Positions 1-64,000 of a stretch of 64,000 bases of DNA are shown here, piece by piece. The translations under genes and the position numbers were made by a program. Numbering within the stretch: the stretch's first letter is position 1; every line of letters begins with the position of its first letter. The notes beneath the pieces were generated by a model. It was not told the origin of the DNA, did no database searches, and was given only the letters and a program-made list of their open reading frames with translations. The stretch lies in the IMG/VR virus record IMGVR_UViG_2671181136_000006. One strand, given 5' to 3'. The DNA is from a virus (Duplodnaviria > Heunggongvirae > Uroviricota > Caudoviricetes).

Positions 1-150
1 ACTAAGTGAGGCCTATAGTGCTTAACTTACTTTTCAAAATCGTGCCGCCTATGTTCGCAATCATCGAAGCGATCATTGAGTACGTCAACCAGCGCCCATA
101 ATGCTAGTTGTTACCGGCCCCATCCAAATGGGGCCATTTTATTGTATTGA

Positions 151-783
151 CTACATACTTTCTGATCTAATTGAGTTGTTCACTGCTCTGGCAATCTTCT
201 CCCGCAATTGCTGCGCTCCGTGGTACTGAACCGCAATATCCCGCAACTCGTTCACCAGTTCTCTAATCTGGTGATCTTTAAGCTCATTATTTGGGTGATG
301 GGTAACAACTCTGGTTAATTCACCCTTGTCTTTTGCTCTTACGTATGCAGCTCTTGTGCATTCGACCCATGTATTACCGCCTACATTAACTTCGTAGATT
401 AGGCTGGACTTATCTGTCAATTCGGAACAAATACGGGCCGTGGTCTGGCAACTAGAGCATTCGCAGTTATCGCGGAAACCGTGATCTACCGGTCGAGAAA
501 GAGGTTTAACTTTTTCATCCAACTTCATCACAGCATCGTGATAAGCGTTCCAGCCGTCATCTTTACCAAGTTGATAAATCTCTGAAGGCTCCATGTAGTC
601 TATATCGCAACCTTCTTCATCCGATCTATCTGGTCGCTTCCCTGGTAATCGCTCATAAAAACGATTTCTGTCTCGACGTTCGGCTCTCAGAGCTAACGCA
701 AGAAGTTGCTCAAGCGAGGTATTTGCACCAGCAATAATTTCATTGAGAATATCTTCTGTGAGATCTTTCGCTACCGTGCTCAT
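151..783 (-). CDS. hypothetical protein
   Basis: 210-aa ORF in co-directional operon; no motif recognised. Confidence 0.35.
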   Translation of the reverse strand: MSTVAKDLTEDILNEIIAGANTSLEQLLALALRAERRDRNRFYERLPGKRPDRSDEEGCDIDYMEPSEIYQLGKDDGWNAYHDAVMKLDEKVKPLSRPVDHGFRDNCECSSCQTTARICSELTDKSSLIYEVNVGGNTWVECTRAAYVRAKDKGELTRVVTHHPNNELKDHQIRELVNELRDIAVQYHGAQQLREKIARAVNNSIRSESM

Positions 784-1163
784 TTATCTCTCTCAGTATG
801 TTGCGATGGCGTAAATTTGACGACATCAAATATTTTGGATGGCATCAACTTTATCCGCGAGCTTAGTTCGGCTCTTCTCTGTAATGCGGTTAATAATGTT
901 TTCGTTCTGACGCCTTCGTGTATCCTCATCCCTGGCACAAGAACTACATCGCAGGGGAGATGCTCAGGTGACAAATCATTTTGGGCATCGCTAATCAGTC
1001 GTGTAATCTCTCTTTCAAGCCGACCGCCTAGCTCTGTTTTAGTGCAATGTTCTGACCAATCACCAGCCTCAAGCAGCGCGAGAATGCTTAAAATATCGTC
1101 CAATAGATCAGTGGTATTATCGACTTCCTTCTGAAGCTCACCGGCTACTGATTTATGCATCAT
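780..1163 (-). CDS. hypothetical protein
   Basis: 127-aa ORF, 4-bp overlap with neighbours (translational coupling). Confidence 0.35.
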   Translation of the reverse strand: MMHKSVAGELQKEVDNTTDLLDDILSILALLEAGDWSEHCTKTELGGRLEREITRLISDAQNDLSPEHLPCDVVLVPGMRIHEGVRTKTLLTALQRRAELSSRIKLMPSKIFDVVKFTPSQHTERDK

Positions 1164-1798
1164 TCGTCATCCTCATCACAGAATGAAAGTAGTGGGTTAG
1201 TCATTCGCCCTACCTGAGTAGCGTAGCCACGCCGACAGAGATTGCGCAGCACACTGTATATTTCGAACATCTCGGTTCGTTCACCGCCAACATCAAGCTC
1301 AGATGCTATAGCGTGACATTCAGTCGCGAGAGCCGATATTTTCTGAAATAACTCTGCTTTATTCACTGTTCGACTCCTGCGGCGTTCTGGTAGTGGCATC
1401 CAGTGTGTGACATTGCTAATCAGACCATATTCATTAGTTTGAGGATGGTTGCCGTTATCGTCTCCGTATTTAAGACTCTCCATAAAGCCATAATGCCTAT
1501 CACCATTAACGCTCACAAAGCCGTAATAAGCAGGTATAACGCCGATCTCACACATAACCAGTAAAGGAAAACTAGTTCTCCAATTTAGCTCGCCAATTAC
1601 AGGCATTCGCTCACTACAGCTTATCCAACCATCCTTAGATGCGGCTGTATTGGCATAGGCCTTACGGTGCTTCTGTAGCTCTGCTGCAATCGCTCTCACG
1701 ACTTCAACTGGTGCCCTTGCAGCAAACTCAATGTTGGTGATCAGCTCATTAAGATATTTCTCGCTTGGGTAGCATTTCTTATTGTTAACGGTGGTCAT
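1160..1798 (-). CDS. hypothetical phage protein (possible DUF551-like C-terminus)
   Basis: 212 aa; C-terminal THWMPLPE-type motif recalled from DUF551 phage proteins. Confidence 0.35.
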   Translation of the reverse strand: MTTVNNKKCYPSEKYLNELITNIEFAARAPVEVVRAIAAELQKHRKAYANTAASKDGWISCSERMPVIGELNWRTSFPLLVMCEIGVIPAYYGFVSVNGDRHYGFMESLKYGDDNGNHPQTNEYGLISNVTHWMPLPERRRSRTVNKAELFQKISALATECHAIASELDVGGERTEMFEIYSVLRNLCRRGYATQVGRMTNPLLSFCDEDDE

Positions 1799-1983
1799 TA
1801 GGCAGCTCTCTCAACAACAAGCAATTCGTCGTAGTCATAATCAGTTTCGGAACCATCCGTACCGAACAGAGTCACTTTGTCATTTTCCATCCAAAAAGAT
1901 TTAACCGCACATTGTTGACCTTTAGATGTTATGAGCACATCACCAGGGATTACGTCTTCAGCGCGAACCTCTAGTGTTCTCAT
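1798..1983 (-). CDS. small hypothetical protein
   Basis: 61-aa ORF abutting neighbours. Confidence 0.25.
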   Translation of the reverse strand: MRTLEVRAEDVIPGDVLITSKGQQCAVKSFWMENDKVTLFGTDGSETDYDYDELLVVERAA

Positions 1984-2402
1984 CGTGCTGCCCCCTCTTT
2001 GGTGAAAATGCCTGCTGCAATGCTGTTTATGATGCTGTCAGTGCATGGAGTAGAAAGCTGGGCATCTCCAGCAATTTTCATGACCTCAACATCCGCATAT
2101 CGAATACCGAGGTGTATCAGACCGGCTATACCTGACTTAAGTCGAACATTTTCCATAAACAGATCCTTTTCCCGCTGTTTAACGGTCTCCAGCTCAACAC
2201 GCAACTTCTCAATTTCGGCAGCCATGTAGTAACCAACCATAGCGAAAGTGGCGAAAGGGTAGTCCGAATCATCAGGAGATACGGCGGCCATTAGCAGACC
2301 ATCGTGCATGTTCTGGCTTCCATCAGTGATGGATACCGCATAAGAATCGCTGGTTTCCCGTTTATACAATACGACGACCGGGTTCTTGATTTTCTCTCTC
2401 AT
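1980..2402 (-). CDS. hypothetical protein
   Basis: 140-aa ORF. Confidence 0.35.
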   Translation of the reverse strand: MREKIKNPVVVLYKRETSDSYAVSITDGSQNMHDGLLMAAVSPDDSDYPFATFAMVGYYMAAEIEKLRVELETVKQREKDLFMENVRLKSGIAGLIHLGIRYADVEVMKIAGDAQLSTPCTDSIINSIAAGIFTKEGAAR

Positions 2403-2956
2403 TACGATGCCTCTAACTTGTCTAACTCTTTCAGCCCTTCACGTACCGCGTTCACAATGCGTTCCAGATACTGGTATTTCGGGTTTGGTACCGTTGGCCA
2501 GTCGGCATACCACGGATCATCACCAAAGAGATTCAGCAGTTTGTTACCGACGCCGAAACAACAGCAGCTTTCTTTTACGTCATCGGCGTTTTCCGCCTCG
2601 TCCCACATTTCACGAGCCAGTACGGCGTCGATTTCTCTCTCTCTTCGTAACTTTATGATTTCTGACTTCACGAAAAGCAGATTTGCATCGTTGTCATCGT
2701 CGACCGTGCTTCGCAGTTGAGAGTCGAAATAGCCGATTAGATACTCGTTGCTGACCCGCTTAATGAACGTCTGCACATCATCACCGCCCATAGCAAACCA
2801 AGCCGCAGTCCACGCTTTTCCGTAGCAGATGATGGTGATTCTTCCCTTACCAGGTTCGTAGTTTTCAATCATTACTCGAACCGGATCGAGGCGTTCCAGA
2901 TCCGTCAGCACAAAGGAAAGAACATCTATTTTTTCGACCTTCATGCAGCCTCCCAC
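2402..2956 (-). CDS. hypothetical protein
   Basis: 184-aa ORF. Confidence 0.35.
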   Translation of the reverse strand: MGGCMKVEKIDVLSFVLTDLERLDPVRVMIENYEPGKGRITIICYGKAWTAAWFAMGGDDVQTFIKRVSNEYLIGYFDSQLRSTVDDDNDANLLFVKSEIIKLRREREIDAVLAREMWDEAENADDVKESCCCFGVGNKLLNLFGDDPWYADWPTVPNPKYQYLERIVNAVREGLKELDKLEAS

Positions 2957-3582
2957 GCGCTCCAGATCAGCGATTTGTGTTTTTCATAACGTTTGATGTG
3001 TACCGGTTTCAGAAGCGCAATACCTTCAGTGACTTTCGCCATTGCGCTTAATAGCAACGGGTGTTCTATACCTATCCTCTCCATGTACTCGACAACATCA
3101 GCGTTGGCACCAATCTCTTTGCCGTGAAAGAGTACGTCCAGCATCAGTTCTTTCTCTGCGAGGTAGACAGCTGAAAACTCGGGATCGCGACTCACGATAG
3201 AAGAGGTATTGTCGAGCAGGTCAGCCAGCTTGATCATGCGCGTCTGCATGTCGAGATTTTGCTCCAGCTCCCGGACATTGATGATGAAACGCTGTATTCG
3301 ATTGCCGTCTTCTGGCCTTGCAATGTTGGTCAGAGCCTGAACCATTTCAGCTACGCGCTCACCGAAGTGATCACGAACCATCTCTATGGTTACATGGGTG
3401 TCTTCGACCACATCATGCAGAAGCGCCGCGATTTGCATCTCCACGGTTCCGTCATGCAATGCAACAATCTCTCGGACAGCAACCGGGTGGTTGATGTAGT
3501 CTTCGCCGGTATATTTTCTTTTCTGACCAACGCCACCATGAGCGCCAGCGGCGAACATATGAGCTTCGGAAATACTAGACAT
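2941..3582 (-). CDS. HD-domain phosphohydrolase, SpoT/Mesh1-like small alarmone ((p)ppGpp) hydrolase
   Basis: HPVAV...AALLHDVVEDT...IKLADLLDN motifs match the RelA/SpoT HD hydrolase domain; no synthetase domain; SD GGAG upstream of ATG at 3582. Confidence 0.7.
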   Translation of the reverse strand: MSSISEAHMFAAGAHGGVGQKRKYTGEDYINHPVAVREIVALHDGTVEMQIAALLHDVVEDTHVTIEMVRDHFGERVAEMVQALTNIARPEDGNRIQRFIINVRELEQNLDMQTRMIKLADLLDNTSSIVSRDPEFSAVYLAEKELMLDVLFHGKEIGANADVVEYMERIGIEHPLLLSAMAKVTEGIALLKPVHIKRYEKHKSLIWSAWEAA

Positions 3583-3701
3583 TCTTAACTCCGTTGTTTT
3601 CTAGTTGTGGTTATTTTCACAAATAAGAAAAGGTGGAAAACAATTTATTTAAGGCCACAACTTATGGCCTTTATTTATTCATGCCGAAGGATTTGTAGCG
3701 T

Positions 3702-4082
3702 CTAATTGCCGGATAAAATGGGGTGAGGTGCTTGCCAGTAGGCTCCACCGTTCCATGTGAACCCCATGCGAATAAGAGTGTTTATTGCGGCTTTGGTAGC
3801 CTCCGATTCGACACTGGCTTTTCGAAACTCTTGAACCTCTTTCGCCAACTTGTATGTAATTGTGCAGGGGACGATTGCAGCCCAGCCTTTCTCATGACTG
3901 TTAATGACCATCTGGATGTGACCATCCAGAATAGGTTGATTAGGCATGTTATTGAAAATGTCTGCCTGTTTTTGAATGTGAAGAAAAAGCCTTGCCAGCT
4001 CCATTTGCTCACTACGAGACAAGGGATTATCAAGAGGGCTTTTTGCAAAAGCGGCTATACGCTGTGCGTCAATGCCAAACAT
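3702..4082 (-). CDS. hypothetical protein
   Basis: 126-aa ORF. Confidence 0.35.
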   Translation of the reverse strand: MFGIDAQRIAAFAKSPLDNPLSRSEQMELARLFLHIQKQADIFNNMPNQPILDGHIQMVINSHEKGWAAIVPCTITYKLAKEVQEFRKASVESEATKAAINTLIRMGFTWNGGAYWQAPHPILSGN

Positions 4083-4786
4083 CAGCGCACCTCACCATCT
4101 TTATGGCTGGAGTTAACTTCCGCCATTAAATGTCTGACGTAATCGACAAGAGAGCCACCTGGTGGAATCTGGCATTCCTCAACTAACTGGAAGTAGATAT
4201 CCGCTGCATTACGTGTATTGCTACCCGCACATATTCTTTCTTCCCGAAGTGCATGAAGCTCGTTGATCAAACGGTCACACTCTCCGTTACGCTGATCCAC
4301 AACGGCCTCAAGCTCTGCGACGCGTTCACCTGGCGTCTTACCTTCTTTGCGTTGGATGGTAACGACGAAATCGCCAATTGCAGGGACGTTGTAATCCAGC
4401 TCAAGGTAGTTTTTGGCACCGCTGCGGACGAACTCACCCGCGAACATGGTGGCGAACATCGCAGAGGCCACTTCGCCGTTGAAAAGTGACTCCAGATCTA
4501 ACGGAGTCCCGGCAGCAAGAGCTTCTTTTGCTGTATCCATTGCATCCATGAACCGATCAAACTCACTAGCGCGCTTTTCCAGGTCTTTCCATTGCTCGCT
4601 CCAACGTTTGGCAACGAAGTCTATGAATGTTTTCGCGGATTCATCAAAATTCCCCTCAAACTTAACGATGCCTTTATCAATAATGATCTGGCCTACCGCA
4701 TCCTCTGCATAACCTTTCAATGTAAACTTGAAAGGAAAATCAGAATGGCCTGTGACGTTAAAATGCTCTAACTGGAGGTTGTTCAT
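4082..4786 (-). CDS. hypothetical protein
   Basis: 234-aa ORF; palindrome motif 4831-4848 upstream. Confidence 0.4.
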   Translation of the reverse strand: MNNLQLEHFNVTGHSDFPFKFTLKGYAEDAVGQIIIDKGIVKFEGNFDESAKTFIDFVAKRWSEQWKDLEKRASEFDRFMDAMDTAKEALAAGTPLDLESLFNGEVASAMFATMFAGEFVRSGAKNYLELDYNVPAIGDFVVTIQRKEGKTPGERVAELEAVVDQRNGECDRLINELHALREERICAGSNTRNAADIYFQLVEECQIPPGGSLVDYVRHLMAEVNSSHKDGEVR

Positions 4787-4847
4787 GTGTTTTTCTCTTA
4801 TCGTTTAGTAACTACATTCTTACACAAATTAGGTAAGTATTTACCTA

Positions 4848-6533
4848 TCATTTAACGCGTTTGAAAACGTATACGCTGACTGTGATCCCTGTGTCTTCAA
4901 ACTCGTTGGTAAACGACTTCCCTCTGGCATAAACGTAATTATCCATCGTCATCCAGTCCAGTATTGGCGCAGTGCCCGGCAATACTGCTACAAGACGCCC
5001 GCCGACTTTCAGATGCCCAAGCGCAGCCAGAGTGTGCTCTCTATGACGACCAAGCGAGTACGGCGGGTTCATAACGATTTTGTCGAACTGATAACCTGCG
5101 TTGTCCTCAGACCACTTTATGAAGTCGCAGCAAATCGTGTTCGTATACCCTTTTCCACGCAGGATATCAGCGAAGAGAGGTGCGATTTCTATGCAGGTAA
5201 CATCTTCCAGATCGGCGTTAATATAGGCCAGAAGATCCCCACGTCCGGCTTGAGGCTCCAGCAGCTTCTCACCAGGCTTCAATTCAGTGGCTCTGGCAAC
5301 GTACTCAGCAATCAAGCGTGGGGTAGGGTAGAACTGGTGTGATTTTGTATCCGGTATTAATCCGGTAGCCACAATCGTATTTAGCGTATGGACGATGTCA
5401 TACGGGAACTGCCAGTGTTTTTTCTCCTGCACGCCGCCAATGAAGCTCAGTGTGCGCTCAAGCTCTTCCACCTGCGACTTCTGGAGAGCTGAATCAGAGA
5501 AGTACCATACGCCTTTGTCTTTGCTCAATCGCCCGTCACGAAGCGCAGTGCGAACCGGCACGGAGATCGTCTTCTGGATTAACCCGAACTGCTTTGGTGC
5601 CCGTGTTTTTGGCGCGGTGCGACATGGCGCGGGGATTGCAGCAGGCATACTGTAAGCCAGCACCTCATTCAACTTCCAGGCCACGTCAGGATGTATTTCA
5701 AAGTGAACGTTGCCGTTCTTGAACATCTTCACGCGCATCAGATTTCCATCGACGTTCATCCAGTCACCGGTCTGGCAGTCGTTTGCCCGATACGCAGCTG
5801 ATAGCACCTCAGCAGTGCGGTTGATGGTAATAAATTCTTTGTGCGCGAAGAAATGAAGCAAGACACGCAGATCGTCGATGTAGTCCTCTTTGCGATAGTT
5901 CACGCTAACGCTGTCCCGCCAGAAATCAGAAATGCAGTCAGCGATTATCAGCCGCTCGCTGAAACCGTTTGTCTTATTTGTCTTGTGCGCAGGACTCAGC
6001 GCCTTAAACAAGCCATACACGCGCTCAGAGAGATATTTGTGCCTGTCATTCAGCAAATTAAGCATCGTGGGTATGACCGTTTCTGCTTTGAACTCCGGTA
6101 CACCAACGAACTCTTTAACCTTCATCTGGTAGCCGGTTCTGTCAGTTTTGATGACTTCCTGTTTGCCCTCTATAAACTGCTCGCGCCACTCATCTCGACG
6201 GGAAGCTGGCATGATCAGCAAAACGTTAGTCATGTCCGTGACCTTCCTCCAGTACTCGGCCCAAATATTCTGTTTCACCCATTCCAGATCGACTTTATCC
6301 AACCAACCTCGATTTAAACGCGAGCGATCTTCATCTGGTCGATGGTTTAGTCTCAGCAGGCGATTAATCATGTTGTGGCGTTCGTCGCCATAAACGAAGT
6401 CGTGTACCTGATACATGAAGGCGATCTCTTTCTCGCACTCGGCCACGATTTCGTGGATGACATTCATTTCCTGACGATAGTCGATAGCCGTGTTTGAGCT
6501 GGCATCGTCGATGATGGAAAGGGCTGTATTCAT
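4848..6533 (-). CDS. DNA N6-adenine methyltransferase with large uncharacterised N-terminal domain
   Basis: C-terminal third carries EPQAGRGDL (AdoMet-binding-like) and NPPY catalytic motif; about 330 aa N-terminal region without recognised motif. Confidence 0.65.
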   Translation of the reverse strand: MNTALSIIDDASSNTAIDYRQEMNVIHEIVAECEKEIAFMYQVHDFVYGDERHNMINRLLRLNHRPDEDRSRLNRGWLDKVDLEWVKQNIWAEYWRKVTDMTNVLLIMPASRRDEWREQFIEGKQEVIKTDRTGYQMKVKEFVGVPEFKAETVIPTMLNLLNDRHKYLSERVYGLFKALSPAHKTNKTNGFSERLIIADCISDFWRDSVSVNYRKEDYIDDLRVLLHFFAHKEFITINRTAEVLSAAYRANDCQTGDWMNVDGNLMRVKMFKNGNVHFEIHPDVAWKLNEVLAYSMPAAIPAPCRTAPKTRAPKQFGLIQKTISVPVRTALRDGRLSKDKGVWYFSDSALQKSQVEELERTLSFIGGVQEKKHWQFPYDIVHTLNTIVATGLIPDTKSHQFYPTPRLIAEYVARATELKPGEKLLEPQAGRGDLLAYINADLEDVTCIEIAPLFADILRGKGYTNTICCDFIKWSEDNAGYQFDKIVMNPPYSLGRHREHTLAALGHLKVGGRLVAVLPGTAPILDWMTMDNYVYARGKSFTNEFEDTGITVSVYVFKRVK

Positions 6534-6674
6534 AATTACACCATTAAATAATTTGTTTTCTGATTGGTGTAATTATCGCAAACTTGAAAAGGCATAAAAG
6601 CTGCATTCATAGGCGTTACAGCAGATTTAAGGCGTAAAAATGGGGGCTGTCGCCCCCTGTCGAATGGTGCTGTA

Positions 6675-7241
6675 TTAGAGTGCGTATTGCGTTTTGTGCG
6701 GCTGCTTATTCAAGTCATGGCGATGCGTAAGCTCCCGCATCATGTCTTCAAGGCGACTCTTTGTGTCGTCGAGCTGGTCGGCCATTGCACCTAAAAGCTG
6801 GCGAACGGCCATCGGATCGTCGCTGTTTAGTGATGGCATTTTAGAACCTGCTTTAGAAGACATAAGGTTGATTGCAGACATCAACATCGTTAGAGAGGAT
6901 TTAAGCCCGGCAATTTCACGATCTTTGCTGGCAATAATCGTCTCACTTTTGTTACCGTCATCAGTTTCTTGAGTCTCGCTCACCATATCCAAAGTCGCTT
7001 GCAACTTATCAGCTCTCTCTTTTTCAGCAAGGTAATGAACACCGAAATGGTGTGCCAAAGCTACAATCTGAGTTGGCTCTTCAAAGGTGGAATTAAAATT
7101 AAGTATTGTAAACAGTCTCTCAAATATGGAAACGTCTTCTATTCCTCGAAGAATGGCTAACATTTTGACCAGTTCATTAGCATCCATTTCTTCGAATAAG
7201 GCGTTTTGTTCATCAGCTATCGCTTTGCATTTCTTGCACAT
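6675..7241 (-). CDS. hypothetical protein
   Basis: 188-aa ORF with conserved upstream motif at 7261-7279. Confidence 0.4.
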   Translation of the reverse strand: MCKKCKAIADEQNALFEEMDANELVKMLAILRGIEDVSIFERLFTILNFNSTFEEPTQIVALAHHFGVHYLAEKERADKLQATLDMVSETQETDDGNKSETIIASKDREIAGLKSSLTMLMSAINLMSSKAGSKMPSLNSDDPMAVRQLLGAMADQLDDTKSRLEDMMRELTHRHDLNKQPHKTQYAL

Positions 7242-7538
7242 GTGTTTTTCCTAATACTTAAACAAGTTGTTTTCTTATTGGCTTTATTGTGATGTGGCAT
7301 AAAAGGGGAGCAAGCTAAACGTAAAGGTGCAAACTCTCTATTTCGGTCAACGAAACACAAGGGCCATTTGGCCCTTGTCATTAACACTTTGCTTTACGAA
7401 CTAACGGATAAGCGAAGTAGATCGCCAAACCAATGAGGACGCCATCAGAAATGACAGACATCATCTTTCCCGTAAAATCCACCAACACCGCCATCACCAG
7501 AAGAGCAATGACGATCACAAGCCGGAATCTCTCAAGCA

Positions 7539-7964
7539 TTAGAGATAAGCATCCAGTGACAACTGAAGCGCCTGGGCGATCTTTTTCAGTGCCTGCTCTT
7601 CTTGTTCACCAATGCCGTCCTGATCGGCAATATCAAGGCACAGACACAGAACATCGACCGCCTCTGGAGTACCCGCAATATCAGACAGCTCACGAATAGC
7701 CTGTGCATTAGCAGAACGAGGGGACGCTTCGTAACGAGCACGGATATTGGCGCTCATTTGGGCAATTTCACCAGCAAACGGAGAAAACGCAGGCAGAGCT
7801 GCAATTGTCTTCTCAAGAATGGCAATTTCTTTTGCGTCACATGTGCCGTCAGCATAGGAGATCATGTACGCGCCCCACACGGTGGCCTCAACCGCATCAC
7901 GGTTCTCCATTTTTTTGACTTCGATAACAGCTTTACGAGTTTTCTTTTTGAAGAAACCTAACAT
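7539..7964 (-). CDS. hypothetical protein, possible TerB-like domain
   Basis: 141 aa; repeated YADG / DxDG...EE helical pattern reminiscent of TerB; weak. Confidence 0.3.
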   Translation of the reverse strand: MLGFFKKKTRKAVIEVKKMENRDAVEATVWGAYMISYADGTCDAKEIAILEKTIAALPAFSPFAGEIAQMSANIRARYEASPRSANAQAIRELSDIAGTPEAVDVLCLCLDIADQDGIGEQEEQALKKIAQALQLSLDAYL

Positions 7965-8255
7965 GTGCTTTCCTTTTATTATTTGTCAAAACAAGTTGTT
8001 TTCTAATTACATAAATAGCTTACGCAGAGATGGTCAATGCATATGCACTAACAGCCGTCAGAAATAACCAAGTACCGAACCAACTGGAAAAACAAAAATC
8101 CCAACTACACGAGCCAAGGTCATGCCAGCCTGAAACTGGAGATCGCCAGAGCAAACAAGTTTTATAATGTTCGATACCCAACCGGCGGCCATAAGGGCAA
8201 GAATTGCCAGCCAAATTTTTCCAAAGTGATTTGAAAACCAGTTCATACAACCGCC

Positions 8256-8750
8256 TTAGTCACAGCATGATCCTGAGTAACTGGATGAACTTGAGGTATC
8301 GCATCCACCGCCATCCCATCCAGAGTGACAGGACGCTCCACTGGAGTGGTGGTAATTGTCGTCGACGAAGGTGTGGTGATGGATGAATCCGGCATCAAAA
8401 GGCTCTGACCGGCTGGAACGGCTACCGTCGCCAGTGAAACTATAATGAGAACGTAGGCCATTGGTTTCAGCCTCTTTCTTTGAAAATTTTCCATTCGAAC
8501 TGTCCTTGTTGTTTTTCTCCTTCACTAAAGGCCGTGCATTTTTCGCTTCGCGTGAAGAACCAGAGGCAACAATCGCCCCCACGTTCGCAACAACTGACGC
8601 TTGATTATCTAAACGTTCATTCAGCAACCGAACGGTAGTCTCTAGTTCATCAAGGCGTGACATAACCCGACCGCTAAATAATTCGGCCAAAATTTGACGT
8701 AAAGAACGAGGACGTTTAGTTACAGAAGTGAAATAGGTTTGACGTGCCAT
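8256..8750 (-). CDS. hypothetical protein (C-terminal half may be out of frame)
   Basis: 164-aa ORF; overlapping alternative-frame ORF 8243-8494 has signal-peptide-like N-terminus. Confidence 0.3.
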   Translation of the reverse strand: MARQTYFTSVTKRPRSLRQILAELFSGRVMSRLDELETTVRLLNERLDNQASVVANVGAIVASGSSREAKNARPLVKEKNNKDSSNGKFSKKEAETNGLRSHYSFTGDGSRSSRSEPFDAGFIHHHTFVDDNYHHSSGASCHSGWDGGGCDTSSSSSYSGSCCD

Positions 8751-8898
8751 GTGGACTCCATCCAGTGTCAGAAAGAGTTGCGGCTGGCGATTGCCAGCCG
8801 CCTTTCTCGTTCCATCCTGGAACTGTGTCTTACCGACACATTGTCATCCTGACGCCGATAAGATACATGATTTAAAATAATAGGTAAACACTTACTTA

Positions 8899-9489
8899 CT
8901 ATTTATTATAAACAAAACCAATATCTTTCTTGTGAGGCATATCTGCTGCTGAAAAAGCTGCGATCTTCGCGAGTCGATCACATATTTCATTTTCACGATG
9001 CCCGGCGTGACCTTTAACCCACTTCCAGCGAACATTATGTCGACTTGCGGCCTCATCCAGACGCTTCCACAGATCAACATTCTTTACTGGTTTTTTGTCA
9101 GAAGTCATCCATCCATTGCGTTTCCACCATTTCATCCACTGTGTCATGCCGTTTTTCAGATACTGGCTATCAGAGTGCAAAATAACGTTGCATGGATATT
9201 TCAAACGCTCCAGCCCGATAAGTGCCCCCATCATCTCCATGCGGTTATTGGTGGTGCTATGAAAACCATCTGAGAACTCGCGTTCCTCACCACGATACTG
9301 GAGAACGATACCGTAACCGCCCGGGCCACCCGGATTTTTAAGGCAAGAGCCATCACTAAAGATTTTCACGGTTTTAAGCTGGGGATTGAACTCTACGACA
9401 GGCGTTGTGGGATTGGTGCGGGGGGAATTTTTGTTTTTGGCTTTTTTGCGAGTTTTTGCTTGCGATCGGGCTGGTGTCTTCGTCGTCAT
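8899..9489 (-). CDS. rnhA: ribonuclease HI
   Basis: FSDGSC..NPGxGGYG...TNNRMEMMG...DSQY...KGHAGH..NE.CD motifs near-collinear with E. coli RNase HI; start set to ATG 9489 preceded by AGGAG; basic N-terminal extension. Confidence 0.9.
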
Positions 9490-10071
9490 ATAAACTCCTG
9501 AATCAAGCGCCGCGCCGATTTTTCCTCGCGCGTGCGCACACGCGTGCGTGTTAATAATTATTAAAATAAACAAATTACTTCCCAGAACAGGTTTTTATAA
9601 ACCTGAACTGAACGAACGAAGTGAGTGAAGTTCACCTCGAACGAAGTGAGAGGTTGTCTTTTCAGGTAATACTCTCCCAGGGAGGTGAGTATAAAAATCT
9701 CTCACCAACCTGGTCGTTTCATAACCTGAAAAGTTATGGTCTAAGTCTACTGCCAGCTTAGACTTGGGAAGTTATGGATGACAGCACCCCAGAACCGAGA
9801 TCTTCCCACACTTTATGAAGGGGAGTACTGGATTCAACCTCTCGAAACACCCCAGACTCGACAATCATAAAGTGACCCTTGTCTCTGCTCACTTTGGTTC
9901 CCCCTTCCCCGACACCTAAACGGCACCAGTTCTACGCTGGTAGTGAGCTTTTTTAAACCTGACGCCAGTGACGCTTACCCCCACCCATCAGGTCGAGTCT
10001 CCAGTCTACGACTGGAAACTATCAGATCTTAGCACTTACAATTCACTTTATGAATAGTTTGTACTTATCTA

Positions 10072-10326
10072 TCATTGTGATTGATTATTTTCTCTACCAT
10101 GTAGTTGAACATTCAAGGCAAACACCTCATTGATCAACTCACCTAAAAGCTGTTCAACAAGTTCGCGATGCTCGCCAAGATGCAAGCACTTAATTGCCCA
10201 TTCGTACAAGTTGAAAGCCTGCTCACGATCTTTCATCATTTCACGAGCCTGGGCCAGAAAATCGCTCTCTACGAGCGCAACGACATTAGTCGGGTATGAC
10301 ATGTTGGTTTCCTTAAAGTGGTTCAT
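10072..10326 (-). CDS. hypothetical protein
   Basis: 84-aa ORF. Confidence 0.35.
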   Translation of the reverse strand: MNHFKETNMSYPTNVVALVESDFLAQAREMMKDREQAFNLYEWAIKCLHLGEHRELVEQLLGELINEVFALNVQLHGRENNQSQ

Positions 10327-10404
10327 AAAATCGATTTTAAAGCGTCTGGTAAGGGGTTCTAGTGGATTCTGTAGTGATGTTCAGGTCTGGAGTCTCTGAT
10401 ACAA

Positions 10405-10468
10405 AGCTGCCTGCTTCCGTATATTAATAATTAATATGTAGTTATTTATATATACAGAAGCAGGCTAA
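10405..10468. repeat. about 60-bp element: 14-bp inverted arms (CCTGCTTCCGTATA) flanking AT-rich spacer; second copy at 56495-56555
   Basis: direct sequence comparison of the two loci. Confidence 0.7.
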
Positions 10469-10487
10469 TTACAGACGCCAGAACAAA

Positions 10488-11081
10488 CTAAGCAGCCTTC
10501 TTTGATGGTCTTTTTTTCCTGATCACATTCGCAGGATCATACCCTCCCAGACTTTTCATGACGTCCAAAGGGATCTTGCTTATAGAGTGCCCAGCGTCCT
10601 GACAGAATCCTCGAAAAACAACGAGCATACTGCCACCTGGGTTGATGTTTACTTCTACCTGACCCAGATTTACGTCAGGCTCGACAAACGCTACGCGGCC
10701 ACCAGACAGAATAATCGTCTCATTCGCACACTCTGTTGCACGCTCATACCACTTTGTATCTAGGGATTGAGGAATTAGCATCACTGTTGTAACTCCGCGA
10801 GCCTGCTCACGTATAGCCGCATCAATCCAGGGGTAGATTTTGGAGTAGGGTGGATTGAGGAAGGCAATTGTACCTGGCTGTCCCCATTCAGATTTCAAAG
10901 CATCACGCTCAACGCCTATGAAATTAGGCAGCTTTGCATTGTCCTTGTTGCAGGCAACGTCAACATCAAATGTCACTCCAAGATAACGTTGAATGGCAGA
11001 AAACAGCCAGTCAGGTGTTCTCCAGAGGTCACGAAGAGAGTTGTCGCGCTTTCGCTGTTTGATTTTTTCGGCTGCAATCAT
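10488..11081 (-). CDS. dam: Dam-family phage DNA N6-adenine methyltransferase
   Basis: 197 aa; NPPY motif and overall pattern of the small phage Dam MTase family. Confidence 0.7.
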   Translation of the reverse strand: MIAAEKIKQRKRDNSLRDLWRTPDWLFSAIQRYLGVTFDVDVACNKDNAKLPNFIGVERDALKSEWGQPGTIAFLNPPYSKIYPWIDAAIREQARGVTTVMLIPQSLDTKWYERATECANETIILSGGRVAFVEPDVNLGQVEVNINPGGSMLVVFRGFCQDAGHSISKIPLDVMKSLGGYDPANVIRKKRPSKKAA

Positions 11082-11264
11082 CTTCTTTCTCGATAGGTAA
11101 GTATATACCTATTTTTGCATTTGATTTTATGTCTGGCAATCAAATAAAACGCGCCAGAAATGCAAACGAGAAGCTCTCTGGCGCGTTTTTGTGGTGCTGG
11201 GTATGTGATTGGCTTACCCAGTACTATAAAGCTCTCTATGGGCTTTATTTTAAGTAGGGGAACG

Positions 11265-12074
11265 TCATCCAATAGTGTACTCCGCGACAAACTTCTTAAC
11301 GATCGGTGATTCTTCGTTCAATGTTAGATTTCCACCGTCTCTAACGGCAATTCCTGTCGCTGGAAATACAGCCATCATTTGCCCAGCCTGAGTTGACGCA
11401 GTATTAAGCGGATACGGTTTTTCTGGATTGCTCATTAAAGCAATCTTAATACTATTACTTGTAGCCTTCTTTTCTGTGAGAAGGTGTCTCATGGAAATTA
11501 CCGTGTAAACACTAATATCTGGACCTCCGCTAAACCAATTAAGAAGGTTTAATATCTTATCCTTTGCTTTGACAGGCGCGTTATCGTAAGCGTCTAAGAA
11601 AATATCTTTTTCTAAGCCCGCTTTATTGAAAAACGAATCATCTTTATCACTTAAAGTAAAACGAGGACCTCTTGCAGTACGAGCTTTTTTATTTGTATTG
11701 CTATCATTTGACTGTTGAACTTTTAATTCATCATTAACCTCAACACACTCTTCAACCTCAATAAATCCCAATTGTTCTGGCTCGTTTTCGGCAGCTTCAA
11801 CACTTTCAGCGTTAATTACGTTTATAGGCTCATGCGCTAACTCCAACTCATTTAAAGCAGAGCTGAAATCACCTGCTTTTTCTTCATTGAACAGTTCTTC
11901 GGCAACATCATCAGAACTCATGGCTACGCCAGCATCTAGGCCGAGCAGCAGATCGTCAATATCATCAGTATTTTCAACCTGTGCAGCTTTTTTTACTGGT
12001 TCATCAAGTGATTGCAACATGGCTGTCAGCTCGTCCAGATCATCATTTGTCATTACATTTTCAACCGAACTCAT
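11265..12074 (-). CDS. acidic hypothetical protein
   Basis: 269 aa, strongly acidic N-terminal half (D/E-rich). Confidence 0.4.
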   Translation of the reverse strand: MSSVENVMTNDDLDELTAMLQSLDEPVKKAAQVENTDDIDDLLLGLDAGVAMSSDDVAEELFNEEKAGDFSSALNELELAHEPINVINAESVEAAENEPEQLGFIEVEECVEVNDELKVQQSNDSNTNKKARTARGPRFTLSDKDDSFFNKAGLEKDIFLDAYDNAPVKAKDKILNLLNWFSGGPDISVYTVISMRHLLTEKKATSNSIKIALMSNPEKPYPLNTASTQAGQMMAVFPATGIAVRDGGNLTLNEESPIVKKFVAEYTIG

Positions 12075-12190
12075 GTAAGTCTCCTTCTGTTTGGTTACAT
12101 TTGCGTTTCGATGGCTGCATTTTGACTAAACCTATCAGGCGGAAAAGTATTAAATACAGGCAGGAAATGATTGAAAGGCGACTGTTCTTT

Positions 12191-12232
12191 AAAAAAAAGC
12201 CTACTTTAAACTTTTTAAAGTAGGCTTTTGTT
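12191..12232 (-). terminator. rho-independent terminator (minus-strand sense)
   Basis: AGCCTACTTTAAA / TTTAAAGTAGGCT hairpin followed by T-run on minus strand. Confidence 0.55.
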
Positions 12233-12790
12233 TTACACAATTTCAGAGGGTAATTTAAAAAATCCGTACTTATTACGTGCCTTAAAGAAGCATTGCATCA
12301 TTAAGTTTGTGTCATATAAGGCACTATGTGCTTTGGCATGATCGTATATAAAGCCAAGAGAGAAGGCCAACTCTTCAAGGCGGGGACGTTTACCGTCTTC
12401 TGTGGCCCACAATCCCGATAACATAGTATCTATAACAGGAACTTCTGGCAGTCTTACTCCATACCCTGAAAACTCGTGTCGAATAAATGGTATATCAAAT
12501 GCTTCGCCGTTATGAGCAACCCACACACTACATGCCCCCATATAAGCGCCAATTTCGCTGGCATGATTTGACAACAAAGGTTCAGCTGCGAGCTGTTCCA
12601 ATGAAATGCCATGAACGGCTTGAGCTTTCGGATCTATGTTTCTGCGAGGGTTAAAACGCATCTCCAGACTATCAATATGTCTCTGTGTCTCCAGTTCATA
12701 GCGGGTAATTGCGATTTCAATAATTTTATGACCAGCAAGGAAATCCAGTCCCGTAGACTCGATATCGATGCCTGCAACAATCGTTGTCAT
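12233..12790 (-). CDS. DnaQ-like 3'-5' exonuclease (DEDDh family)
   Basis: GIDIESTGL (Exo I), HNGEAFDIPF (Exo II), H...LYD (Exo III) motifs. Confidence 0.75.
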   Translation of the reverse strand: MTTIVAGIDIESTGLDFLAGHKIIEIAITRYELETQRHIDSLEMRFNPRRNIDPKAQAVHGISLEQLAAEPLLSNHASEIGAYMGACSVWVAHNGEAFDIPFIRHEFSGYGVRLPEVPVIDTMLSGLWATEDGKRPRLEELAFSLGFIYDHAKAHSALYDTNLMMQCFFKARNKYGFFKLPSEIV

Positions 12791-12799
12791 CAGAACTCC

Positions 12800-13219
12800 T
12801 TACAACTTCTTAGCGCCCTTAAGTAGTGCGCTACGTACAAATTGAGCCGCTTTTTTCAAAGTTTCTTCACTGGTTTCACAGACAATCGGATCTTTCCACT
12901 TACCTGACACAGTGTTGAGAATATTGATTTGGTTGCTATCCAGACAAACAGAGATATAAAGCACCGTGCCACCAGCCAGCATCAAATGCATAGGAAACAG
13001 AGGCTTTTTACTGCCTTCACTGAACTGAGACATGGCGATGTTAATGGCTTCACCCACTTGTGTACCAACAAGCCCCTGCGCAGTTTCGAATATGGCACGA
13101 ATAGCCAGACGAGCCTCTCGATCGCTCATAAGCGACCGGGAATGTTCGTCCGCTACACGAATCAAAGCCTCTGTTGTTTTCCGATCCAGTTCATCTTCAA
13201 GCAACATTTCACTAAACAT
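12800..13219 (-). CDS. hypothetical protein
   Basis: 139-aa ORF. Confidence 0.35.
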   Translation of the reverse strand: MFSEMLLEDELDRKTTEALIRVADEHSRSLMSDREARLAIRAIFETAQGLVGTQVGEAINIAMSQFSEGSKKPLFPMHLMLAGGTVLYISVCLDSNQINILNTVSGKWKDPIVCETSEETLKKAAQFVRSALLKGAKKL

Positions 13220-13280
13220 TTTTTATCCTTAACCCATTTTGAGAGTTTTATTGTCGCAATGTCGAAGAGGCGAACAATTT

Positions 13281-13925
13281 CTAATGAACGGTCACTCGGC
13301 CACAGAACCGGTTTTCTATCTTTTCTACAGCGTTATCTAGCATTCTCATCACTGATCTGGCTCTTGCTTCAACTGTGCGATACCGGTTGGAAACGACGAA
13401 GGTTTGCAGATCTCCCCTTTGCGGATGCAGGTGAATTTTTGTCAGTTCCCCGCACATCAACGCATCAATACGAGCGACATACAGACGGTCTAATGATGCT
13501 CGTTGTGACCGCAAGTAATCTCGCTCTGAGAGAGCGACCCCCGGGCGTAGGCCAGCAATGGCGTTAAAGTTTGAAATAGCAGTTTTGTGGCAAAACTTTT
13601 CGATATCGAGGGCTAACTCAATACACCGATCTTCATTTGTATGGCCGACCAAATCCAACGTGTAGGCCATAACATCAGCAGGTGTGCGATCGATAACAAA
13701 GCCTTCAGCACCACGCGTAAGTAGCTCTATATGCTTTGCTATTTCCATTTGAATCTGAAGCCGCTCATATAGAGGCATAGAATCACCTACTCGAACACCG
13801 AGGCGGCTCATCAAACTTCCGACACCAGCATCCACGTAAGGGATTCCGTAATGTTTGTCGATATATTTAGCCAGGGTTGTTTTCCCACTGCCCTGAGCAC
13901 CAGTGATCCCAATCCGGTAATCCAT
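13281..13925 (-). CDS. P-loop nucleotide kinase, probable deoxynucleoside monophosphate kinase
   Basis: Walker A GAQGSGKTT near N-terminus; position in nucleotide-metabolism operon. Confidence 0.5.
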   Translation of the reverse strand: MDYRIGITGAQGSGKTTLAKYIDKHYGIPYVDAGVGSLMSRLGVRVGDSMPLYERLQIQMEIAKHIELLTRGAEGFVIDRTPADVMAYTLDLVGHTNEDRCIELALDIEKFCHKTAISNFNAIAGLRPGVALSERDYLRSQRASLDRLYVARIDALMCGELTKIHLHPQRGDLQTFVVSNRYRTVEARARSVMRMLDNAVEKIENRFCGRVTVH

Positions 13926-14401
13926 TACGACCTTCTGTATACGATCTGCGAAAAGCCAGGCTCTTCCTCGCTGGCTCGTTGGGTATAAGCTGTTTCAACA
14001 GGCACAAAGCCTAAATTACGCATCATGCTTGCCGGGAAGAATGCATCGGCGTTTGGCACATCAACGCCGATGTGGGAGAGCCAAATCTCTTCAACATGCG
14101 GCATGAATAGCGAGTAAATTTGTTCCCCGCCAATCACCCACACAGGCTCTGGTAATCGCAACACATCATCCACACCAGCAGGGTAGAATCCATTTGGTAC
14201 AAAGCCATGAGAGCGCGTCAAAACGAGGTTATGACGCTCTGGAAGAGGGCGTTTGAGACTTTCCATCGTTTTACGCCCCATAACGACAGTGGCGTTTTTG
14301 GTGAGTCTCTTAAATAGCTTCAGATCGGTAGAACAACGCCAGGGCAGTTCGTTCGCTATGCCGATCTCATAGTTACGGCCAACAGCAGCTATCATCTTCA
14401 T
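13925..14401 (-). CDS. folA: dihydrofolate reductase
   Basis: MIAAVGRN.EIG..N.LPW....DLK.FK..T....V.MGRKT.ESL..PLP.R.N.VL.R pattern matching DHFR. Confidence 0.85.
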   Translation of the reverse strand: MKMIAAVGRNYEIGIANELPWRCSTDLKLFKRLTKNATVVMGRKTMESLKRPLPERHNLVLTRSHGFVPNGFYPAGVDDVLRLPEPVWVIGGEQIYSLFMPHVEEIWLSHIGVDVPNADAFFPASMMRNLGFVPVETAYTQRASEEEPGFSQIVYRRS

Positions 14402-14811
14402 TTGCTCACCTCATAGATGACCGGTCTATGATGAGAGTCAGCTAAAGCGGCACGGAGTCGAGGATCGTGCACCAGCGCAGCGATAAGCAGATCGCCTTTA
14501 TGCTCCGCTAATGTGCGCTTAATATGCTTCTCATAACTGGTGCTATTCGGTACGAGGTGAAGCCAGTCGTAATCAACACCAAAATCTTTCAGCCATCGTT
14601 TAGTGGGCGCTTCAAGAGTTTCAGAGCGGCTACTGATAAGCACCACTTCAGCCCCTGAGCGAGCAAAACCACGCAACATACGGCTGGTGGGGAAAATGAG
14701 TTCATCACCGGCAATGAATTGGCCTGCATCCGAGTCAGATACAGATTTACGATGGCTGGTATTTGCCAGCACACCTTCAATTTCGCATAAGACATACATA
14801 CCTCTTGCCAT
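14398..14811 (-). CDS. hypothetical protein, possible HAD-like 5'-deoxynucleotidase
   Basis: start moved to ATG at 14811 immediately after thyA stop; IEGVLAN resembles DxDGVLxD of NT5C-type nucleotidases with substitutions; weak. Confidence 0.3.
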   Translation of the reverse strand: MARGMYVLCEIEGVLANTSHRKSVSDSDAGQFIAGDELIFPTSRMLRGFARSGAEVVLISSRSETLEAPTKRWLKDFGVDYDWLHLVPNSTSYEKHIKRTLAEHKGDLLIAALVHDPRLRAALADSHHRPVIYEVSK

Positions 14812-14812
14812 A

Positions 14813-15943
14813 TCACACCGCCACTGGAACCTTGATCCACGGTAGAGGGGCATAGCCAAGAATAAGAATCTCGTCCCATTTGAAATCATCCAGCTCAGAC
14901 CATTCATTAGGGAATATAACGACCGGATCTGAATGCTCTGGAGCCTGTCGTTGCATTAGCTCACACACACCTTCCATGTGGTTGTTGTACAAATGCACGT
15001 CAAAGCCAAAATGCACAAATGCACCGGCCATGTGACCCGTAATCTTCGCGAGAAAATGAGTGAGAATGCCATAGCCAGCAATATTGAATGGCATACCAAC
15101 AAAAGTGTCTACGCTACGCTGTACGAGGCAGGAGTTGAGGATGCGTTTGGGGATTCCAAGTTCATCCAGTTCAGCTTCAGTAACACTGCCGTCCATCTCC
15201 AGATCGTATAGCATCTTGGTGTAGATAGACTCGTAACCGAGGCGACTGTGTTGAAGACCAATGTCAGTTGCCATCGTTAAACGGGTTTCAAAATCCAGTT
15301 CACGACTCCACAAAGAGAAGACAAAGTGGCAAGGTGGCAGTTTCATATCCTCAAGCTCGCCTACGTTCCATGCGTTAAGCATGATGCGACGATCGGTAGG
15401 GTTCGTGCGCAGTGTATCGACAATACGCTGTAGCTGATCGATTTCACGGGACAGCACTACGCGATCTTCACTGATACCCAGGTATCCCTCGACTTTGTAC
15501 CCGCGTTCACGGAAAGTAGCGATCTTGCTCAGATATTCACTATGGCTCACGATGCGGGTATCTTCCCATCGACGCCACTGCTTACCGTAAACCGGCCCCA
15601 AATCGCCATTCTCATCGGCCCATGCATCCCAAATCTTAACGCCGTTATCCTTGAGAAATTGGATGTTGCCCGTGCCTTTCAGATACCACTCAAGTTCGAC
15701 AAGCAGTGGCTTAAGATTTACCGCCTTTCCAGAAATAAGCGGCACAGTCCCACCAGTAAGCATGTAGTAAGAGGGAACGTAACAGGTGCTTAAAGTACCA
15801 GTGCCTGTGCGATCATCAGCCTGCACGCCGCTTTTAAGCACCGTCTCAATAACTTTTGCATACGATGCGTTTGTTACCTGACCGTTCGTATGCTCACGAT
15901 TCAAAAGGAGTGACACAAAAACCTCACAAAGATAAGTAACCAC
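14813..15943 (-). CDS. thyA: thymidylate synthase (ThyA type) with two insertions
   Basis: DRTGTGTLS, GPVYGKQWR, MKLPPCH (catalytic Cys), GMPFNIAGY, HLYNNH motifs; GTG start in track, true start uncertain. Confidence 0.9.
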   Translation of the reverse strand: MVTYLCEVFVSLLLNREHTNGQVTNASYAKVIETVLKSGVQADDRTGTGTLSTCYVPSYYMLTGGTVPLISGKAVNLKPLLVELEWYLKGTGNIQFLKDNGVKIWDAWADENGDLGPVYGKQWRRWEDTRIVSHSEYLSKIATFRERGYKVEGYLGISEDRVVLSREIDQLQRIVDTLRTNPTDRRIMLNAWNVGELEDMKLPPCHFVFSLWSRELDFETRLTMATDIGLQHSRLGYESIYTKMLYDLEMDGSVTEAELDELGIPKRILNSCLVQRSVDTFVGMPFNIAGYGILTHFLAKITGHMAGAFVHFGFDVHLYNNHMEGVCELMQRQAPEHSDPVVIFPNEWSELDDFKWDEILILGYAPLPWIKVPVAV

Positions 15944-15993
15944 TTATTCATTGCGTGAGTTTACATTTATTGAGAGAACAAGACCAGACAGAT

Positions 15994-16025
15994 AAAAAAA
16001 TGGTGGCCATAGGCCACCAAAAACG
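15994..16025 (-). terminator. rho-independent terminator
   Basis: GGTGGCCATAGGCCACC hairpin flanked by A-run/T-run. Confidence 0.55.
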
Positions 16026-16087
16026 AATAGTTGTTTCAGAAATTTAACGCGCCAGCGCAATATACACAGATAGATAACTACCTACAA

Positions 16088-16957
16088 TTATTTTTTGATC
16101 ATTCCGTACATTGCTGAGGCTTTAGCTTGCTCAACAAAGGAGGATAAATCGACATCACTATAGGTTGGAGACTTCAGAATCTTTCCATCGGAAATTCGAA
16201 AACCGATCATCTTATCGGTGCCATCAGCATGGCGAAATCCCAGGTCAGAAGAGTCGTATTTGCAGTTGGCCACAGCATGGCGACGCTCTTCGGCATCTGC
16301 AGGCCATAATTTTGTCATGTTGGACCGATGAATTTCGCCAACCAGCTCGACGACATTGATACCGAGAAAATCAGCCAGTCGATAAGTCATCATGCACGCC
16401 ACATAGATTTTGTTCATTACACGGCGCAGTTCCTGAATCAGCTCAGAATCCTTAACAGTCTTCTTCTCAAGTTTATCTGCCAGCTCTTCGAGCATACATG
16501 ACGCCTCACGAGCTTCCTGAAATGGCATTGCCATATCATCGAAAACAGTGTTACCAGGCACAAAAATTGTCTGCATAAAGCGATCAATGCTCTGTTCCTG
16601 CGTGTAATAAGTCATGCCGGTAGAAATACCACCTTTGATGGCGACCATCGTACCAACACCAACGTATAAAAAGTCGGCCATTGCATCCAGCAGTTGCTCA
16701 ATATCCCCATTCATTGCGGCTGGAATACCTTCCACTACAGCTTCTTCATGAATCAGGCTTGCACGGAGACGAAGCAGCTCTGGTGTCGGCATAACGCGTC
16801 TCGGATGCTGGAAGAGTTCATGAAACTGATCGACCATCTTGTAAATACTTTCAGTGGCTACACCATGGCCTTCATGCAACTCATATGGTTCTGGCTTAAA
16901 TCCAATGAGTCGATCGGTGGCAAGTTTCAGGTGGTCAGTCAGTTTGGTAAAGTTCAT
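16088..16957 (-). CDS. putative MazG-like nucleotide pyrophosphohydrolase (tandem all-alpha NTP-PPase)
   Basis: EE..VE......D.EQLLDAMADFLY and LEELADKLE...ELVGEI...SNMTKL patterns resemble MazG/HisE-type domains; not verified. Confidence 0.4.
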   Translation of the reverse strand: MNFTKLTDHLKLATDRLIGFKPEPYELHEGHGVATESIYKMVDQFHELFQHPRRVMPTPELLRLRASLIHEEAVVEGIPAAMNGDIEQLLDAMADFLYVGVGTMVAIKGGISTGMTYYTQEQSIDRFMQTIFVPGNTVFDDMAMPFQEAREASCMLEELADKLEKKTVKDSELIQELRRVMNKIYVACMMTYRLADFLGINVVELVGEIHRSNMTKLWPADAEERRHAVANCKYDSSDLGFRHADGTDKMIGFRISDGKILKSPTYSDVDLSSFVEQAKASAMYGMIKK

Positions 16958-17034
16958 GCTAGTTTTGCTCCTTCTTAATTCTTGTGATCCATTGTGGCCC
17001 AGCGTTGCCAGGCCACATAATGCTTTGTATCGGT

Positions 17035-18177
17035 TTACAGGTCTGCAAACTGGCTTAGAGAAGCCTTATCCACGGTAGAATCGATCTGACCTACCAGATA
17101 TGTGCTTTGCTCTGCCTCTTGTGGTGCAATTTGCAGTGTGTCGGTTAACAACCACTTGTTCATCCAGACCAGCGGATCAGTGGTAACTTCTGGAAATAAA
17201 GCCTTCAGGCCAAGACGATTCATAGCCAGATTGGTGCGGTATTTTACATAGGTTTTGAGAATATCCGCGTTTAAACCAATCATCGAACCGTCTTTGAAGA
17301 GATAGTCTGCCCAGTTCATTTCTTGTTCGGCGACTGATTTCATGGTGTCGTAAATGACGTTTTCTTCATCAGCAGCAATCTCTTTCCACAATAAACCTTC
17401 GCGACCGGTACGCATGAAGCGGATCATGCGTTCAGTTCCTTCGCAATGCAGAGCTTCATCACGGGCAATAAAGCGCATAATTTTGGTGTTACCCTCAAGC
17501 AACTTCCGTTCACCAAAGGCAAACGTACATGCAAAACTTACGTAGAAACGGATCGCCTCAAGCGCATTAATGGACACCAACGTGCGGAAAAGCTGACGAT
17601 GCAAAGGGTATGGCTCCCAGCCATATTCATTTACGTACAGACGCTCAAATTCCTTCTCACCTAACGACTGGCGCTCGCAGGTCATCCCATAAAGCCTGTC
17701 ATATTCAGCAGAGATACTGATCGCTCGGTTGATGATTTCTTCATCCGTAACAATACCGTCAAAAACAATGCTCGGATCGTCCACCATGCCACGAATAATG
17801 TGGGTGTAGCTGCGGCTATGGATAGTCTCAGAGAAAGACCACGTTTCAACCCACGTTTCCAGTTCAGGAATAGAGATAAGCGGCAGCAGCGTTGCATTTG
17901 GACTACGTCCCTGAACTGAATCGAGTAACGTTTGATAACGGAGATTGCTCAGAAAAATGTGACGTTCGTGGTCCCGCAGCTTCGTGTTGAAGTCGATACG
18001 ATCGCTCGAAATATCAACTTCTTCCGGCCGCCAGAAGAAAGACAATTGACGTTCAATCAACTTTTCAAAATCACGGTATTTTTGCTGATCGTAACGTGCC
18101 ACGTTGACAGATTGTCCGAGGAACATAGGCTCTTTGGTTGCATCATTAGCACCCAAACGGAACGTTGAATATGACAT
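17035..18177 (-). CDS. nrdB: ribonucleotide reductase class Ia beta subunit
   Basis: 380 aa; di-iron ligand pattern ([11 protein letters not shown] in CEG...) typical of NrdB. Confidence 0.95.
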
Positions 18178-18283
18178 GTGTTTTTCCTTTTTCTTTTTTG
18201 GTGCGTTTAAACAAGTTGTTATCTTATGTGTTTAAACAAGGCTTACAAATCAAAGAGAAGGTGGGGATATCCCCCACCATATG

Positions 18284-20599
18284 TCAGATTTTGCAGGCTC
18301 CGTCGCACTCATCTTCTGGCTCGACGGCTACAGCTTGCGCCAGTGGATTCTGCGGTTCGTCGTCATCACGCTTTCCTGCACCATCTCTGGTGTTGTGGTA
18401 GTAAAGCGTTTTAACTCCCATCTTGTAGGCGAGAAGCAAATCTGACAGTAGCGTCATCATTGGGACTTTATCGCCTTCAAAGCGAGAAGGGTCATAGTTG
18501 GTATTGGCTGAAATAGCCTGGTCAAAGAACTTCTGGATGATCGCCACCTTTGTCAGATAGCCGCGGTTGTCCGGCATATCCCACAGGTATTCATACTGTT
18601 CCTTCAGTTTTTCAAACTCAGGCACGACCATCTTAACGATGCCGTCCTTAGAAGATTTCACCGACACCGGGCCACGAGGCGGTTCGATGCCGTTGGTGGA
18701 ATTAGTGATCTGGCTGGAAGTCTCGCATGGCATTTGTGCCGTCAGTGTGGAGTTGCGAAGGCCGTATTTTGCAATACGTTCACGCAGTTCTTCCCACGGC
18801 ATCTTTAACTCAAAGTTGGTTTCGCCACTTTCGTCTAATGAAGAACGGTAATGGTCGATCGGCAACTGACCAATTGCGTACTTGGTCTGCTCAAACCAGT
18901 CACACTCACCTTTTGCTTCAGCAAGTCGGCAGCTGGCATCAAGAAGGTAATACTGGATAGCTTCGAATGTTTCATGCACCAGTTTATTGCCAGCGGTATC
19001 AGAATAACGAACGCCATTCTTTGCCAGGTAATAAGCAAAGTTGGTTACACCAATTCCCAAGCTACGACGAGCTTTGGCAGGCACTTCGGCTGCCTCCATC
19101 GGATAGTCTTGATAATCCAGTAACGAATCCAGTGCAGCAACGGCATAGAACGCCACCTCTTTAAGAGACTCCAGTGAACGGATGGCTCCGAGGTTAAAAG
19201 CGGATAAAGTGCATAGCGCGATCTCACCGTTCGGGTCGTCGGTAAATGCCAGTGGACGGGTGGGTAGGGTGATCTCCATACACAGGTTTGACTGGCGGAC
19301 AGGTGCAAGAGCAGGAATGAAAGCGCCATGCTCATTAATATGATCGACGTTCGCAATATAAATTCGGCCCGTGGACGCTCGTTCCTGCATCAGAGATGAG
19401 AACAGCTCAATGGCAGGTACTGACTTCTTGCGAATTGAATCATCGGCTTCGTATTTATGGTACAGCTTTTCAAACAGCTCCTGGTCTGTGAAGAAGGCTT
19501 CGTACATATCAGGCACATCATGCGGGCTGAACAGAGTGATGTTCTCGCTTCTGACGAGTCGACGGTACATTAGACGGTTACTCATGACGCCGTAATCAAG
19601 ATGGCGAACGCGGTTTTCATCAATACCACGGTTATTTTTCACCACCAGCAGACTTTCAACTTCAAGATGCCAGATCGGGTAAAACGCTGTTGCTGCGCCA
19701 CCACGAACACCACCTTGCGAACAAGATTTAACAGCCGTCTGGAAATGCTTCAGGAATGGAATAACTCCGGTATGGGTGGCTTCACCATTGCGGATCTCGC
19801 TGCCCAGCGCACGGATACGGCCAAAACCAATACCAATTCCAGCACGACGTGAAACGTAGTCGATAATTGCGGCTGAAGCTGCACTAATCCCTTTCAGACT
19901 ATCGCCAGACTCAATCAGCACACAACTGGAGAACTGACGGGTTGGAGTACGGACGCCGGCCATGATTGGTGTGGGCAGAGACAGTTTGAACGTACTTGTA
20001 ACGTCATAGAAACCTTTGACCATCTCCATACGTGTTTTGCCAGCGCAGTCGTCTTCCCAATTCTGGAACAGACACATGCCTACCAGCATATAGATATGTT
20101 GCGGCCCCTCATGAATCTCACCAGTAACACGGTTTTGAACGAGGTATTTGCTTTGCAACTGCACCGTAGCTGCATAGCCAAAAAGATCGTCACGTTTAGG
20201 CTTAATGTAATTGCCGAGTTCTTCGATCTCTTCAAACGAATAATGTGTCAGCAAATCCTTGTCATAAACGCCCTTGTTAACGTTCTTGACAATGTGTTGG
20301 TAGAAGTTCGGATAGTCGTAACGACCGAAGGCATCTTTGCGGATTTTAAAAATGTTCAGGCGGGCAGCCACCTGTGAGTAATTTGGTGCTTCTGGTGAGA
20401 TCAAATCAGCGGCAGATTTAACCAAAGCCTCATGCAACTGGCTGGTGGTCATCCCATCAAAAATGCTGGCCGCAGCTCCCATTGCTACAGCGGATGCGCT
20501 TACACCACGAATGCCTTCTACGCCATACATTACGACGCGGTTGTATTTTTCTTCGGATAACGGCTCTGTTTGGCCGTTACGTTTTACGATGCTTATCAT
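18284..20599 (-). CDS. nrdA: ribonucleotide reductase class Ia alpha subunit
   Basis: 771 aa; N-terminal ATP-cone (VKRNG..E....K), catalytic-site motifs, C-terminal CxxC tail. Confidence 0.95.
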   Translation of the reverse strand: MISIVKRNGQTEPLSEEKYNRVVMYGVEGIRGVSASAVAMGAAASIFDGMTTSQLHEALVKSAADLISPEAPNYSQVAARLNIFKIRKDAFGRYDYPNFYQHIVKNVNKGVYDKDLLTHYSFEEIEELGNYIKPKRDDLFGYAATVQLQSKYLVQNRVTGEIHEGPQHIYMLVGMCLFQNWEDDCAGKTRMEMVKGFYDVTSTFKLSLPTPIMAGVRTPTRQFSSCVLIESGDSLKGISAASAAIIDYVSRRAGIGIGFGRIRALGSEIRNGEATHTGVIPFLKHFQTAVKSCSQGGVRGGAATAFYPIWHLEVESLLVVKNNRGIDENRVRHLDYGVMSNRLMYRRLVRSENITLFSPHDVPDMYEAFFTDQELFEKLYHKYEADDSIRKKSVPAIELFSSLMQERASTGRIYIANVDHINEHGAFIPALAPVRQSNLCMEITLPTRPLAFTDDPNGEIALCTLSAFNLGAIRSLESLKEVAFYAVAALDSLLDYQDYPMEAAEVPAKARRSLGIGVTNFAYYLAKNGVRYSDTAGNKLVHETFEAIQYYLLDASCRLAEAKGECDWFEQTKYAIGQLPIDHYRSSLDESGETNFELKMPWEELRERIAKYGLRNSTLTAQMPCETSSQITNSTNGIEPPRGPVSVKSSKDGIVKMVVPEFEKLKEQYEYLWDMPDNRGYLTKVAIIQKFFDQAISANTNYDPSRFEGDKVPMMTLLSDLLLAYKMGVKTLYYHNTRDGAGKRDDDEPQNPLAQAVAVEPEDECDGACKI

Positions 20600-20672
20600 G
20601 TATCACCAAATAAAGAGGGCCACTAAATATAGTGGCCCATGTTAATAGATAAGTACTTACCTATCAATGAAA

Positions 20673-21242
20673 TCAAATGAGAGACTTAAGAACATCGCGC
20701 ACCTGGCGGAACTGATCTGTTTGCATACCGGTATGGATGGCAGCCACCGCATCAGCCAAATGTTCGTTTTTGTTCACGAGAACATCCTGTCCAGATTGCT
20801 TACGACGCAGCCACGGTGCTTTAGGGTGTTTTTTCGTAGCCCACTGGATAATCTCTTCTTTCGATGTAGTAAGTTTATTGCCGACAAAATGCTTAATTTC
20901 GTTTGGAGTAACCTGGATCAATGGCTTATCCACACACGCAAGTACACCGATACAAATACCGTAAGACGTCTGCGAACGAGAGCTTTGGCTCCCAACCGGT
21001 AGCTCACAAAAAACCATATTTGCCTTATCAATGATTGGCTTCGCAACACGCCATATTTCACTGGCACGACGCAGATCGTCACTGTTCACACGAACGGTCT
21101 TTTTGTTACTCCCCGCCTTAGTCTCAACAAGAGTAAGGCCGTGAATCTCAAGTTCGTCCGTTTCAAGGTCTAAAGTGCCCACAGCAAGCCCAAAGTTGCT
21201 CATAGAGGGATCAACACCAACTACGCTGATTTTTTTACTCAT
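20673..21242 (-). CDS. RuvC-like Holliday-junction resolvase (RNase H fold)
   Basis: VVGVDPSMSNFGLAVG N-terminus and C-terminal ADAVAAIH resemble RuvC; moderate. Confidence 0.5.
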   Translation of the reverse strand: MSKKISVVGVDPSMSNFGLAVGTLDLETDELEIHGLTLVETKAGSNKKTVRVNSDDLRRASEIWRVAKPIIDKANMVFCELPVGSQSSRSQTSYGICIGVLACVDKPLIQVTPNEIKHFVGNKLTTSKEEIIQWATKKHPKAPWLRRKQSGQDVLVNKNEHLADAVAAIHTGMQTDQFRQVRDVLKSLI

Positions 21243-21251
21243 ATAGTCTCC

Positions 21252-21995
21252 TTACCATGTTCCCCATATAGGGTTTTCCAATAATCTCGCCTCCAACGAA
21301 TTGGTTACTATTGCCGTTTGCAACGTTGGTTGGGGAGAGTTTGCAAAGTCTGAATACTCATTTTCCTGCGTGACACGTTTATCTGCGGCATGTTTAACAC
21401 CACTTGCTATGAAATGACGCATGATGCCCAACAGCCTCCGACTGTCTGCACTATCGTTTGCTAAAACATGAGGGAGCTGAAGTTCGATTTCTACCATTTC
21501 TCCATACTTACCAACAAACTGTAGTTTGTCCGCACTGTACTTTTTATCCCTCCTTTGGATAAGGAAACCAGTAAAAGCATCACCTGGCGATGCCAAACTA
21601 TCTACCCGCTTATTGGCAAGTCGAATAAGGTTCGTGAAAGCCATACAGTGATGCGCACCCATTCCCCCAAAGAACCCTTCGCTATTAATGTTAAGATCTT
21701 CATTTTCATGGGATGCAATAAACCCAGGCCCGACGTTGGGAAGATATCCCCCCTCAACAAAAGGATTAATCAGGATCGGCGCAATACATCCAGGTGGTAG
21801 TGATTTCAAACTTTGCATCAATGGCGTCTCGGATATTAGACCAAGCAACGCGGCGAATTGTACTCCGTCAATATTGTTGCTGCCCCACAGAATACGTGGA
21901 GCCGCACCATTGGAAGTATGCCCATTGATCAGTTTTATCGACTGCATCACTGCAAATACCTGCAAAAACTGCGAGCGGCTTAATTTAAACGACAT
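21252..21995 (-). CDS. hypothetical protein
   Basis: 247-aa ORF. Confidence 0.4.
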   Translation of the reverse strand: MSFKLSRSQFLQVFAVMQSIKLINGHTSNGAAPRILWGSNNIDGVQFAALLGLISETPLMQSLKSLPPGCIAPILINPFVEGGYLPNVGPGFIASHENEDLNINSEGFFGGMGAHHCMAFTNLIRLANKRVDSLASPGDAFTGFLIQRRDKKYSADKLQFVGKYGEMVEIELQLPHVLANDSADSRRLLGIMRHFIASGVKHAADKRVTQENEYSDFANSPQPTLQTAIVTNSLEARLLENPIWGTW

Positions 21996-23901
21996 AGCTG
22001 CGCCCCTCTTTAACTTCCAGCGTAATAGTTTCCCGGAACCATGACTTCATCTCTTTATGGGAGATAATCAGCACAGTACCTCGCTCGCGAGCTTTGGACT
22101 CCAGAATCCCCATGAGGCGTTCAAGACCGGCTGTATCGAGTGCATCGTCAATTTCGTCGCCGATAAACAAATCGATGTTTTTACTCGCCCGGTTACTAAC
22201 CAGATCCTGCAATGCCAAAGAACACGCAATGCGAACCTTCCGCTTCTCACCACCAGAGAGGGTCTGGAACGACTTACTTGAACCTTTCTTCTGCACACTA
22301 ATGTTGAATTTGTCGCGATACTCACCTTTTTTAGTGACATCCATCGTCGACCACTCAGCAGTAATATTCCCGTCAGACAACGTATTGAGATACTCGGCAG
22401 TGCGTGTATTCAGGAAAGGCGTAACAGACGTCAAAATATGAGAACGCACCCCGGCAGGAGAGTAGACCTGACGAGCTTTTTCCAATAGCAACGTTTGTTC
22501 CTGAATAGCCTTCAGCTCATCTTTTAAGGACTTGAAGGTAGACTTACTGGATACCAGGTTATCTTCGTGTCTGGCGATAAGAGCAATAAACGGATTAATC
22601 TCTTTTGATATACGATCGACCTCAGTACGAGCACGAGTCACAAGAGACTCAATAGCAACAACCTCCTTCTCACGATGACGCAAAGATGAGAGTTGTTTCG
22701 TAAGCTCTTCAATCCGGGCAATGATAGCCGTTACATCAGGTGTCGTTTTAACAAGGGCAGACTCAATGCTTAACGCTTTCTCAAGATTCGTTTTGTGTTT
22801 AGCCATTGCCTCTGCAAGTGTCTTCGCCTGACCAATTTCCTGACGTGCTTGTTCAATGAAATTCTCCTTCACCGTTGATAGATCTTCTTCGCAGTAGGCT
22901 TTGCCACAAGTAGGGCATGGTGATCCCACTTTAGTACCAACCTCTTCTGCTTTGGTCTTAAAATTACGCGCGCGGTTCATTGCATCAGCCTGACTATTTT
23001 CTGTAGCTTTGATGCTTGCCCGAATATCAGTTATCGCACCACGAACTTTGAGCAACTTGGCGTCATGTTCTTCTTTTGAGGCTAACTTTTTGCGCTCACT
23101 TTCGATTGCCTTCTCGGTATCACGGATCTGTTCGGGAAGAGTGCGGATCTCAAGTTCAACTTCCGTTAACTCAACTTCGGCACTTGCCAGCCCAGCCAGG
23201 GCATCGTCATAACGTTTAGAACGCTCTTGTTCCCATGATTCAGAAGAGGCTTTCGCGGACTCAATTTCTGACTGTGTTGCCTCAATGGTCGAGATTGTCG
23301 ACTCCAATTTGGTTTTAACCACGTCCATGCGTGCGGCAGCTGCGTTAGCTCGTTCACGAGCAATAGCGTAGGCGCGTGTCAGTCTGTCAACGCCAGCGGC
23401 TTCTTCTACGATGGTTTTGAGGTTTTTGTCGGACATTCCAGGTAAATCTGGCATAGCTTCTTGGCTCGCATAGATGGAAGCCATGAAAACCTCTTTAGAT
23501 GCACCGATCAGACGCTCGACGAACTCTTGCGTCAGCGCATCTTTGCCTTTCGTCATATCGCCGTCTTCACCACGAACGATAAGCCGATTTTTGAACTCTT
23601 TGTGTTTACGGTGACGAATGATCGCATATCTTTTGCCTTCATCCTCGATGGTTACTGCAACACGACAGTTCTTTTCATGGTCGGTAGACAACACATCGTC
23701 ACCCTTCACACCATGAGCTGTTTCGCCATAAAGACACCACATCAGGCTATTCATTAGCGTTGACTTTCCAGAGCCATTACTTGATGCGGAACTATCATCA
23801 CTATTAACACCCTGAATGAGCACTAAACCACGCTGATCTAACTCGACCTCCGCGCTGGCGATAGCCATAAAATTCTCAACCTGGAGCTTTAAAAACTTCA
23901 T
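21985..23901 (-). CDS. sbcC: SbcC/Rad50-like ATPase
   Basis: N-terminal NFMAI...LIQGVN..SSNGSGKST Walker A, long coiled-coil, C-terminal LSGGE signature and Walker B/D-loop. Confidence 0.85.
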   Translation of the reverse strand: MKFLKLQVENFMAIASAEVELDQRGLVLIQGVNSDDSSASSNGSGKSTLMNSLMWCLYGETAHGVKGDDVLSTDHEKNCRVAVTIEDEGKRYAIIRHRKHKEFKNRLIVRGEDGDMTKGKDALTQEFVERLIGASKEVFMASIYASQEAMPDLPGMSDKNLKTIVEEAAGVDRLTRAYAIARERANAAAARMDVVKTKLESTISTIEATQSEIESAKASSESWEQERSKRYDDALAGLASAEVELTEVELEIRTLPEQIRDTEKAIESERKKLASKEEHDAKLLKVRGAITDIRASIKATENSQADAMNRARNFKTKAEEVGTKVGSPCPTCGKAYCEEDLSTVKENFIEQARQEIGQAKTLAEAMAKHKTNLEKALSIESALVKTTPDVTAIIARIEELTKQLSSLRHREKEVVAIESLVTRARTEVDRISKEINPFIALIARHEDNLVSSKSTFKSLKDELKAIQEQTLLLEKARQVYSPAGVRSHILTSVTPFLNTRTAEYLNTLSDGNITAEWSTMDVTKKGEYRDKFNISVQKKGSSKSFQTLSGGEKRKVRIACSLALQDLVSNRASKNIDLFIGDEIDDALDTAGLERLMGILESKARERGTVLIISHKEMKSWFRETITLEVKEGRSYVV

Positions 23902-24176
23902 ATAACACCTTTGATACCGTGTGTTAGCTTTTGACCTTCTTTCAATCTGAACTCCGTATGCGCCGGGAAGGATCTGCGCCTCAATACGCCTTTTCTGGTT
24001 AACCTTCCAAGATAAAACGCTACGGGATTTCCTTGTGGCGGGTAGGGCTTGTGAAACATCACCGTCTGGCCTCGTTCAAGTCTTTTCATCGTGATGGCAA
24101 AGTCTCGAAAGCTCCCATAACGACTTTGCCTCACACAGCCTCCGAACTCTCCGCTTCGGTGAGGATTTCCTGACAC
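23898..24176 (-). CDS. small hypothetical protein
   Basis: 92-aa ORF between sbcD and sbcC, overlaps both. Confidence 0.3.
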   Translation of the reverse strand: MSGNPHRSGEFGGCVRQSRYGSFRDFAITMKRLERGQTVMFHKPYPPQGNPVAFYLGRLTRKGVLRRRSFPAHTEFRLKEGQKLTHGIKGVI

Positions 24177-25216
24177 AAAATATCCAACTTGCTCAGATCA
24201 AATCCGCCGTCAGTATCGTGGACAATCTTGCAATAAGCAGATACCGACTCTCCCAGGCTATCGATTTTGCTGGTTTCCGTTGTGCTTGCTGTCCCTTCCA
24301 TCATTGATGACTTACGGATGAAGTTGCACACGACACCTTTTGCACCCATTGTTTTGAGGATGTTCTGGTACTTAATGCCTTCTTCATCGTTCTCAATTAC
24401 GGCGCGGAAACGCACGTAGTTGCCGCGAATTTGGTCATCGGCAACATAATCTTCCAGGTTAATGAATTTAGGCGCACTGGTTTCGTAGTGACTGAAACTG
24501 CCATCCGGGTTTACGATCATGTAACCAGCCAGAGATCCAACATCTCCCCAATTTTGATGGGTCAGCGCACCGACACTGATAACTCCAGGAATGACCTCTT
24601 TGTGGTTGTGGTAATGCCCACTAAGCACGAGACGAAAGCCGATATCCTTTAACTCCTGCGCATCGATACCGACGTCAGGCATTGTTGGAATGGCTTTGTT
24701 AATGGATGTATGGATAACAACGTCATGATTATCACCTTCTACACTCTTACGTAATGCTTTCAGATCGCTGATAAGCTCCGCATGATTGTTACGCCAGCTA
24801 ATCAGGTGGACAGTCACATCACCAATTTTTATTGAGTGTGGGCGTTTGCCACATACGATTACCACGCCGATAGAACTCAGCGATGCTGCTGCGTTGGCGC
24901 TATATACTGAATCGTTGGTTTCAAGATCGTGATTACCGGCCAGCATTACTACTGTCAGATCAAGCTCGTTGATAATCCACTTGTACGTTTCAGTTACGTA
25001 ATGCAAAACAGAAGGGGACACAGTTCCTCGGACGTGAAATGTATCACCGGCAACCAACATGTACTTACAACCGGCCTTCTTCATGGCGATGGCTGCTTCT
25101 TTCGTTGCTTCCAACTGTATTTCAAGTCTGGAGTTAAGCCCCTCTGCGTTCGTCGTGGAGAACGCATCCCATTTGTGGTAGTGGCAGTCAGAAATGACGC
25201 CGTATGGCAAAGTCAT
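24131..25216 (-). CDS. sbcD: SbcD/Mre11-like nuclease (calcineurin-like phosphoesterase)
   Basis: SDCHYH, AGDTFH, GNHD, GHYH metallophosphoesterase motifs. Confidence 0.85.
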   Translation of the reverse strand: MTLPYGVISDCHYHKWDAFSTTNAEGLNSRLEIQLEATKEAAIAMKKAGCKYMLVAGDTFHVRGTVSPSVLHYVTETYKWIINELDLTVVMLAGNHDLETNDSVYSANAAASLSSIGVVIVCGKRPHSIKIGDVTVHLISWRNNHAELISDLKALRKSVEGDNHDVVIHTSINKAIPTMPDVGIDAQELKDIGFRLVLSGHYHNHKEVIPGVISVGALTHQNWGDVGSLAGYMIVNPDGSFSHYETSAPKFINLEDYVADDQIRGNYVRFRAVIENDEEGIKYQNILKTMGAKGVVCNFIRKSSMMEGTASTTETSKIDSLGESVSAYCKIVHDTDGGFDLSKLDILCQEILTEAESSEAV

Positions 25217-25470
25217 GTGTTTTTCCTTTGTGGTTATTTTGATACAAATTTTAAGAGCAATGAGAAGGTAAACAACTATGCATAACGGTATGTTAGGAAT
25301 GAAACGAGCGTCTTAATATACAAAATTTATAAGTAAGTATATACCTATTTATTGTGGCGCAACTTTGCTTGTCTGTATGACTAAAAATAAGACAGGATCA
25401 CTGTAGAACGCTATGAGAGCTATTTTGAGGAGGCGTAGATTCTATCTACGCCAATATACGATCTGGAGGG

Positions 25471-26115
25471 TTACAGCGCGTCAGTGGGCTTTTTACGCGC
25501 TGCGTTTATGCTTATGACGCCAGCTTTTGGACGTGGGTCAACAAGGTTAAGCTCTTCTTCGCTGTGGTATTCGAGGTCGAACTCACGTTTTACATGTCTG
25601 ATGTAGATTGCGGTGAGCAGGCTATCTTTGGTCAGAAAGTGTCCGTAGGATTTGCGGATCACTTCTTCTACCTTCTCGATTTTCTCACCACCCATACAGA
25701 GATGATTAAACCGGCTGTGTTTCCGCAACATTTCGTCTACTGGGCCTGAGTAAACCTTGTCTACTTTCCCAAAACGGATGATTTTCCCTGTGTCTGCGGA
25801 TACGAGGCAAATCAGCTTGTCTGGTGATAAACGATCTCGCCACGTCACACCTGAACGGAGTGTGTTGAAGTAGGGAGCATCCAATCCGATGATCGGTTTA
25901 CGAAATGCGAGTAATGGAACGTACCTGATGCAACTGTTTAAATGAAAATTCACACCAGCCTTATCAAGTTTAATTCTGGTTTCGTAGATCGGGCACTTCG
26001 CCGCTATACCGCAGATGTCACAAAGCAACTTCTGCTTATTCAGGTTGGAATTTGATTCGATAGTGTAGGAGCCGTCTTCAAGACGACGAACCCAGCGCGT
26101 GCGTTTTAGATCCAT
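25471..26115 (-). CDS. hypothetical protein
   Basis: 214-aa ORF. Confidence 0.4.
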   Translation of the reverse strand: MDLKRTRWVRRLEDGSYTIESNSNLNKQKLLCDICGIAAKCPIYETRIKLDKAGVNFHLNSCIRYVPLLAFRKPIIGLDAPYFNTLRSGVTWRDRLSPDKLICLVSADTGKIIRFGKVDKVYSGPVDEMLRKHSRFNHLCMGGEKIEKVEEVIRKSYGHFLTKDSLLTAIYIRHVKREFDLEYHSEEELNLVDPRPKAGVISINAARKKPTDAL

Positions 26116-26199
26116 ATGTCATTTTTCTGTGATTGTTAGCCGAGGCAACGATAACCCACCAGGTGCGCCGAAGGTAGTAAATGCCTGTTTTAATTATTC

Positions 26200-26300
26200 A
26201 CATATCCACAGGATAGATCCTAATAAAGAGATCCATAGATAGATCCTTGTATAGATCAAATAAGATCCCCGATCGCTGTAAGCCGCGCCACGACTGGTCT
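26200..26300. promoter_or_regulatory. origin-like region: DnaA-box-like ATATCCACA plus six GATC sites in about 60 bp
   Basis: ATATCCACA at 26203-26210 (8/9 to TTATCCACA); GATC at 26216, 26230, 26242, 26254, 26264, 26271; directly upstream of iterons. Confidence 0.55.
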
Positions 26301-26315
26301 GAAGCCATGTTCATG

Positions 26316-26416
26316 TATGCTGTCAGCGGTAATTGATAGTCTGTCAGCGGTTCACCGTATGCTGCCAACTGTTTTTGGTATTCTGTCAGCGGCAAATCAA
26401 GTATGCTGTCAGCGGT
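26316..26416 (+). repeat. upstream iteron cluster (about 5 copies of TATGCTGTCAGCGGT and variants)
   Basis: copies at 26316, about 26337, about 26358 (partial), about 26389, 26402. Confidence 0.8.
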
Positions 26417-26436
26417 TGAATGACAAAGGTGTCCAC

Positions 26437-27531
26437 ATGTCCACAAAAAATAAAAAAGGTAAAAATAACAAAGAAGTAGAAGATAATCTCGACAACTTTG
26501 AAGAAGGTTCCCTTGAATTGTACACAGGGGAACTTGTCCCTAATAGCAACAATACAGTCCAACCAATTGCGTTGATGCGGCTGGGATTGTTCGTGCCCAC
26601 GCTCAAGGGGACAAAATACAGCAAGCGTAACAAGCCAAATGAGATCGATGCTTCAAAGGAGCTTGTTCAGCTCGAAGTAGCCCGTTCTGAAGGCTATTCC
26701 GATATCAAGATAACCGGTCCTCGTCTCGACATGGATCATGATTTCAAAACGTGGGTGGGCGTTGTGCGTTCGCTGGCAGAATACGGCGAACCTAACGGTC
26801 GTGTCGAGTTAAGCATCACGAAATTTGCGAAGTTTTGTGGCTATCCATCGTCACAGATCCGCAAAACACTCCGCGACCGGCTTACAAACAGTCTTTTGAA
26901 GATCATGCGTACAACTCTGTCTTTCCAGAGAACGTATGAAGAAAAGAACGTCGACGGCTCTAACAAGATCTCGCTTCTGATGGTGCACCTCATCAATAGC
27001 GTGGACTACAACGAGCAGAAAGATACGGTGGTGTTCTATGCAGAACCGAAGCTGGCCGAACTATATCGCTTTGACCATAAGGTTCTTTTGCAGTTAAAGG
27101 TTATCAATAAGCTACCACGCAAAGAAACAGCACAGGCTCTGTACACCTTCATCGAAAGTCTTCCAACCAAGCCTGCGCCGGTATCGCTTGCTCGATTGCG
27201 TGCGCGACTCAATTTGAGTAGCAGGAATGTCAGCTCGCAGAATCAGACTATACGCAACGGCTTAAAAGCTCTCCAAGATTTGGGCTATCTCGAATACAGC
27301 GAGATTAAGCGTGGGCGGTCGATCTATATCCAGATTCACAGCCGCAATCCAAAACTCAAAGTCGCACCGCCAAAACCTGAAGACATCGAACCCAAAAAAC
27401 TAGATGAGAAAGCTGGGGAAATTGATGCCAAACAGAACATTATCAACAAGATAACCGAACTTTCGCAGAATTTGACGCCTGAAAATATCAAGATGATTGA
27501 GATCCTTTCCAATAGTCTCAAACTGCTTTGA
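26437..27531 (+). CDS. repA: iteron-binding replication initiator (RepA/RepE-like)
   Basis: basic N-terminus, winged-helix-like pattern, flanked on both sides by 15-bp iterons; start set to ATG 26437 because the longer ORF runs through the iterons. Confidence 0.75.
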   Translation: MSTKNKKGKNNKEVEDNLDNFEEGSLELYTGELVPNSNNTVQPIALMRLGLFVPTLKGTKYSKRNKPNEIDASKELVQLEVARSEGYSDIKITGPRLDMDHDFKTWVGVVRSLAEYGEPNGRVELSITKFAKFCGYPSSQIRKTLRDRLTNSLLKIMRTTLSFQRTYEEKNVDGSNKISLLMVHLINSVDYNEQKDTVVFYAEPKLAELYRFDHKVLLQLKVINKLPRKETAQALYTFIESLPTKPAPVSLARLRARLNLSSRNVSSQNQTIRNGLKALQDLGYLEYSEIKRGRSIYIQIHSRNPKLKVAPPKPEDIEPKKLDEKAGEIDAKQNIINKITELSQNLTPENIKMIEILSNSLKLL

Positions 27532-28062
27532 TATGCTGTCAGCGGTGAAATGTATGCTATCAGCGGCTATTTTTCTGAAAAGTATGCTGTGAACGGTTAA
27601 AGATATGCTACCAGCGGTATAGTGAGATGAACGTATGCTGTGAGCGGTAAATCATCTATCACCACTCAATGCTCTGTCATACCTCCCCAGTGGTTACTAA
27701 CCTCGAAGAGTGCATTCCATATAGGTTTGCGCTCACTAACATTCTATTGCTATTGCGCTGATTGCTTGTAGTGAAAGGCATTTATTGCCTGCTACTCCCT
27801 GATAGAACGTATGCTGTCAGCGGTGTGTTATTGAGGAATTTTTGTTTGGATATGCTATCAGCGGTAATTAATGGTATATGTCAGACATTCGTATGCTGCC
27901 AGCGGTAATTTTGTTCTGGTTATACCCATACCGGGACACATTATTCATGCAATTTCTTAAGTATGCTGTCAGCGGTAAAAAATCGAGTAAAGTATGCTGT
28001 GAGCGGTGAGATAGACTCTCGATATGCTATCAGCGGTAGTTGATTGTGTATGCTGTCAGCGG
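27532..28062 (+). repeat. downstream iteron clusters (about 12 copies, two groups)
   Basis: TATGCT(G/A)(T/C)(C/G)A(G/A)CGGT at 27532, 27553, 27583, 27604, 27634, 27810, 27851, 27892, 27962, 27992, 28023, 28048; followed by GACTGCGGAACGTGCCGCAGTC hairpin. Confidence 0.8.
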
Positions 28063-28110
28063 TGACGACTATGAAATATGACTGCGGAACGTGCCGCAGT
28101 CAGTTTGCAT

Positions 28111-28323
28111 TTAGTGTATTTTCTTTAACAGACCCCAAAGTGTTCCGGCTTTTGTAGTCAGTTTTCCTGTTTCTGGATCGTACATACGCCATTCACGCCG
28201 CTGGTGGACGATATACCCATCTTCACGTTCCAGACGCTCAAGAATGCCAGGCTGCTTGAAACCCTTAGCACGCCAGTAGCCGCTTGTTTTCTCGATTTCC
28301 AGACCTGCCAGTGTTAATGCCAT
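28111..28323 (-). CDS. hypothetical protein
   Basis: 70-aa ORF. Confidence 0.3.
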   Translation of the reverse strand: MALTLAGLEIEKTSGYWRAKGFKQPGILERLEREDGYIVHQRREWRMYDPETGKLTTKAGTLWGLLKKIH

Positions 28324-28658
28324 TACCCAACCTCCTTGCAGTCATCGAAAAGGTAGCTTTGCTGAGAAGCGTGAACGCCATAGAAGCCCTTGTATTTGTT
28401 GTATACGAAGTGGTCTTCTCCGACGCCGGTTAATTTGCCATTACGATTTGTGAGATATGGGGATGACAACACTCGATCGTCACGCACAACATAGAACTGG
28501 TCGCCGCTGTCTACGACCATCGCTCCATATGGTGCTTTTATGACGTCGGTAAGAGTGCCATTCTTAACGTCGGCTACAGACATTTCACACTGATAAACAG
28601 TGGTGTCGGCCACAACGATCGAAGAAAGAAACAACAGCGCGAATGGGATGGTCTTCAT
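28323..28658 (-). CDS. secreted hypothetical protein
   Basis: N-terminal signal peptide MKTIPFALLFLSSIVVA. Confidence 0.45.
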   Translation of the reverse strand: MKTIPFALLFLSSIVVADTTVYQCEMSVADVKNGTLTDVIKAPYGAMVVDSGDQFYVVRDDRVLSSPYLTNRNGKLTGVGEDHFVYNKYKGFYGVHASQQSYLFDDCKEVG

Positions 28659-28834
28659 GCTGCCACCTCTTTGATTACATCAAATGCTGAATTAAATACG
28701 AGCACGATAGCCAAAGCGTTTATGACTACGTCGTGCACCGGGGAAAAGACTTTACGAATGACACCAGTGAAAATGCAGTCGATGACAAAAGCTATTGAAA
28801 CGATGAGTAACAAGTATTCAATAAAAATCTTCAT
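28655..28834 (-). CDS. small membrane protein (not in ORF track)
   Basis: 59-codon ORF, two hydrophobic segments, stop overlaps next start (ATGA). Confidence 0.3.
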   Translation of the reverse strand: MKIFIEYLLLIVSIAFVIDCIFTGVIRKVFSPVHDVVINALAIVLVFNSAFDVIKEVAA

Positions 28835-28873
28835 GATAGGTAGATACTAACTTATATAAACTTTACTGTAAAC

Positions 28874-29149
28874 TCACTCAAAAGTGCTGATGCTTAAAAT
28901 ACGCTCAAGATGTTCAGCATCTTCATTACTGATTTGTTGAGTCTCTTCTACGTACCAACAGTTGCCGTTATGCCAACAAACACCATCATCATCAACCATC
29001 ACTGAATCAGCGTCATGACCTGTATATTCAACAAGAGTACGCTGGATCAGCGCGTCAGTTTCTTCATCGTTAAGGCCATCGACTTTGACCATAAAAAGCG
29101 GAAACACGTCATAGACAGTGCTGGTAACGATTCGAACTAAAACTCTCAT
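28874..29149 (-). CDS. hypothetical protein
   Basis: 91-aa ORF. Confidence 0.35.
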   Translation of the reverse strand: MRVLVRIVTSTVYDVFPLFMVKVDGLNDEETDALIQRTLVEYTGHDADSVMVDDDGVCWHNGNCWYVEETQQISNEDAEHLERILSISTFE

Positions 29150-29204
29150 GTGTTTTTCCTTTTGTGGTTAGTGTTTACTTATTTTGTTAGTTATGAATAG
29201 GCGA

Positions 29205-29630
29205 TCAATCTTCTTGGTTAGGGAAAAACTGTTCAATAACTCTGTCAACGGCTGTGTCTATATGGAGTAGATGCCACACAACCATATCTTTGCTTCCCAT
29301 GCCTTGTGTGAATATCACGTCATACTTACGCCATGCGCAGTGGAACCAATATGCTGAGTCATCAATTGGTAAATCCTCTCCCGCCTCTTTGAAGTATTTC
29401 AGCAGCATTGCCTGCTCTGCCGTTGGCGTTGGACCTATTTCCTGAGCGTACATACGGATGAATCGCTGCCAGTCTGTCTCGTCGGGGGTTGGATCTGATG
29501 GGGTCATTTCTGCGATAGCGTTTCGTAGCTGATGCGCCCAATCAGGTTCAGGAAAGCCTTTTGATACTTCATCATCAATAACATCCAGAGCCGCGTTTGC
29601 GGCATCGTAGAGTTTCTTAATTGCTGCCAT
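29205..29630 (-). CDS. hypothetical protein
   Basis: 141-aa ORF. Confidence 0.4.
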   Translation of the reverse strand: MAAIKKLYDAANAALDVIDDEVSKGFPEPDWAHQLRNAIAEMTPSDPTPDETDWQRFIRMYAQEIGPTPTAEQAMLLKYFKEAGEDLPIDDSAYWFHCAWRKYDVIFTQGMGSKDMVVWHLLHIDTAVDRVIEQFFPNQED

Positions 29631-29691
29631 GTTTACTTCTCCTTATAAATAGGAAAATAATCACCTTTGAAAAAATAAAGCAAAGATATAT

Positions 29692-30081
29692 TCACTCCGA
29701 TACAAGACGTTTATATGCTTCGATGTCTCGACGTGCTTCACCGAGTTTTCTTCTTAGGTCCATATTTTCTGATTCAAGTTTTTCAATGTTTTTTTGGTAT
29801 CGGCCACGATGTTCTTCCCAGGCATCCTGATATGCCTTCATATATGTCGTATTAGCCTTTCTTTTTGCCTGACGAACCGCGTGGTGATTTTCTACAAACC
29901 AGTCAGGGTCGTTAAATGCTGCTCTTGCGCATTTATACCAATAATCGGTTGACTCTCTGTTTAACCAATGAATGGTGATAAATGGTAATCGAATAGACAG
30001 AATTTTTCGTTTGGAATCTCGCTCACCAAACATATGCCCTTTTTTTATCTTTAAACCGAACCCAGGTTGAATTAAAAGCAT
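29692..30081 (-). CDS. hypothetical protein
   Basis: 129-aa ORF. Confidence 0.35.
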   Translation of the reverse strand: MLLIQPGFGLKIKKGHMFGERDSKRKILSIRLPFITIHWLNRESTDYWYKCARAAFNDPDWFVENHHAVRQAKRKANTTYMKAYQDAWEEHRGRYQKNIEKLESENMDLRRKLGEARRDIEAYKRLVSE

Positions 30082-30101
30082 TGTCAGTACCTCAGATGCA
30101 T

Positions 30102-30842
30102 TTATGGCAGTAATTCTTTACCGCTTTCCATTTTGGTGATAGAGACAGTAGGATCATCGTTAATGCATGATTCTGTGCCTAATGCTGCTAACCCTTTACG
30201 CATAACCGTGCCCGCAACATACGCCTCAATCTCCGCCTTTCCAGATGAGACAATTTCATCCATTTGTTCCTGCATTAATTCGGTAGCAAAGCACAGATTT
30301 TCAGGAAGGTTAGCTACAGCAGATGCTAGTTTTCTATATAGTTCTTCAAGGTCACGTTTTCCAGCTCTTCCTTTTTTTACAAGTTCACCTAGCTCTGAAA
30401 CTTGCTGATTAAGTCGATCAATCTCACTATTCGTAGCGGCCTTTATTTGATCGTTGAATTTTTGCCGAATACTTTTTTGCTCGGCAATATCATGAACTCT
30501 AATTGAGTCTCCAATGGTTTTATATGAAATAGTGCATGGCACACCTTCGCCCACTCCAAAACTGCTAACCATAGCAGCCCATTGTGCCTGGCTAAGTCTA
30601 ATTTCAACTAAAGGCCGTCTATTGCAACTTCTTTGTGGGCGGGTTCGTTCATTGTCTAAGGACAGTTCCGCCTCGTAAACGCCTATTTCAATATAGTCTC
30701 TATGTTCCAGTTCTGAATCAAATAGGCGAATGCCAGTTGTGCTAACACGGCTTGTTTTCACAAGACCGAACGCTGGATGTGTTTGAATTTTTTCCCCATG
30801 TTTATTAAGGGTCGTTTTTGGTTCTTCAATTTTTCTTTTCAT
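30102..30842 (-). CDS. hypothetical protein
   Basis: 246-aa ORF. Confidence 0.4.
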   Translation of the reverse strand: MKRKIEEPKTTLNKHGEKIQTHPAFGLVKTSRVSTTGIRLFDSELEHRDYIEIGVYEAELSLDNERTRPQRSCNRRPLVEIRLSQAQWAAMVSSFGVGEGVPCTISYKTIGDSIRVHDIAEQKSIRQKFNDQIKAATNSEIDRLNQQVSELGELVKKGRAGKRDLEELYRKLASAVANLPENLCFATELMQEQMDEIVSSGKAEIEAYVAGTVMRKGLAALGTESCINDDPTVSITKMESGKELLP

Positions 30843-30888
30843 CTTATTAACCTCTATGCTTCATGCGTAAAGCTAAATGACAATTTTT

Positions 30889-31713
30889 TTAATATCCGGC
30901 GTATTCGTATTCTTCATTTAGACCGTATTCTTGTGGAGTGATACCAGGACAACATAACTCAAAGGCGAACTTGCGCCATTTGATTTTTTCTTCTGACGAT
31001 TGTTTGTTATTCGCCGGTGCAATGTAGTCATATTCCCATTTGCCGTTGCGAAGTAAAATGAATCCGCAGTTATTGCCGAAGTCTTCGTCTGCATAACGTA
31101 TTACAAACTCAAGGTGCGGGAACTTTCTAGCCATCGCTTGATAAATTGGTTTTGGCATAGACCAGGCTGTTTCAAAGCGAATCACCAACTCACCACCAGT
31201 TGCGGCATGTCTTGCAAGACGTTTTTTATAGATTCGTTTTGCATATGCTCGAACGTGTGTATGGCGGAAATTATGGCCGTACTTAATACGTGTAGGGATA
31301 CGTTTTACGGGCATTTCGATGTTGTAGGCATTCCATTTTGTTCCCCAATTAGCTCGCGACCAGTCAAACCATGAGTAATAGCCATAGCGACGATAATTCT
31401 CAAGCCGCATAAGAGCCTGCTCTTTGATTTTGCGAATTTCCTTGCGTGTCATTCCTGATTCACGCATAGCTAATTCGACCTGTTCTGGAGTCTTTAATTC
31501 ACCGAACATGTGGTCGTAAACTGTTTCGCCCGCCATTGCAGAGGCCATGCGCCTGATATGATTGTTTTCTTCCATTTCTATACTTTTCGGACGTCTGCAA
31601 ATGGTATTAAAGTCAATTAGACCTTTTTTGTTAGTTATGGCACGTATGAAATCTAAGCGTTGTTTATTTGTACCACCTATGACTCGGATTTCGTTTGTAA
31701 TGTGGTTGGGCAT
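30889..31713 (-). CDS. hypothetical protein
   Basis: 274 aa; W/Y-rich central motif WFDWSRANWGTKWNAY, family not recognised. Confidence 0.4.
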   Translation of the reverse strand: MPNHITNEIRVIGGTNKQRLDFIRAITNKKGLIDFNTICRRPKSIEMEENNHIRRMASAMAGETVYDHMFGELKTPEQVELAMRESGMTRKEIRKIKEQALMRLENYRRYGYYSWFDWSRANWGTKWNAYNIEMPVKRIPTRIKYGHNFRHTHVRAYAKRIYKKRLARHAATGGELVIRFETAWSMPKPIYQAMARKFPHLEFVIRYADEDFGNNCGFILLRNGKWEYDYIAPANNKQSSEEKIKWRKFAFELCCPGITPQEYGLNEEYEYAGY

Positions 31714-31764
31714 AATTAACTTAACCTTTTAACAAATTGTTTTCTTGTGTGTGATAATAACGAG

Positions 31765-31792
31765 AATAAAACGGCGTCCAACTGGACGCCTG
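31765..31792 (-). terminator. rho-independent terminator
   Basis: GGCGTCCAACTGGACGCC hairpin plus T-run on minus strand. Confidence 0.5.
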
Positions 31793-31808
31793 ATCTTCTT
31801 AATGAGAG

Positions 31809-32639
31809 TTATTTCACTGTAATGAAAGGAGTGTTAGCCCCTTGAGTCATGTACTGCGGTAACTGGCCATTCCATTTATTGATGGCTTCCAGCTCCATAA
31901 CGTTCGGGTTTTGACGCAGAGCTTCACCGCGCAGACGAATGGCGTCGGCTTCTGCTTGCGCACGAGCACGGATAGCATCAGCTTCACCATTAGCCTGTTC
32001 ACGTAGCATATTTGCCTCAGCTTTACGCTGTTCAACTTCCTGCTGACGTTGCAGAGTACGCTGGTTAGCCGTTACTTTGGCGTTGATAGATTCAATGACG
32101 GTTTTTGGGTAATCAGGCTTTCCAACCCATGACAGGCTCAGTACCTCAATACCAACCGGAGACATCTCTTTCTGAATATCTTTCAGTGCGTTGTCCAGCA
32201 ATTGCGCCTTACCACCGTCGATAAATGAGTCAGTGGTCATACGGCTGGCCAAACGGTTTAGAGAGTCGGCAATTTTCTGACGCAGATCTGATTCGGTGAT
32301 ATCGTCTACGCCTTTGCGATAGGTCTGGAACACCGTCGTTACCTTGTCACGATTAACCAGATACGCAACGCCAATTTTGTGACCAATAGCAGTACCGTCA
32401 CTCATCTGGAATGTGAACGGCTCGTCGTAGGTCTTCATTTGTTTGAAGGTCGGGAATACGTAAAGTTCGGTGTTAAGACCTGTCCATTGGCGACCAACGC
32501 CAACCACTTCACCGATCCCTTTGTCTTCACCTAGTTTGTTTACTTTGATGCCAACGTATCCAGGCTCCACGCGATCACAGCCAGTAAGACCCATTGTGCA
32601 AATAGCCGCCAGAGCAACTGCAAGTAAACCTTTCTTCAT
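31809..32639 (-). CDS. SPFH/band-7 domain lipoprotein
   Basis: lipoprotein signal (LTGC), SPFH-like core, C-terminal coiled-coil with EA-repeat typical of HflK/C-like proteins. Confidence 0.7.
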   Translation of the reverse strand: MKKGLLAVALAAICTMGLTGCDRVEPGYVGIKVNKLGEDKGIGEVVGVGRQWTGLNTELYVFPTFKQMKTYDEPFTFQMSDGTAIGHKIGVAYLVNRDKVTTVFQTYRKGVDDITESDLRQKIADSLNRLASRMTTDSFIDGGKAQLLDNALKDIQKEMSPVGIEVLSLSWVGKPDYPKTVIESINAKVTANQRTLQRQQEVEQRKAEANMLREQANGEADAIRARAQAEADAIRLRGEALRQNPNVMELEAINKWNGQLPQYMTQGANTPFITVK

Positions 32640-32642
32640 TAC

Positions 32643-32843
32643 TTATTTCCCCTTTGCTTTGATTAATGAGTTGATAAACTTACGACCAGCAATAAGACCG
32701 ATTACAGGAGCACCAAAACCAACGATAACTCCAAACATGACGGCTAAATCACTCTTGGTAGAAATCAGCGACGGAACCAGTAAACCGTAGATGAGAGCCA
32801 CTGAAACGCCTGTGGCTACTGCCAATAGATAGATTTTGATCAT
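32643..32843 (-). CDS. small two-TM membrane protein
   Basis: 66 aa, two hydrophobic helices; immediately upstream of SPFH gene. Confidence 0.4.
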   Translation of the reverse strand: MIKIYLLAVATGVSVALIYGLLVPSLISTKSDLAVMFGVIVGFGAPVIGLIAGRKFINSLIKAKGK

Positions 32844-32904
32844 GTGTTTTCCTATGTGGTTGTTATGCGAAAATAATAAGTAAGTACTTATATATTTTCA
32901 AGAG

Positions 32905-32932
32905 ATAAAAAAGGCGTCCTGTGGACGCCTTG
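32905..32932 (-). terminator. rho-independent terminator
   Basis: GGCGTCCTGTGGACGCC hairpin with T-run on minus strand. Confidence 0.5.
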
Positions 32933-32935
32933 TGT

Positions 32936-34009
32936 TTACTCTTCTACTGACTCGGTGGGGTTGTCTTTTGCTCTTCGGTCGTCGATTGCCTGCAAAGCCG
33001 CAATGATTTCAGCCAGTGGCTTCTCCCGATACATCTCGACGATCTGCGATTTGGTGTATTTCTTGTCACCAATTTCAACTCGCCCGCTGGCGTTCTTTGG
33101 CAGGTATCCTTCTTCCAGCATGTACTCGACGAGCGATTCGATAACGTCGAGGCCACGAGTAGGATCGAAGTAGAATTTCCAGGTGCATTTGCCATACGGT
33201 GGTGCAACTTTGTTTTTGATGCATTCTGCGCCTACGTCCTGGCCGATCTTCTCTTTACCATCCTTCATCACCGATGCACCAAGACGGATACGTACAGAAG
33301 CGTAGAACTTCGGTGAATCTCCACCTGGCGACGTAGTAGGGTCGCCAAACATTACACCGATTTTTGTGCGAACCTGATTCAAGAAGATGATGCAGGCGTT
33401 GTATTTGCGTGCCCACAAAGCCAGAGTAGGGAAGTTCGCACTTGTCGCACGAGCCAGTGCCGTATTGTCGTTCATGTTCAGCTGATCTTTGTCTTTGGCA
33501 GTGCCTTCAGCCATCTTTTCGAACTTCTCGGCTTTGGAGTTCGGAACCATAGACGCAAGTGAGTCAGCCACGATACAGATAGGTGCTGATTCAGGAATAA
33601 GCTCTTCATCACGTACCAATTTAAGAATTGTGCCGATCAACTCTACAGAGTCTTCGAAGGTATCAGGCTGCTTGTATACCCACTGACCGTCATCCTCATC
33701 TGCGTTCAGGCCATTGGCTACAGCCAGGCCAACGTCAAAACTGTTTTCATGATCGAGGAATACCGCCAGACCATCTTGTTTTTGAGCGGAGATCATCGCT
33801 GCTGTTGCAAGGAACGTTTTCCCTGCACTTGGAGGACCGAATACTTCGACGATACGACCACATGGGAAGCCGCCATCGTAACGACCAGAAATAGCTTTGT
33901 TTAACGGTGGAAAGCCTGTATCAATCCAATGAGTTACTTTCTGAATTTCGTCGTTGCTACCGATTTTCTTTTTCAGAGCAAGTGCCAGTGCGGATTTTCC
34001 TTTTGCCAT
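32936..34009 (-). CDS. recA: RecA-family recombinase
   Basis: GRIVEVFGPPSAGKT Walker A, NQVRTKIGVMFGDPTTSPGG L2-like region near-identical in pattern to RecA. Confidence 0.85.
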   Translation of the reverse strand: MAKGKSALALALKKKIGSNDEIQKVTHWIDTGFPPLNKAISGRYDGGFPCGRIVEVFGPPSAGKTFLATAAMISAQKQDGLAVFLDHENSFDVGLAVANGLNADEDDGQWVYKQPDTFEDSVELIGTILKLVRDEELIPESAPICIVADSLASMVPNSKAEKFEKMAEGTAKDKDQLNMNDNTALARATSANFPTLALWARKYNACIIFLNQVRTKIGVMFGDPTTSPGGDSPKFYASVRIRLGASVMKDGKEKIGQDVGAECIKNKVAPPYGKCTWKFYFDPTRGLDVIESLVEYMLEEGYLPKNASGRVEIGDKKYTKSQIVEMYREKPLAEIIAALQAIDDRRAKDNPTESVEE

Positions 34010-34011
34010 GA

Positions 34012-34284
34012 TCAGGCTCCTTTTGTTTCGTTGATTCGTTTTAAAGCGGCGGATTCGTCGAATACAATCGCATCGTGGTTAAGGAGTCTGGATACACGAG
34101 CGAGGATTTTTACGACCTGCTCGCTGACTAATCCAAACTCGCGATCTGTCGCTTTCATTCCGGCAGCGCCTAGAATTGACGGCAGTGCGATGACAGCGTA
34201 CTCACCGTGATAAAAGACAATTTCTTTTGCCAGTTGGGCAGGGGTGGTTGTAGCGCCATTGATAATCGATTTAAGCATTAGCAA
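34012..34284 (-). CDS. hypothetical protein
   Basis: 90-aa ORF. Confidence 0.35.
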   Translation of the reverse strand: MLMLKSIINGATTTPAQLAKEIVFYHGEYAVIALPSILGAAGMKATDREFGLVSEQVVKILARVSRLLNHDAIVFDESAALKRINETKGA

Positions 34285-35273
34285 TACCTTTCGAATGGAA
34301 GAACAAACACTTCAAGGTCTTCAAGGAACGAACGGAAATTCAGCTCGTAGCACAGTTGCTCGAATGCTTTCACGTCACGATTGCCTTTGATTGTTTCGAT
34401 TTCGGTAGGCGGAAACTTCGTCTCAATCAGGTTCATTAGCGTGATGTTTCTCTTGAACGCTTCGAGCATTCGACAGCCTGTTTTCTCGTTGAAGGCATTC
34501 TTCGCTAGTTTGTTGAAGGCGGTCTTATGGCGTCCTTTGTCAACCACGATTGAGCCGTCGTTGATACCGCGTACCATCGTTGCGACACTTCCCCATTCAT
34601 GCAGCAGCTCTTTCGCACCGCCAGCACCAATGCCACCAACACCGCTAATGTTGTCCGATTTATCGCCTTGTAATGCTTTTGCTTCCAAAAATGCGCGAGG
34701 AGTAGCGAATCCTGTCAGTTCCGCAAATTGCTCAAAATTAACCTGCTTGTTTTTGGCGTCTTCGCGCAGGCTTACCCAGCTTACGTTTTCGCGAACTAAC
34801 TGAAGCCAGTCGCTATCGCCTGTTAACAGATAGATGTGTTCAACGATTGGCTGCGGTGCAATGCTGGCTACCAGCAGCCCGGCCAGATCATCCGCTTCTG
34901 CATCTTTTGCAATGAGTTGGGTAACTCCAAGCGCGGTCATCATTTTGAGGATGTATGGCTTCTGGATAGCAAAGCCTTCCTTCATCTTTTTCATATCAGG
35001 ATCGTCGTCGCGATTTGCTTTGTAGTCCGGGTAAAAGTCGCGACGCTTGTCACTAAATCCATCCCAAAGAATCATAGGTCGGGCATGGAGGATGGAGGCA
35101 TAACGACGGACGTTCTTAACAAAGCCGAAAGCAGCCTGTACTTCCATTTCGCCGTTGTGCAATTTGTCAGATTGTTGGTGGTAATAACCCAGGCTATTGC
35201 CATCTACGAAGAGATAATTCACCGGTACATTCCTTCCAAAAAGTAAGGCGTCCGTAGACGCCTTACTGGTCAC
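34278..35273 (-). CDS. 5'-3' exonuclease / flap endonuclease (Pol I N-terminal-like)
   Basis: LFVDGNSLGYY N-terminal motif, acidic clusters, H3TH GIGAGGAKEL; 5' end overlaps a hairpin so true start may be downstream. Confidence 0.8.
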   Translation of the reverse strand: MTSKASTDALLFGRNVPVNYLFVDGNSLGYYHQQSDKLHNGEMEVQAAFGFVKNVRRYASILHARPMILWDGFSDKRRDFYPDYKANRDDDPDMKKMKEGFAIQKPYILKMMTALGVTQLIAKDAEADDLAGLLVASIAPQPIVEHIYLLTGDSDWLQLVRENVSWVSLREDAKNKQVNFEQFAELTGFATPRAFLEAKALQGDKSDNISGVGGIGAGGAKELLHEWGSVATMVRGINDGSIVVDKGRHKTAFNKLAKNAFNEKTGCRMLEAFKRNITLMNLIETKFPPTEIETIKGNRDVKAFEQLCYELNFRSFLEDLEVFVLPFERYC

Positions 35274-35282
35274 GTAATGGGA

Positions 35283-36311
35283 TTACAGAGAGTCCAGCTC
35301 TCTCAGTAGGTCATCCAGACCTTCATCTTCCGTCGCAGATGCGGCTGCTACAGATGTCGCTGCGACTGCTTCAGACTCTTTGACTGATACTGCAACGGCA
35401 GCGGGACTTGCTTCTGGTTTAAATTCAGTTTCAACGGCACGGAGGATTTCTTCATCAACCAGACTGGTTGGTTCAGAAGCTGGGGTATGAGCGGTAGCTA
35501 CAGCAGTCGCACCCTCCGTATGACCAGTGACAGAGCCAAATCCAGGTAGTGCCGCAGCCGATGTTTTCGCGGTTGAGGAAATTGCTGGTGCAGATGCTGC
35601 GGCAGTTGGTGCAGCGATGCCAATCAGACGACCCATAGTGCGAACTGTCGACAGAAGACGAGTTTCATCAGCCTGATTTGCGTATGCGATCAGATCATGC
35701 TGGGTATTCCAGAATTTATCTTCGATATCGCCTTTGTAGACTTTACGCTTAGGCGAGACGTCATATTTGGTATCGCGACCAGAGCCAGTACGTTTAATCA
35801 GGAATGCGTAGCCTTCCTCTTTGCTCAGTGGATTGCCGATATCATCAGCGATGTCTTCGGTGATTGCTTTGCAGATATCATCGAATACAGTAGACGGCAG
35901 CTCGATTAACTGGCATTTCTCAGCATCTGCGAAATCCTCACGAGCAGAAAGAATGCCGTTGACCAGGTAGCGAGGAGTGGCACGCATTTGACCGATGCGT
36001 TCTTCCATTGCTTTGTTACCCTTGTGACGAGCGCGACCTTCCATCACCATTTCGCATAGCTGACAAGCGCGACCGTGAGTATGTTGCTCACAAATATAAG
36101 CGTTGGTTGCTTCTTTACCTTCCTCGTTCTGATACTTAACGTAGTGCATACCGAAAGTCTGGAAGAACTTACCGTTTGGGTCGTCTTTATTCGGGAAGAT
36201 GCGGATATAGTTGACGCCGTCTTTTAAGCGAGTCAGATCAACGTTGTTACCACGTTTGGCGGCAATGTCTTCACGAGTTTTGTTAAGCAAATCAAGTAAT
36301 GTCTTAGACAT
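35283..36311 (-). CDS. putative ssDNA-binding protein
   Basis: C-x2-H...C-x2-C zinc-like cluster (CEQHTHGRACQLC), Ala/Ser-rich linker, acidic C-terminal tail EDEGLDDLLRELDSL. Confidence 0.45.
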   Translation of the reverse strand: MSKTLLDLLNKTREDIAAKRGNNVDLTRLKDGVNYIRIFPNKDDPNGKFFQTFGMHYVKYQNEEGKEATNAYICEQHTHGRACQLCEMVMEGRARHKGNKAMEERIGQMRATPRYLVNGILSAREDFADAEKCQLIELPSTVFDDICKAITEDIADDIGNPLSKEEGYAFLIKRTGSGRDTKYDVSPKRKVYKGDIEDKFWNTQHDLIAYANQADETRLLSTVRTMGRLIGIAAPTAAASAPAISSTAKTSAAALPGFGSVTGHTEGATAVATAHTPASEPTSLVDEEILRAVETEFKPEASPAAVAVSVKESEAVAATSVAAASATEDEGLDDLLRELDSL

Positions 36312-36428
36312 GTGTTTCTCCTTGTTGTGATTTGGCCGATGGCGCTATGCGCGTTGGGCTTTCGTTCATTCGTGGCTCTTTCGAGCTGTTAAATGATAGA
36401 TCAGTACTTACTTATTATCTATCAAAAA

Positions 36429-36860
36429 TCAACGGGGAGTAATAAAGCGTTCAGAGCCTAATCGCTCTAATTCAACGATGGCCATCTTTGACGCCTGAAC
36501 GATCATGTCTCGGCGATGCGAAAAGGCGGCGACAGCATGTTTGTATATGTCTGCGATGTGCCGTGCTTCATCCAACTTCTGCCTTTTAGACAGATACTGT
36601 GGGTTTGTTTTAACCTTAGCGTCCAGTACAGATTCGTTGAACTTAATGCCGTTCATACTCAAGTTCTTACGCTCTGTGTCGTATAGCTTTGCTTCAACAG
36701 CTTCAAGGTTAAGTTTTGCCTCTGCGACACTTCTTTCTGCATGAGCGAGTTTTGAGCCATACTCCATTAAAAGGCGGGGTTGTCTGCGCCAGACTTCCTC
36801 CAGATTGTCTCGGTCAAACTCGAGATCAGACATTATTTTCTCGTAAATATCGGTGAACAT
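36429..36860 (-). CDS. hypothetical protein
   Basis: 143-aa ORF. Confidence 0.4.
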   Translation of the reverse strand: MFTDIYEKIMSDLEFDRDNLEEVWRRQPRLLMEYGSKLAHAERSVAEAKLNLEAVEAKLYDTERKNLSMNGIKFNESVLDAKVKTNPQYLSKRQKLDEARHIADIYKHAVAAFSHRRDMIVQASKMAIVELERLGSERFITPR

Positions 36861-36954
36861 GTGCTTTCCTTTTTACTTATCATCTTATATTGATTATATC
36901 ATTGTGATGATAAGGCAAGGAGTTCGAGGATAGGGGATATGAGGGGATAAGAGA

Positions 36955-36982
36955 AAACATGGCCATAGAGGCCATGTTTATT
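36955..36982 (-). terminator. rho-independent terminator
   Basis: CATGGCCATAGAGGCCATG hairpin with T-run on minus strand. Confidence 0.5.
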
Positions 36983-36985
36983 GGA

Positions 36986-39900
36986 TCACGACTTAATAGT
37001 TTCTGCTACGTCGGCTAATATCGCTTCTAGTCGTTCTCCCTCTTCAGGTCTGAAGTAAAGAATGTTGGGGTTAAACCCGTAAAAGACAGTAACGTCAAGG
37101 TCTGGAAGATACTCCTTCCTGCCGACCAAATCGGATGGCTTGTTTTTGTTGTTAAACAATGAAGTTGCCCGGCTGCCACACGTCAGCACATAGGTCGGAC
37201 GCACCAGATTGATCTCTTCACGCATAAAGTCGGTGAACTGGCCGATCTCGTCTTTGGTGTAGTCTTTTTCTTTGTCTTTAACCTTCTTGCAAACACCTGT
37301 GACATAGAGATCGCCCATGCGTAAATCTCCAGCCGTCAATAGCTTGGCCTTAAAGTCGTCGTATCCGTTCTCCATAAAGTAACCGGTTCGAGCATCATTG
37401 CCGTTCGCATTGTCCAGAATGATCATGATTTTCGGCTTAATACCAATGCTGGGGCGGATTAGTTCATCACCTAAGCCCATTTCAGCCGCCATCCGCGTCA
37501 TGAGTACGTTAATCTCAGCCGAACGTTTGGGGTTCATCTCAAACGGACGTGAGGCTTTAACTGCGTCTATGACAAGGTTTCCCATCAATTCAGCCTGGTC
37601 GCGTAGGCGCTCTGGATCAGTTGCTGGCAGACTACCTGGCTCGATGGATGCAAACGCCCCTACTTTTTGCAGCGATTCGCGCACTCGACTATTACAGGCA
37701 CGTTTCTCGACAGCTTCTTCGAATTGCGCCAGTGACTCGAATTTGCCGCCAACTTTTTCTCGCGCTCTCATGATGGCTTGGCAGCCATTCTCAGAACACC
37801 CTTTCACAGCAGAGAAGGGCGCATACAGCACCTGGCTGCCATCTTCAAGCGTGCGGATCTCGATTCGGTTAGATGACACGTTAACGTCTGGTGGCAATAC
37901 GCGAATACCATAGGTCAGCGCATCTTTAACCAGCCCCTGGTGTTTATCTTCGCCAAGAATAGTGAGAGCAGCAGCGAAAAACTCTGCGGGATAATGAGTT
38001 TTCAACCACATAGATTGATAACTGATTAAGGAGTAAGCAACAGAGTGTGATTTGTTGAACTGGTAGGCACCATTCTTTTCGAATGCGGTCCAGATCTCCT
38101 TCGCTTTCATCTCTGATAGCCCTGGATGTGACGCTGTAACGCGTACTGCGTTTATAGGTAGTTTTGCGCCGTACTCAAGTGCCTCTTCGACAGTTTTCAG
38201 TGTTCCGTCTTCGCATTTAAAATGTTCCGCACGGTGAATGCGCTGTGTAGTGCCATCTTCCAGCTCAACGTCTATCCAGCCAGCTTGAGCCTGAACGATG
38301 AACTTCTCACCCATGCTCTTCATTTTCTCCATGTCTTTTTTGCCGATCGCTTTACGAACGCCGTCAGCTTCAGCCATTGTGAAGCCAGCAAGCAATCGAG
38401 TCGCGTTCATCGTCTGTTCCTGATAAAGAATCACGCCATTTGTTTCTGCGGTAAGTTCATCAAGAACGGGGTGTAATGATTCCGGCGTCATAAAGCCTTT
38501 GGCGACAGAAACATAATCATCCAACATGCCTGACTGAATTGGCCCCGGCCGGAAGAGCGCAGTCGTAGCAACAACCGTTTTAAAGCTCATTGGCTCAATT
38601 CCACCACCTAAATCTTTAAGCAGCTTGCGCATTGGGCCTGATTCAAGCTGGAAAACACCTTGAGTGTACCCAGCAGCAAAACCATCCAGCACCTTGCGAT
38701 CTTCAAGAGAAATGGCATCAAGATTGATATCTTCACCTGTGTTCTCTTTTATGTAGCGTTTTGCACTATCGAGCAAATCGAGAGTTGCCAGACCGAGTAC
38801 GTCCAGCTTAATTAGGCCCATAGCCTCGCAGTAACGCTTGTCAAATGCGATACAACGCGCGTCACCACGGCGTTCAACCGGTGTACGTTCTGTCAGAGGA
38901 ACACCTGCTACGATCATCCCTGCCGCATGTCTACCAAAGCCACGCATAAGGCTTTGTAACTTGCAGGCTGCATTGAATGCATCAGGATATTTTGTTGCGT
39001 ATTTGTCGAGACTTGCCAGTTGTTCGCGCAGCTCCTCCAATGGAAGGCTATCATCCTCGACGTTCTTCAGCTCTTTTGATACCGCCATATCTGCGGACTC
39101 CACACCATAAATACGAGCGGTATCACGTAGTGCAGAGGCTGCGCCCAGGTAGGTGAAGTTCGGAATGCCTGCAACGTAATCTTCGCCGTAGCGTTCATTC
39201 AGATACTCGATCACCTCATGGCGACGTGCCTGGCTGAAGTCCAAGTCCGCATCCGGCAAGTCGAGACGCTCAGGGTTGATGAAACGCTCAAACAGAAGAC
39301 CGTGACGGATTGGGTCGACGTTGGTTATGCCTATGCACCACGCCACCAGAGAACCGGCAGAGGAACCACGACCAGGCCCAACGGGAATGCCAGTTTCACG
39401 ACTATGATTCATCAGATCGCGCACCATCAGGAAGTAACCACAGAATCCCAGGCGAGTCAGCGTGTCCATTTCGTACTTTAGCCGCTCAACATAAACCCTG
39501 TTCTCAGAAGCAGGTGGTGTGTATCCAAACTCTTTTGTGGTAAGACGTTTACGCAGCCCTGCAACAGCCAGTTTCATCAGCGTTGCAGGCTCGTCGTCTG
39601 CCATCTTTGGCAGTGCTGGCGGCAATTCATGCCAGCGCCATGTGCAGGCATCGATAATGGTATCCTGCGTTGTTGAGGCCATTGCAGCTGTTACCGGCAC
39701 ATCCATGCGAACGGAGAAGGCTTTAAGCGCCTCAAGGAGATGGCGGCGACCATTGACGGCGTTATCTCGCTGGTGGGGGATACGCAGACGATGCGGCTGG
39801 TCGATTTTGATGTTGTTCGTAACCATGTGCGCAATGTCTTTAATGTCTGCATCGTCGATCGATTCGTAATAAGCGGGATAGAACGCCACTGGCTCTATTT

Positions 39901-40504
39901 TCAATGCGCTGGCGACTTTCATCGCCCGGACGTTAATCTGGTCGTAGAATGGGGTAGGGTGCGGATAAACCACACTATAGAAGTTGTCTTTTCCACCCGC
40001 TGTAATCAGTGTGCTTATGATTTTTGCAAAATCGTTGCGTTGGAACACGCTACCGATGTCGGAAGTAAGCAGGATGATGTTGCCTTTGGCATATGTAGAA
40101 ACCAACTGTTCGAGCGAGAGACGCGGTACAAAGTAGAACTGTTCTCGTGTGTTGGCCGCCGTCATTAGTTCGCAGATGTCGCGATATCCTTTCTCATTTT
40201 TAATTAGAGCGGTAAACGAGTAGTTACGTCCTCGCTCTAATGATTCCATACATCTCATAGATTCTTTAGCAAGTTTAGCCCGGTGCTCGTATGTGGGATC
40301 ATCAACAATGTTTAGTTTCACACCACAAATAACCGCCATGTCGTCACCAGCGGCACGTTGTAGTGGAATAACGCTCGCAATATTCATGCTATCTGCTGAA
40401 ATTACAGCGGTGTAGCCAGCTTCTCTGGCAATCTTCACCGCGTTTTCTGCTTTTAGAGCCGACTCCCCAAGTGAGAAGTCAGTTCGAACCATCAGTGCCT
40501 TCAT
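36986..40504 (-). CDS. dnaE: DNA polymerase III alpha subunit (DnaE family, PHP domain N-terminal)
   Basis: 1172 aa; N-terminal PHP domain pattern, central polymerase core and GxGRGSSAGSLV-type motifs typical of bacterial replicative pol C family. Confidence 0.9.
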   Translation of the reverse strand: MKALMVRTDFSLGESALKAENAVKIAREAGYTAVISADSMNIASVIPLQRAAGDDMAVICGVKLNIVDDPTYEHRAKLAKESMRCMESLERGRNYSFTALIKNEKGYRDICELMTAANTREQFYFVPRLSLEQLVSTYAKGNIILLTSDIGSVFQRNDFAKIISTLITAGGKDNFYSVVYPHPTPFYDQINVRAMKVASALKIEPVAFYPAYYESIDDADIKDIAHMVTNNIKIDQPHRLRIPHQRDNAVNGRRHLLEALKAFSVRMDVPVTAAMASTTQDTIIDACTWRWHELPPALPKMADDEPATLMKLAVAGLRKRLTTKEFGYTPPASENRVYVERLKYEMDTLTRLGFCGYFLMVRDLMNHSRETGIPVGPGRGSSAGSLVAWCIGITNVDPIRHGLLFERFINPERLDLPDADLDFSQARRHEVIEYLNERYGEDYVAGIPNFTYLGAASALRDTARIYGVESADMAVSKELKNVEDDSLPLEELREQLASLDKYATKYPDAFNAACKLQSLMRGFGRHAAGMIVAGVPLTERTPVERRGDARCIAFDKRYCEAMGLIKLDVLGLATLDLLDSAKRYIKENTGEDINLDAISLEDRKVLDGFAAGYTQGVFQLESGPMRKLLKDLGGGIEPMSFKTVVATTALFRPGPIQSGMLDDYVSVAKGFMTPESLHPVLDELTAETNGVILYQEQTMNATRLLAGFTMAEADGVRKAIGKKDMEKMKSMGEKFIVQAQAGWIDVELEDGTTQRIHRAEHFKCEDGTLKTVEEALEYGAKLPINAVRVTASHPGLSEMKAKEIWTAFEKNGAYQFNKSHSVAYSLISYQSMWLKTHYPAEFFAAALTILGEDKHQGLVKDALTYGIRVLPPDVNVSSNRIEIRTLEDGSQVLYAPFSAVKGCSENGCQAIMRAREKVGGKFESLAQFEEAVEKRACNSRVRESLQKVGAFASIEPGSLPATDPERLRDQAELMGNLVIDAVKASRPFEMNPKRSAEINVLMTRMAAEMGLGDELIRPSIGIKPKIMIILDNANGNDARTGYFMENGYDDFKAKLLTAGDLRMGDLYVTGVCKKVKDKEKDYTKDEIGQFTDFMREEINLVRPTYVLTCGSRATSLFNNKNKPSDLVGRKEYLPDLDVTVFYGFNPNILYFRPEEGERLEAILADVAETIKS

Positions 40505-40682
40505 GTGTTTTTACCTTTCTGGTTTTTTTGATTTTGTCATTGGGGAAGCCTACGAACTTCCCATGCATCGAAATCGCAACTTCTTTTGCTGATTGGTGAC
40601 AATCGGGCTTGTCTGGACACACCAGACAAGCCTTACCAGTTTCAGAAGCAGCGATAAGAGAGCCGAAACATCCTTTACGCAC
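40479..40682 (-). CDS. small Cys-rich hypothetical protein
   Basis: 67-aa ORF with CLVCPDKPDC. Confidence 0.25.
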   Translation of the reverse strand: MRKGCFGSLIAASETGKACLVCPDKPDCHQSAKEVAISMHGKFVGFPNDKIKKTRKVKTHEGTDGSN

Positions 40683-40684
40683 GA

Positions 40685-41920
40685 TTAACCAAATATTTTT
40701 TGAACAACTTCACGAGCCGCTTGTGCAGAAGCTGAAGGGAGTTTGTTAATGAAAGAACGCTCAATACCTGTCACAAAGTCGCCTCGCATCATTCCAATCT
40801 TGGCCGACAACAAAAGTTCACGAGGGCCAATTGGCTGACTAATGAGGTGTTCTTCGTATCCATCGCGAACGATACCGGCAAACTTAACCATCTTTTCAGC
40901 GTATTCATCCACGATGCCTGCATTTGTCAGCATGTTGATCTCTGCGTCTTTGCTCATGTATTTCACATTCGAAACGATGCCAAAACGCGAAAAGTTCGCG
41001 GCGTTCTGGATGTTTGTACCCTGGTACAAGCCGGTTTCATCACCAGATCCGTTCGTGTTGCCAGTGCCAATGAAAGCAAACCGTTCATGCGGAGTAATGC
41101 GACGCCATTCTGGAGTTGCCTCTTTGATGACCAACGCTTCACCTTCCAGCACTGGCTGATACACGCCAAGAATTTGTGGAAACGCAAAGTCGTATTCATC
41201 CGCGAGGTAAACCCAGCCATGCTTCATTGCGAGCGCAAGCAAGCCAGGTTCGAAATACGTAGAGCCATCACGCGCCAGAATTTGCCCCGTAACATGTGCC
41301 TCTTCCATTGATGCTGTATGTTGGGCACGGATCAACGGACGATTGAGCAAAGCACATAGCTGTGTAGGCAATGACGATTTGCCTGTTCCTGCATGACCCC
41401 ACAAATAGCCAGGTATGCCAAGTTCAAGCATCATGAAAATATCTTTGATCAGTTCGAAGTCGCCATATACGTAGCCTTTCTTCACTTCGGGAACGAACTC
41501 TGGATACGGCGTATTGACGTTGACGCTAACCATGAGCGGCGTCCCACGTTTTGTTCCGAGTTCTTCCACCGTTACGTTTAGCAGTTCGTGAGCTGCGACC
41601 AGATCTGTCTTGTACTCAACTGTGCCTGTGTAGCCAGGGCTACTGGTCAAGCCAGAAGATTTGGCCATTTCGCTTTTTTGCTCGGCACGTTTAGCTTGAA
41701 TTGCATCAAGTGCCTTTTTCGATAGCGTTGGTTCATCTGGAAACTGCGTTGTGTACATTTTCAGTACGGTGTCAGGATCGGCATCTTTTACTGACTCAGG
41801 AATGCCCTCGCAATTACCATTGGCTACATGGGACTTAAAATAGTGAAATGATTTGCCGCACCACTTGCAAACAAGGTAATCAGAAGGATTTTTTTCATTT
41901 TGCAGTGCAGTAGTCGTCAT
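40685..41920 (-). CDS. CobS-like AAA+ ATPase (MoxR family)
   Basis: Walker A GHAGTGKSS, N-terminal Cys cluster; paired with downstream vWA protein. Confidence 0.65.
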   Translation of the reverse strand: MTTTALQNEKNPSDYLVCKWCGKSFHYFKSHVANGNCEGIPESVKDADPDTVLKMYTTQFPDEPTLSKKALDAIQAKRAEQKSEMAKSSGLTSSPGYTGTVEYKTDLVAAHELLNVTVEELGTKRGTPLMVSVNVNTPYPEFVPEVKKGYVYGDFELIKDIFMMLELGIPGYLWGHAGTGKSSLPTQLCALLNRPLIRAQHTASMEEAHVTGQILARDGSTYFEPGLLALAMKHGWVYLADEYDFAFPQILGVYQPVLEGEALVIKEATPEWRRITPHERFAFIGTGNTNGSGDETGLYQGTNIQNAANFSRFGIVSNVKYMSKDAEINMLTNAGIVDEYAEKMVKFAGIVRDGYEEHLISQPIGPRELLLSAKIGMMRGDFVTGIERSFINKLPSASAQAAREVVQKIFG

Positions 41921-42015
41921 GCGTTTTTCCTTTGTTCTCTAATGAGCGTTCAACTTCTTATATAAATATATCATCATCTATCGTAAGTGGTTACTTATCA
42001 TTAAGGCTGTTTTGT

Positions 42016-44124
42016 TCACTTTAAAATGATACGAGATAGTTCAGTAACTACAGATGAACCAAGACTATCAACGCTCGTTACCAGGGCATGATTTGAGTAA
42101 AATCTCTCCGGTGCGTCAGTCATGATGCCAATTGCCATCAAATCAATATCAGTCTGCGTTTCAATTTGCTTCGCAACTGAACGCAAATGAGCGTCAAAAC
42201 CTCTCCCAACAGCCCACGGCGCGCCATCACTCAGAACAAGCATGATCTTCCTGTCCTCCAAGCGACCGGAAAATAACGATGCAAGGCTGGCTATGCTTTC
42301 ACCATCCACGTTATTAAGAAGTGGGAATGTGTAGCCTACGCACCCCATACGTGAGCGAACTTCGCGAGAATTTACCTTTTCATTCCAATTTTTGATGATA
42401 GGTAGCATTAAAGATTCAAAGCGAGAGAACTCATACTTGACAGCCTTAAGTTCTCCTGCCGCCATATGACTACCAAATGTAGTGAAGCCGGTGATAATGT
42501 TGGGAACATTTATTCGATCAAGGGCATCGGCGATGGTATATGCACTTGCAAGAGCCAATTGTATCGTTATACCACTCATTGAACCTGATAAATCAATCAC
42601 TTGTTGAACACAGGCGTTAACGGCTTTAGATTCTTCTTTTTTACGAAACACGCGAGCATCATTCATTGCTAATCTGTAGATACTAGAACCATGAATGCGC
42701 CCCCGACGCTGGCCCGGTATAAACTGAACTCTGTTTCTGCTTGCTATTGCTCGCTCCAGGTCTTTTGCCAGCGTCGACGAAACACCTGACGAAAGATGCT
42801 TTTCAATATATTTGTCGAAGAGCTGGTTGCCTTCAGGAACGATGCGATAGCGGCTGATTGGATATCCTCCCAAATCAATATCGGAGAATGTTTTAATAAG
42901 CCGTTTGATATGGGCTTCTGCCTGATCAATCGAGCCGATGAAGTCGTATGAGCGATTGTATGGCCTGTATTCGCTTTTCGAGCTTTCTGTTAACTCGCTT
43001 TTAATCGTTTCGGATAGCGCATCTTCTGTCATGCCTCCGACTTCATCTTCCATGCTATCCAACTCCTCTAAAGCCTCTTCCAGACTCATTTTTGACGGAG
43101 TTGGGATATCTGAAGAGCCGTCTTCTGTCGTTTTTCTTTTTTCGTGGTCAGCGGTTAATGATTCTGACGCCGCGTTATCAGAAGCATCAGAATCTGATAC
43201 CTCTTTATCATTTTCTGTATCATCGAATATTGTTTCTGATGATTCAGAATTATCTGAATCATCACTGTCGTTATTATCATGTTTGTGCTTACTGTGTGAT
43301 TCTGATTTGATAGATTTGTGATTATCTAACACTGAGGGTGTCTCATGATCTTCGTTGTCTTCACTGTTTTCTCCAGAGGCATCCGTCTGGTCAGCGTCTG
43401 AAGGATCGGAAGTTTTTCCCGGAGCTGACTCCTTACCTTTGCTTTCACTTTCAGTGTCTTTGAGGATCTTAGCTATGGTCGCAGCCACCTTTACACAATC
43501 CTCGGTGCAAGACATGTTACGCACGGCCACATCGATACCATGTTCTTTTAATAATGAAATTGGTTTCTCAATGACAGGCCAATATTCATCCATGAAATCT
43601 ACGAACGGTGCTTGGCCATCCCAGGCTCTTACAACCGGACAGAGAAAGAAGTTTAGAAAAAGCGCGCGCTGATCTTTGCCACAATAAGCAATAGCCTCTG
43701 AAGCCTTTGGTTTAAAGACTTTTTCGATTATAAGGCGCTGAGTTGCCATCAGATTACGTCTTGTTCCGTTAAAGACCTGACCCATTTTTCGCTCGATGAA
43801 CACGTCTTCTAAGGCATTCCATAGCGACCAGGAAGGAACGCGTCCTTTTTCTCTCATTTTGTTGGACACACGAATATCGGTAAACAAAATGTGAGCAACC
43901 TCATGATCGAGAAATCCGCGCACAGCATTCATCAATGCCGGTGTTGCGTTATCCGGGATTGATGGGATGTTTACGAGAATTGGCTCTCCATCATCGTTAT
44001 AGCGAACATAAGCGTCGTCCCCTCGTTCTGCAACAGGGATGTTTTTACCTGAAAGGAGAGCGACTACTCGTTTTACACTGTCACGGAAGTCCTGAACCTC
44101 TTTGATGGAACGTTTTTTAGACAT
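42016..44124 (-). CDS. CobT-like protein with acidic low-complexity region and C-terminal vWA domain
   Basis: D/E/S-rich stretch (about aa 230-340), vWA MIDAS-like DLSGSMSG. Confidence 0.6.
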   Translation of the reverse strand: MSKKRSIKEVQDFRDSVKRVVALLSGKNIPVAERGDDAYVRYNDDGEPILVNIPSIPDNATPALMNAVRGFLDHEVAHILFTDIRVSNKMREKGRVPSWSLWNALEDVFIERKMGQVFNGTRRNLMATQRLIIEKVFKPKASEAIAYCGKDQRALFLNFFLCPVVRAWDGQAPFVDFMDEYWPVIEKPISLLKEHGIDVAVRNMSCTEDCVKVAATIAKILKDTESESKGKESAPGKTSDPSDADQTDASGENSEDNEDHETPSVLDNHKSIKSESHSKHKHDNNDSDDSDNSESSETIFDDTENDKEVSDSDASDNAASESLTADHEKRKTTEDGSSDIPTPSKMSLEEALEELDSMEDEVGGMTEDALSETIKSELTESSKSEYRPYNRSYDFIGSIDQAEAHIKRLIKTFSDIDLGGYPISRYRIVPEGNQLFDKYIEKHLSSGVSSTLAKDLERAIASRNRVQFIPGQRRGRIHGSSIYRLAMNDARVFRKKEESKAVNACVQQVIDLSGSMSGITIQLALASAYTIADALDRINVPNIITGFTTFGSHMAAGELKAVKYEFSRFESLMLPIIKNWNEKVNSREVRSRMGCVGYTFPLLNNVDGESIASLASLFSGRLEDRKIMLVLSDGAPWAVGRGFDAHLRSVAKQIETQTDIDLMAIGIMTDAPERFYSNHALVTSVDSLGSSVVTELSRIILK

Positions 44125-44222
44125 GGCTAATCCTTTGTTATGAAAACAAATTATTTACTAGTGTGTTTAATGTAGCACTGCGCGAACAGGGAACTAAGCC
44201 ATTCGCGCAGGGAGAAGAGGGG

Positions 44223-44435
44223 TTAACAGATTCTGACGGCTAAAGACCCGGAGCCGGTATTGAGAAGCGTGAAGCGTTTGTTGTTAAATTCGAATATAAA
44301 GCCAGTTGTGTCATTCACACCAACCTGAATCTGCTCATTCGGTAGATCGGTGAGGATGTCAGCTACACACTCATCAGCTAATTTCTGTACGTGTCCGATC
44401 TCAAGAGCGATTAGGCTGGAAATAGTGGTGTTCAT
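44223..44435 (-). CDS. hypothetical protein
   Basis: 70-aa ORF. Confidence 0.3.
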   Translation of the reverse strand: MNTTISSLIALEIGHVQKLADECVADILTDLPNEQIQVGVNDTTGFIFEFNNKRFTLLNTGSGSLAVRIC

Positions 44436-44612
44436 TCAATCAATCCATTCTAACTTATACTATGGTAAGGAATACTACTAAAATTTATATCAATACTGAA
44501 TACATTCATATCATATACAAGTTAATTTTCTTACCTGTTTTGGGCTAATTTTTCTCCGTGCAATGGCCTTTAACCGGTCTTTTAAGTGCCTATCGAAAAA
44601 AATGATAATAGC

Positions 44613-44657
44613 TTTACAACCCTAACCTTTGATGTAATATCGGTAAGCACTTACCAG
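44613..44657 (+). promoter_or_regulatory. sigma70-like promoter (TTTACA-16-TAATAT) with palindromic operator CGGTAAGCACTTACCAG just downstream
   Basis: -35 at 44613-44618, -10 at 44635-44640, palindrome 44641-44657 belongs to the dispersed GGTAAG..CTTACC family. Confidence 0.55.
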
Positions 44658-44686
44658 TGAGAATTGAACGCGCAAAGGTTGTAACA

Positions 44687-45073
44687 ATGTCTGACAACAA
44701 GATTGAATTTATAGAAAGTCGCTATGCTGCTTTTATCGCAGGGCTGATTGAATCCTCACCTATGAGTCAGGCCCAAATAGCCAGACTTATTGGTTATAAA
44801 AATGCCAACAACCTTTCTTTAATTAAAAGTGGCAAAATTCCTTTGCCTATCGATAAGGTTCGTCCGTTGGCGCTGGCGCTGGGTATTGAGCCAAGTCGTC
44901 TTATGATGATGGTGCTGGAAGAACGCCAACCTGAACTCGCAGCATTTTTATACAAAGAAGGCACCGCTCCTCTTAACGAGGACGAAAAACAGGTTCTTGC
45001 TGCATATAACGAGCGATTCGGTAAAGAGAAAGGCGCATCACAAAAGGTTGTTGAGGCTATAAAGTCTCTATGA
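44687..45073 (+). CDS. HTH DNA-binding protein (XRE-like), candidate repressor
   Basis: SQAQIARLIGYKNANNLSLIKSG helix-turn-helix pattern; start set to MSDNK (ORF track starts 44657). Confidence 0.5.
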   Translation: MSDNKIEFIESRYAAFIAGLIESSPMSQAQIARLIGYKNANNLSLIKSGKIPLPIDKVRPLALALGIEPSRLMMMVLEERQPELAAFLYKEGTAPLNEDEKQVLAAYNERFGKEKGASQKVVEAIKSL

Positions 45074-46171
45074 AAAATTTACACGAATAAGCTCTGTTGA
45101 TAGACGATCTCCCTTGAATTTGTGGTCAATTTCGTCTAAATCCGGTTGCTCTACGATTGATGCGATGTACGTCGAGAAACTTTCTAAGGCGTCTCGCATC
45201 TCGTCCATATAATCGTGCCGGTCGTAGACTCGATCTATCCCCTCAAGACTGTGGTTCATGATTTTGCGTGATACCTCCTGGCTTATGCCTAATGCTGGGA
45301 AGTAACTACGCGCAGTACGGCGCAAGTCTCGGGGTGTAAATGGCTCAAGCTCCATCAGTTCTGGTCGTTCCAGAATACGACGTAATGCCTGGGCTATTGC
45401 CACTTTAGACATAGGAAGGTCTTTCCCGATTTTTTTATTCGAAGGCACGAGCCACTGGCTGCCTTTACCGTATTCGAACAACTCTTCAATACATGTGCGC
45501 ATTAATGTGCTTAAAGGCAGCGAATGCTCACGGGCAGATTTGTTCCTCTTGCCTTGATTCCAAACCCCACGCTTAAGATTGAACTCACTTTTTTTAGCCC
45601 GCAGTACTTCGTCAGGTCGTCTTGCGGATACAAGACACAGCCTGGCCGCCCATTTTGTACCAGCGCACACATTGAAGTAGTCCCATATATTCCAGAACAC
45701 CCATACCTCTGCGTCGGTCAGCTTCCGCTCGCGAGGTGTGGGCTTTGCGCCACCGGCAACTTTGTTTAGTGACATATCGTTTAACGGTGACACGTCTATC
45801 ATCCCCTGGAAGGCGCACCAGCTAAGGAACTGCTTCATCAGAGAGAAAACGCGGCGGCCCATAACAATTTTGCCATCCAGTATTAGTGGGTTGACCAGTT
45901 GGTTCACCATGAACCTATTAATGTCACTTACTTTTACATCGGCAATGTGCGGCAAAACATGTATCAAAATACAATGAACAGCGATCTCTGGCCGACGTCT
46001 GGTTATCAGCAGAGATAAGCGAGTGAATAACATGAATGCGTCCGAGAATCTCATGTCATTGCTGACCTGGGAGATCATAACGGCCTGCATTTGAGATGCT
46101 CTTTCGAGATACTCAATCGCCTCTTTTGAGGTGTTCTCCGCAGCGCGTGCTCTGTCAAAGCTATTTTTCAT
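45068..46171 (-). CDS. tyrosine site-specific recombinase (integrase/resolvase family)
   Basis: C-terminal catalytic pattern R...H..R...Y (RDLRRTARS; HSLEGIDRVYDRHDY). Confidence 0.8.
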   Translation of the reverse strand: MKNSFDRARAAENTSKEAIEYLERASQMQAVMISQVSNDMRFSDAFMLFTRLSLLITRRRPEIAVHCILIHVLPHIADVKVSDINRFMVNQLVNPLILDGKIVMGRRVFSLMKQFLSWCAFQGMIDVSPLNDMSLNKVAGGAKPTPRERKLTDAEVWVFWNIWDYFNVCAGTKWAARLCLVSARRPDEVLRAKKSEFNLKRGVWNQGKRNKSAREHSLPLSTLMRTCIEELFEYGKGSQWLVPSNKKIGKDLPMSKVAIAQALRRILERPELMELEPFTPRDLRRTARSYFPALGISQEVSRKIMNHSLEGIDRVYDRHDYMDEMRDALESFSTYIASIVEQPDLDEIDHKFKGDRLSTELIRVNFS

Positions 46172-46269
46172 ATGACAATCACCGAGTTACGCCGATTCAC
46201 TGTATAAGTAAACAGTATATTAGGCATAGATTCTTATAGGATCAAGAGTAAAAGTAACTCATTTTCACT

Positions 46270-46302
46270 AATGATTCCATACATAGTAGGTATGGAATCA
46301 TT
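46270..46302. other. candidate recombination site: perfect 13-bp inverted repeats AATGATTCCATAC / GTATGGAATCATT around 7-bp spacer ATAGTAG
   Basis: read directly; about 100 bp upstream of recombinase start; arm repeated at 48885 and 49895. Confidence 0.5.
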
Positions 46303-46438
46303 GAGGATGCGTTTTTTGAAATCTACCCTTCGTTCTAGGAGGTAATATTGAAAATCAAAATAATACATAACAATGCATATAAACGTTTGGTAGGGTACAA
46401 TAAGACAACTTATACTAATAAAGAGGGATTCGAGACAG

Positions 46439-46993
46439 ATGCACTTGCATAAGTTGGTTACACCTGGTTTGGCTTCATTGCCGGGTGATCTGTCATATTT
46501 AGATATAGACTTTGTTTTCTCTGGCAATGAAGCTCGTAAGGCTAGATACCGTTTAGTCTTTTGCCCTCCTTCTTTAGATCCTGTTGCCGCAGAAACTATG
46601 CATAATATGTTAGGTGCTGATGTTTATGGGTTGTGTGTATCTGTCGTTAGTTTTGTGGACATGATTCAACTTGACAGGCAGCAAGAACAGCTCCAGAATG
46701 TCGCTCTTGGAGCGGAAGAGCCAATTAACGTATTTGCCAAACCCGAAGGGTCTTTTAATCTTACTTTAGGTGAACTTCAATACCTTTACGGTACTTTAGT
46801 TGACTTAATGCTCAAAGTTGCCGACAATGAAGGCATACAGATTTTATTCTTTGCGGCAGAACGCGAAGAACTGATGGCCACATACAAGAGATATGTGAAG
46901 AGATTTACACAAGAGCGTGGCCTAACTTATTTAAATGACGGAGCTTCCTATGCGATACGAACACAACACTACCCAAAACAAAGGGAAGATTGA
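46439..46993 (+). CDS. hypothetical protein
   Basis: 184-aa ORF after AT-rich region. Confidence 0.4.
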   Translation: MHLHKLVTPGLASLPGDLSYLDIDFVFSGNEARKARYRLVFCPPSLDPVAAETMHNMLGADVYGLCVSVVSFVDMIQLDRQQEQLQNVALGAEEPINVFAKPEGSFNLTLGELQYLYGTLVDLMLKVADNEGIQILFFAAEREELMATYKRYVKRFTQERGLTYLNDGASYAIRTQHYPKQRED

Positions 46994-47113
46994 TTTTAAA
47001 ACTATCCATGCTAGCAAAGTCGAAATGATCAAACGATTCATGACTGCTAAAGCTGAAGCTGAACGCAAGGGTGAAGTGGTCTTTAAGCCACTGTAGTGGT
47101 TAGCTAGAAGTTA

Positions 47114-47140
47114 TGAAAAAGGCCCATATGGGCCTTTTTT
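47114..47140. terminator. bidirectional rho-independent terminator
   Basis: AAAAAGGCCCATATGGGCCTTTTTT between convergent genes. Confidence 0.7.
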
Positions 47141-47177
47141 GTTATATGTACTATATGTACAAAGATGTGGCTTTTAC

Positions 47178-47423
47178 TTATAAGAAACTTACGAAAGATG
47201 CCATCTCTGTGTATCCGCCAATCGGCTGGCCATCGATCAGCACCTGGGGGATAGTCTCTACCGGTTTACCAACAATTTCACTAAGTTTTTCCTTGTCGAT
47301 ACCGGCAGTGGTGATGTCGATGTACTCATAATCACCGTAGCCATGTCCCTTTAGTTGCTTCGCCAGCTCGACTGCACGTTTGCAGTATGAGCAGTTATCT
47401 CGTCCGTAGATAGTGATCGTCAT
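47178..47423 (-). CDS. glutaredoxin
   Basis: 81 aa; CSYC active site, KPVETIPQVLIDGQPIGGYTE matches Grx fold motifs. Confidence 0.85.
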   Translation of the reverse strand: MTITIYGRDNCSYCKRAVELAKQLKGHGYGDYEYIDITTAGIDKEKLSEIVGKPVETIPQVLIDGQPIGGYTEMASFVSFL

Positions 47424-47770
47424 TGCTTTGCCTCATGCCACTTTTGCTTCAGGAGATAGCCTTCCAGGGGCCAGATTTGATCGATAGCATCTTTTCGAGC
47501 GTACTCGCGACCAACATCAAAGTTGAAGATTTCTGGTCTTACGCACGCAGATTTTCCCGTTACGGTATATCCATTTTTGAGAACCATAACGCAGAACGTT
47601 AAGAGTTTTAACGACTCATGACCTTTGTCGATATCTGTTTTTGAATTGTAAACAGAGATGAAGTTATCCCCGTGGCTGGCATCATATGCAGTGAAATAAT
47701 GTTCACTTTGAATGAGTTGTTCAATGTGTTCAGGGGTGACTTTTAGTGGTGTGTTCTCTTTGCTGGTCAT
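47420..47770 (-). CDS. hypothetical protein
   Basis: 116-aa ORF. Confidence 0.4.
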   Translation of the reverse strand: MTSKENTPLKVTPEHIEQLIQSEHYFTAYDASHGDNFISVYNSKTDIDKGHESLKLLTFCVMVLKNGYTVTGKSACVRPEIFNFDVGREYARKDAIDQIWPLEGYLLKQKWHEAKQ

Positions 47771-47811
47771 TATTTCTTCCTACAAAGTTCGTAGACTTGA
47801 CTCTTTCAGTT

Positions 47812-47845
47812 GCAAAAAAGGGGCCGAAGCCCCTTTGAATTTTGC
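47812..47845 (-). terminator. rho-independent terminator downstream of tRNA cluster
   Basis: GGGGCTTCGGCCCC hairpin followed by TTTTTTT on minus strand. Confidence 0.7.
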
Positions 47846-47992
47846 GCTGAAAAAAAAGTGTTGCTAGGATGTTAGCAAGCTATGGTTAAGAACGTCTGCC
47901 GTAATTGTCTATCACAGCGTTGAGCGGTCTGGTTTATGTTAGCGGAGTCTTAATCTGGGTGATTAAAAGGCCAAACCGCTCAACGCTGTGTC

Positions 47993-48079
47993 TGGCGGAG
48001 AGTAATGGAATCGAACCATCATCGCTTGCGCAATGGGACGGTTTTCAAGACCGCTTGAGCACCATGCTCCCTACTCTCC
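47993..48079 (-). tRNA. tRNA-Ser (anticodon TGA), class II with long variable arm
   Basis: manual fold: 7-bp acceptor GGAGAGT/ACTCTCC, anticodon loop CTTGAAA, T-loop TTCGATT, encoded CCA. Confidence 0.75.
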
Positions 48080-48443
48080 GGCCGTTGTGGTGGCCGGTAC
48101 TGAATCTCCGGCATACGGTGCAGCCAATTAGGACTACGGACGATCACCGCTCGCGAAAGGGAAGATTTGCGGCCGCATTTCCCTAACATCCAAGAAAGCT
48201 ATCGCATCAGTCTGCGAATCCACCACAACGGTAAGATCACTACCTTTCGACCAGTCATTGTGCACATGAACGACGATTAACCGTAATGATCTTATCGTTG
48301 TGTTGTGAAGCCAGATGCTTATCTTCTGGTTGCCTCAAAGAGCTGCACTTCCTCACAACGGTAAGAGCACTGGTCTGACTCTATCGATTTACGGGCTTGT
48401 GGGTCAGTATCGCCGATTCGCCCAATGCACTTACCTGTTGTGT

Positions 48444-48519
48444 TGGTGCCGGTTAACGGACTCGAACCGCTGACATCCTGCTTACAAGGCAGACGCTCTA
48501 CCAACTGAGCTAAACCGGC
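48444..48519 (-). tRNA. tRNA-Thr (anticodon TGT)
   Basis: acceptor GCCGGTT/AACCGGC, D-loop AGCTCAGTTGGTAGAGC, anticodon loop CTTGTAA, T-loop GGTTCGAGTCC, CCA. Confidence 0.85.
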
Positions 48520-48523
48520 AATT

Positions 48524-48610
48524 TGGTGGGGAGTGATGGAGTCGAACCACCCGAGTCGCCATGACAGTAGATTTACAGTCTACCCCGCTGCCCCTACGGA
48601 CTAACTCCCC
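48524..48610 (-). tRNA. tRNA-Tyr (anticodon GTA), long variable arm
   Basis: acceptor GGGGAGT/ACTCCCC, anticodon stem GTAGA/TCTAC loop CTGTAAA, T-loop GGTTCGACTCC, CCA. Confidence 0.8.
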
Positions 48611-48615
48611 TAAAT

Positions 48616-48690
48616 TGGCGATGGTGGGTGGATTCGAACCACCGACCAGTTGGTTAACAGCCAACTGCTCTACCGCTGAGCTACACCATC
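48616..48690 (-). tRNA. tRNA-Asn (anticodon GTT)
   Basis: acceptor GATGGTG/CACCATC, anticodon stem GTTGG/CCAAC loop CTGTTAA, T-loop GGTTCGAATCC, CCA. Confidence 0.85.
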
Positions 48691-49468
48691 AATTCAGCAC
48701 TGCCAGTATTTATTACTCAACAGTGCCAATCGCGACGGTTTAGTTTCTGCCAGGAAACGCACCGCTACTTGCACTTTTCGTTAGTGCCAGACGCTTTCGA
48801 CTTCGCTCAATAGTAGAAGGCAAAATCTTTAAGTAGATGATGTTTCTGAGGACAGCACCTACTTTGTAATTTATACAATGTGATGTATGGAATCATTTGT
48901 TGTGAAAACAGGCACCAATGGCAACAGTGGTTAAACCTACACAACAATCCTGTCTTCACAACGTTGAGGCCACTACTCCGATTGAATGTTTGCCCAACAT
49001 GTTACATATCAACGCTCGCCGGTATCTCTGTGAATAGAACCTTAGAATTGATAAAAATGTAATGGCCTCAACGTTATGTGCTGGCTAACCATACCAGCCG
49101 GGCTACGTCGCCGCTTTTTAACCCAGTATAAACGACATAATTGAACAAAATGACGTAACAGGATGGGCGGTCAGTGGCTAAGAATCCGGGAGTCATATGG
49201 AGTTGAAAATATACCAACCGCCCATTCTGTTACTTCATCGGAGGGAACATGAATGTTCCCTCCTGCGTTCTGCAATCACACTCGCTCAGTGTGTCCCATT
49301 TCGGTAACGAGGCTGGAAACTGACCTCGCTGGTGTTTGGCTTATTAGGCTACTGCCAGATAGACTTCTTCGTTTGCACTTGTATTTAAGTTCAAACAGTC
49401 GCGTCTCAACGAAAACAAAGTCATCTTATACACAAAAGATAAGTAAGTAAATACTTATCAATATGTTT

Positions 49469-49759
49469 TTATTCGGTTGTGACTTTTTTGATCAAGGCCA
49501 CTCTACGACTAGGTGTTCTTGTAATGGTGGCAGTGAATCGTTTCGCTTGGATAGTAATGGTTTCGTTCTCCTTAAGTTGCCCGTAGCGAGTTTCCACCAG
49601 GGTGCCAAGACGCCACAGACCATCATCGATACGTTTATGACTAGCAAATTTAATCAGCAACAGTTTTACGACTAACTGACCTACGTAAAAGGCGAATGCG
49701 ACTCCGGCCGCTAAGAAATAGGTGGCCAACCACCATTCCCAAGAAGTTAAATTGCTCAT
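49469..49759 (-). CDS. membrane protein, hypothetical
   Basis: 96 aa, N-terminal hydrophobic helix. Confidence 0.35.
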   Translation of the reverse strand: MSNLTSWEWWLATYFLAAGVAFAFYVGQLVVKLLLIKFASHKRIDDGLWRLGTLVETRYGQLKENETITIQAKRFTATITRTPSRRVALIKKVTTE

Positions 49760-49904
49760 TTTTTCACCTTTGTTTCATGAACTACCCGATACACACGCTT
49801 TCCGATGCACAGTGTTTTGGTTTTAAGTTCCTGCTTAATTAAATCACGACAGATGCCGAAGCCGATAAGGAAGCCACCCATAAAAGCTAATGAGATGTAT
49901 GGAA

Positions 49905-50120
49905 TCATTTTAACGCTCCTGATTCTACTAATTGCTGTAGCAATACTTTCCCTTTATCAGTTAACTGGTAGTTGGCCGAACACCACGTTTCAGAAACGTT
50001 TGCAACCAACCCTAAACGCTCTAACTTAGCTCGCGTTTTAGGCTTCCAGTACTCAGGGAACTCCGGCCACTTACTGATTTCATGAAGCGTTTCCTTCTCC
50101 CGTTTACTTAATACGATCAT
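49905..50120 (-). CDS. hypothetical protein
   Basis: 71-aa ORF; competing plus-strand ORF 49805-50029. Confidence 0.3.
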   Translation of the reverse strand: MIVLSKREKETLHEISKWPEFPEYWKPKTRAKLERLGLVANVSETWCSANYQLTDKGKVLLQQLVESGALK

Positions 50121-50279
50121 CCTTAATCTCCTTCAGGGTGTTGGTTATTTCTACAATGCGATAAATACGACCGCGTCTTTCTATAACACCGCTTTTAATG
50201 TAGTCATTGATGCAACTGGACATCACCACAATACCTATGAAAAAACCAACTGCTAAAAATGCAATCATCCAGCCGAGCA

Positions 50280-51602
50280 TCATTCTTTATCTCCGATTCG
50301 ATCTTCTGTATCGCGTAAGCAACGCGGCCATTTCAGTCGTGGGTGGCGTAAGCTGCCGTCCGGTGTTTTCTCGTGACAATGAACCTCGACAATACGACCA
50401 CGGTACTTCTCTTTGTTGTTCCAGATCTCATCCAGATATTTATGCTTAATGCCGCTCGCACGAACGATGACGCCGTTTTCAAGACGAATAACAATTTTTC
50501 CAAGTGTGTTGGCAAAACCAGAGTCCGGGTCGCCCGGCTCAAAGTCGATAATTTCACCATCTTCTGAATCTTCGTCTTTTAACTTCCACCAGCTGCGGGT
50601 ACGTTTAAACTCGTAAACAGAGTTCGGATCTTTGCCCATCTCCCCTTCTTCGTTATCGTCCAGGCGTTTCATGAAGCGTTCGATGAAGTCTTCGTGGCTA
50701 TGGATGATATAGAACGGATGCAGGTGAATGTCTTGTGTGTAGCCTTCACTGCGATCGTTTTTGAACAACGCCACCAGCATAGCCAGGCGCTCTTTCAGCT
50801 TCATACCTGTCTTTGCATACTCTTTGGATTTAGCCTGTGCTCGCCATTCCGGTAGGAAGAAGTCGAAAACATGATAAATAGCGCCAATTGCCTGCACGTT
50901 CTTTTTGCGCAATGCAGATACGGACTGGTTAAATGAACCGGCAGTTCCTTCACCATCGAAGAAGATGTGTTTGTGGCCTGAAAGTTTGCCTAATTCGAGC
51001 ATTGCTGGCTTTAGGTGATCGAGAGACGTGATTGGATTACCAGTACGAGAAAGGAAGTTAACCTCTTCCTCGTCAACAATAACCTCGCAAATTACTCGCA
51101 AACCATCGAGCTTAAGACTGCCAATCATCGGCCATTTTGCTTTAGGATTTGGCTTGAAGGGGTATTTGTCGCCTTTTTCTTTATACGGTGACGCCAGCTG
51201 CACCTCGAATTTCGGAATGGGATTTTCAAAAACCTTGTTGCATAGGCTAATCCCAACACCTGCTTTCGGGTCTTTTAAGAGGAAACGACGGAACACGTCC
51301 TGCCCATCGGCGCACATTGACGCCACGATAGACTCAACAGCTGCTATTGCTGCGTTCCCCGTTAGCTCGCGAGAGGCCAGCTTATTCAGTACATCAATGG
51401 CTTTTTCGTCACTTGGGATGGACTCACTAAGCGGCTCTGCCACTTTGTATTTCTTTACCCCAAAACGGATGAAAGGGTTGAGCATCAATGAAACCATGCT
51501 TTGCTCGAAGTCATCCATGTTGGCCAATGCCTCTTTTTTTGCATTGGTTCCCATAGCTTTCATTTCGTCCAGCTTATGCTTAAGTGCGATCAACTTTTTC
51601 AT
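50280..51602 (-). CDS. ATP-dependent DNA ligase
   Basis: adenylation motif I KLDG (SLKLDGLRV), followed by nucleotidyltransferase and OB-like region. Confidence 0.8.
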   Translation of the reverse strand: MKKLIALKHKLDEMKAMGTNAKKEALANMDDFEQSMVSLMLNPFIRFGVKKYKVAEPLSESIPSDEKAIDVLNKLASRELTGNAAIAAVESIVASMCADGQDVFRRFLLKDPKAGVGISLCNKVFENPIPKFEVQLASPYKEKGDKYPFKPNPKAKWPMIGSLKLDGLRVICEVIVDEEEVNFLSRTGNPITSLDHLKPAMLELGKLSGHKHIFFDGEGTAGSFNQSVSALRKKNVQAIGAIYHVFDFFLPEWRAQAKSKEYAKTGMKLKERLAMLVALFKNDRSEGYTQDIHLHPFYIIHSHEDFIERFMKRLDDNEEGEMGKDPNSVYEFKRTRSWWKLKDEDSEDGEIIDFEPGDPDSGFANTLGKIVIRLENGVIVRASGIKHKYLDEIWNNKEKYRGRIVEVHCHEKTPDGSLRHPRLKWPRCLRDTEDRIGDKE

Positions 51603-52081
51603 TGTTGTTTTACCTCCATATGTTGATCGATTTGCTCATGTGTTTCTTTTGTTGTTTCTTCAAGCAACGCCGCATACACGTCAGTGATCGCTGTTTGTGA
51701 TGTGGTGCTCTTCTTAACCATGCTATTAATCGTTACACTGTCACGTTTTCGTTTTAAAGTTCTGGCTTGTTTATTCCGTTCTTCAACCTCCTTAATGAGC
51801 GCGGTCATATCTTCGAAATACAGAGATTCTCCTTTACGAATCTCTTCAACCATCATTTTTAACGCCTTGCATTTGCCTGCTTTGATAGCGGTTGCGCACG
51901 ACTGGAATGAAGTTCGAGGAAGACGGTTTTCTTTGAAGGCAAGAATGGTGTGCTGGCAAACGGAGTAGCTGCAATATGCCGACTCACCGTTTATCTTTAC
52001 TTCCTCACAACGAAGTGAATAACCATTATTTCCTGAAATAGAGGGGATTTTTGACAAATCAGCTTTCACAACTACCGCCAT
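51599..52081 (-). CDS. hypothetical protein
   Basis: 160-aa ORF. Confidence 0.35.
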   Translation of the reverse strand: MAVVVKADLSKIPSISGNNGYSLRCEEVKINGESAYCSYSVCQHTILAFKENRLPRTSFQSCATAIKAGKCKALKMMVEEIRKGESLYFEDMTALIKEVEERNKQARTLKRKRDSVTINSMVKKSTTSQTAITDVYAALLEETTKETHEQIDQHMEVKQQ

Positions 52082-52136
52082 AAATAATCTTGTACTTACC
52101 TATCGTTATTTGCGTAAAAAACGACGCGCGGAGAGA

Positions 52137-52919
52137 TTACCAACTTCCCCAGCTAATCATCTTGCGCTGATCGCTTTCTAAGCGATAGGGGACAAGAAGC
52201 TCTGTGACATGATTGGTGGCGTATGATTTAGCCTCTTGCTCTATCATCGGTAATTCGTTAGCAATCCTGACCATCTTCCCAGCAAACTCCGCCATTACGC
52301 CATCACATGCCTTCCCAGCATCAATAACGATATGCACCAGATCCAACTGGCTTTTGCACATGTCGCAAAGAGACGCATACTCACTCTCTCTGATTACATT
52401 TACGGCATCATTAGCCCCTTTATTAAGCAAGACTTCCAACAGGTTTGTCGGGGTAACGAAATCGGCTTTAAGTGACAATGTTCTCTCACCTTTTATCGAC
52501 CGTAAGTACTCTTCGTAGTTTTGCTTGTCTTCCAGCAAAAATAAGCTATGCATAGTTAGAAGTGATTCTTGAATAGCCTCTTCAATAATACTGTCATTTG
52601 ACGCACAAAAAACGGTATTTGTGTAGATCACTTTGCCATCCATCCATGCCCCAACCTGCACTTTAAGACTGATCGGGTTTTCTTTGCTAATAAAAACAAC
52701 TAATGCAGAACGCCGTGCACAAGAAGGTTCACCCCATACGTGTAACTTAACCTTCAGATAAGGTAGCCCCGGTAGCGGGATCTCGACCAAACGAGTGGCG
52801 ATATGATCCATTGCTGTTTTTACGGCTTTTTCAATGATGTCTAGCCGATTGCTCTCGCTGATTTCTAAACCAGTTTTATCAATGATGTCGCAGGCTAATT
52901 TCTGAATTTCGTCTTTCAT
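52137..52919 (-). CDS. hypothetical protein
   Basis: 260-aa ORF. Confidence 0.4.
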   Translation of the reverse strand: MKDEIQKLACDIIDKTGLEISESNRLDIIEKAVKTAMDHIATRLVEIPLPGLPYLKVKLHVWGEPSCARRSALVVFISKENPISLKVQVGAWMDGKVIYTNTVFCASNDSIIEEAIQESLLTMHSLFLLEDKQNYEEYLRSIKGERTLSLKADFVTPTNLLEVLLNKGANDAVNVIRESEYASLCDMCKSQLDLVHIVIDAGKACDGVMAEFAGKMVRIANELPMIEQEAKSYATNHVTELLVPYRLESDQRKMISWGSW

Positions 52920-52994
52920 ACCAACTCCTAGCTAACAGATGAAAGTATTCTCACAGAAAGATAAGTAATCATCTACTTATTTTAAAGGTGATTG

Positions 52995-54176
52995 TTATGA
53001 TAGAGCCTTAATGCCCAAAACCTTGCTTTGCAACTCCAACTGTTTGGTATACGGTTTTGCCCGATAATAGGCTTTGATGATTTGCTCTGGCGTTGCATCG
53101 CCCGGGTCGAGTCCTTCCTCGCCCAAACACGCCACTTTGACATTAAGACCAATACTGGTCAGTCGCCTGGCTGCGGCCATCGTGTTGCGTATAGCTTGCT
53201 TTTCACTATCCCACATCATGATCACATTACGTAATCCACGCGCCTTGAGCGTCAGGAACGCGCCCAACTGATCTTCTGCATCCTGAGTGGTGTTGCCAGA
53301 TAGATGCATCCCGAACGTTCCTATTGGCTCCACGTAATCACGTAATGTTTCTTCGTCGAAAATAGCTCGTTTGACCCCCATAACATCGAACGCACCCTCA
53401 CAGACAACTACAGTCTGTTTGCCGACTGCATTATGGCCGTTGTAGAGAAATTTACCTGAAGCTGGAAGTTGCATAGGAAAGAGGTAGCGGCGTTCTGCTG
53501 TACCGGTAATGTCTCGTCCCTGAAATGTCTTCATTACCCCATCCAGATCGTAAACCGGTATCAGTATTCGCATATCGAATATCTGTCCTTTAACCTGATC
53601 TGTATACGGATCTACATAGGCGTGCTTGCCTTCGACGCAGTATCGTAGGTCAAAATACTTTGCCATTTCAGGCGATATGTTTCGTTCAACCAGATAGTCT
53701 GGAAGACGGCCATCTATAGGAAGCTCGTAATGACGAGGGAGTGCAACTGGCTCCTCTAACTCGACTGTGCTTGCAAGCACTAGCTCTTCTTTCTTTGGTG
53801 CCCACCCCTGGGAAAGAAGGGCGTTCTGCACATATTCCTCGAACTGTCGTCGTGATTTGCCGCTGTAGTGCTTGAGGAAGACCAGCTTATTGAACTGAAT
53901 CTCTTCGGGATGATCACCAGCGAAGCATTTACCGACGCCACTGGTCAGATTGAAATATACCTTCCAGTTGGAGCTGCCACATACCGGACACTCCTTGATA
54001 TTCACTTCACGACCGCGAGTACTCACGCCTCCACGTCGATAAACGATACCTTCAGTATCCAACCATTGTTCAAAATCTAATTCGGTAATTAGCTCTTTCA
54101 GCTCGCTCACGATAATTCCACTTTTAACAGGCAATATTGTGACCAACCTAAATGTTGATATAACATAAAGGCTCAT
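52995..54176 (-). CDS. DNA primase (zinc-ribbon + Toprim)
   Basis: CPVCGSS...C zinc ribbon, Toprim VVVCEGAFDVMG; start set to internal ATG 54176 which has the conserved upstream motif. Confidence 0.65.
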   Translation of the reverse strand: MSLYVISTFRLVTILPVKSGIIVSELKELITELDFEQWLDTEGIVYRRGGVSTRGREVNIKECPVCGSSNWKVYFNLTSGVGKCFAGDHPEEIQFNKLVFLKHYSGKSRRQFEEYVQNALLSQGWAPKKEELVLASTVELEEPVALPRHYELPIDGRLPDYLVERNISPEMAKYFDLRYCVEGKHAYVDPYTDQVKGQIFDMRILIPVYDLDGVMKTFQGRDITGTAERRYLFPMQLPASGKFLYNGHNAVGKQTVVVCEGAFDVMGVKRAIFDEETLRDYVEPIGTFGMHLSGNTTQDAEDQLGAFLTLKARGLRNVIMMWDSEKQAIRNTMAAARRLTSIGLNVKVACLGEEGLDPGDATPEQIIKAYYRAKPYTKQLELQSKVLGIKALS

Positions 54177-54257
54177 GTGTTTTTCTTTTGTGGTTTGGCA
54201 AAAGAAAAGTTGTTTCACCAATGAATCAAGCGTGGAGGTGTTCTCCACGCTTATTTT

Positions 54258-55598
54258 TTAGGTAACGTCTAAGATTCGCTCAATGAAGCGCATTTGTTCG
54301 AGGTTTTGTTTAACGCGAATGCTGATCCCTCCCTGCTGGTTACGTGAACCAGCAAAGTAGAGACGAGCCTCTCCTTTCGCTTCTTCTTCTTCGGTTTTGT
54401 TGATCGTTATTACCAGGTCAGCAATACGTACTTTTTCGATGTTGTCGGCAGCGTGCATCATTGTGGCAACTTCTGACGCGCCACCTTCACGGTTTGTCTG
54501 CGATGCCGTGATCCCAGCAACGTTATGCTTGTCATAAAGAGCACGTAAATCGGTGTAGATACTACGAATGTTGGCGCGATCATCACGAAGGTCATAACTG
54601 GCACGCATCAAATCTGCGTAGTCGACAACAACCATGTCAGGCACCATGCCATTGGCTTTCATACTGTTAAGCATACGGTCCAGATCTGCCGGTGACATAC
54701 TTCCTGACGGACGCTCAACAACCCACAAACTACCAATCCCCTTCGTGGCTCCCAACTCTGCCAACTTACGATGAACCTCATCGCGCCGTTCCACCAGCTT
54801 GGACATTTCTGTCTCCGACAATCTTGCATCAAAACGGTCGGATAAAATGGTGGTGTGAACCTCCAGCGAGAGATACAGAACATTGTAGCCAGCAAGCGTT
54901 GCGTTTATGGAAAACTCACCCATTGCGGTCGATTTACCGGATTTAGCGAACCCCATGAAGAGCACCATTTCGCGCTTTGCCCAGCCTTTTTGGTACAGCA
55001 ACCTATCGAGAAGAGGGAGTCCAGTTGTAATACTGTTTGGTACATACTCCTCTGAAGCCTCATATTCACGCGCTTTCAATCGCTCACTTGCGGAGGTGTA
55101 GTAGTCATAGATTCCGGTCGCTTCGTTCGATCCAATCTGCTGAACCTTGGCCATGATTGCCATCGCCCCCTGAAAGTCGCCTTTCTCTTTCAGTTCAGCA
55201 GCCTTAATCAGAGCATCATCAAACGCTACACTTTTTGCGAAGGTTGATACCTGGTCAACCATGTACGAGGTATCGGACAATTTTTCTGCAAGAATGCGCT
55301 TAAACGCAGCAACAACATCGGCGAATAGTTCCTCACGGATAGTCTTATCGCGTTTCGCACGCTTAAGCATATCCAGAATTGCAGATGAAGAGGGCGCGCT
55401 CTTGTACATACGGTAATAGCCCGAAACCATATTAACCAATATGGCATTGGCCGCATTGGCAAACTGGCTAGGCACAACCAGATCTCCCGCACGAGTAAGA
55501 AACTCGTGATCACGACAAAAATATGCCGTCAGTCTGTTCTGGAAATCTTCATCAAACTCTTCGGACAGCCCGCGTCCTGTATGGCAAAGTTCGGTCAT
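54258..55598 (-). CDS. DnaB-like replicative helicase
   Basis: Walker A GFAKSGKST, Walker B VVVDYADLM, RecA-like core in C-terminal half. Confidence 0.75.
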   Translation of the reverse strand: MTELCHTGRGLSEEFDEDFQNRLTAYFCRDHEFLTRAGDLVVPSQFANAANAILVNMVSGYYRMYKSAPSSSAILDMLKRAKRDKTIREELFADVVAAFKRILAEKLSDTSYMVDQVSTFAKSVAFDDALIKAAELKEKGDFQGAMAIMAKVQQIGSNEATGIYDYYTSASERLKAREYEASEEYVPNSITTGLPLLDRLLYQKGWAKREMVLFMGFAKSGKSTAMGEFSINATLAGYNVLYLSLEVHTTILSDRFDARLSETEMSKLVERRDEVHRKLAELGATKGIGSLWVVERPSGSMSPADLDRMLNSMKANGMVPDMVVVDYADLMRASYDLRDDRANIRSIYTDLRALYDKHNVAGITASQTNREGGASEVATMMHAADNIEKVRIADLVITINKTEEEEAKGEARLYFAGSRNQQGGISIRVKQNLEQMRFIERILDVT

Positions 55599-55641
55599 GT
55601 GCTTTCCTTTGTTTTTTAAACAAATTGTTTTCTAGTATTAG

Positions 55642-56391
55642 TTAATTAGATAGGGGATCAATAAACCGCCGTGCTTCTTCCAGTTCTTCTGGAAAGTGGG
55701 CGGAAATAAGGCGCTCTGGAACGATTTCCATTAGCCAGATAGCGGAGAAAATTGCGCGTATGCGCTTGCTGCGAGGGATGGTGCGCAAACGCTCCAGAAT
55801 CCACTCAAAATAGCTTTCCTGAATCGGGTTGAACTGCATGTCTCCCATATGCTTAAAGCTAACCAGAGAGTCATCCAGACGGGTTGTTGCGCGTCTGGCT
55901 AATTTCTCTTCAAATATCTCAATCAGTTCTGGCTGCCATAAATGCTGTGGGCGCGGCAGCTTGTCCCACAGCCGTCGTGCAGCTGCGGAAAGAACGGTGG
56001 AGATAAAGTAGTCGTATGAGCAGCAATAGCGGTCAGCAAACTGGCGTGCTTTCCATAGAGACGTTTTATTGGCAGTCGACAACTCCTGATAAGGCAGGCG
56101 TTTTAACCCGGTGGTGAACGGAGCTGTTTCAAAGTGTTCGCGACCGTGCGTCAGCATGATATTTGAGTACTGACGTTTGTATGCCTCCGTAAACAGACAG
56201 GTGGCCATAAGAGGATGCATGTCGCGGTAATCAAACCACTTCGTCTCGAAGAGTTCAGCCTCATCTTTACAGCGCGACAAACCAATGTTTTCAGCGACCC
56301 ACTTGTCCATAACAGCGGTATTCCACTCTGTCATGAAGTCGTACTGGTCGTTGTCGATGGTATCGAAAAAGATTTGGCTCATGTGGCTCAC
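55642..56391 (-). CDS. hypothetical protein
   Basis: 249-aa ORF. Confidence 0.4.
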   Translation of the reverse strand: MSHMSQIFFDTIDNDQYDFMTEWNTAVMDKWVAENIGLSRCKDEAELFETKWFDYRDMHPLMATCLFTEAYKRQYSNIMLTHGREHFETAPFTTGLKRLPYQELSTANKTSLWKARQFADRYCCSYDYFISTVLSAAARRLWDKLPRPQHLWQPELIEIFEEKLARRATTRLDDSLVSFKHMGDMQFNPIQESYFEWILERLRTIPRSKRIRAIFSAIWLMEIVPERLISAHFPEELEEARRFIDPLSN

Positions 56392-56494
56392 CCGGTAGGT
56401 AGTTACTTACTTATCACAATGAGCGGATGATAGCGACTGGTGGCAGTTTTTGGAAGTGAAAACGGAAGGGAGTTGTTCTGGTGGTGTCTTTTAA

Positions 56495-56555
56495 AAGACC
56501 TGCTTCCGTATATATTTAATAAGTTACTTATTATTTATATACAGAAACAGGCTCC
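56495..56555. repeat. second copy of about 60-bp inverted-arm element (see 10405-10468)
   Basis: CCTGCTTCCGTATAT...TATACAGAAACAGG in divergent intergenic region. Confidence 0.7.
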
Positions 56556-56656
56556 TAATGGATACCAAGAACAACATAATTTGACTCCAACCCCAGATGC
56601 TATGTCATTGACAGATTTATCAAGGGAGATCATGTTAGAATCAGTGTTTTAGCCTC

Positions 56657-57730
56657 GTGGATATTGTCACCATGCGCATGAATAGACTTCCAGGATATGG
56701 CCTTCCCGAACTGGCTTTTTGGCCTCAGCCTAAATATGAACGGAATAAATGGTCGATGTTCTGTCTGAAACTCCGTAATGATGGAACCCTTGCTTGGTAT
56801 CGGCGATATGTTGATCGTGGTATGCCAAACCACGCTTTTGATGACGACTACGATAACTATCCTGAAGCAAGAAAAGCGGCATTAGAGCTGAATAAAAACG
56901 TGAGCTTTGACATTGAAAAACTTCCTCTATCTATGTTTCAAAAGAAGTCATTGCGTTTGAAAGTTGACAAAGCACTCAAAGCCAAATCACGTCTCATGGA
57001 TGAAGAGCATATAATGCTCAACGAAGCAATTAAGGCACACGCCAACGATCCGCGAGTGACATTAAATGAGTTAATAATTAACCCAGATTACGAAACTTTG
57101 CGTCAACCCCTTTTTGACGTGCTAAGCGAGATGCCTTACTTACATTTTGTTTTTCTTCCCAAATTCCAAGTTTCACTTCAACTCGTTGCTCCTAACACTT
57201 GGGAATGTTCATATAACAACAAAGCTAAGACAGCGAAGATCTGCTACCAAGAACGCATAGCCAGAGGTTTTGGTTTATCAGGTGCTGCACATTGGGGAAA
57301 AACAAAAGCGACTATTCGCTCAATGCTTCTGCCGCGTGCTAACCGGTTACTGCAACTCGCCAGCGTAAAAAGAATGCTGGATGAAGCTCTCAGGAATGGG
57401 CAAAAGGTACTGGTTGTTGGCAACTTTGTTTTCTGGTTTGAGGACAAAAATCAGGTAGGTTGGAGTGTTAAAGTTGCTAGCGAAAGCGAAACCACCTCAA
57501 GAGGCAATACGCTCTGGAAAGAAGGAACTATCATTTCAAAAAATCACGGTCGAATTGTCGTGCTGCCGTATACAAAAGAAAACGGTAAACATGTAAAAGG
57601 TTATACCAAGAATGCCCCTAACGACGGCAACGCAATTCCGAGACATAAGGATGAGTATGTCGAGTTGCCCTTTGAAATTTTGGATGGTGACTTGATGTTC
57701 AGTCTGTTCGGTGAGCTTAACTACGAATAG
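56657..57730 (+). CDS. hypothetical protein
   Basis: 357-aa ORF. Confidence 0.4.
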   Translation: MDIVTMRMNRLPGYGLPELAFWPQPKYERNKWSMFCLKLRNDGTLAWYRRYVDRGMPNHAFDDDYDNYPEARKAALELNKNVSFDIEKLPLSMFQKKSLRLKVDKALKAKSRLMDEEHIMLNEAIKAHANDPRVTLNELIINPDYETLRQPLFDVLSEMPYLHFVFLPKFQVSLQLVAPNTWECSYNNKAKTAKICYQERIARGFGLSGAAHWGKTKATIRSMLLPRANRLLQLASVKRMLDEALRNGQKVLVVGNFVFWFEDKNQVGWSVKVASESETTSRGNTLWKEGTIISKNHGRIVVLPYTKENGKHVKGYTKNAPNDGNAIPRHKDEYVELPFEILDGDLMFSLFGELNYE

Positions 57731-57790
57731 CTTTCATAGAACGAAATATTTCTAAGGCTGTCCAATGCAGACCAGCCTTAGAGATTTATA

Positions 57791-58150
57791 TCAACCTTTC
57801 TTCATTAACTCGCGTTTAATTTCATCGGTACGCATCGTGACATCGGCAGCGGTGATCGCCTCATTCAATTTCACGATGTCCTCGATTTCCTGCGGTGACT
57901 TCTCTGCCAGATGGAAAATGGCTGCTCGAATCACGTCAGAACGAGTGAACTTCTCGAAGCGAGGGATGAACTTCATCATCTCCAGCAGTTCGAAGTATTC
58001 GTCCTCCAGTGACATTGTGCGGCTTTTAATTTTCTCTTTGCCACGAGTCGGGCGTCCCTGTGGTCTGACTGGTTGGCGCAAAGGAGTTGTGTTCTTAGCC
58101 GGTGCATCAGGCTCTTTGCGCTTTGCTAGGTCACCCATTTTCATGGACAT
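57791..58150 (-). CDS. small basic DNA-binding partition protein (ParG/RHH-like), candidate centromere-binding protein
   Basis: 119 aa, basic disordered N-terminus, directly downstream of and overlapping parA stop. Confidence 0.45.
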   Translation of the reverse strand: MSMKMGDLAKRKEPDAPAKNTTPLRQPVRPQGRPTRGKEKIKSRTMSLEDEYFELLEMMKFIPRFEKFTRSDVIRAAIFHLAEKSPQEIEDIVKLNEAITAADVTMRTDEIKRELMKKG

Positions 58151-58818
58151 TATTCTTCTTCCTCCAGACTCAACAGATAATCTACAAATTCTTCAAACTC
58201 GGCTTCCGCCTTTTTGTCGCGCTCGCTACCGGTCATTTCAAAGATAGAACGACCAGACTCTTCCGCATCATCATAGACGTTGCGGTTATATAGATTGACT
58301 GGCGCAGACTCGATTCCAAACGTCTCAACAATCTCTTTAGCCGCCAGAATGCGAGACACTTGTGATGGCAAAGCCGGGCACTGGTTCATGACCGCGCGGA
58401 CCTTCACTTTATCGTTTACATTGCGAACATTGTCGATAATAGGATCGATGTCACGTAAAGATTTCAAATCACGACGCTTAGGACGCAGCGGGATAATGAT
58501 AACGTCAGCCATCAGCATCGCTTGTCGCTGAATTTCGGAGTCGAAGCCACCAGCATCTACCACTACAAACTCAGCTCTACCCTGAAGCGATTTTAGGTGC
58601 TTAATGATGTCATCCTGAACGTATGCAAAAGGAATCAGCTCAAGGTCTTCGTTCTGTCGACGGTCTTCACACCAGCTCGTTGTCGTGCGCTGAATATCTA
58701 TATCGGTAATATAAACCTTCTTCTTCTTTTTGACTTTCAGGCAAACGGCAATTTGCTGGGCAACGGTGGATTTGCCAGGCCCGCCCTTTGTGCCGCCAAC
58801 CACAAAGATCTTGGTCAT
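58150..58818 (-). CDS. parA: ParA/Soj-family partition ATPase (small type Ib)
   Basis: deviant Walker A GGTKGGPGKST, 222 aa. Confidence 0.85.
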   Translation of the reverse strand: MTKIFVVGGTKGGPGKSTVAQQIAVCLKVKKKKKVYITDIDIQRTTTSWCEDRRQNEDLELIPFAYVQDDIIKHLKSLQGRAEFVVVDAGGFDSEIQRQAMLMADVIIIPLRPKRRDLKSLRDIDPIIDNVRNVNDKVKVRAVMNQCPALPSQVSRILAAKEIVETFGIESAPVNLYNRNVYDDAEESGRSIFEMTGSERDKKAEAEFEEFVDYLLSLEEEE

Positions 58819-59136
58819 TGGAGAGTTCCCTTTGCGTATATAATTATCGTCTGAAACAACTTGTTTTCTTATATGTGATATAGCCTAAATGCCTACGGCT
58901 GCGGTGTAAAGGTTAAATGGTAGGTTGTGATTAACAATTGGCAAACATAGCTTGTATTTGTCTGTTGAAAAAAGTAACAATGACCTCTATATTACAAGTA
59001 CGGTGATATGCCGTACACAATTTGATAATGCACACGTAATGGGCTATAGCCTTTTAAAGTAATTTTTGAGTCGAAAACTCAGTTTGAACAGAGGAGATTG
59101 ATGGCCTTCCTACATCACGGCCATCAGGAGGAATAC

Positions 59137-59406
59137 ATGTCAGCACTAAAAAAGCAGCGCATCGATTTGAGATTAACCGATGACGATAAAAGCATCATCG
59201 AGGAAGCTGCCGCAATGTCTAACCAGAGCATTACTCAGTTTATGGTTAGCAGTGCATCTGAACGTGCCGTGAAAGTTATAGAGCAACACCGTAGACTAGT
59301 TCTGAATGAAGAATCCTGGAATCTGGTTATGGACGCTATAAGCAATCCTCCGGCACCGAACGACAAGCTGAAACGAGCTGCTGATCGTCTGAAAAGCATG
59401 GAGTAG
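59137..59406 (+). CDS. ataR: RHH antitoxin of GNAT-toxin TA pair (AtaR/TacA-like, DUF1778)
   Basis: MSALKKQRIDLRLTDDDKSIIEEAA... closely resembles AtaR as recalled; AGGAGG SD 7 nt upstream of ATG 59137. Confidence 0.85.
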   Translation: MSALKKQRIDLRLTDDDKSIIEEAAAMSNQSITQFMVSSASERAVKVIEQHRRLVLNEESWNLVMDAISNPPAPNDKLKRAADRLKSME

Positions 59407-59413
59407 TTTACTC

Positions 59414-59935
59414 GTGGATAATATAAAGATAGAAATTTTCTCTGGAGAGAAAGATTATGATTTGAATGGTTTTGATTGCGGTGAAGAATCACTAAATGCC
59501 TTTTTAACCAACCACTTAAAAAGGCAGCATGAGGGAAAAATTCTTCGCGCTTATGTGCTTTGCACGAAAGAAGGCAGACCAAAAGTGTTAGGGTATTACA
59601 CTTTGTCAGGTAGCTGCTTTGAAAAGGAGTCCTTACCTTCAAGAAGCCAGCAAAAGAAGGTACCTTATCGGAATGTTCCAAGTGTTACTTTGGGTAGGCT
59701 GGCTTTGGACAAGTCCCTTCAAGGTCAAGGATTTGGCTCAATGCTTGTAACACATGCAATGCGCGTTGTGTACAATGCATCTCTTGCTGTAGGCATTCAT
59801 GGACTTTTCGTTGAGGCGTTAAATGACAAAGCCAAGGCGTTTTATAAAAGTTTAGACTTTATCCAGCTGGTTGGTAACAACGAGCGTTCTTTGTTCTATC
59901 CTACAAAATCTATCGAAAAATTGTTCGAAGAATAA
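59414..59935 (+). CDS. ataT: GNAT acetyltransferase toxin (AtaT/TacT-like)
   Basis: FDCGEE..N.FL..H, LGYYTL.GSCFE, SVTLGRLA.D.SLQGQG, GIHGLFVEALN.KA..FYKSL.F motifs near-collinear with AtaT as recalled; GTG start 8 bp after antitoxin stop. Confidence 0.9.
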   Translation: MDNIKIEIFSGEKDYDLNGFDCGEESLNAFLTNHLKRQHEGKILRAYVLCTKEGRPKVLGYYTLSGSCFEKESLPSRSQQKKVPYRNVPSVTLGRLALDKSLQGQGFGSMLVTHAMRVVYNASLAVGIHGLFVEALNDKAKAFYKSLDFIQLVGNNERSLFYPTKSIEKLFEE

Positions 59936-59966
59936 TGTACTCCCCTCAAGTGAGGGGAACTTCGCA

Positions 59967-60182
59967 TCACCAACCGCAAACTCTCTCTCCCATCGTATTG
60001 TGAAAAAGGATTTGGCGTTCGGTTTCTTCGGTCATCACATCATTATTGCTGATATAGATAGGCCCAGCTCCATCGCAGAACAATACGCTGGCGGTTTGTG
60101 GTTTAATGACGCACCCACTTATCATACAACTCACGATGAACGGCAGAAGCATCTTTCTGACGTATTTTATTGCTCGTCTCAT
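59967..60182 (-). CDS. o-spanin-like outer-membrane lipoprotein (Rz1-like)
   Basis: lipobox ...CMISGC, short Pro-containing periplasmic domain; overlaps 3' end of i-spanin ORF in another frame. Confidence 0.5.
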   Translation of the reverse strand: MRRAIKYVRKMLLPFIVSCMISGCVIKPQTASVLFCDGAGPIYISNNDVMTEETERQILFHNTMGERVCGW

Positions 60183-60354
60183 TCACCACTTCCACTGTGC
60201 TTTGAAGTCGTTTTCTGTCTTCCTGTTTTGCCTTCTCTTCCATTGCTCGTCGCGCCGCATTCCCGCCCATCGTGTAAGCGCCGACAAGAACGAAAAGAAC
60301 GGCAGCCAGCGTAATCAAAGCAACTTTTAGCTTTGTCATCAGGCTGCCTAGCAT
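60103..60354 (-). CDS. i-spanin-like protein (Rz-like)
   Basis: N-terminal TM helix followed by charged coiled-coil region; overlapped by o-spanin candidate. Confidence 0.5.
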   Translation of the reverse strand: MLGSLMTKLKVALITLAAVLFVLVGAYTMGGNAARRAMEEKAKQEDRKRLQSTVEVVNETSNKIRQKDASAVHRELYDKWVRH

Positions 60355-60355
60355 A

Positions 60356-60781
60356 TTAGACCATCCCTTTCTGGTGTTTTCTTACCTGCGACCAGGCAAT
60401 GAATCCTGCCACAACAATAGTGGCAATACCGAAGATGATGCGTACTGTATCCCCGCTAGAGATATGACCTTGTGCTTTATCCATAGCAGCGGAAACCTGC
60501 GGCATAACATCGGCCAGCTGCGCCAGACCAATACCTGCTGTAACAGTTGCGCCTGCGGTTTCTTTAGTTACAGGAACAGCCTTCACGGTTTTCACCGGCT
60601 TAACAACGCCAGCTCGACGCAGACCTTCCTCAATAACTTCTACCGCATACCAGGTGTTCAGCGTTTTTAGCGGGCCTCGGCCATTCTCGTGGCGAATGAT
60701 TGCCTCAACCAAAGGTCGAAGGATGTCGTAATCATGCAGATCGATGATCATGTCTGCGGTTACACCAACGGCTTTAGACAC
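60356..60781 (-). CDS. lysis-cassette protein with C-terminal TM segment, possibly N-terminally truncated by transposon insertion
   Basis: GTG start at 60781 sits 9 bp from the transposon IR; frame stays open 14 codons into the IR before a stop. Confidence 0.3.
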   Translation of the reverse strand: MSKAVGVTADMIIDLHDYDILRPLVEAIIRHENGRGPLKTLNTWYAVEVIEEGLRRAGVVKPVKTVKAVPVTKETAGATVTAGIGLAQLADVMPQVSAAMDKAQGHISSGDTVRIIFGIATIVVAGFIAWSQVRKHQKGMV

Positions 60782-60790
60782 CTCATTAAT

Positions 60791-60828
60791 GGGGGAACCG
60801 CAGAATTCGGAAAAAATCGTACGCTAAG
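60791..60828. repeat. Tn1721-type 38-bp terminal inverted repeat
   Basis: GGGGGAACCGCAGAATTCGGAAAAAATCGTACGCTAAG, near-identical to the Tn1721 IR as recalled. Confidence 0.85.
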
Positions 60829-60979
60829 CTAACGGTGTTCTCGTGACAGCTCTTTGACTAGGCTTTCTAAGGCCATTCTGATAGCCCTGACTTCCTGAAA
60901 AGCCATGGCTAAAATTTGTGCGGCTAAAAGGGATAACCGATGGTAAAGTAAGTTATCCCTGTCGAGATACTGAAAAGCG

Positions 60980-62557
60980 TTATCCTCGTTTTTCCCAAAA
61001 CTGTTTTGCCAGTTCGCTCAGAGCGCTAGTTAACTGAGCGACAGATTTCGCACTTTGCAAATTATTCTGCCCGGTCTGTACATTGGTATCAGCAGCATCG
61101 CGTATATTGATAATACTGCGGTTTATGTCTTCACTTACTGCTCCCTGCTGCTCGACCGCAGTCGCTATTTGCGCGTTCATGTCGGTAATTTCGTTAACGC
61201 GTTGGCCAATTCCATCAAGAGCTGTAGCTGCTTCCTCTGCGTGAGCTACACTCGTGTGCGCTTGCCGACTACTTTGCTCCATGACTGTAACAGCGGATTG
61301 CGCTCGCTCTTGTAGAGCGCTGATCATGCTTTGAATATCCGTTGTCGATTGCTGTGTGCGAGCAGCAAGACTGCGAACCTCATCGGCGACAACAGCAAAA
61401 CCACGCCCCTGCTCACCAGCACGCGCGGCCTCAATTGCTGCGTTGAGTGCCAACAAATTCGTTTGCTCGGCGATCCCTCGTATAACGTCAAGAACTTTTG
61501 ATATCTCGTTACTTTGACCTTCAAGCTCATGAATAACCTGAGTGGCTTGCCTAATTTCACCTTCAAGGGCAGTGATTGACTGGCTTGTGTGGGCTACCAG
61601 ACGCTGGCCAGATGCCGTCTCAGTGTCTGCTCTTCCGGCCGCATCTGCAGCATGCTGTGCATTGCTCGCAACCTCTTGAATGCTTGCCACCATTTGGTTT
61701 ACTGCCGTTGCTATTTGATCTGTCTCTGCCTGCTGCTCAACTGTAAGTACATTGCTTGACTCAATATCCTTTAGTAGGCCTCGGGTGTGTTCGCTAAGCC
61801 GATTTGATGCATCACCTATGCGACCTACTATGGCGCCTGTTTCAGCTTGCATCATTCGTAAAGCAAACTCTATTTGGCCAAACTCATCGGTGCGCCCAGT
61901 GTAGAGGGATTGACTTAATGGGTTATTGGAAATATTCCTGGCTCTTTCAACCAGTCTTCCAAGAGGAGAGAGAATAGCCAAAACACTAACAGAGCTTAAG
62001 CTTCCTGACATTAAAGTGGCTAACAATAAGCTGCTTATTGATGTATCAGTAAGCATGCCGGCAGCCATTGCGCTTGATATAATACTACCCCATATGAGCA
62101 AGAGTATTTTCACGGAAAAGCTAGCAGCCAATTTCGGCCTCGCGGCCTTCCCGCTTCTCAATTGAGCATATAATTTTTCCGCAGCCAAAACCTGCTCAGG
62201 TTCAGGCTTGGTCCTTACAGACTGGTATTCAACAATCGAACCATTCTTAGCTATTGGCGTTACATAAGCACTTACCCAATAGTGGTCGCCATTTTTACAG
62301 CGATTTTTTACTAGCCCCATCCATGAGCGGCCAGATTTTAATGTACTCCACATATGCTCAAATGCAGCAGGCGGCATATCTGGGTGTCTTACGATGTTGT
62401 GAGGCTGGCCTAATAGTTCTTCCTCAGTGAAACCACTGATTTTAATGAAGTCAGGATTAACGTACGTGATATGGCTTTGAGGGGAGGTAGTCGAAAGAAT
62501 ATTGGCATCTTTTGGGAGTTCTAAGTTTCGACCCGTCACTGGTAAATTCTGGCGCAT
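60980..62557 (-). CDS. methyl-accepting chemotaxis-like protein with N-terminal PAS domain (Tn1721 orfI-like passenger)
   Basis: Aer-like PAS N-terminus, TM region, highly conserved MCP signalling motif [37 protein letters not shown]. Confidence 0.85.
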
Positions 62558-62866
62558 AAGAACCTCAAGGGTTGGCTGTTTTATTTTATTGTTTTCGGCA
62601 TTAAGCCCAATTTCTTGAGCGTTACGATAAAGCTAGCATGGAAACGATAGGTGCAAGCAAGTTAAGGGTTGCATCGCGCATGTCAATCTAGGCTATACCC
62701 TAACTTGATGTCAGGCAGGGCCGCGCCGCTTCGTCAGAATAGAGTCTGCTTTCCCATTTTTTGACACATGCCCGCGAAGGTTATAGATTTCAGCCTGACA
62801 GAAATGGGCTTTGAGGCACAACGGAACAGAAAGTGCACTTAAGCCGCCTTCAACCAAGGAGACATC
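62558..62866. promoter_or_regulatory. res site / divergent promoter region
   Basis: between divergent orfI and tnpR; contains TGTCAGGC / GCCTGACAG inverted subsite-like repeats. Confidence 0.5.
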
Positions 62867-63427
62867 GTGCAGGGGCACCGCATCGGCTACGTCCGGGTCA
62901 GCAGCTTTGACCAGAACCCGGAACGCCAGCTGGAACAAACCCAGGTGAGCAAGGTGTTCACCGACAAGGCATCGGGCAAGGACACCCAGCGCCCCCAGCT
63001 CGAAGCGCTGCTGAGCTTCGTCCGCGAAGGCGATACAGTGGTGGTGCACAGCATGGATCGGCTGGCCCGCAACCTCGATGACCTGCGTCGCTTGGTACAG
63101 AAGCTGACTCAGCGCGGCGTGCGCATCGAGTTCCTGAAGGAGGGCCTGGTGTTCACTGGCGAGGACTCGCCGATGGCCAACCTGATGCTGTCGGTGATGG
63201 GGGCCTTCGCTGAGTTCGAGCGCGCCCTGATCCGCGAGCGGCAGCGTGAGGGCATCGCCTTGGCCAAGCAGCGTGGCGCGTACCGGGGCCGCAAGAAAGC
63301 CCTGTCCGATGAGCAGGCTGCTACCCTGCGGCAGCGAGCGACGGCCGGCGAGCCCAAGGCGCAGCTTGCCCGCGAGTTCAACATCAGCCGGGAAACCCTC
63401 TACCAGTACCTCCGCACGGACGACTGA
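62867..63427 (+). CDS. tnpR: serine resolvase TnpR
   Basis: IGYVRVSSFDQNPERQ with catalytic Ser, C-terminal HTH; near-identical to Tn21/Tn1721-subgroup resolvases as recalled; GTG start. Confidence 0.95.
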   Translation: MQGHRIGYVRVSSFDQNPERQLEQTQVSKVFTDKASGKDTQRPQLEALLSFVREGDTVVVHSMDRLARNLDDLRRLVQKLTQRGVRIEFLKEGLVFTGEDSPMANLMLSVMGAFAEFERALIRERQREGIALAKQRGAYRGRKKALSDEQAATLRQRATAGEPKAQLAREFNISRETLYQYLRTDD

Positions 63428-63430
63428 CAC

Positions 63431-64000
63431 ATGCCGCGTCGCTTGATCCTCTCGGCCACGGAGCGGGACACCCTGCTTGCGCTGCCGGAAAGCCAGGATG
63501 ACCTGATCCGCTACTACACCTTCAACGACTCCGACCTGTCGCTGATCCGCCAGCGACGCGGCGACGCCAACCGCCTCGGCTTCGCCGTGCAGCTCTGCCT
63601 GCTGCGCTACCCCGGTTACGCGCTGGGAACCGACAGCGAGCTGCCCGAGCCGGTCATCCTGTGGGTGGCGAAGCAAGTCCAGGCCGAGCCGGCGAGCTGG
63701 GCAAAGTACGGCGAGCGCGACGTGACCCGTCGCGAGCATGCCCAGGAACTGCGCACCTACCTGCAACTGGCCCCGTTCGGCCTGTCCGACTTCCGCGCCC
63801 TGGTGCGCGAGCTAACCGAGCTGGCCCAGCAGACCGACAAAGGCTTGCTGCTGGCCGGTCAGGCCCTGGAGAGCCTACGGCAGAAACGACGCATCCTGCC
63901 GGCGCTGAGCGTGATTGACCGGGCCTGCTCGGAAGCCATTGCGCGAGCCAATCGGCGGGGCTACCGCGCCCTGGTCGAACCACTCACGGACTCGCATCGG
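63431..64000 (+). CDS. tnpA: Tn3-family transposase TnpA, N-terminal part (truncated by window end)
   Basis: [44 protein letters not shown]... matches N-terminus of Tn21-subgroup TnpA as recalled; ATG 4 bp after tnpR stop. Confidence 0.9.

What the first reader, a model, noticed from the sequence alone, without database searches (positions are those of the whole stretch)
44613..45073. Candidate autoregulated repressor: strong sigma70-like promoter with a palindrome-family operator at the +1 region of an HTH gene
TTTACA-16 bp-TAATAT lies immediately upstream of CGGTAAGCACTTACCAG, which is a member of the dispersed palindrome family and precedes an XRE-type HTH ORF. The ORF is transcribed divergently from the tyrosine recombinase. 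This is the classic layout of a self-repressing regulator and nominates this protein as the binder of the dispersed sites.
Basis: inference. Interest (0 to 1): 0.65.

Follow-up and report, generated by a model that had tools for sequence, protein, structure and literature searches.

The report
Phage-plasmid repressor gene with conserved operator
A small DNA-binding protein gene of an SSU5-like phage-plasmid carries, at its transcription start, the core of a 20-bp palindrome scattered through the phage's lytic genes; it is probably the self-limiting repressor that keeps the phage silent as a plasmid, but who binds the palindromes is not shown.

Summary
The window is an SSU5-like phage-plasmid, 98.5% identical to E. 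coli LF82 phage Cyrano.

**What holds**
- The dispersed family is real. Its consensus is ATAGGTAAGTACTTACCTAT, with 11 copies at up to 4 mismatches against about 0 expected.
- Promoter and palindrome are invariant in five lineages (E. coli, K. pneumoniae, K. oxytoca, pHCM2, Y. pestis pMT1) while the surrounding DNA drifts.
- A distant Acinetobacter relative has a changed family core (AGTCAGTACTGACT), and that variant also sits upstream of its HTH gene.
- The protein models as an XRE fold. Its Cyrano orthologue is transcribed in lysogens.

**Corrections**
- The promoter matches only 9 of 12 positions.
- The site keeps the 14-bp core but lacks the outer TA dinucleotides that are invariant in the family.
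- The recombinase gene is convergent and overlaps by 6 bp; it is not divergent.
- That recombinase gene carries a conserved LexA box.
- The protein is 128 aa.
- A second dispersed promoter-palindrome family (AAACAAnTTGTTT) also exists.

**Verdict**
This is a plausible autoregulated maintenance repressor, a new member of a known kind. Nothing here tests binding, so its assignment as binder of the dispersed sites rests on inference (about 0.45).

The parts
44613..44618 (+). -35 hexamer TTTACA of the HTH gene promoter (P_HTH)
   Evidence: Invariant in five lineages (alignment A1).
44635..44640 (+). -10 hexamer TAATAT of P_HTH, after a 16-bp spacer
   Evidence: The block TGTAATATC is invariant in five lineages while the spacer varies.
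44642..44655 (.). Palindrome core GGTAAG-CA-CTTACC (20-bp family frame 44639-44658). It spans about -6 to +9 of P_HTH. Candidate operator.
   Evidence: The only exact match to GGTAAGNNCTTACC in the window. 4 mismatches to the 20-bp family consensus. C(G/A)GTAAG(C/T)ACTTACCA is conserved in five lineages.
44674..44678 (+). Shine-Dalgarno-like AAAGG, 8 nt before the ATG
   Evidence: Read from the sequence.
44687..45073 (+). HTH regulator gene, 128 aa, orthologue of CYRAN_45 'putative repressor'
   Evidence: PHROG_8 transcriptional regulator, E = 6.6e-12. Pfam HTH_19/HTH_3 hits fall below their cut-offs. The AF2 model has an XRE fold, and the best Foldseek matches over the HTH domain (ranks 3-7) are C.AhdI and C.BclI, with 434 Cro at rank 44. 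About 1000 plasmids carry it next to the recombinase gene.
44223..44435 (-). Divergent 70-aa ORF (phrog_2627). It lies upstream of, and on the same strand as, the CobT-like/CobS-like/DnaE genes, which have their own F2 promoter at 44144.
   Evidence: Conserved beside the HTH gene in pHCM2, pMT1 and K. oxytoca; Acinetobacter has a small ORF in the same position.
45068..46171 (-). Tyrosine recombinase gene, convergent with the HTH gene with a 6-bp overlap of 3' ends
46198..46245 (-). Recombinase promoter TTGATC (46245-46240), 17-bp spacer, TAATAT (46222-46217), overlapped by LexA box TACTGT-N8-ACAGTG (46217-46198)
   Evidence: Conserved in E. coli, K. pneumoniae, pHCM2, pMT1 and pKqq (alignment A4).
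4829..4848 (.). Family F1 palindrome copy (2 mismatches)
8880..8899 (.). F1 copy (4 mismatches)
11093..11112 (.). F1 copy (2 mismatches) directly after TTGCCA-17-TGcAAAAAT, upstream of the adenine methylase gene. Same register as P_HTH.
20645..20664 (.). F1 copy (1 mismatch) between the RuvC-like and RNR alpha genes
25329..25348 (.). F1 copy (3 mismatches) upstream of the SbcD-like gene
28836..28855 (.). F1 copy (4 mismatches)
32876..32895 (.). F1 copy (3 mismatches), placed after an intrinsic terminator
36396..36415 (.). F1 copy (3 mismatches) upstream of the gp32-like SSB gene
49439..49458 (.). F1 copy (4 mismatches) upstream of the tRNA cluster
56395..56414 (.). F1 copy (4 mismatches)

Best explanation
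The 128-aa protein is the plasmid-state (lysogeny) repressor of this SSU5-like phage-plasmid.

**Proposed mechanism**
- It has an XRE-type helix-turn-helix fold and presumably acts as a dimer.
- It binds the 20-bp palindromes ATAGGTAAGTACTTACCTAT that lie in intergenic regions of the lytic genes.
- In at least a subset of these regions the palindrome starts one base after a -10 hexamer, so a bound protein would cover the transcription start.
- At its own promoter (TTTACA-16-TAATAT) the same register is used, but only the 14-bp core is kept. This probably makes a weaker site that limits the protein's own synthesis once the strong sites are filled (negative autoregulation).
- The protein has no self-cleavage domain. 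SOS induction would therefore work indirectly, most simply through the LexA-controlled recombinase promoter, which fires towards and across the repressor gene.

**Shown**
- The sequence features, their conservation and their co-variation.
- The fold of the protein.
- Transcription of the orthologue in lysogens (from the literature).

**Inferred**
- DNA binding by this protein and its dimeric state.
- The sign of regulation.
- The induction route.
For: 1. Hexamers and palindrome are present at the stated positions.
2. Phylogenetic footprint: TTTACA, TGTAATATC and (G/A)GTAAG(C/T)ACTTACCA are the longest invariant block of the 251-bp intergenic region in E. coli, K. pneumoniae, K. oxytoca, S. Typhi pHCM2 and Y. 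pestis pMT1. The spacer and flanks vary.
3. The family is real, intergenic and conserved. It has 11 copies in the window. Copies in Klebsiella pJN2-26 (14) and pHCM2 (19) share the consensus.
4. Co-variation: the Acinetobacter phage-plasmid, whose HTH is 40% identical, has 13 copies of a changed core AGTCAGTACTGACT in 50 kb against 0.2 expected. Three copies lie in the region upstream of its HTH gene. pKqq has degenerate copies upstream of its HTH gene.
5. The recognition helix region GYKNANNLSLIKSGK is nearly invariant across lineages.
6. Fold: AF2 mean pLDDT is 74, and 85-89 over residues 11-80. The five-helix XRE domain matches C.AhdI (TM 0.78-0.80), 434 Cro, lambda repressor and SPC32H Rep. 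PHROG_8 scores E = 6.6e-12.
7. CYRAN_45 (98% identical) is transcribed 10-fold above prophage background in LF82 lysogens. Cyrano is induced 39-fold by ciprofloxacin (PMC9928086).
8. F1 copies were not seen at genes reported as expressed in lysogens (parA operon, repA, Cyrano 88-108 kb).
9. Register test: when the -10 is read as four flank bases plus A1T2 of the palindrome, as at P_HTH, the gene-facing strand has better -10/-35 matches than the opposite strand (6.6 against 5.9 of 12, Wilcoxon p = 0.023, n = 38). One clear case is TTGCCA-17-TGcAAAAAT at 11093.
10. The virulent relative phage nickie has the same gene order, no HTH/recombinase module and no fixed-sequence intergenic family: at most 3 regions share a 14-mer, against 6-12 in the phage-plasmids and SSU5.
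11. SSU5 has the module deleted and is 97-99.5% identical to pHCM2 around its palindromes.
Against: - There is no binding, transcription-start or reporter data.
- The own-promoter site lacks the outer TA dinucleotides that are invariant in the family. It could therefore be a different class of site.
- The family motif, flanks included, is symmetric, and most copies have no recognisable -35. The orientation signal is modest, and orthologous sites are not independent.
- Copies occur inside late operons (terminase|portal, after the capsid gene, before the holin), which is unusual for a maintenance repressor.
- The family centre AAGTACTT resembles the P1 late-promoter box AAGTNACTT, which is bound by the activator Lpa.
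- Residue 42 of the recognition helix differs between E. coli (N) and K. pneumoniae (I) although the consensus is the same.
- A second dispersed family, F2, lies on clear extended -10 promoters and also needs a lysogeny-time binder.
- SSU5 keeps the palindromes without the gene. This is uninformative because the deletion is recent.
Confidence: 0.45

Rival explanations
1. Another phage protein binds the palindrome family. Candidates are a lytic-cycle transcription factor comparable to P1 Lpa, or a KorB/ParB-like global regulator (two ParB-domain genes precede the packaging genes). In this reading the copy at P_HTH lets that factor shut off the repressor gene during lytic growth, drive the leftward 70-aa ORF, or both. 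The HTH protein would then act at other sites, possibly the F2 palindromes or sites not yet recognised.
For: - The family centre AAGTACTT resembles the P1 late-promoter box AAGTNACTT, and most copies lack a -35.
- Copies lie in structural and lysis operons.
- SSU5 retains the palindromes although the HTH gene is deleted.
- The P_HTH site lacks the family's invariant outer TA.
- On the minus strand the core is followed by GATATT, a possible leftward -10.
- ParB-domain genes are present.
- KorB-type dispersed palindromic operators on plasmids are established knowledge.
Against: - No Lpa homologue was found. hmmsearch with an Lpa profile against all ORFs of the six SSU5-like stretches searched gave E above 0.9; tblastn with P1 Lpa against four of them gave E above 4.
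- With a downstream -10 register there is no difference between gene-facing and opposite strands.
- Several copies lie 2-16 nt before the start codon, too close for a promoter whose -10 follows the palindrome.
- With the upstream register the palindrome covers the start site, which is a repressor position.
- The virulent relative nickie needs lytic promoters too, yet has no such family.
- No other regulator is reported as expressed in the lysogen.
Confidence: 0.3
2. The HTH protein is only a local regulator of its own module, not the master repressor. It would control its own promoter and the divergent 70-aa ORF promoter, or modulate the adjacent recombinase, much as controller (C) proteins or Cro-like proteins act. 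Its resemblance to the dispersed family would then reflect a shared half-site without shared binding.
For: - The best structural matches are restriction-modification controller proteins and small Cro-like proteins. There is a weak PADLOC 'control protein' hit.
- The site is a core-only variant.
- The gene always travels with the recombinase gene.
Against: - The own-promoter site co-varies with the dispersed family in Acinetobacter, which argues for one binder.
- There are no restriction-modification genes beside it in the window.
- The element needs some lysogeny repressor, and this is the only predicted regulator reported as expressed in lysogens.
Confidence: 0.15
3. The palindromes act as RNA hairpins (terminators, processing or stabilising signals, or translational operators) rather than as DNA-binding sites. 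The copy in the HTH leader would then be a 5' hairpin.
For: - Many copies start 0-18 nt after the stop codon of the upstream gene.
- Some are next to terminator-like hairpins.
- The P_HTH copy would be transcribed.
Against: - Sequence, not just pairing, is conserved at every position, including the centre GTAC.
- Departures from symmetry are as often A·C as G·U on the sense strand (5 against 5, read by eye), so there is no strand-specific signal.
- Orthologous copies differ without compensation.
- The whole family changed in concert in Acinetobacter, which points to a sequence-specific trans factor.
- No Rfam family matches the region.
Confidence: 0.05

Closest known systems
Phage P1 C1 repressor and its dispersed operators (plasmid prophage)
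   Same: Both are plasmid prophages whose lytic genes are scattered in many transcription units, each marked by a copy of one short conserved site. In both, the repressor gene has sites at its own promoter (P1 annotation).
   Different: There is no sequence similarity to C1 (E = 4.9). C1 is 283 aa and binds asymmetric 17-bp sites, whereas this protein is a 128-aa XRE-fold protein and the sites are 20-bp perfect palindromes. P1 uses a separate activator (Lpa) for late genes, whereas here the same palindrome also occurs in late operons.
Small XRE/Cro-CI-type phage repressors without a cleavage domain, induced through an SOS-controlled partner (for example Salmonella phage SPC32H Rep, N15)
   Same: The HTH domain has the same fold; PDB 5d4z is among the matches. 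Neither has a peptidase S24 domain. Induction by DNA damage is reported for Cyrano, and a LexA box sits in the module.
   Different: Here the LexA box controls a convergent tyrosine recombinase gene, not a recognisable antirepressor. No antirepressor has been identified. Sequence identity to solved structures is below 25%.
P1 late promoters (9-bp inverted repeat at -22 bound by Lpa)
   Same: Both are dispersed palindromic boxes with centre AAGT(N)ACTT placed next to a -10-like hexamer, and most copies have no -35.
   Different: The half-site spacing differs by 1 bp and the motif here is 20 bp. No Lpa homologue was found. There is no strand asymmetry in the Lpa-like register.
Restriction-modification controller (C) proteins such as C.AhdI and C.BclI
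   Same: These are the best structural matches to the HTH domain (TM 0.71-0.80). They are autoregulators that bind palindromes at their own promoter.
   Different: No restriction-modification genes are adjacent. This protein has an extra three-helix C-terminal region, and its sites are dispersed genome-wide.

Membership tests
XRE / Cro-CI-type helix-turn-helix regulators | Sequence match to the HTH_3 / HTH_19 profiles | tested here: inconclusive
   HTH_19 scores E = 0.0015 and 18.9 bits against a cut-off of 30.2. HTH_3 scores E = 0.035. PHROG_8 'transcriptional regulator' scores E = 6.6e-12. A PDB profile search found only 2kpj at E = 0.074.
XRE / Cro-CI-type helix-turn-helix regulators | Five-helix bundle with helix 2-turn-helix 3 | tested here: met
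   The AF2 model has helices at 12-23, 28-34, 41-47, 55-64 and 69-80, with pLDDT 85-89. Foldseek matches C.AhdI at TM 0.78-0.80 and rmsd 1.5-2.7 Å, plus 434 Cro and lambda repressor.
Autoregulated phage maintenance repressor | Expressed in the lysogen | tested here: met
   Taken from the literature, not measured here. CYRAN_45 (98% identical) is 10-fold above prophage background in LF82 (PMC9928086).
Autoregulated phage maintenance repressor | Operator overlapping its own promoter | tested here: inconclusive
   A conserved palindrome lies at about -6 to +9 of a conserved promoter. The transcription start and binding have not been determined.
Autoregulated phage maintenance repressor | The protein binds the operator and confers repression or immunity | not testable with these tools
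   Requires EMSA, ChIP or reporter assays.
LexA/CI-type self-cleaving repressors | C-terminal peptidase S24 domain | tested here: not met
   The protein is 128 aa with no S24 hit in Pfam. The C-terminal part is three short helices.
Dispersed palindrome family F1 (ATAGGTAAGTACTTACCTAT) | 14-bp core GGTAAGTACTTACC | tested here: met
   13 of 14 positions match in the window and 14 of 14 in K. pneumoniae.
Dispersed palindrome family F1 (ATAGGTAAGTACTTACCTAT) | Outer T2A3 and T18A19, invariant in 26/26 copies | tested here: not met
   The P_HTH site reads ATC...AGT. A3, T18 and A19 are absent in all five lineages.
P1 Lpa-dependent late promoters | An Lpa homologue is encoded | tested here: not met
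   tblastn gave E above 4. A profile hmmsearch over ORFs of the window, Cyrano, Klebsiella, SSU5, pKqq and Acinetobacter stretches gave E above 0.9. Some genome parts were not searched.
P1 Lpa-dependent late promoters | A -10 lies downstream of the box on the gene side only | tested here: not met
   Sense and antisense matches are equal: -10 at 4.0 against 4.1, and -35 at 2.1 against 2.1.
SOS (LexA) box at the recombinase promoter | CTGT-N8-ACAG overlapping the -10/+1 and conserved | tested here: met
   Located at window 46198-46217 with 2 mismatches to the 20-mer. Present at the same place in five lineages.

The most novel reading that the evidence does not exclude
The switch of SSU5-like phage-plasmids (including pHCM2 of S. 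Typhi, pMT1 of Y. pestis and Klebsiella resistance phage-plasmids) may work without repressor cleavage or an antirepressor.

- A non-cleavable XRE repressor holds some twenty palindromic operators spread over early and late lytic units, plus a weak one on its own start site.
- DNA damage releases LexA from the promoter of the convergent, overlapping recombinase gene.
- Transcription from that promoter runs antisense through the repressor gene and its promoter and on into the leftward replication genes.
- This would switch the element by transcriptional interference.
Probability: 0.15. Interest if true: 0.7.

Novelty: new member of a known kind. Interest (0 to 1): 0.45.

Why it matters
SSU5-like phage-plasmids are common in clinical Enterobacteriaceae and include pHCM2, pMT1 and Klebsiella and E. 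coli elements that carry resistance genes.

I found no paper that describes how they choose between plasmid and lytic life.

This analysis turns that gap into a short list of experiments. It gives:
- one candidate repressor;
- an exact operator consensus with all its copies;
- a second promoter-palindrome family;
- a conserved LexA box.

The repressor-operator layout itself is of a familiar kind.

Tried and rejected
1. **Family as directional promoters with the -10 at the 3' end of the palindrome.** Rejected. Sense and antisense strands do not differ, and several copies lie too close to the start codon.
2. **P1 Lpa system.** The boxes look alike, but no Lpa homologue was found.
3. **RNA hairpin reading.** Rejected because the sequence itself is conserved, changes are uncompensated and the family evolved in concert.
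4. **Decay test.** I asked whether SSU5, which lacks the gene, has more degenerate palindromes than pHCM2. The test is uninformative because the two are 97-99.5% identical around the sites.
5. **Recognition-helix co-variation.** Inconclusive. The helix is nearly invariant, and position 42 varies without any change in the consensus.
6. **CYRAN_43 homologue as an alternative regulator.** This 184-aa protein is 723-fold over background in the lysogen. It has no family hits and has homologues on large contigs of chromosome size (Pantoea, Xenorhabdus), so it is more likely cargo.
7. **Similarity to P1 C1.** None found.
8. **Rfam search of 43000-50000.** Only tRNAs.
9. **Literature searches.** Searches for an SSU5-group repressor or for the motif found nothing beyond the Cyrano annotation. 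Several key papers were not held: the P1 genome paper, the D6 paper and the SSU5 announcement.
10. **Dimer prediction.** Not possible with the tools.

Full report
**What the window is**

Positions 42000-47500 are 98.5% identical to Escherichia phage Cyrano, the SSU5-like phage-plasmid of E. coli LF82, and 99.7% identical to 'phage CMS-2020a'. Almost all genes of the window lie on the minus strand and encode replication, recombination and nucleotide metabolism functions. The ORF in the finding is the orthologue of CYRAN_45, annotated 'putative repressor'.

**Checking the observation**

- TTTACA lies at 44613-44618, followed by 16 bp and then TAATAT at 44635-44640.
- CGGTAAGCACTTACCAG follows at 44641-44657.
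- The palindrome proper is GGTAAG-CA-CTTACC at 44642-44655.
- The promoter matches 9 of 12 positions. The scan found no excess of such matches over shuffles (4 against 6.3), so 'strong' is not justified by the sequence alone.
- The ORF most likely starts at ATG 44687. An AAAGG lies 8 nt upstream, and homologues begin at this position. This gives 128 aa.
- The recombinase gene (45068-46171, minus strand) is convergent with the ORF, and their 3' ends overlap by 6 bp. It is not divergent. The divergent neighbour is a 70-aa ORF at 44223-44435.

**The dispersed family (F1) is real**

- GGTAAGNNCTTACC at up to 2 mismatches occurs 7 times against 1.34 expected.
- Extending the matches gives a perfect 20-bp palindrome, ATAGGTAAGTACTTACCTAT. 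It has 11 copies at up to 4 mismatches, and none occurred in 50 shuffles.
- The ten other copies are all intergenic, between or in front of minus-strand lytic genes.
- The same consensus is found in Klebsiella pJN2-26, with two perfect copies.
- It is also found in pHCM2, with 19 copies, and in SSU5.
- In those genomes copies also lie in structural and lysis operons.
- A de novo census of intergenic 14-mers returns this motif as the top family in every one of these elements.

**The copy at the HTH gene is atypical**

It keeps the 14-bp core but has 4 mismatches in 20. In particular it lacks A3 on the left and T18/A19 on the right; T2A3 and T18A19 are invariant in 26 of 26 other copies. This holds in all five lineages.

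**Evidence that promoter and site are functional**

In an alignment of the intergenic region from E. coli, K. pneumoniae, K. oxytoca, pHCM2 and Y. pestis pMT1, the block CTTTACAA...TGTAATATC(G/A)GTAAG(C/T)ACTTACCA is the longest invariant stretch. The spacer and the rest of the region diverge.

A distant Acinetobacter phage-plasmid has an HTH only 40% identical but the same local gene order. It carries its own family, with core AGTCAGTACTGACT and 13 copies in 50 kb against 0.2 expected. Three of those copies lie upstream of its HTH gene. The K. quasipneumoniae element pKqq has ATAAGTAAG..CTTACTTAT copies, with degenerate ones upstream of its HTH gene. The site at the HTH gene therefore evolves together with the family. 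That argues for one binder for both, without naming it.

**The protein**

- Pfam HTH profiles match only below their cut-offs. PHROG_8 matches at E = 6.6e-12.
- An AlphaFold2 model built from 23 homologues has mean pLDDT 74, and 85-89 over residues 11-80.
- The model shows a five-helix XRE domain followed by three less confident helices.
- Foldseek matches the domain to C.AhdI and C.BclI, 434 Cro, lambda repressor, Stl and the SPC32H repressor.
- There is no S24 cleavage domain.
- Homologues are found almost only on contigs of about 100-116 kb.
- About 1000 plasmids carry the gene, nearly always beside the recombinase gene.
- In LF82 the orthologue is transcribed 10-fold above prophage background, and Cyrano is induced 39-fold by ciprofloxacin (PMC9928086).

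**What the palindromes do**

I tested three readings.

(a) *Directional promoter with the -10 at the 3' end of the palindrome, as in P1 late promoters.*
- The family centre AAGTACTT does resemble the P1 box AAGTNACTT.
- However, the motif and its flanks are symmetric (AAWR|palindrome|YWTT).
- Gene-facing and opposite strands do not differ in this register.
- Several copies lie only 2-16 nt from the start codon.
- No Lpa homologue is detectable.

(b) *RNA hairpin.* This is rejected because the sequence itself is conserved, changes are uncompensated and the family evolved in concert.

(c) *Operator directly after a -10.* P_HTH reads TAATAT-C-GGTAAG, and the family reads aAWRAT-A-GGTAAG in the same register. 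In that register the gene-facing strand scores better than the opposite strand (6.6 against 5.9 of 12; Wilcoxon p = 0.023; n = 38, sites not independent). Some copies follow good promoters, for example TTGCCA-17-TGcAAAAAT at 11093 and its orthologues. This favours a protein that blocks initiation, but the support is modest.

**Comparison with relatives**

Pseudomonas phage nickie is virulent and shares the gene order helicase, primase, ligase, CobT, CobS, DnaE, SSB and RecA, followed by the SbcCD-like nuclease, RuvC and RNR genes. It has no HTH/recombinase module and no fixed-sequence intergenic family. Its intergenic regions instead show inverted repeats of variable sequence around a -10-like loop.

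SSU5 lacks the module; its tRNA-Asn gene is followed directly by the CobT-like gene. It is 97-99.5% identical to pHCM2 around the palindromes. Its retention of the palindromes therefore says nothing about who binds them.

**A complication**

There is a second dispersed family, F2. In gene orientation it reads TGnGATAAT, then about 10 nt, then AGAAAACAAnTTGTTT. This is an extended -10 promoter followed by a 13-bp palindrome, sometimes with a second copy upstream. It has 9 or more copies in the window, lying in front of the CobT-like, helicase and parA genes among others. It is abundant in the accessory region, where F1 is absent. F2 also needs a binder, so the element has at least two global regulons. 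The lysogen transcriptome flags only one predicted regulator as expressed.

**The induction side**

A LexA box (TACTGT-N8-ACAGTG, 46217-46198) overlaps the -10 of a TTGATC-17-TAATAT promoter directly upstream of the recombinase gene. Box and promoter are conserved in five lineages, including pKqq. That gene runs into the 3' end of the HTH gene. SOS-induced antisense transcription is therefore a simple, untested way to switch off a repressor that cannot cleave itself.

**Verdict**

| Reading | Confidence |
|---|---|
| The HTH protein binds the F1 palindromes and limits its own promoter | about 0.45 |
| Another factor binds F1 and controls the HTH gene | about 0.30 |
| Purely local regulator | about 0.15 |
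| RNA-level function | about 0.05 |

The gene was already annotated as a putative repressor. What I could not find in the literature is the operator set, its conservation and co-variation, the second family and the LexA-controlled convergent recombinase gene.

Noticed in passing
window 3635, 6546, 7260, 7989, 18209, 31730, 44144, 55618, 58854 (each about 16 bp); also Cyrano L016 5111-5177: Second dispersed family, F2. In gene orientation it reads TGnGATAAT (extended -10), about 10 nt, then AGAAAACAAnTTGTTT, sometimes with a second palindrome copy near -45. It precedes the CobT-like, helicase, parA and RNR beta genes and many small accessory genes. It is abundant where the first family is absent, and absent from the Acinetobacter element and from phage nickie.
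   Followed up: partly
window 46198-46245 (minus strand): LexA box TACTGT-N8-ACAGTG overlapping the -10 of TTGATC-17-TAATAT, directly upstream of the tyrosine recombinase gene. Conserved in E. coli, K. pneumoniae, pHCM2, pMT1 and pKqq. The gene is convergent with the repressor gene.
   Followed up: yes
window 46272-46300: Inverted repeat TGATTCCATAC-N7-GTATGGAATCA, about 100-130 nt upstream of the recombinase start codon (46171). Position 12 varies (C/T) in K. pneumoniae; the other 21 arm positions are invariant in five lineages. It looks like a dif/lox-type core site (11-7-11), which would make the 'integrase' a plasmid multimer resolvase.
   Followed up: partly
window 46439-46993 (+): A 184-aa ORF (phrog_28788) with no Pfam, NCBIfam or PADLOC hit. 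Its Cyrano orthologue CYRAN_43 is the most highly expressed prophage gene in LF82 lysogens (723-fold over background). Homologues also occur on large contigs of chromosome size (Pantoea, Xenorhabdus), so it is probably cargo.
   Followed up: partly
window, many gene starts (for example 4786, 7241, 7964, 18177, 32843, 55598): A recurrent translation-initiation motif, GGAAAA(A)CACATG, is shared by 10-11 intergenic regions.
   Followed up: no
window 47993-48690 (minus strand): Four tRNA genes (Ser-TGA, Thr-TGT, Tyr-GTA, Asn-GTT), with an F1 palindrome (49439) upstream of the cluster. Cyrano has three tRNAs and SSU5 has one.
   Followed up: no
L017 (Pseudomonas phage nickie 25001-75000) intergenic regions: This virulent relative has conserved gene order. 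Most of its intergenic regions hold an inverted repeat of variable sequence around a -10-like loop (TACAAT, TATACT, CATAAT), followed by TCAAAC. The element is conserved in structure, not sequence, and its function is unknown.
   Followed up: no
L007 (SSU5) 42525-42761 compared with window 44124-48690: SSU5 lacks the whole segment between the tRNA genes and the CobT-like gene: glutaredoxin, the 184-aa ORF, the recombinase, the HTH gene and the 70-aa ORF. Elsewhere it is 97-99.5% identical to pHCM2. It looks like a recent deletion derivative of a pHCM2-type plasmid prophage.
   Followed up: partly
window 20599-20664; Klebsiella L004 44026-44085: Some F1 palindromes are followed within 6-11 nt by a GC-rich hairpin with a T-run, between the RuvC-like and RNR alpha genes and after the major capsid gene. 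Whether this is a 5'-terminal stabilising hairpin or a terminator is unresolved.
   Followed up: no

Follow-up and report, generated by a model that had tools for sequence, protein, structure and literature searches.

A perfect 33-bp palindrome lying just upstream of a tyrosine recombinase gene in an SSU5-type phage-plasmid is probably the core recombination site of that recombinase, and gene and site together would form a Cre/loxP-like module, likely devoted to multimer resolution and not to chromosomal integration. This is the best reading given five lines of evidence, i.e., the linkage of the site to the gene, its invariant arms, the co-variation of these arms among distant relatives, the retention of catalytic residues in the protein, and sites found only on plasmids. 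A preliminary description of this DNA had suggested a Cre/loxP-like resolution or cyclisation system in place of a chromosomal integrase, and strict linkage, co-varying arms, catalytic residues and plasmid-only occurrence all favour that part of it; its view of additional half-sites as recombination sites is not supported (see below).

The window, i.e., the whole 64,000-nucleotide stretch of DNA analysed here, belongs to an SSU5-type phage-plasmid with 98% identity to Cyrano, a phage of E. coli LF82. CMS-2020a and PhiR41_1 are also close relatives, and Salmonella phage SSU5 and Klebsiella phage-plasmids are more distant ones. Following the Cyrano annotation and the list of open reading frames, the minus strand carries DNA ligase, small ORFs, four tRNA genes, a gp49-like gene and glutaredoxin, beyond which come a plus-strand 184-aa ORF, the palindrome, the minus-strand “integrase” and a convergent HTH “putative repressor”, and then a 70-aa ORF, CobT-like and CobS-like genes and the gene for DNA polymerase III alpha (dnaE). 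The features needed first are these:

46270-46302, strandless: putative core recombination site of 13-7-13 design (from the sequence, arm conservation and arm co-variation)
46270-46282, left arm of the palindrome; 46283-46289, spacer ATAGTAG; 46290-46302, right arm
45068-46171, minus strand: tyrosine recombinase of 367 aa, annotated “integrase”, presumed enzyme for the site (from Pfam, conserved residues and a structural model)
44657-45073, convergent with the recombinase gene: gene for an HTH protein, a putative lysogeny repressor
47993-48690: tRNA genes

The palindrome reads AATGATTCCATAC-ATAGTAG-GTATGGAATCATT, i.e., two perfect inverted arms of 13 bp with 7 bp of spacer between them, and 98 bp separate it from the recombinase start codon downstream (46171), which agrees with the 13-7-13 site and the distance of about 100 bp initially described. 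This geometry falls within that of simple core-only sites (inverted arms of 11-14 bp, asymmetric spacer of 6-8 bp). The window contains five exact copies of the 13-mer arm, and 100 dinucleotide-preserving shuffles gave none. To avoid ascertainment bias, 71 loci were picked through the recombinase protein alone, and in 69 of these the gene is preceded by the palindrome at a distance of 96-100 bp, with one exception at 59 bp (a single lineage with 56% recombinase identity); the remaining two comprise a truncated gene and an unrelated integrase (27% identity). A palindrome scan of viral contigs matched 101 contigs, every one of them SSU5-like. Across the 52 unique upstream sequences of the protein-picked set, all 26 arm positions are invariant while spacer and flanks vary, and the arms stay unchanged while the recombinase drops to 56-60% identity and the flanks to ~73%. 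The spacer differs by lineage, and most versions, when read in one orientation, resemble xTxxTAG (ATAGTAG, TTAATAG, TTGGTAG, TCTTTAG). The palindrome was also considered as a terminator and rejected, since none was called there and the T run begins only 9-10 nt past the stem.

A database search further identified recombinase homologues at 44-52% identity in Providencia, Xenorhabdus, Photorhabdus, Erwinia, Pantoea and Rahnella. An upstream palindrome with arms of 10-14 bp and a 7-bp spacer occupies the same place in those at 44-50% identity, and both of its arms are altered in concert to GTCTGGAGTCA, i.e., at two positions, with an intermediate arm in the Photorhabdus homologue. Among these palindromes are the following:

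Providencia phage-plasmid: ATGACTCCAGAC-TACATAG-GTCTGGAGTCAT
Erwinia 106-kb plasmid: GTGACTCCAGAC-CTATTAA-GTCTGGAGTCAC
Pantoea vagans 507-kb record: TGACTCCAGAC-TTATTAG-GTCTGGAGTCA
Rahnella 221-kb contig: a 14-7-14 version

Eight further viral contigs carry an altered-arm palindrome of the same design. The Providencia and Xenorhabdus homologues sit on phage-plasmids; the Erwinia, Pantoea and Rahnella loci have neither phage genes nor an HTH gene beside the recombinase, which indicates that the palindrome goes with the recombinase and not with the phage or its putative repressor.

The predicted features of the protein are those that a catalytically active, core-only recombinase should show. Its Pfam matches are to PF00589 (6.8e-10) and PF22022, i.e., catalytic and central domains, and in an alignment of 14 sequences reaching down to 25% identity R185, K211, R284 and Y316 never change and H307 hardly does. 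In place of the first catalytic His, the whole family has Arg (R281), which counts against our main reading. The N-terminal arm-binding domain (PF13356) is missing from the family and present in P4-like outgroup proteins (P0114-P0120), and the nearest outgroup sequences are P4/lambda-type integrases; judging from these alignments, the recombinase derives from integrases of this type that lost the arm-binding domain. A PDB sequence search with the recombinase returned no match at E up to 0.01. The AlphaFold model (pLDDT 82.5) has its best Foldseek matches in lambda Int (1z1b/1z19, residues 75-356), Tn1549 Int and XerH (all with probability 1.00), with Cre chains ranked 42nd or lower (E ≥ 0.01) and the integrase-fold repressors MrpR/YopR and SroF as weaker matches (TM ~0.3).

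In the mechanism that we infer, each arm of 13 bp would be occupied by one recombinase monomer, and strands would be exchanged across the asymmetric 7-bp spacer. Gene and site would make up a module complete in itself, found on SSU5-type phage-plasmids as well as on unrelated large plasmids, that most likely converts plasmid multimers to monomers and perhaps circularises incoming genomes. The same overall arrangement, a phage living as a plasmid with one tyrosine recombinase gene, is known from Cre/loxP of P1 and Dre/rox of phage D6. Cre/loxP shares with the present system one short site just upstream of the gene, two 13-bp inverted arms, an asymmetric spacer and no need for arm-type sites, and the presumed role is likewise multimer resolution or cyclisation, as reported for P1 (PMC7969092, PMC2409434). 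The two differ in that the loxP spacer is 8 bp long vs. 7 bp here, and the recombinase is not Cre-like (no PDB sequence match, and Cre far below lambda Int in the fold search). Unlike Cre/loxP, the system described here also has a LexA-type box in its promoter and single arms kilobases away from the site.

The region between palindrome and recombinase gene includes two further elements:

46217-46245, minus strand: promoter-like pair for the recombinase, TTGATC (46245-46240), 17 nt, TAATAT (46222-46217)
46199-46216, strandless: LexA-box-like palindrome ACTGT-N8-ACAGT abutting the TAATAT hexamer (pattern match)

We take TTGATC-17-TAATAT as the likely recombinase promoter, with the palindrome ~25 bp upstream of the TTGATC hexamer; the pair matches 8 of 12 consensus positions, and thus lies under the threshold of the promoter scan. 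Both the pair and the LexA-like box are conserved in lineages with >80% recombinase identity, and CTG-N10-CAG is found at the box interval in ~70 of 75 unique upstream sequences. By pattern, the box corresponds to those of the LexA regulon (CTGT-N8-ACAG overlapping or abutting a promoter), and the recombinase, perhaps together with the leftward genes beyond, may be SOS-controlled through LexA binding. A promoter with such a box would give little expression in the lysogen and more once DNA is damaged. Cyrano is inducible by ciprofloxacin (PMC9928086), and 6 h in macrophages bring its int RNA from the LB level of log2 5.6 up to 10.3, i.e., ~26-fold (PMC9928086 supplement). The same LF82 data place recombinase RNA in LB ~five-fold above the prophage median, and RNA of the 70-aa ORF downstream of the recombinase goes up ~90-fold in macrophages (PMC9928086). 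Two aspects of this region speak against the main reading: the position of the palindrome, at about -60 to -93 of the gene's promoter, also fits an autoregulatory operator, and SOS-type control is not obviously needed by a housekeeping resolvase.

Besides the two palindrome arms, the window holds three single arm copies:

40239-40254, minus strand: single arm copy GATGTATGGAATCATT in dnaE (codons 84-89), spacer side towards the palindrome
48882-48897, plus strand: copy C, single arm copy GATGTATGGAATCATT, ~190 bp upstream of the tRNA cluster
49894-49909, plus strand: copy D, single arm copy GATGTATGGAATCATT, also kept in SSU5

The exact 15-mer ATGTATGGAATCATT lies at 48883-48897, at 49895-49909 and, on the minus strand, at 40239-40253. 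Only two of these had been recognised initially, one correctly at 49895-49909 and one misplaced to 48885-48899, and the exact 15-mer in dnaE was missed. The two right-hand copies had also been thought to flank the tRNA cluster, but they sit on the same side of 47993-48690, and the cluster is in fact flanked by the palindrome and copy C. All single copies share one further inner base, which gives a consensus GATGTATGGAATCAT(T) longer than the palindrome arm, and they carry a conserved GAT extension missing from the palindrome arms, so that they may be read differently from the arms, or as RNA.

The single copies are located 2.6, 3.6 and 6 kb from the palindrome, on both sides of it, with two of them within coding sequence. 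The 15-mer at 40239-40253 corresponds to DnaE codons 85-89 (CMESL) in a variable loop of the protein; no lineage with GTATGGAATCA arms departs from it, flanking codons vary, and the loop of Xenorhabdus and Providencia DnaE is without an arm of either type. In one viral contig, a 9-nt in-frame tandem duplication (GAGATGTAT twice) occurs directly beside the dnaE arm copy. Copy D overlaps two gene ends, the start codon of a membrane ORF of 50 aa (49756-49908, minus strand, MIPYI...) and the stop codon of the 71-aa gene upstream. Copy C is followed at 3-6 nt by a minus-strand TAnnAT-type hexamer in the main lineages examined, and Cyrano RNA is ~20-fold higher in the tRNA region than in the ORFs upstream (PMC9928086 supplement). 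From this hexamer spacing and RNA step, copy C probably overlaps the tRNA-operon promoter, of which it would cover about -34 to -19. The hexamers themselves (window 48870-48897, minus strand) read TATAAA, TAAGAT, TAGGAT and TTAGAT.

The tRNA region of the window differs in itself from that of Cyrano: ~360 bp between tRNA-Ser and tRNA-Thr (48080-48443) are absent from Cyrano, as is an extra tRNA-Tyr (48524-48610), and the three tRNAs of Cyrano adjoin each other. This extra segment contains repeated CACAACGGTAAGA-like stretches.

All three single-copy positions are kept in GTATGGAATCA-arm lineages with recombinase identity down to ~60%, and at least one single copy is present within the 13 kb examined of L183 (the 56% lineage); among the GTCTGGAGTCA-arm relatives, none was found within 10 kb. 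Across 171 loci, which are partly non-independent, the spacer side of 257 out of 257 single copies is directed towards the palindrome, and neither inversion isomers nor a change of gene order was seen. A second degenerate arm was sought 6-8 bp from each single copy, and in general there was none. A search of genome contigs with DnaE matched only three loci.

This combination of invariance, constant polarity and fixed gene order, along with the lack of single copies in the GTCTGGAGTCA-arm relatives, indicates that the single copies are functional and clade-specific, and that they are not active inversion or deletion sites. The proposal that they act as accessory or secondary recombination sites is therefore hard to maintain for elements 2.6-6 kb away, with an undetectable second arm and a single orientation in all 257 cases. 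Neither chance nor a generic promoter element accounts for them, as 15-16 nt are invariant while the neighbouring codons vary. The single copies are probably conserved functional elements but not recombination partners, and would most simply represent extra binding sites for recombinase monomers, in a role that may be regulatory or architectural. Integration scars were considered as well and ruled out because the sites lie within continuous, conserved genes. A near-copy of the arm within the recombinase gene (window 45554-45565, minus strand; e.g., L112 4657-4671) comprises codons for VWNQ adjoining the catalytic Lys hairpin; it reads CGTGATGTATGGAATCAAGG in ~86%-identity lineages and a weaker GTTTGGAATCAA, with two mismatches, in the window, and its polarity towards the palindrome is the same as that of the other left-hand copy. 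As a further site this near-copy was rejected, since the VWNQ protein motif largely forces the sequence.

It is tempting, if on balance doubtful, to extend the main reading to a dual role of the recombinase, in which a damage-induced resolvase would also bind 15-16 bp sites in the dnaE loop, at a start codon and at the tRNA promoter, these forming a polar long-range set over ~10 kb. To our knowledge, no such long-range polar set of single sites has been described for tyrosine recombinases. If real, a dual role could couple recombination to the control of lytic-replication genes, or organise DNA around the resolution site, and conserved single sites within coding sequence offer a concrete lead to such an extra recombinase function.

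Two known systems combine inverted-repeat sites and additional copies in ways that can be compared to this arrangement. TnpI/IRS has an inverted-repeat core and extra single motifs for the same tyrosine recombinase, and these accessory motifs, at 16 bp, exceed the 14-bp core motifs in length and do not undergo strand exchange (PMC2847244). An inverted-repeat core with longer single motifs is also what we find here, where recombinase binding to the latter is inferred. In TnpI/IRS, the accessory motifs form a pair of direct repeats adjoining the core, and the entire site fits into 116 bp (PMC2847244), whereas the single copies of the phage-plasmids lie at distances of 2.6, 3.6 and 6 kb on either side of the core and are mutually inverted. 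The Rci/sfx shufflon sites of IncI plasmids have a 7-bp spacer and one conserved arm (PMC4176322), and resemble the present set in spacer length and in having copies in opposite orientations. However, shufflons exist as many inversion isomers, with none seen here in 171 loci, and, unlike Rci/sfx, only 3 nt beside the arm are conserved in the single copies, and inversion would split dnaE.

The same observations have to be weighed against explanations in which the palindrome is not primarily a recombination site. The recombinase-fold protein might instead be mainly a DNA-binding regulator, with the palindrome as its autoregulatory operator, the single copies as operators or roadblocks in lytic-replication genes, and recombination secondary or absent. 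The integrase-fold repressors MrpR/YopR and SroF would be comparable, as proteins of recombinase fold that act as repressors and are not known to carry out recombinase chemistry. The location of the palindrome just upstream of the recombinase promoter is compatible with such a regulator, as are strongly conserved single copies on a probable tRNA-operon promoter, at a start codon and inside dnaE. The repressors of SPbeta-like temperate phages (MrpR/YopR and SroF) are described as having a tyrosine-recombinase fold and several dispersed binding sites (PMC10516654, bioRxiv 10.1101/2025.11.27.690993), and proteins of this kind were found lower down in our fold search. Unlike these repressors, which are the weaker fold matches, the recombinase retains its catalytic residues (Arg, Lys, Arg, His and Tyr), which are conserved even among homologues as distant as 25% identity. 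Moreover, the module stands alone on non-phage plasmids, with nothing phage-like there to regulate, the GTCTGGAGTCA-arm relatives have the palindrome and no single copies within 10 kb, and RNA of the tRNA region goes up, not down, as int RNA goes up. We therefore regard a mainly regulatory protein as unlikely, although it is the least unlikely of the alternatives.

The repeats might also act as RNA, with copies C and D (AAUGAUUCCAUACAUC in minus-strand transcripts) pairing as antisense to the dnaE mRNA copy, and the palindrome forming a hairpin or terminator. Such pairing would draw on the 15-16 nt shared by the single copies, including the GAT missing from the palindrome arms, on the constant complementarity of left-hand and right-hand copies on same-strand transcripts, and on G-U pairs that are still possible in three of the four variants seen. 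Yet the palindrome sits on the upstream side of both flanking promoters and lacks an adjoining T run, it accompanies the recombinase on non-phage plasmids too, and the identity of an RNA pairing sequence to a recombinase arm would be left unexplained. An Rfam search returned tRNAs only and no family matching the arm repeats, and the co-variation of the copy D and dnaE flanks vanished once more lineages were added. These matched flanks (20 nt and 17 nt shared, in the window and in SSU5) had been considered either as antisense pairing or as matched spacers, and both ideas fail in further lineages, e.g., L014. An RNA role for the repeats is, on this evidence, very improbable.

A further alternative assigns the arms, as operator half-sites, to the HTH protein encoded next door (44657-45073) in place of the recombinase. 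A small HTH dimer would not typically recognise half-sites as long as 13-16 bp with a centre-to-centre spacing of 20 bp. The palindrome does lie between divergent genes, and the HTH gene always adjoins the recombinase gene in phage-plasmids and is expressed in lysogens (PMC9928086); set against this, the palindrome is kept where the recombinase has no HTH gene beside it, i.e., on the replicons of Erwinia, Pantoea and Rahnella, and its arms are invariant while the HTH protein falls to 43-65% identity. We consider an HTH operator highly improbable.

The distribution of the module is that of a plasmid gene. Among 5,426 complete E. coli genomes, the gene region was detected in 248 and the palindrome in 252, once per carrier genome and always on a plasmid, with no chromosomal copy among 249 gene-region places or among 504 site strand hits. 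In PLSDB, the recombinase gene is present in 837 records vs. 814 for the dnaE segment, with near-identical counts per genus, and, being as frequent as dnaE in every PLSDB genus, it is a core gene of the plasmid state. These carriers, which include Yersinia pestis pMT1-type and 106.7-kb Salmonella enterica plasmids, are without exception plasmids of roughly 100-115 kb, and no plasmid lineage without the recombinase was found in PLSDB when sought. The last alternative, that the palindrome is the attP of a phage integrase acting on the chromosome, has in its favour the “integrase” annotation and the descent from P4/lambda-type integrases, and is nearly untenable given the absence of gene and site from any chromosome in those 5,426 genomes, the plasmid state of all PLSDB relatives, the lack of an N-terminal arm-binding domain, and fully symmetric arms without a tRNA-derived core. 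The lambda and P4 heterobivalent integrases thus resemble the recombinase in their core-binding and catalytic domains, the closest fold match, and differ from it in arm-binding domain, site symmetry and integration, of which no copies were found in E. coli genomes.

SSU5, a free phage isolate, is without the recombinase, the HTH gene, the 70-aa ORF, the palindrome and the glutaredoxin region; the loss of this recombinase block might explain its behaviour as a free phage. In its genome (L008 42525-42800 vs. window 44200-47800), the CobT-like gene directly follows tRNA-Asn. SSU5 retains single arm copies, and their flanks are identical to those in recombinase-bearing relatives, which suggests that the recombinase was lost recently. 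A recent loss in turn makes SSU5 uninformative as a natural recombinase-less test of the single copies, and this comparison was set aside.

Phage-plasmids of the SSU5 type are common (~4.6% of complete E. coli genomes, ~800 PLSDB plasmids), and their maintenance and lysis-lysogeny circuitry is almost unstudied; in the literature searched, we found no published account of this site or of SSU5-type regulation. A defined recombinase and site pair would explain how these low-copy plasmids remain monomeric, and would mark a hotspot of cargo-gene exchange. The two natural specificities, with GTATGGAATCAT and GTCTGGAGTCA arms, could in addition serve as orthogonal engineering tools beside Cre and Dre.

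Such exchange is suggested by the right edge of the palindrome, which borders a variable segment:

46303-47205, strandless: variable cargo segment, with ORF184, a 53-aa ORF and a terminator-like hairpin in the window

Homology of the window to CMS-2020a or PhiR41_1 ends exactly at 46302, and that to CMS-2020a resumes within the 3' end of glutaredoxin. Many E. coli plasmid matches likewise end at 46302, others up to ~24 nt further, and elements with ≥98% recombinase identity have at least seven different right flanks between them; in the commonest E. coli form, glutaredoxin directly adjoins the palindrome. A breakpoint at the arm edge fits spacer crossovers between co-resident elements, and is counted as supportive only, since a palindrome that merely happened to be the last conserved element before variable cargo would give the same breakpoint. 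The ORF184 segment of the window was found in only 9 out of 248 E. coli plasmids, and ORF184 thus looks like a cargo (moron) gene at a hotspot. ORF184 (46439-46993, plus strand) is a homologue of CYRAN_43, whose expression in lysogens exceeds that of every other Cyrano gene by a wide margin, at ~700-fold above the prophage median (PMC9928086). Pfam gave no match for ORF184, and its sole PHROG match is of unknown function.

In PhiR41_1 (L010 20096-26509), 6.4 kb of foreign DNA replaces the stretch from ligase to ORF184, with one end exactly at the palindrome edge. This foreign segment comprises an IS fragment and an AraC/GadW-like gene, and has its own single arm copy (20621-20633) in the usual polarity. 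The palindrome arms of PhiR41_1 are themselves lengthened to 17 bp.

Spacer orientation relative to the gene varies between lineages, and even between near-identical elements (e.g., PhiR41_1 vs. L053, or one TTAATAG among ~20 CTATTAA). Such near-identical elements (L002 5271-5303 vs. L053, L055 vs. its own lineage) have exactly reverse-complemented spacers. These flips are counted in favour of the main reading, and could result either from recombinase action or from template switching in a hairpin.

Finally, the CobS-like AAA_5 gene of the Xenorhabdus relative (L186 14481-16802) contains a LAGLIDADG_3 domain, which probably represents an intein or a homing endonuclease insertion.

What the first reader, a model, noticed from the sequence alone, without database searches (positions are those of the whole stretch)
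47905..48700. tRNA island (Ser, Thr, Tyr, Asn) with tRNA-free structured repeats and a possible degenerate tRNA
Four intact CCA-encoding tRNAs are clustered on the minus strand with a strong terminator at 47812-47845. Between tRNA-Ser and tRNA-Thr lie about 360 bp with repeated CACAACGGTAAG motifs forming two long-range inverted repeats (about 48220-48300 and 48355-48445). A tRNA-3'-end-like sequence sits at about 48088-48112 and a 15-bp-stem hairpin at 47908-47985. These may be tRNA remnants or processed sRNAs co-transcribed with the tRNAs.
Basis: seen in the sequence. Interest (0 to 1): 0.45.

Follow-up and report, generated by a model that had tools for sequence, protein, structure and literature searches.

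The report
Conserved RNA modules between phage tRNAs
The "repeats" between this phage-plasmid's four tRNA genes are copies of two widespread, unannotated structured RNA modules, a long spacer hairpin and a tRNA-like domain, that travel with tRNA genes in many enterobacterial phages including lambda and P1, and whose function is still unknown.

Summary
Four tRNAs (Asn, Tyr, Thr, Ser) lie on the minus strand, followed by a terminator, with long hairpins between them.

The hairpins are not chance and not simple tRNA wreckage. They belong to two families:
- **HP**: 68-125 nt. The ~20-bp stem is CACAAC(A)GGUAAG.../...CUUNCCGUUGUG, with a bulged A, a U.U mismatch and a U.G wobble. The interior is hypervariable.
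- **Y**: a tRNA-like domain with closing stem GUUGUGGUG/CACCACAAC, two hairpins whose loops are complementary, and a variable insert.

Both families show compensatory changes. They follow a fixed grammar: tRNA, 1 nt, HP, 6 nt, Y, 9-15 nt, then tRNA or HP. They are co-oriented with tRNAs (265 of 266). They occur in at least 120 viral contigs and in lambda, P1, P7, D6, N4-like and rV5-like phages.

No Rfam family covers them. Y has the same architecture as the prophage sRNA STnc100, but homology is not shown.

Upstream in the same noncoding island sits a conserved tmRNA-like tag template (ANEEVYLAVA**) with no recognisable tRNA-like domain.

Best reading: co-transcribed RNA modules excised by tRNA-processing enzymes, probably acting as small RNAs. 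The function is inferred, not shown.

The parts
47814..47836 (-). Intrinsic terminator that ends the RNA island: AAAGGGGC-UUCG-GCCCCUUU followed by a U run.
   Evidence: Sequence and fold. The consensus scanner missed it.
47913..47990 (-). HP5, an HP-family hairpin of the CACAGC-GUUGAG.../...CUCAAC-GCUGUG variant. It starts 2 nt after the CCA of tRNA-Ser.
   Evidence: 20-bp stem, z = -9.7. Inverted repeat I3. Conserved in Cyrano, CMS-2020a and Klebsiella phage-plasmids.
47993..48079 (-). tRNA-Ser(UGA) with an unusual 8-bp acceptor stem and 4-bp T stem.
   Evidence: ARAGORN. It scores on the Rfam tRNA-Sec model at 46.6 bits, not on the tRNA model at gathering threshold. 8/4 tRNA-Ser is reported in phages (PMC5389517).
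48082..48231 (-). Y domain, a tRNA-like module. Parts: closing stem CCGUUGUGGUGG/CCACCACAACGG; hpA at 48202-48217 (UCGCA-GACUGA-UGCGA); an 89-nt variable insert; hpB at 48093-48112 (GCCGG-AGAUUCAGUA-CCGGC). It ends 4 nt before tRNA-Ser.
   Evidence: 12-nt perfect inverted repeat I10. MFE fold. Family covariation including loop-loop pairing. 97.5% identical in P7 and D6 and 75% in a Klebsiella Jedunavirus.
48224..48302 (-). HP4, an HP-family hairpin: CACAAC-GAUAAGAUCA.../...UGAUCUUACC-GUUGUG.
   Evidence: z = -5.0. Inverted repeat I1. Its 3' arm overlaps the 5' strand of the Y closing stem.
48301..48359 (-). Mini-Y: GUUGUG...hpB-like CCAGA-AGAUAAGCA-UCUGG...CACAAC, lying between HP3 and HP4.
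   Evidence: Covariance model R1, 28.2 bits, E = 1.6e-5. The same unit occurs in D6, P1 and a Klebsiella phage-plasmid.
48354..48442 (-). HP3, an HP-family hairpin of the main class: CACAAC-A-GGUAAG.../...CUUACC-GUUGUG. It starts 1 nt after the CCA of tRNA-Thr.
   Evidence: z = -4.2. Absent from one CMS-2020a isolate, with the junction exactly at the CACAAC repeats.
48444..48519 (-). tRNA-Thr(UGU).
   Evidence: ARAGORN. Rfam tRNA, 72.4 bits.
48524..48610 (-). tRNA-Tyr(GUA).
   Evidence: ARAGORN. Rfam tRNA, 39.7 bits.
48616..48690 (-). tRNA-Asn(GUU).
   Evidence: ARAGORN. Rfam tRNA, 75.5 bits.
48957..49078 (-). HP2, a 122-nt HP-family hairpin of the CAUAAC-GUUGAGGCCA.../...UGGCCUCAAC-GUUGUG variant, upstream of the tRNAs.
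   Evidence: z = -6.2. Inverted repeat I4.
49150..49238 (-). HP-like long hairpin with a different base (GUAACAG.../...CUGUUAC).
   Evidence: z = -5.1. Inverted repeat I2. Family membership was not tested.
49268..49416 (-). M module, a tmRNA mRNA-like-domain look-alike. The tag frame 49376->49347 encodes ANEEVYLAVA, with two stop codons at 49346-49341 followed by hairpins.
   Evidence: Weak Rfam tmRNA hits here, stronger in relatives. A 10-codon frame is conserved in 56 loci with 14 nucleotide variants. Structure covaries. The order M-HP-Y-tRNA is seen in independently ascertained loci.

Best explanation
**What it is**

The stretch 47814-49416 (minus strand) is one untranslated RNA island. Real tRNAs alternate with two kinds of conserved structured module.
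- **Y** is a tRNA-like domain. It has an acceptor-like closing stem (GUUGUGGUG/CACCACAAC), a D-arm-position hairpin (hpA) and a T-arm-position hairpin (hpB). The loops of hpA and hpB pair with each other. A variable insert sits where the anticodon arm would be.
- **HP** is a ~20-bp hairpin. Its base pairs a CACAAC at its 5' end, which in arrays doubles as the 3' closing strand of the preceding Y, with the GUUGUG that forms the acceptor-like 5' strand of the next unit. It closes a hypervariable interior.

**Proposed mechanism**
1. The island is transcribed as a polycistronic precursor.
2. RNase P cuts at the 5' side of each tRNA or Y acceptor stem. The usual 3' tRNA-trimming enzymes cut just after each CCA.
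3. HP and Y are thereby released as discrete, stable small RNAs of 60-230 nt.
4. Cutting 5' of GUUGUG would free HP's 5' CACAAC(A) as a single-stranded tail.
5. The released RNAs most likely act in trans as small regulatory or sponge RNAs. Their conserved scaffolds present variable segments, in the way the prophage sRNAs STnc100/PasD and AgvB/AsxR do.

**Shown here**
- The families exist.
- Their structures are under selection.
- They follow a fixed grammar and are co-oriented with tRNAs.

**Inferred**
- Transcription as a single unit.
- The processing sites.
- Any trans-acting function.
For: **The structures are not chance**
- HP z-scores run from -4.2 to -9.7. The upstream island scores z = -6.8.
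- Long inverted repeats cluster in the island.

**HP family**
- It is also in lambda immediately after tR' and in P1, P7, D6, N4-like and Phapecoctavirus phages.
- The stems are conserved while the interiors are unrelated. Lengths are 60-125 nt.
- On 73 distinct copies, 94.4% of cells are paired. Eight pairs change on both sides against 3.9 in shuffles (0 of 500). Slid controls give 35-63%.
- The conserved imperfections are a U.G wobble (58 of 73 copies), a U.U mismatch (58 of 73) and a bulged A that the selection pattern required. The wobble is a standard pair only on the tRNA-sense strand.

**Y family**
- 97% of cells are paired. Eleven pairs change on both sides against 4.0 in shuffles (0 of 500). 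Slid controls give 28-53%.
- The closing stem, which was not used to select the copies, covaries: GC 23, GU 6, AU 3 at one pair.
- The hpA and hpB loops are complementary, and the one variable position covaries (G-C 28, G-U 3, A-U 2, no A-C).
- A relative with canonical D and T arms, acceptor UGUGGUG/CACCACA and an encoded ACCA end scores 46.4 bits on Rfam tRNA.
- The Y covariance model finds that relative, and also finds the mini-Y in the window.

**Grammar and orientation**
- The order is tRNA, 1 nt, HP, 6 nt, hpA, variable, hpB, 9-15 nt, then HP or tRNA.
- Of 266 tRNAs within 1.5 kb of 209 asymmetric HPs, 265 are on the same strand. Fifty-one HPs start 1-2 nt after a CCA.

**Support for a small-RNA role**
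- The Rfam STnc100 consensus has the same layout: UGGUGAAU, hairpin, variable region, hairpin, CACCA.
- STnc100 and PasD are prophage sRNAs. PasD was recovered with Hfq by RIL-seq (PMC13192938).
- CACAACA is the consensus target of the GcvB R1 seed, and phage AgvB uses it as a sponge (PMC4104026).
- The window carries two 10-nt perfect complements to GcvB nt 71-81, at the 5' feet of HP3 and HP4.
Against: - There are no expression or end-mapping data for any copy.
- The Y fold in this window is not exceptional by energy alone (z = -1.46).
- The copies were collected with sequence patterns. The percentage paired in hpA, hpB and the HP base is therefore inflated by selection.
- Many loci are related, so the counts are not independent events.
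- Homology of Y to STnc100 is not demonstrated. Rfam's STnc100 model does not hit the window's Y, and my Y model does not hit D6's STnc100-like element.
- Most Y copies lack an encoded CCA.
- The near-identical flanks around unrelated interiors could reflect recombination at the flanks rather than selection on a scaffold.
- HP classes without CACAACA (GUUGAG, CACAGC) argue against a general GcvB-sponge role.
- In HP, the CACAAC is paired unless the helix base opens.
Confidence: 0.55

Rival explanations
1. The modules act only in cis. HP hairpins and Y domains are processing, insulation and stability signals for the tRNA operon. They would serve as RNase III or RNase E sites, folding insulators between tRNAs, or protection of a long untranslated transcript from Rho and exonucleases. 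The excised pieces would have no function of their own.
For: - They abut tRNA ends tightly (1-2 nt after CCA; 4-15 nt before a tRNA 5' end) and are strictly co-oriented.
- The stems are conserved and the interiors are free to vary, as expected if only the helix matters.
- A ~20-bp helix with a bulge and a mismatch resembles the known phage T7 RNase III sites (established knowledge, not tested here).
- Leader-trailer helices are known for rRNA operons (PMC10250234 abstract).
Against: - HP occurs in lambda and many lambdoid prophages with no tRNA nearby. About half of the HPs have no tRNA within 1.5 kb.
- The stem is conserved in sequence, not only in pairing, and Y has a conserved loop-loop contact. 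That is more than an insulator would need.
- The layout shared with STnc100, a family of prophage sRNAs, points to independent RNAs.
Confidence: 0.27
2. The features act at the DNA level. The CACAAC/GTTGTG inverted repeats are recombination or mobility sites, comparable to cassette boundaries, MITE-like terminal inverted repeats, or attC- or PeSL-like elements. They would shuffle tRNA genes and small cassettes between phages.
For: - Presence/absence differences between close relatives have junctions exactly at CACAAC direct repeats. Cyrano lacks the whole Thr-Ser spacer, and one CMS-2020a isolate lacks HP3 plus the mini-Y.
- Modules are reordered in Klebsiella phage-plasmids.
- The Y-plus-tRNA-Ser block is 95.6% identical between SSU5-like and P1-like phages, while the neighbouring tRNAs are 80-89% identical.
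- Flanks are near-identical around unrelated interiors.
Against: - 265 of 266 nearby tRNAs are on the same strand as the asymmetric hairpin.
- The conserved U.G wobble would be a C.A mismatch on the other strand.
- Loop-loop covariation, and a variant that scores as a tRNA, are RNA properties.
- No common recombinase exists. The hosts are P1-, lambda-, N4-, rV5- and SSU5-like phages. The only nearby recombinase here is a generic tyrosine integrase 1.7 kb away.
- The motif does not fit the attC R''/R' consensus RYYYAAC/GTTRRRY (read from the sequence).
- Ordinary homologous recombination between conserved RNA-coding flanks explains the mosaicism.
Confidence: 0.1
3. The elements are decaying tRNA pseudogenes and duplicated spacer debris with no function, which was the first reader's 'remnants' option.
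For: - Some HP interiors contain T-arm-like pieces, for example GGTTCGAATCC in D6 and P1 and CAGAGTTCGACTCTCTG in others.
- Y has tRNA topology, and most copies have lost the CCA.
Against: - Compensatory changes maintain every helix.
- The grammar is the same across unrelated phage families and Enterobacterales genera.
- The ends are highly conserved in sequence.
Confidence: 0.05

Closest known systems
STnc100 (Rfam RF02076) and PasD, prophage-encoded sRNAs of Salmonella and pathogenic E. coli
   Same: - The layout matches, as read from the Rfam consensus. It runs: closing stem xxUGGUG/CACCAxx, an AAU linker, a 5-bp hairpin, a variable region, then a 5-bp hairpin joined directly to the closing 3' strand.
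- The genomic niche matches: downstream of Q or pR' and near tRNAs in lambdoid prophages (PMC13192938, PMC12370729).
- D6 carries an STnc100-like copy (39.6 bits) immediately after an HP variant in the same island.
   Different: - The window's Y is not detected by the STnc100 model at E up to 10.
- My Y model does not detect the STnc100-like element.
- The hairpin sequences and loops differ, and no complementarity between the STnc100 loops is evident in the Rfam consensus.
- The function of STnc100 is itself unclear (PMC12370729).
tRNA and tRNA-like domains (the tmRNA tRNA-like domain, bacterial Y RNA)
   Same: - The order of elements matches: acceptor-like stem, D-position hairpin, central insert, T-position hairpin directly followed by the 3' acceptor strand.
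- An elbow-like contact joins the two loops.
- One relative with canonical arms and an encoded ACCA end scores as a tRNA.
   Different: - The window's copy has no T-loop or D-loop consensus, no anticodon arm and no CCA.
- It matches no tRNA, tmRNA or YrlA model.
- The elbow would be held by Watson-Crick loop-loop pairing rather than by a T-loop/D-loop contact.
AgvB and AsxR, phage-encoded anti-sRNAs 3' of pR' (PMC4104026)
   Same: - Both are phage-borne small RNAs in the same 'moron' region.
- Both have a conserved scaffold and a variable part.
- AgvB carries CACAACA, the GcvB R1 target consensus. That heptamer is also the 5' foot of the main HP class.
   Different: - AgvB and AsxR are 51-60 nt with their own terminators.
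- The Rfam AgvB and AsxR models do not hit here.
- In HP, the CACAAC is paired with GUUGUG unless the base of the helix opens.
Stable RNAs co-transcribed with phage tRNAs, and spacer-derived sponges. Examples: T4 species 1 and 2 RNAs (rnaC, rnaD); E. coli 3'ETS-leuZ; large GOLLD and ROOL RNAs next to phage tRNAs.
   Same: In each case, non-tRNA structured RNAs are embedded in tRNA transcription units and released by tRNA-processing enzymes (established knowledge, from memory).
   Different: - There is no sequence or model similarity. The Rfam GOLLD and ROOL families do not hit.
- The modules here are small, repeated and modular.
tmRNA (ssrA), including permuted two-piece forms. This comparison applies to the upstream M module.
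   Same: - The frame starts at a GCA 'resume' codon preceded by UAAAU and has 10 codons: AN[DE][DEN]xx[LM]x[AV]A.
- The stop codon sits in a hairpin loop, as in tmRNA helix 5, and a pseudoknot follows.
- Rfam tmRNA models partly match.
   Different: - No tRNA-like domain encloses it, and there is no acceptor 5' strand or CCA.
- ARAGORN finds no tmRNA.
- Only the tag region aligns to E. coli ssrA.

Membership tests
tRNA (Rfam RF00005 / ARAGORN) | A cloverleaf that scores above the family threshold: 7-bp acceptor, D arm, anticodon arm, T arm with T-loop. | tested here: not met
   The four annotated tRNAs pass; tRNA-Ser passes with ARAGORN only and scores just under the tRNA-Sec gathering score. 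The window's Y (48082-48231), the mini-Y and the HPs give no hit with ARAGORN or Rfam at E up to 10. A relative (L116 603-714) does pass at 46.4 bits.
tRNA (Rfam RF00005 / ARAGORN) | A 3' discriminator base plus CCA that can be aminoacylated. | tested here: not met
   The window's Y ends ...CACCACAAC-GGCC and then tRNA-Ser begins, so there is no CCA after the stem. ACCA is encoded in L116 and L094 only. Charging cannot be tested with these tools.
STnc100 (Rfam RF02076) | A match to the family covariance model at its gathering score (47 bits). | tested here: not met
   There is no hit in window 47600-49400 at E up to 10. D6's neighbouring element reaches 39.6 bits, below the gathering score.
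STnc100 (Rfam RF02076) | Architecture: UGGUG/CACCA closing stem, AAU linker, 5' hairpin, variable core, 3' hairpin abutting the closing strand. | tested here: met
   The Rfam consensus and structure line were compared with the Y consensus. The order of elements is the same, and UGGUGAAU and CCGG...CACCA are shared.
tmRNA (RF00023 and permuted families) | A tRNA-like domain formed by the 5' and 3' ends, with a G3.U70 acceptor stem and CCA. | tested here: not met
   ARAGORN calls no tmRNA in the window or in relatives. Rfam matches cover only the tag region. BLAST to E. coli ssrA aligns only nt 79-125.
tmRNA (RF00023 and permuted families) | An mRNA-like domain: GCA resume codon, a ~10-codon tag ending in hydrophobic residues plus AA or VA, and a stop codon in the helix-5 loop. 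| tested here: met
   The tag is ANEEVYLAVA** at 49376-49341. There are 14 nucleotide variants, all of exactly 10 codons, and codon position 3 is the most variable. The stem pairing the tag's 3' end with sequence after the stop codon is 98% paired and covaries.
Integron attC sites / gene cassettes | R''/R' core sites RYYYAAC...GTTRRRY, and an IntI integrase with its characteristic extra domain. | tested here: not met
   The feet are (A)CACAAC / GTTGTG(A/G), which miss the consensus at one position or more on each side (read from the sequence). The nearest recombinase hits only generic Phage_integrase. The same hairpins occur in P1, lambda and N4-like phages, which have no common integrase.
AgvB / AsxR anti-sRNAs | A match to Rfam RF02702 or RF02703: a 51-60-nt RNA with a conserved 3' part and its own terminator. 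| tested here: not met
   Neither family hits at E up to 10. Only the CACAACA heptamer is shared (PMC4104026).
Hfq-dependent base-pairing sRNA (general class) | A discrete, stable transcript that binds Hfq and pairs with targets. | not testable with these tools
   This needs RNA-seq, CLIP or RIL-seq. No such data for these phages turned up in the searched literature.

The most novel reading that the evidence does not exclude
M, HP and Y together (about 380-400 nt, the size of a tmRNA) may form a phage-encoded, rearranged analogue of tmRNA. A tag-template domain (M) would be tethered in tandem, rather than nested, to a tRNA-like domain (Y). P1-like, SSU5-like and lambdoid phages would use it to act on stalled ribosomes. 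They could re-tag stalled products with a phage-specific C-terminal tail (...LAVA, ...MVAA, ...LMAA) or compete with host tmRNA-SmpB.

Not excluded by the evidence:
- The tag frame shows peptide-like conservation.
- The order M, HP, Y, tRNA recurs in loci ascertained independently of HP.
- Some Y relatives encode ACCA.
Probability: 0.1. Interest if true: 0.9.

Novelty: new variant of a known kind. Interest (0 to 1): 0.62.

Why it matters
Phage tRNA islands are usually read only as codon-usage or anti-defence tRNA sets. This analysis shows that the "spacers" in them are conserved RNA modules.

- **Reach.** The modules are shared across very different enterobacterial phages, including lambda (right after tR') and P1 (in the C1-controlled ban operon leader). 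Parts of the window's spacer match DNA in 695 of 5,426 complete E. coli genomes, mostly on plasmids. PGAP annotates no RNA for the modules in the rows shown, and no Rfam family covers them.
- **Links to known sRNAs.** If the modules are released as small RNAs, they add a large, modular class of phage riboregulators. They would also connect STnc100 and PasD, which are still unexplained, to a tRNA-like origin.
- **Annotation.** The families give a concrete rule for annotating these regions. They also explain mosaic breakpoints in phage tRNA islands.
- **The M module.** It raises a testable question: do temperate enterobacterial phages interfere with, or imitate, trans-translation?

Tried and rejected
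**Known RNA families**
- Rfam at gathering and relaxed thresholds, on the window and seven related loci, found nothing for HP or Y. No hits came from RtT, DicF, c4, GOLLD, ROOL, YrlA, AgvB, AsxR or any ribozyme family.
- The weak miRNA-precursor hits only reflect long hairpins.

**Other readings considered and dropped**
- *Additional or degenerate tRNAs in the window:* none found.
- *Integron attC or another site-specific recombination system:* the core consensus is not met and there is no shared integrase.
- *CRISPR-like repeat-spacer reading of the conserved flanks and variable interiors:* unit sizes are irregular, the flanks pair with each other, and there are no cas genes nearby.
- *rrn/nut boxA antitermination:* the HP 3' arm UGCUCUUU resembles boxA. 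However, the motif is sequestered in the stem and is absent from the GUUGAG and GAUAAG classes.
- *Chi site:* GTTGTGGTGG is not GCTGGTGG.
- *GcvB homology:* only a 13-nt patch matches (CTTACGGTTGTGA against CTTACCGTTGTGA, E = 1).
- *M as a recent capture of host ssrA:* only the tag region aligns.
- *Neighbouring proteins with RNA functions (SmpB-like, ligase, RtcB):* none. The neighbours are Gp49/66 family, glutaredoxin, integrase and ATP-dependent DNA ligase.

**Searches that led nowhere**
- Literature searches by sequence (CACAACAGGTAAG) and by tag peptide returned nothing.
- Model R1 cannot bridge inserts of about 90 nt or more, so it splits such Y copies into two hits.
- The promoter scan found no sigma-70 promoter for the island in this window. 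Read-through from the upstream same-strand genes is possible. Relatives have a clear TTGACA-17-TAGATT promoter upstream of M.
Full report
**1. What the window is**

The region matches E. coli phage-plasmids of the Cyrano / CMS-2020a type (SSU5-like). Parts of it also match P1-like phages (D6, P7, P1) and N4-like phages. Over 48080-48445 it is 100% identical to plasmid NZ_CP023851.1 of E. coli strain 4/0. PGAP annotates nothing there except tRNA-Thr.

**2. Checking the observation**

ARAGORN finds four minus-strand tRNAs:
- Ser(tga) 47993-48079
- Thr(tgt) 48444-48519
- Tyr(gta) 48524-48610
- Asn(gtt) 48616-48690

Rfam agrees for three of them. The Ser gene scores on the tRNA-Sec model at 46.6 bits instead. 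Its alignment shows an 8-bp acceptor and a 4-bp T stem, which is the "8/4" tRNA-Ser type already reported in phages (PMC5389517).

The terminator is at 47814-47836.

| Element | Coordinates | z-score |
|---|---|---|
| HP3 | 48354-48442 | -4.2 |
| HP4 | 48224-48302 | -5.0 |
| HP5 | 47913-47990 (20-bp stem) | -9.7 |
| HP2 | 48957-49078 | -6.2 |

Further points:
- With one exception at 10409-10465, inverted repeats with arms of 16 nt or more in the 64-kb window fall in 47912-49238.
- CACAAC and GTTGTG are about eight- to ten-fold enriched in the island.
- The whole stretch 47814-49416 has no convincing ORF and is strongly structured.

**3. Two families, not debris**

Close relatives differ by whole modules, with junctions at CACAAC repeats:
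- Cyrano has Asn-Thr-Ser with no spacer and no Tyr.
- One CMS-2020a isolate lacks HP3 and the unit after it.
- Another CMS-2020a isolate has two different hairpin-plus-domain units in the same place.

Reading those units side by side defines two elements.

*HP.* This is a hairpin of 60-125 nt.
- The stem is about 20 bp: CACAAC(A)GGUAAGAGCAUUG / CAGUGCUCUUUCCGUUGUG. Variant classes have GAUAAG, GUUGAG or CACAGC.
- The 30-80-nt interior is unrelated from copy to copy.

*Y.* This domain has four parts:
- a closing stem GUUGUGGUG/CACCACAAC
- a hairpin, hpA (GCGCA-GGCUGA-UGCGC), three bases after the 5' strand
- a variable insert of 32-162 nt
- a hairpin, hpB (GCCGG-AGAUCAGCA-CCGGC), joined directly to the 3' strand

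**4. Evidence that the structures are selected**

*Y, on 33 distinct copies:*
- 97% of cells pair.
- Eleven pairs change on both sides, against 4.0 in shuffles (0 of 500). Slid controls give 28-53%.
- The closing stem was not used to collect the copies, and it covaries.
- The hpA and hpB loops are complementary (GCUGA/UCAGC). At the one variable position, A occurs only with U.

*HP, on 73 distinct copies:*
- 94.4% of cells pair.
- Eight pairs change on both sides, against 3.9 in shuffles (0 of 500).
- Two imperfections are conserved, a U.U mismatch and a U.G wobble, each in 58 of 73 copies. A bulged A is present in every copy because the selection pattern required it.
- The wobble is a standard pair only on the tRNA-sense strand.

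*Caveats:*
- The copies were gathered with sequence patterns.
- Many loci are related.
- The percentages paired at pattern-fixed columns, and the raw counts, therefore overstate independence.
- The double-sided changes lie outside the fixed columns.

**5. Distribution and grammar**

- The HP-Y junction is in 19 species-representative genomes. All but two are Enterobacterales; the exceptions, Martelella and a Geobacteraceae MAG, look like contamination.
- HP-Y units occur in P1, P7, D6, a Klebsiella lambdoid phage, P22-like IME10, an N4-like phage, a Phapecoctavirus tRNA array and a Jedunavirus.
- Lambda itself carries an HP at 44787-44862, immediately after tR', followed by a Y-like closed domain (GUUGUGCUG...CAGCACAAC).

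The order is constant: tRNA, 1 nt, HP, 6 nt, hpA, variable region, hpB, 9-15 nt, then the next HP or a tRNA. Of 266 tRNAs within 1.5 kb of 209 asymmetric HPs, 265 are on the same strand. Fifty-one HPs begin 1-2 nt after a CCA.

Applied to the window, the grammar gives:
tRNA-Asn, tRNA-Tyr, tRNA-Thr, HP3, mini-Y, HP4, Y, tRNA-Ser, HP5, terminator.
The mini-Y (48301-48359) was found with a covariance model built from the Y ends (28.2 bits).

**6. Y is tRNA-like**

Two relatives (L116, L094) sit in the Y position after an HP and have:
- the same closing stem
- a canonical D arm and T arm
- a 40-60-nt insert in place of the anticodon arm
- an encoded A-CCA after CACCACA

L116 scores 46.4 bits on Rfam tRNA and is also found by the Y model. 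So GUUGUG/CACAAC is an acceptor-type stem. In typical Y copies, hpA and hpB occupy the D- and T-arm positions and are joined by Watson-Crick loop pairing.

In three loci a real tRNA-Arg takes the Y position, overlapping HP's GUUGUG by 3 nt.

The middle GUUGUG can pair either with the upstream CACAAC (the base of HP) or with the downstream one (the Y acceptor stem). Variants change all three strands together. D6 has CGCAAC / UUGCG / CGCAAC, and the P1 type has CAUAAU / AUUGUG / CACAAU.

**7. Comparison with known families**

- No Rfam family covers HP or Y.
- The Rfam STnc100 consensus has the Y layout: UGGUGAAU, hairpin, variable region, hairpin, CACCA. D6 has an STnc100-like copy (39.6 bits) right after an HP variant.
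- STnc100 and PasD are prophage sRNAs of unknown function; PasD was detected with Hfq by RIL-seq (PMC13192938, PMC12370729).
- Neither covariance model detects the other family's copies. I treat Y as architecturally the same kind, with homology unproven.
- CACAACA, the 5' foot of the main HP class, is the consensus target of the GcvB R1 seed. The phage anti-sRNA AgvB uses that motif (PMC4104026).
- The window has two 10-nt perfect complements to GcvB nt 71-81 at the feet of HP3 and HP4 (E = 0.25 each). This is suggestive only.

**8. Most likely mechanism**

The earlier sections established what is shown: the families, their selected structures, the grammar and the co-orientation. Everything in this section is inferred.

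1. The island is one precursor RNA.
2. RNase P cuts 5' of each tRNA or Y acceptor stem, and the 3' trimming enzymes cut after each CCA. HP and Y are released as stable small RNAs.
3. Cutting 5' of GUUGUG would leave HP with a free 5' CACAAC(A) tail.

I consider a trans-acting small-RNA or sponge role somewhat more likely than a purely cis-acting processing or insulation role, for two reasons:
- About half of the HPs, including lambda's, have no tRNA nearby.
- The scaffolds are conserved in sequence as well as in pairing.

The cis-only rival remains strong. DNA-level recombination sites and dead tRNA genes are unlikely as primary explanations, given the strand asymmetry and the covariation. Ordinary recombination between the conserved flanks probably does cause the mosaicism.

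**9. The tRNAs themselves**

In 55 long ORFs of the window, ACA makes up 29% of Thr codons (14.7 per 1000) and UCA 20% of Ser codons (13.2 per 1000). This is roughly twice typical E. coli K-12 usage, which I recall as about 7 per 1000 each. AAC/AAU and UAC/UAU look host-like. Codon compensation is therefore plausible for Thr(UGU) and Ser(UGA), and not evident for Asn and Tyr.

**10. Seen in passing: a tmRNA-like module**

At 49376-49341 the same strand reads GCA AAC GAA GAA GUC UAU CUG GCA GUA GCC UAA UAA, which is ANEEVYLAVA**. The E. coli ssrA tag is ANDENYALAA**.

*Similarity to tmRNA:*
- Rfam tmRNA families give weak partial hits here and stronger ones in relatives, up to 31.9 bits.

*Distribution:*
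- The module (M) is in 56 of the loci first collected. P1 and D6 carry ANDDLMMVAA and P7 carries ANDDLMMAAA.
- An M-specific pattern finds it in at least 120 viral contigs.

*The reading frame:*
- It is always 10 codons, starts GCA AAC GA, and ends [AV]A.
- Codon position 3 is the most variable.

*Structure:*
- The stop codon lies in a hairpin loop whose stem pairs the tag's last codons with downstream sequence. That stem is 98% paired and covaries.
- A second hairpin and an H-type pseudoknot follow.

*Context:*
- In loci ascertained by M alone, the usual order is M, about 80 nt, HP, 6 nt, Y, then tRNAs.

*What is missing:*
- No tRNA-like domain encloses M. ARAGORN finds no tmRNA, and only the tag region aligns to E. 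coli ssrA.
- A 2014 survey found ssrA only in mycobacteriophages among the RefSeq viruses and plasmids it screened, and named Bacillus phage G and mycobacteriophage DS6A from outside that set (PMC4131195).
- I found no paper with these tags.

Whether M works with Y as a rearranged tmRNA analogue is open. I give that 0.1.

Noticed in passing
window 49268-49416 (minus strand); tag frame 49376-49347, stop codons 49346-49341: A tmRNA mRNA-like-domain look-alike encodes ANEEVYLAVA**. The stop codon sits in a hairpin loop and a pseudoknot follows. The module is conserved, always with 10 codons, in P1 (ANDDLMMVAA), P7, D6, lambdoid and N4-like phages and in at least 120 viral contigs. No tRNA-like domain or tmRNA call accompanies it.
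   Followed up: partly
window 47993-48079 (minus strand): tRNA-Ser(UGA) has an 8-bp acceptor stem and a 4-bp T stem. It scores on Rfam tRNA-Sec (46.6 bits) rather than on tRNA. The D6 record notes that tRNAscan-SE could not call its amino acid. This 8/4 tRNA-Ser type is known from phages (PMC5389517).
   Followed up: partly
L016 488-563 (phage lambda 44787-44862) and the ~80 nt after it: Lambda carries a canonical HP hairpin immediately downstream of the tR' terminator, in the late-operon leader. A closed Y-like domain (GUUGUGCUG...CAGCACAAC) follows it. The record has no annotation there.
   Followed up: partly
L116 603-714 and L094 about 2688-2800: These tRNA-like Y variants have canonical D and T arms and an encoded ACCA end. 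Their 'anticodon' stem covaries around a conserved 11-nt loop, UUGCCA(U/A)UGCU. L116 scores 46.4 bits on Rfam tRNA, but ARAGORN does not call it.
   Followed up: partly
window 48436-48445 and 48297-48306 (minus strand): There are two 10-nt perfect complements to the GcvB R1 seed (GcvB nt 71-81). They lie at the 5' feet of HP3 and HP4 and are partly outside the stems. CACAACA is the published GcvB target consensus, which the phage sponge AgvB uses.
   Followed up: partly
L002 (phage D6) 3766-3886: An STnc100-like element (39.6 bits, below the gathering score of 47) lies directly after tRNA-Ser and an HP variant. In that HP variant the foot has changed to CGCAAC/UUGCG on all three interacting strands.
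   Followed up: partly
L003 (phage P1) 3075-3644: The P1 genes plp and upl are annotated antisense to tRNA-Thr and to the HP and Y modules of the ban-operon leader. Given the conserved RNA structures on the other strand, these ORFs may be annotation artefacts.
   Followed up: no
window 48691-49263 (minus strand): About 570 nt of further structured noncoding RNA lie between M and tRNA-Asn. It includes a perfect 11-bp palindromic hairpin (49240-49263), an HP-like hairpin with a GUAACAG/CUGUUAC foot (49150-49238), and a weak mini-Y (48895-48955). The mini-Y interior contains an 11-of-12 complement to the 3' end of tRNA-Thr (inverted repeat I16).
   Followed up: no
window, 55 ORFs of at least 120 aa: ACA (14.7 per 1000) and UCA (13.2 per 1000) are used about twice as often as I recall for E. 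coli K-12. This fits codon compensation by the Thr(UGU) and Ser(UGA) tRNAs. Asn and Tyr codon usage looks host-like.
   Followed up: partly
L142 (Martelella alba scaffold, 4.2 kb) and L143 (Geobacteraceae MAG contig): The enterobacterial HP-Y junction sequence appears exactly in contigs assigned to an alphaproteobacterium and to a Geobacteraceae MAG. This is probably contamination or mis-binning.
   Followed up: no
window 47814-47836: The obvious intrinsic terminator was not reported by the consensus terminator scan. A possible reason is that the stem was extended into the T run.
   Followed up: no
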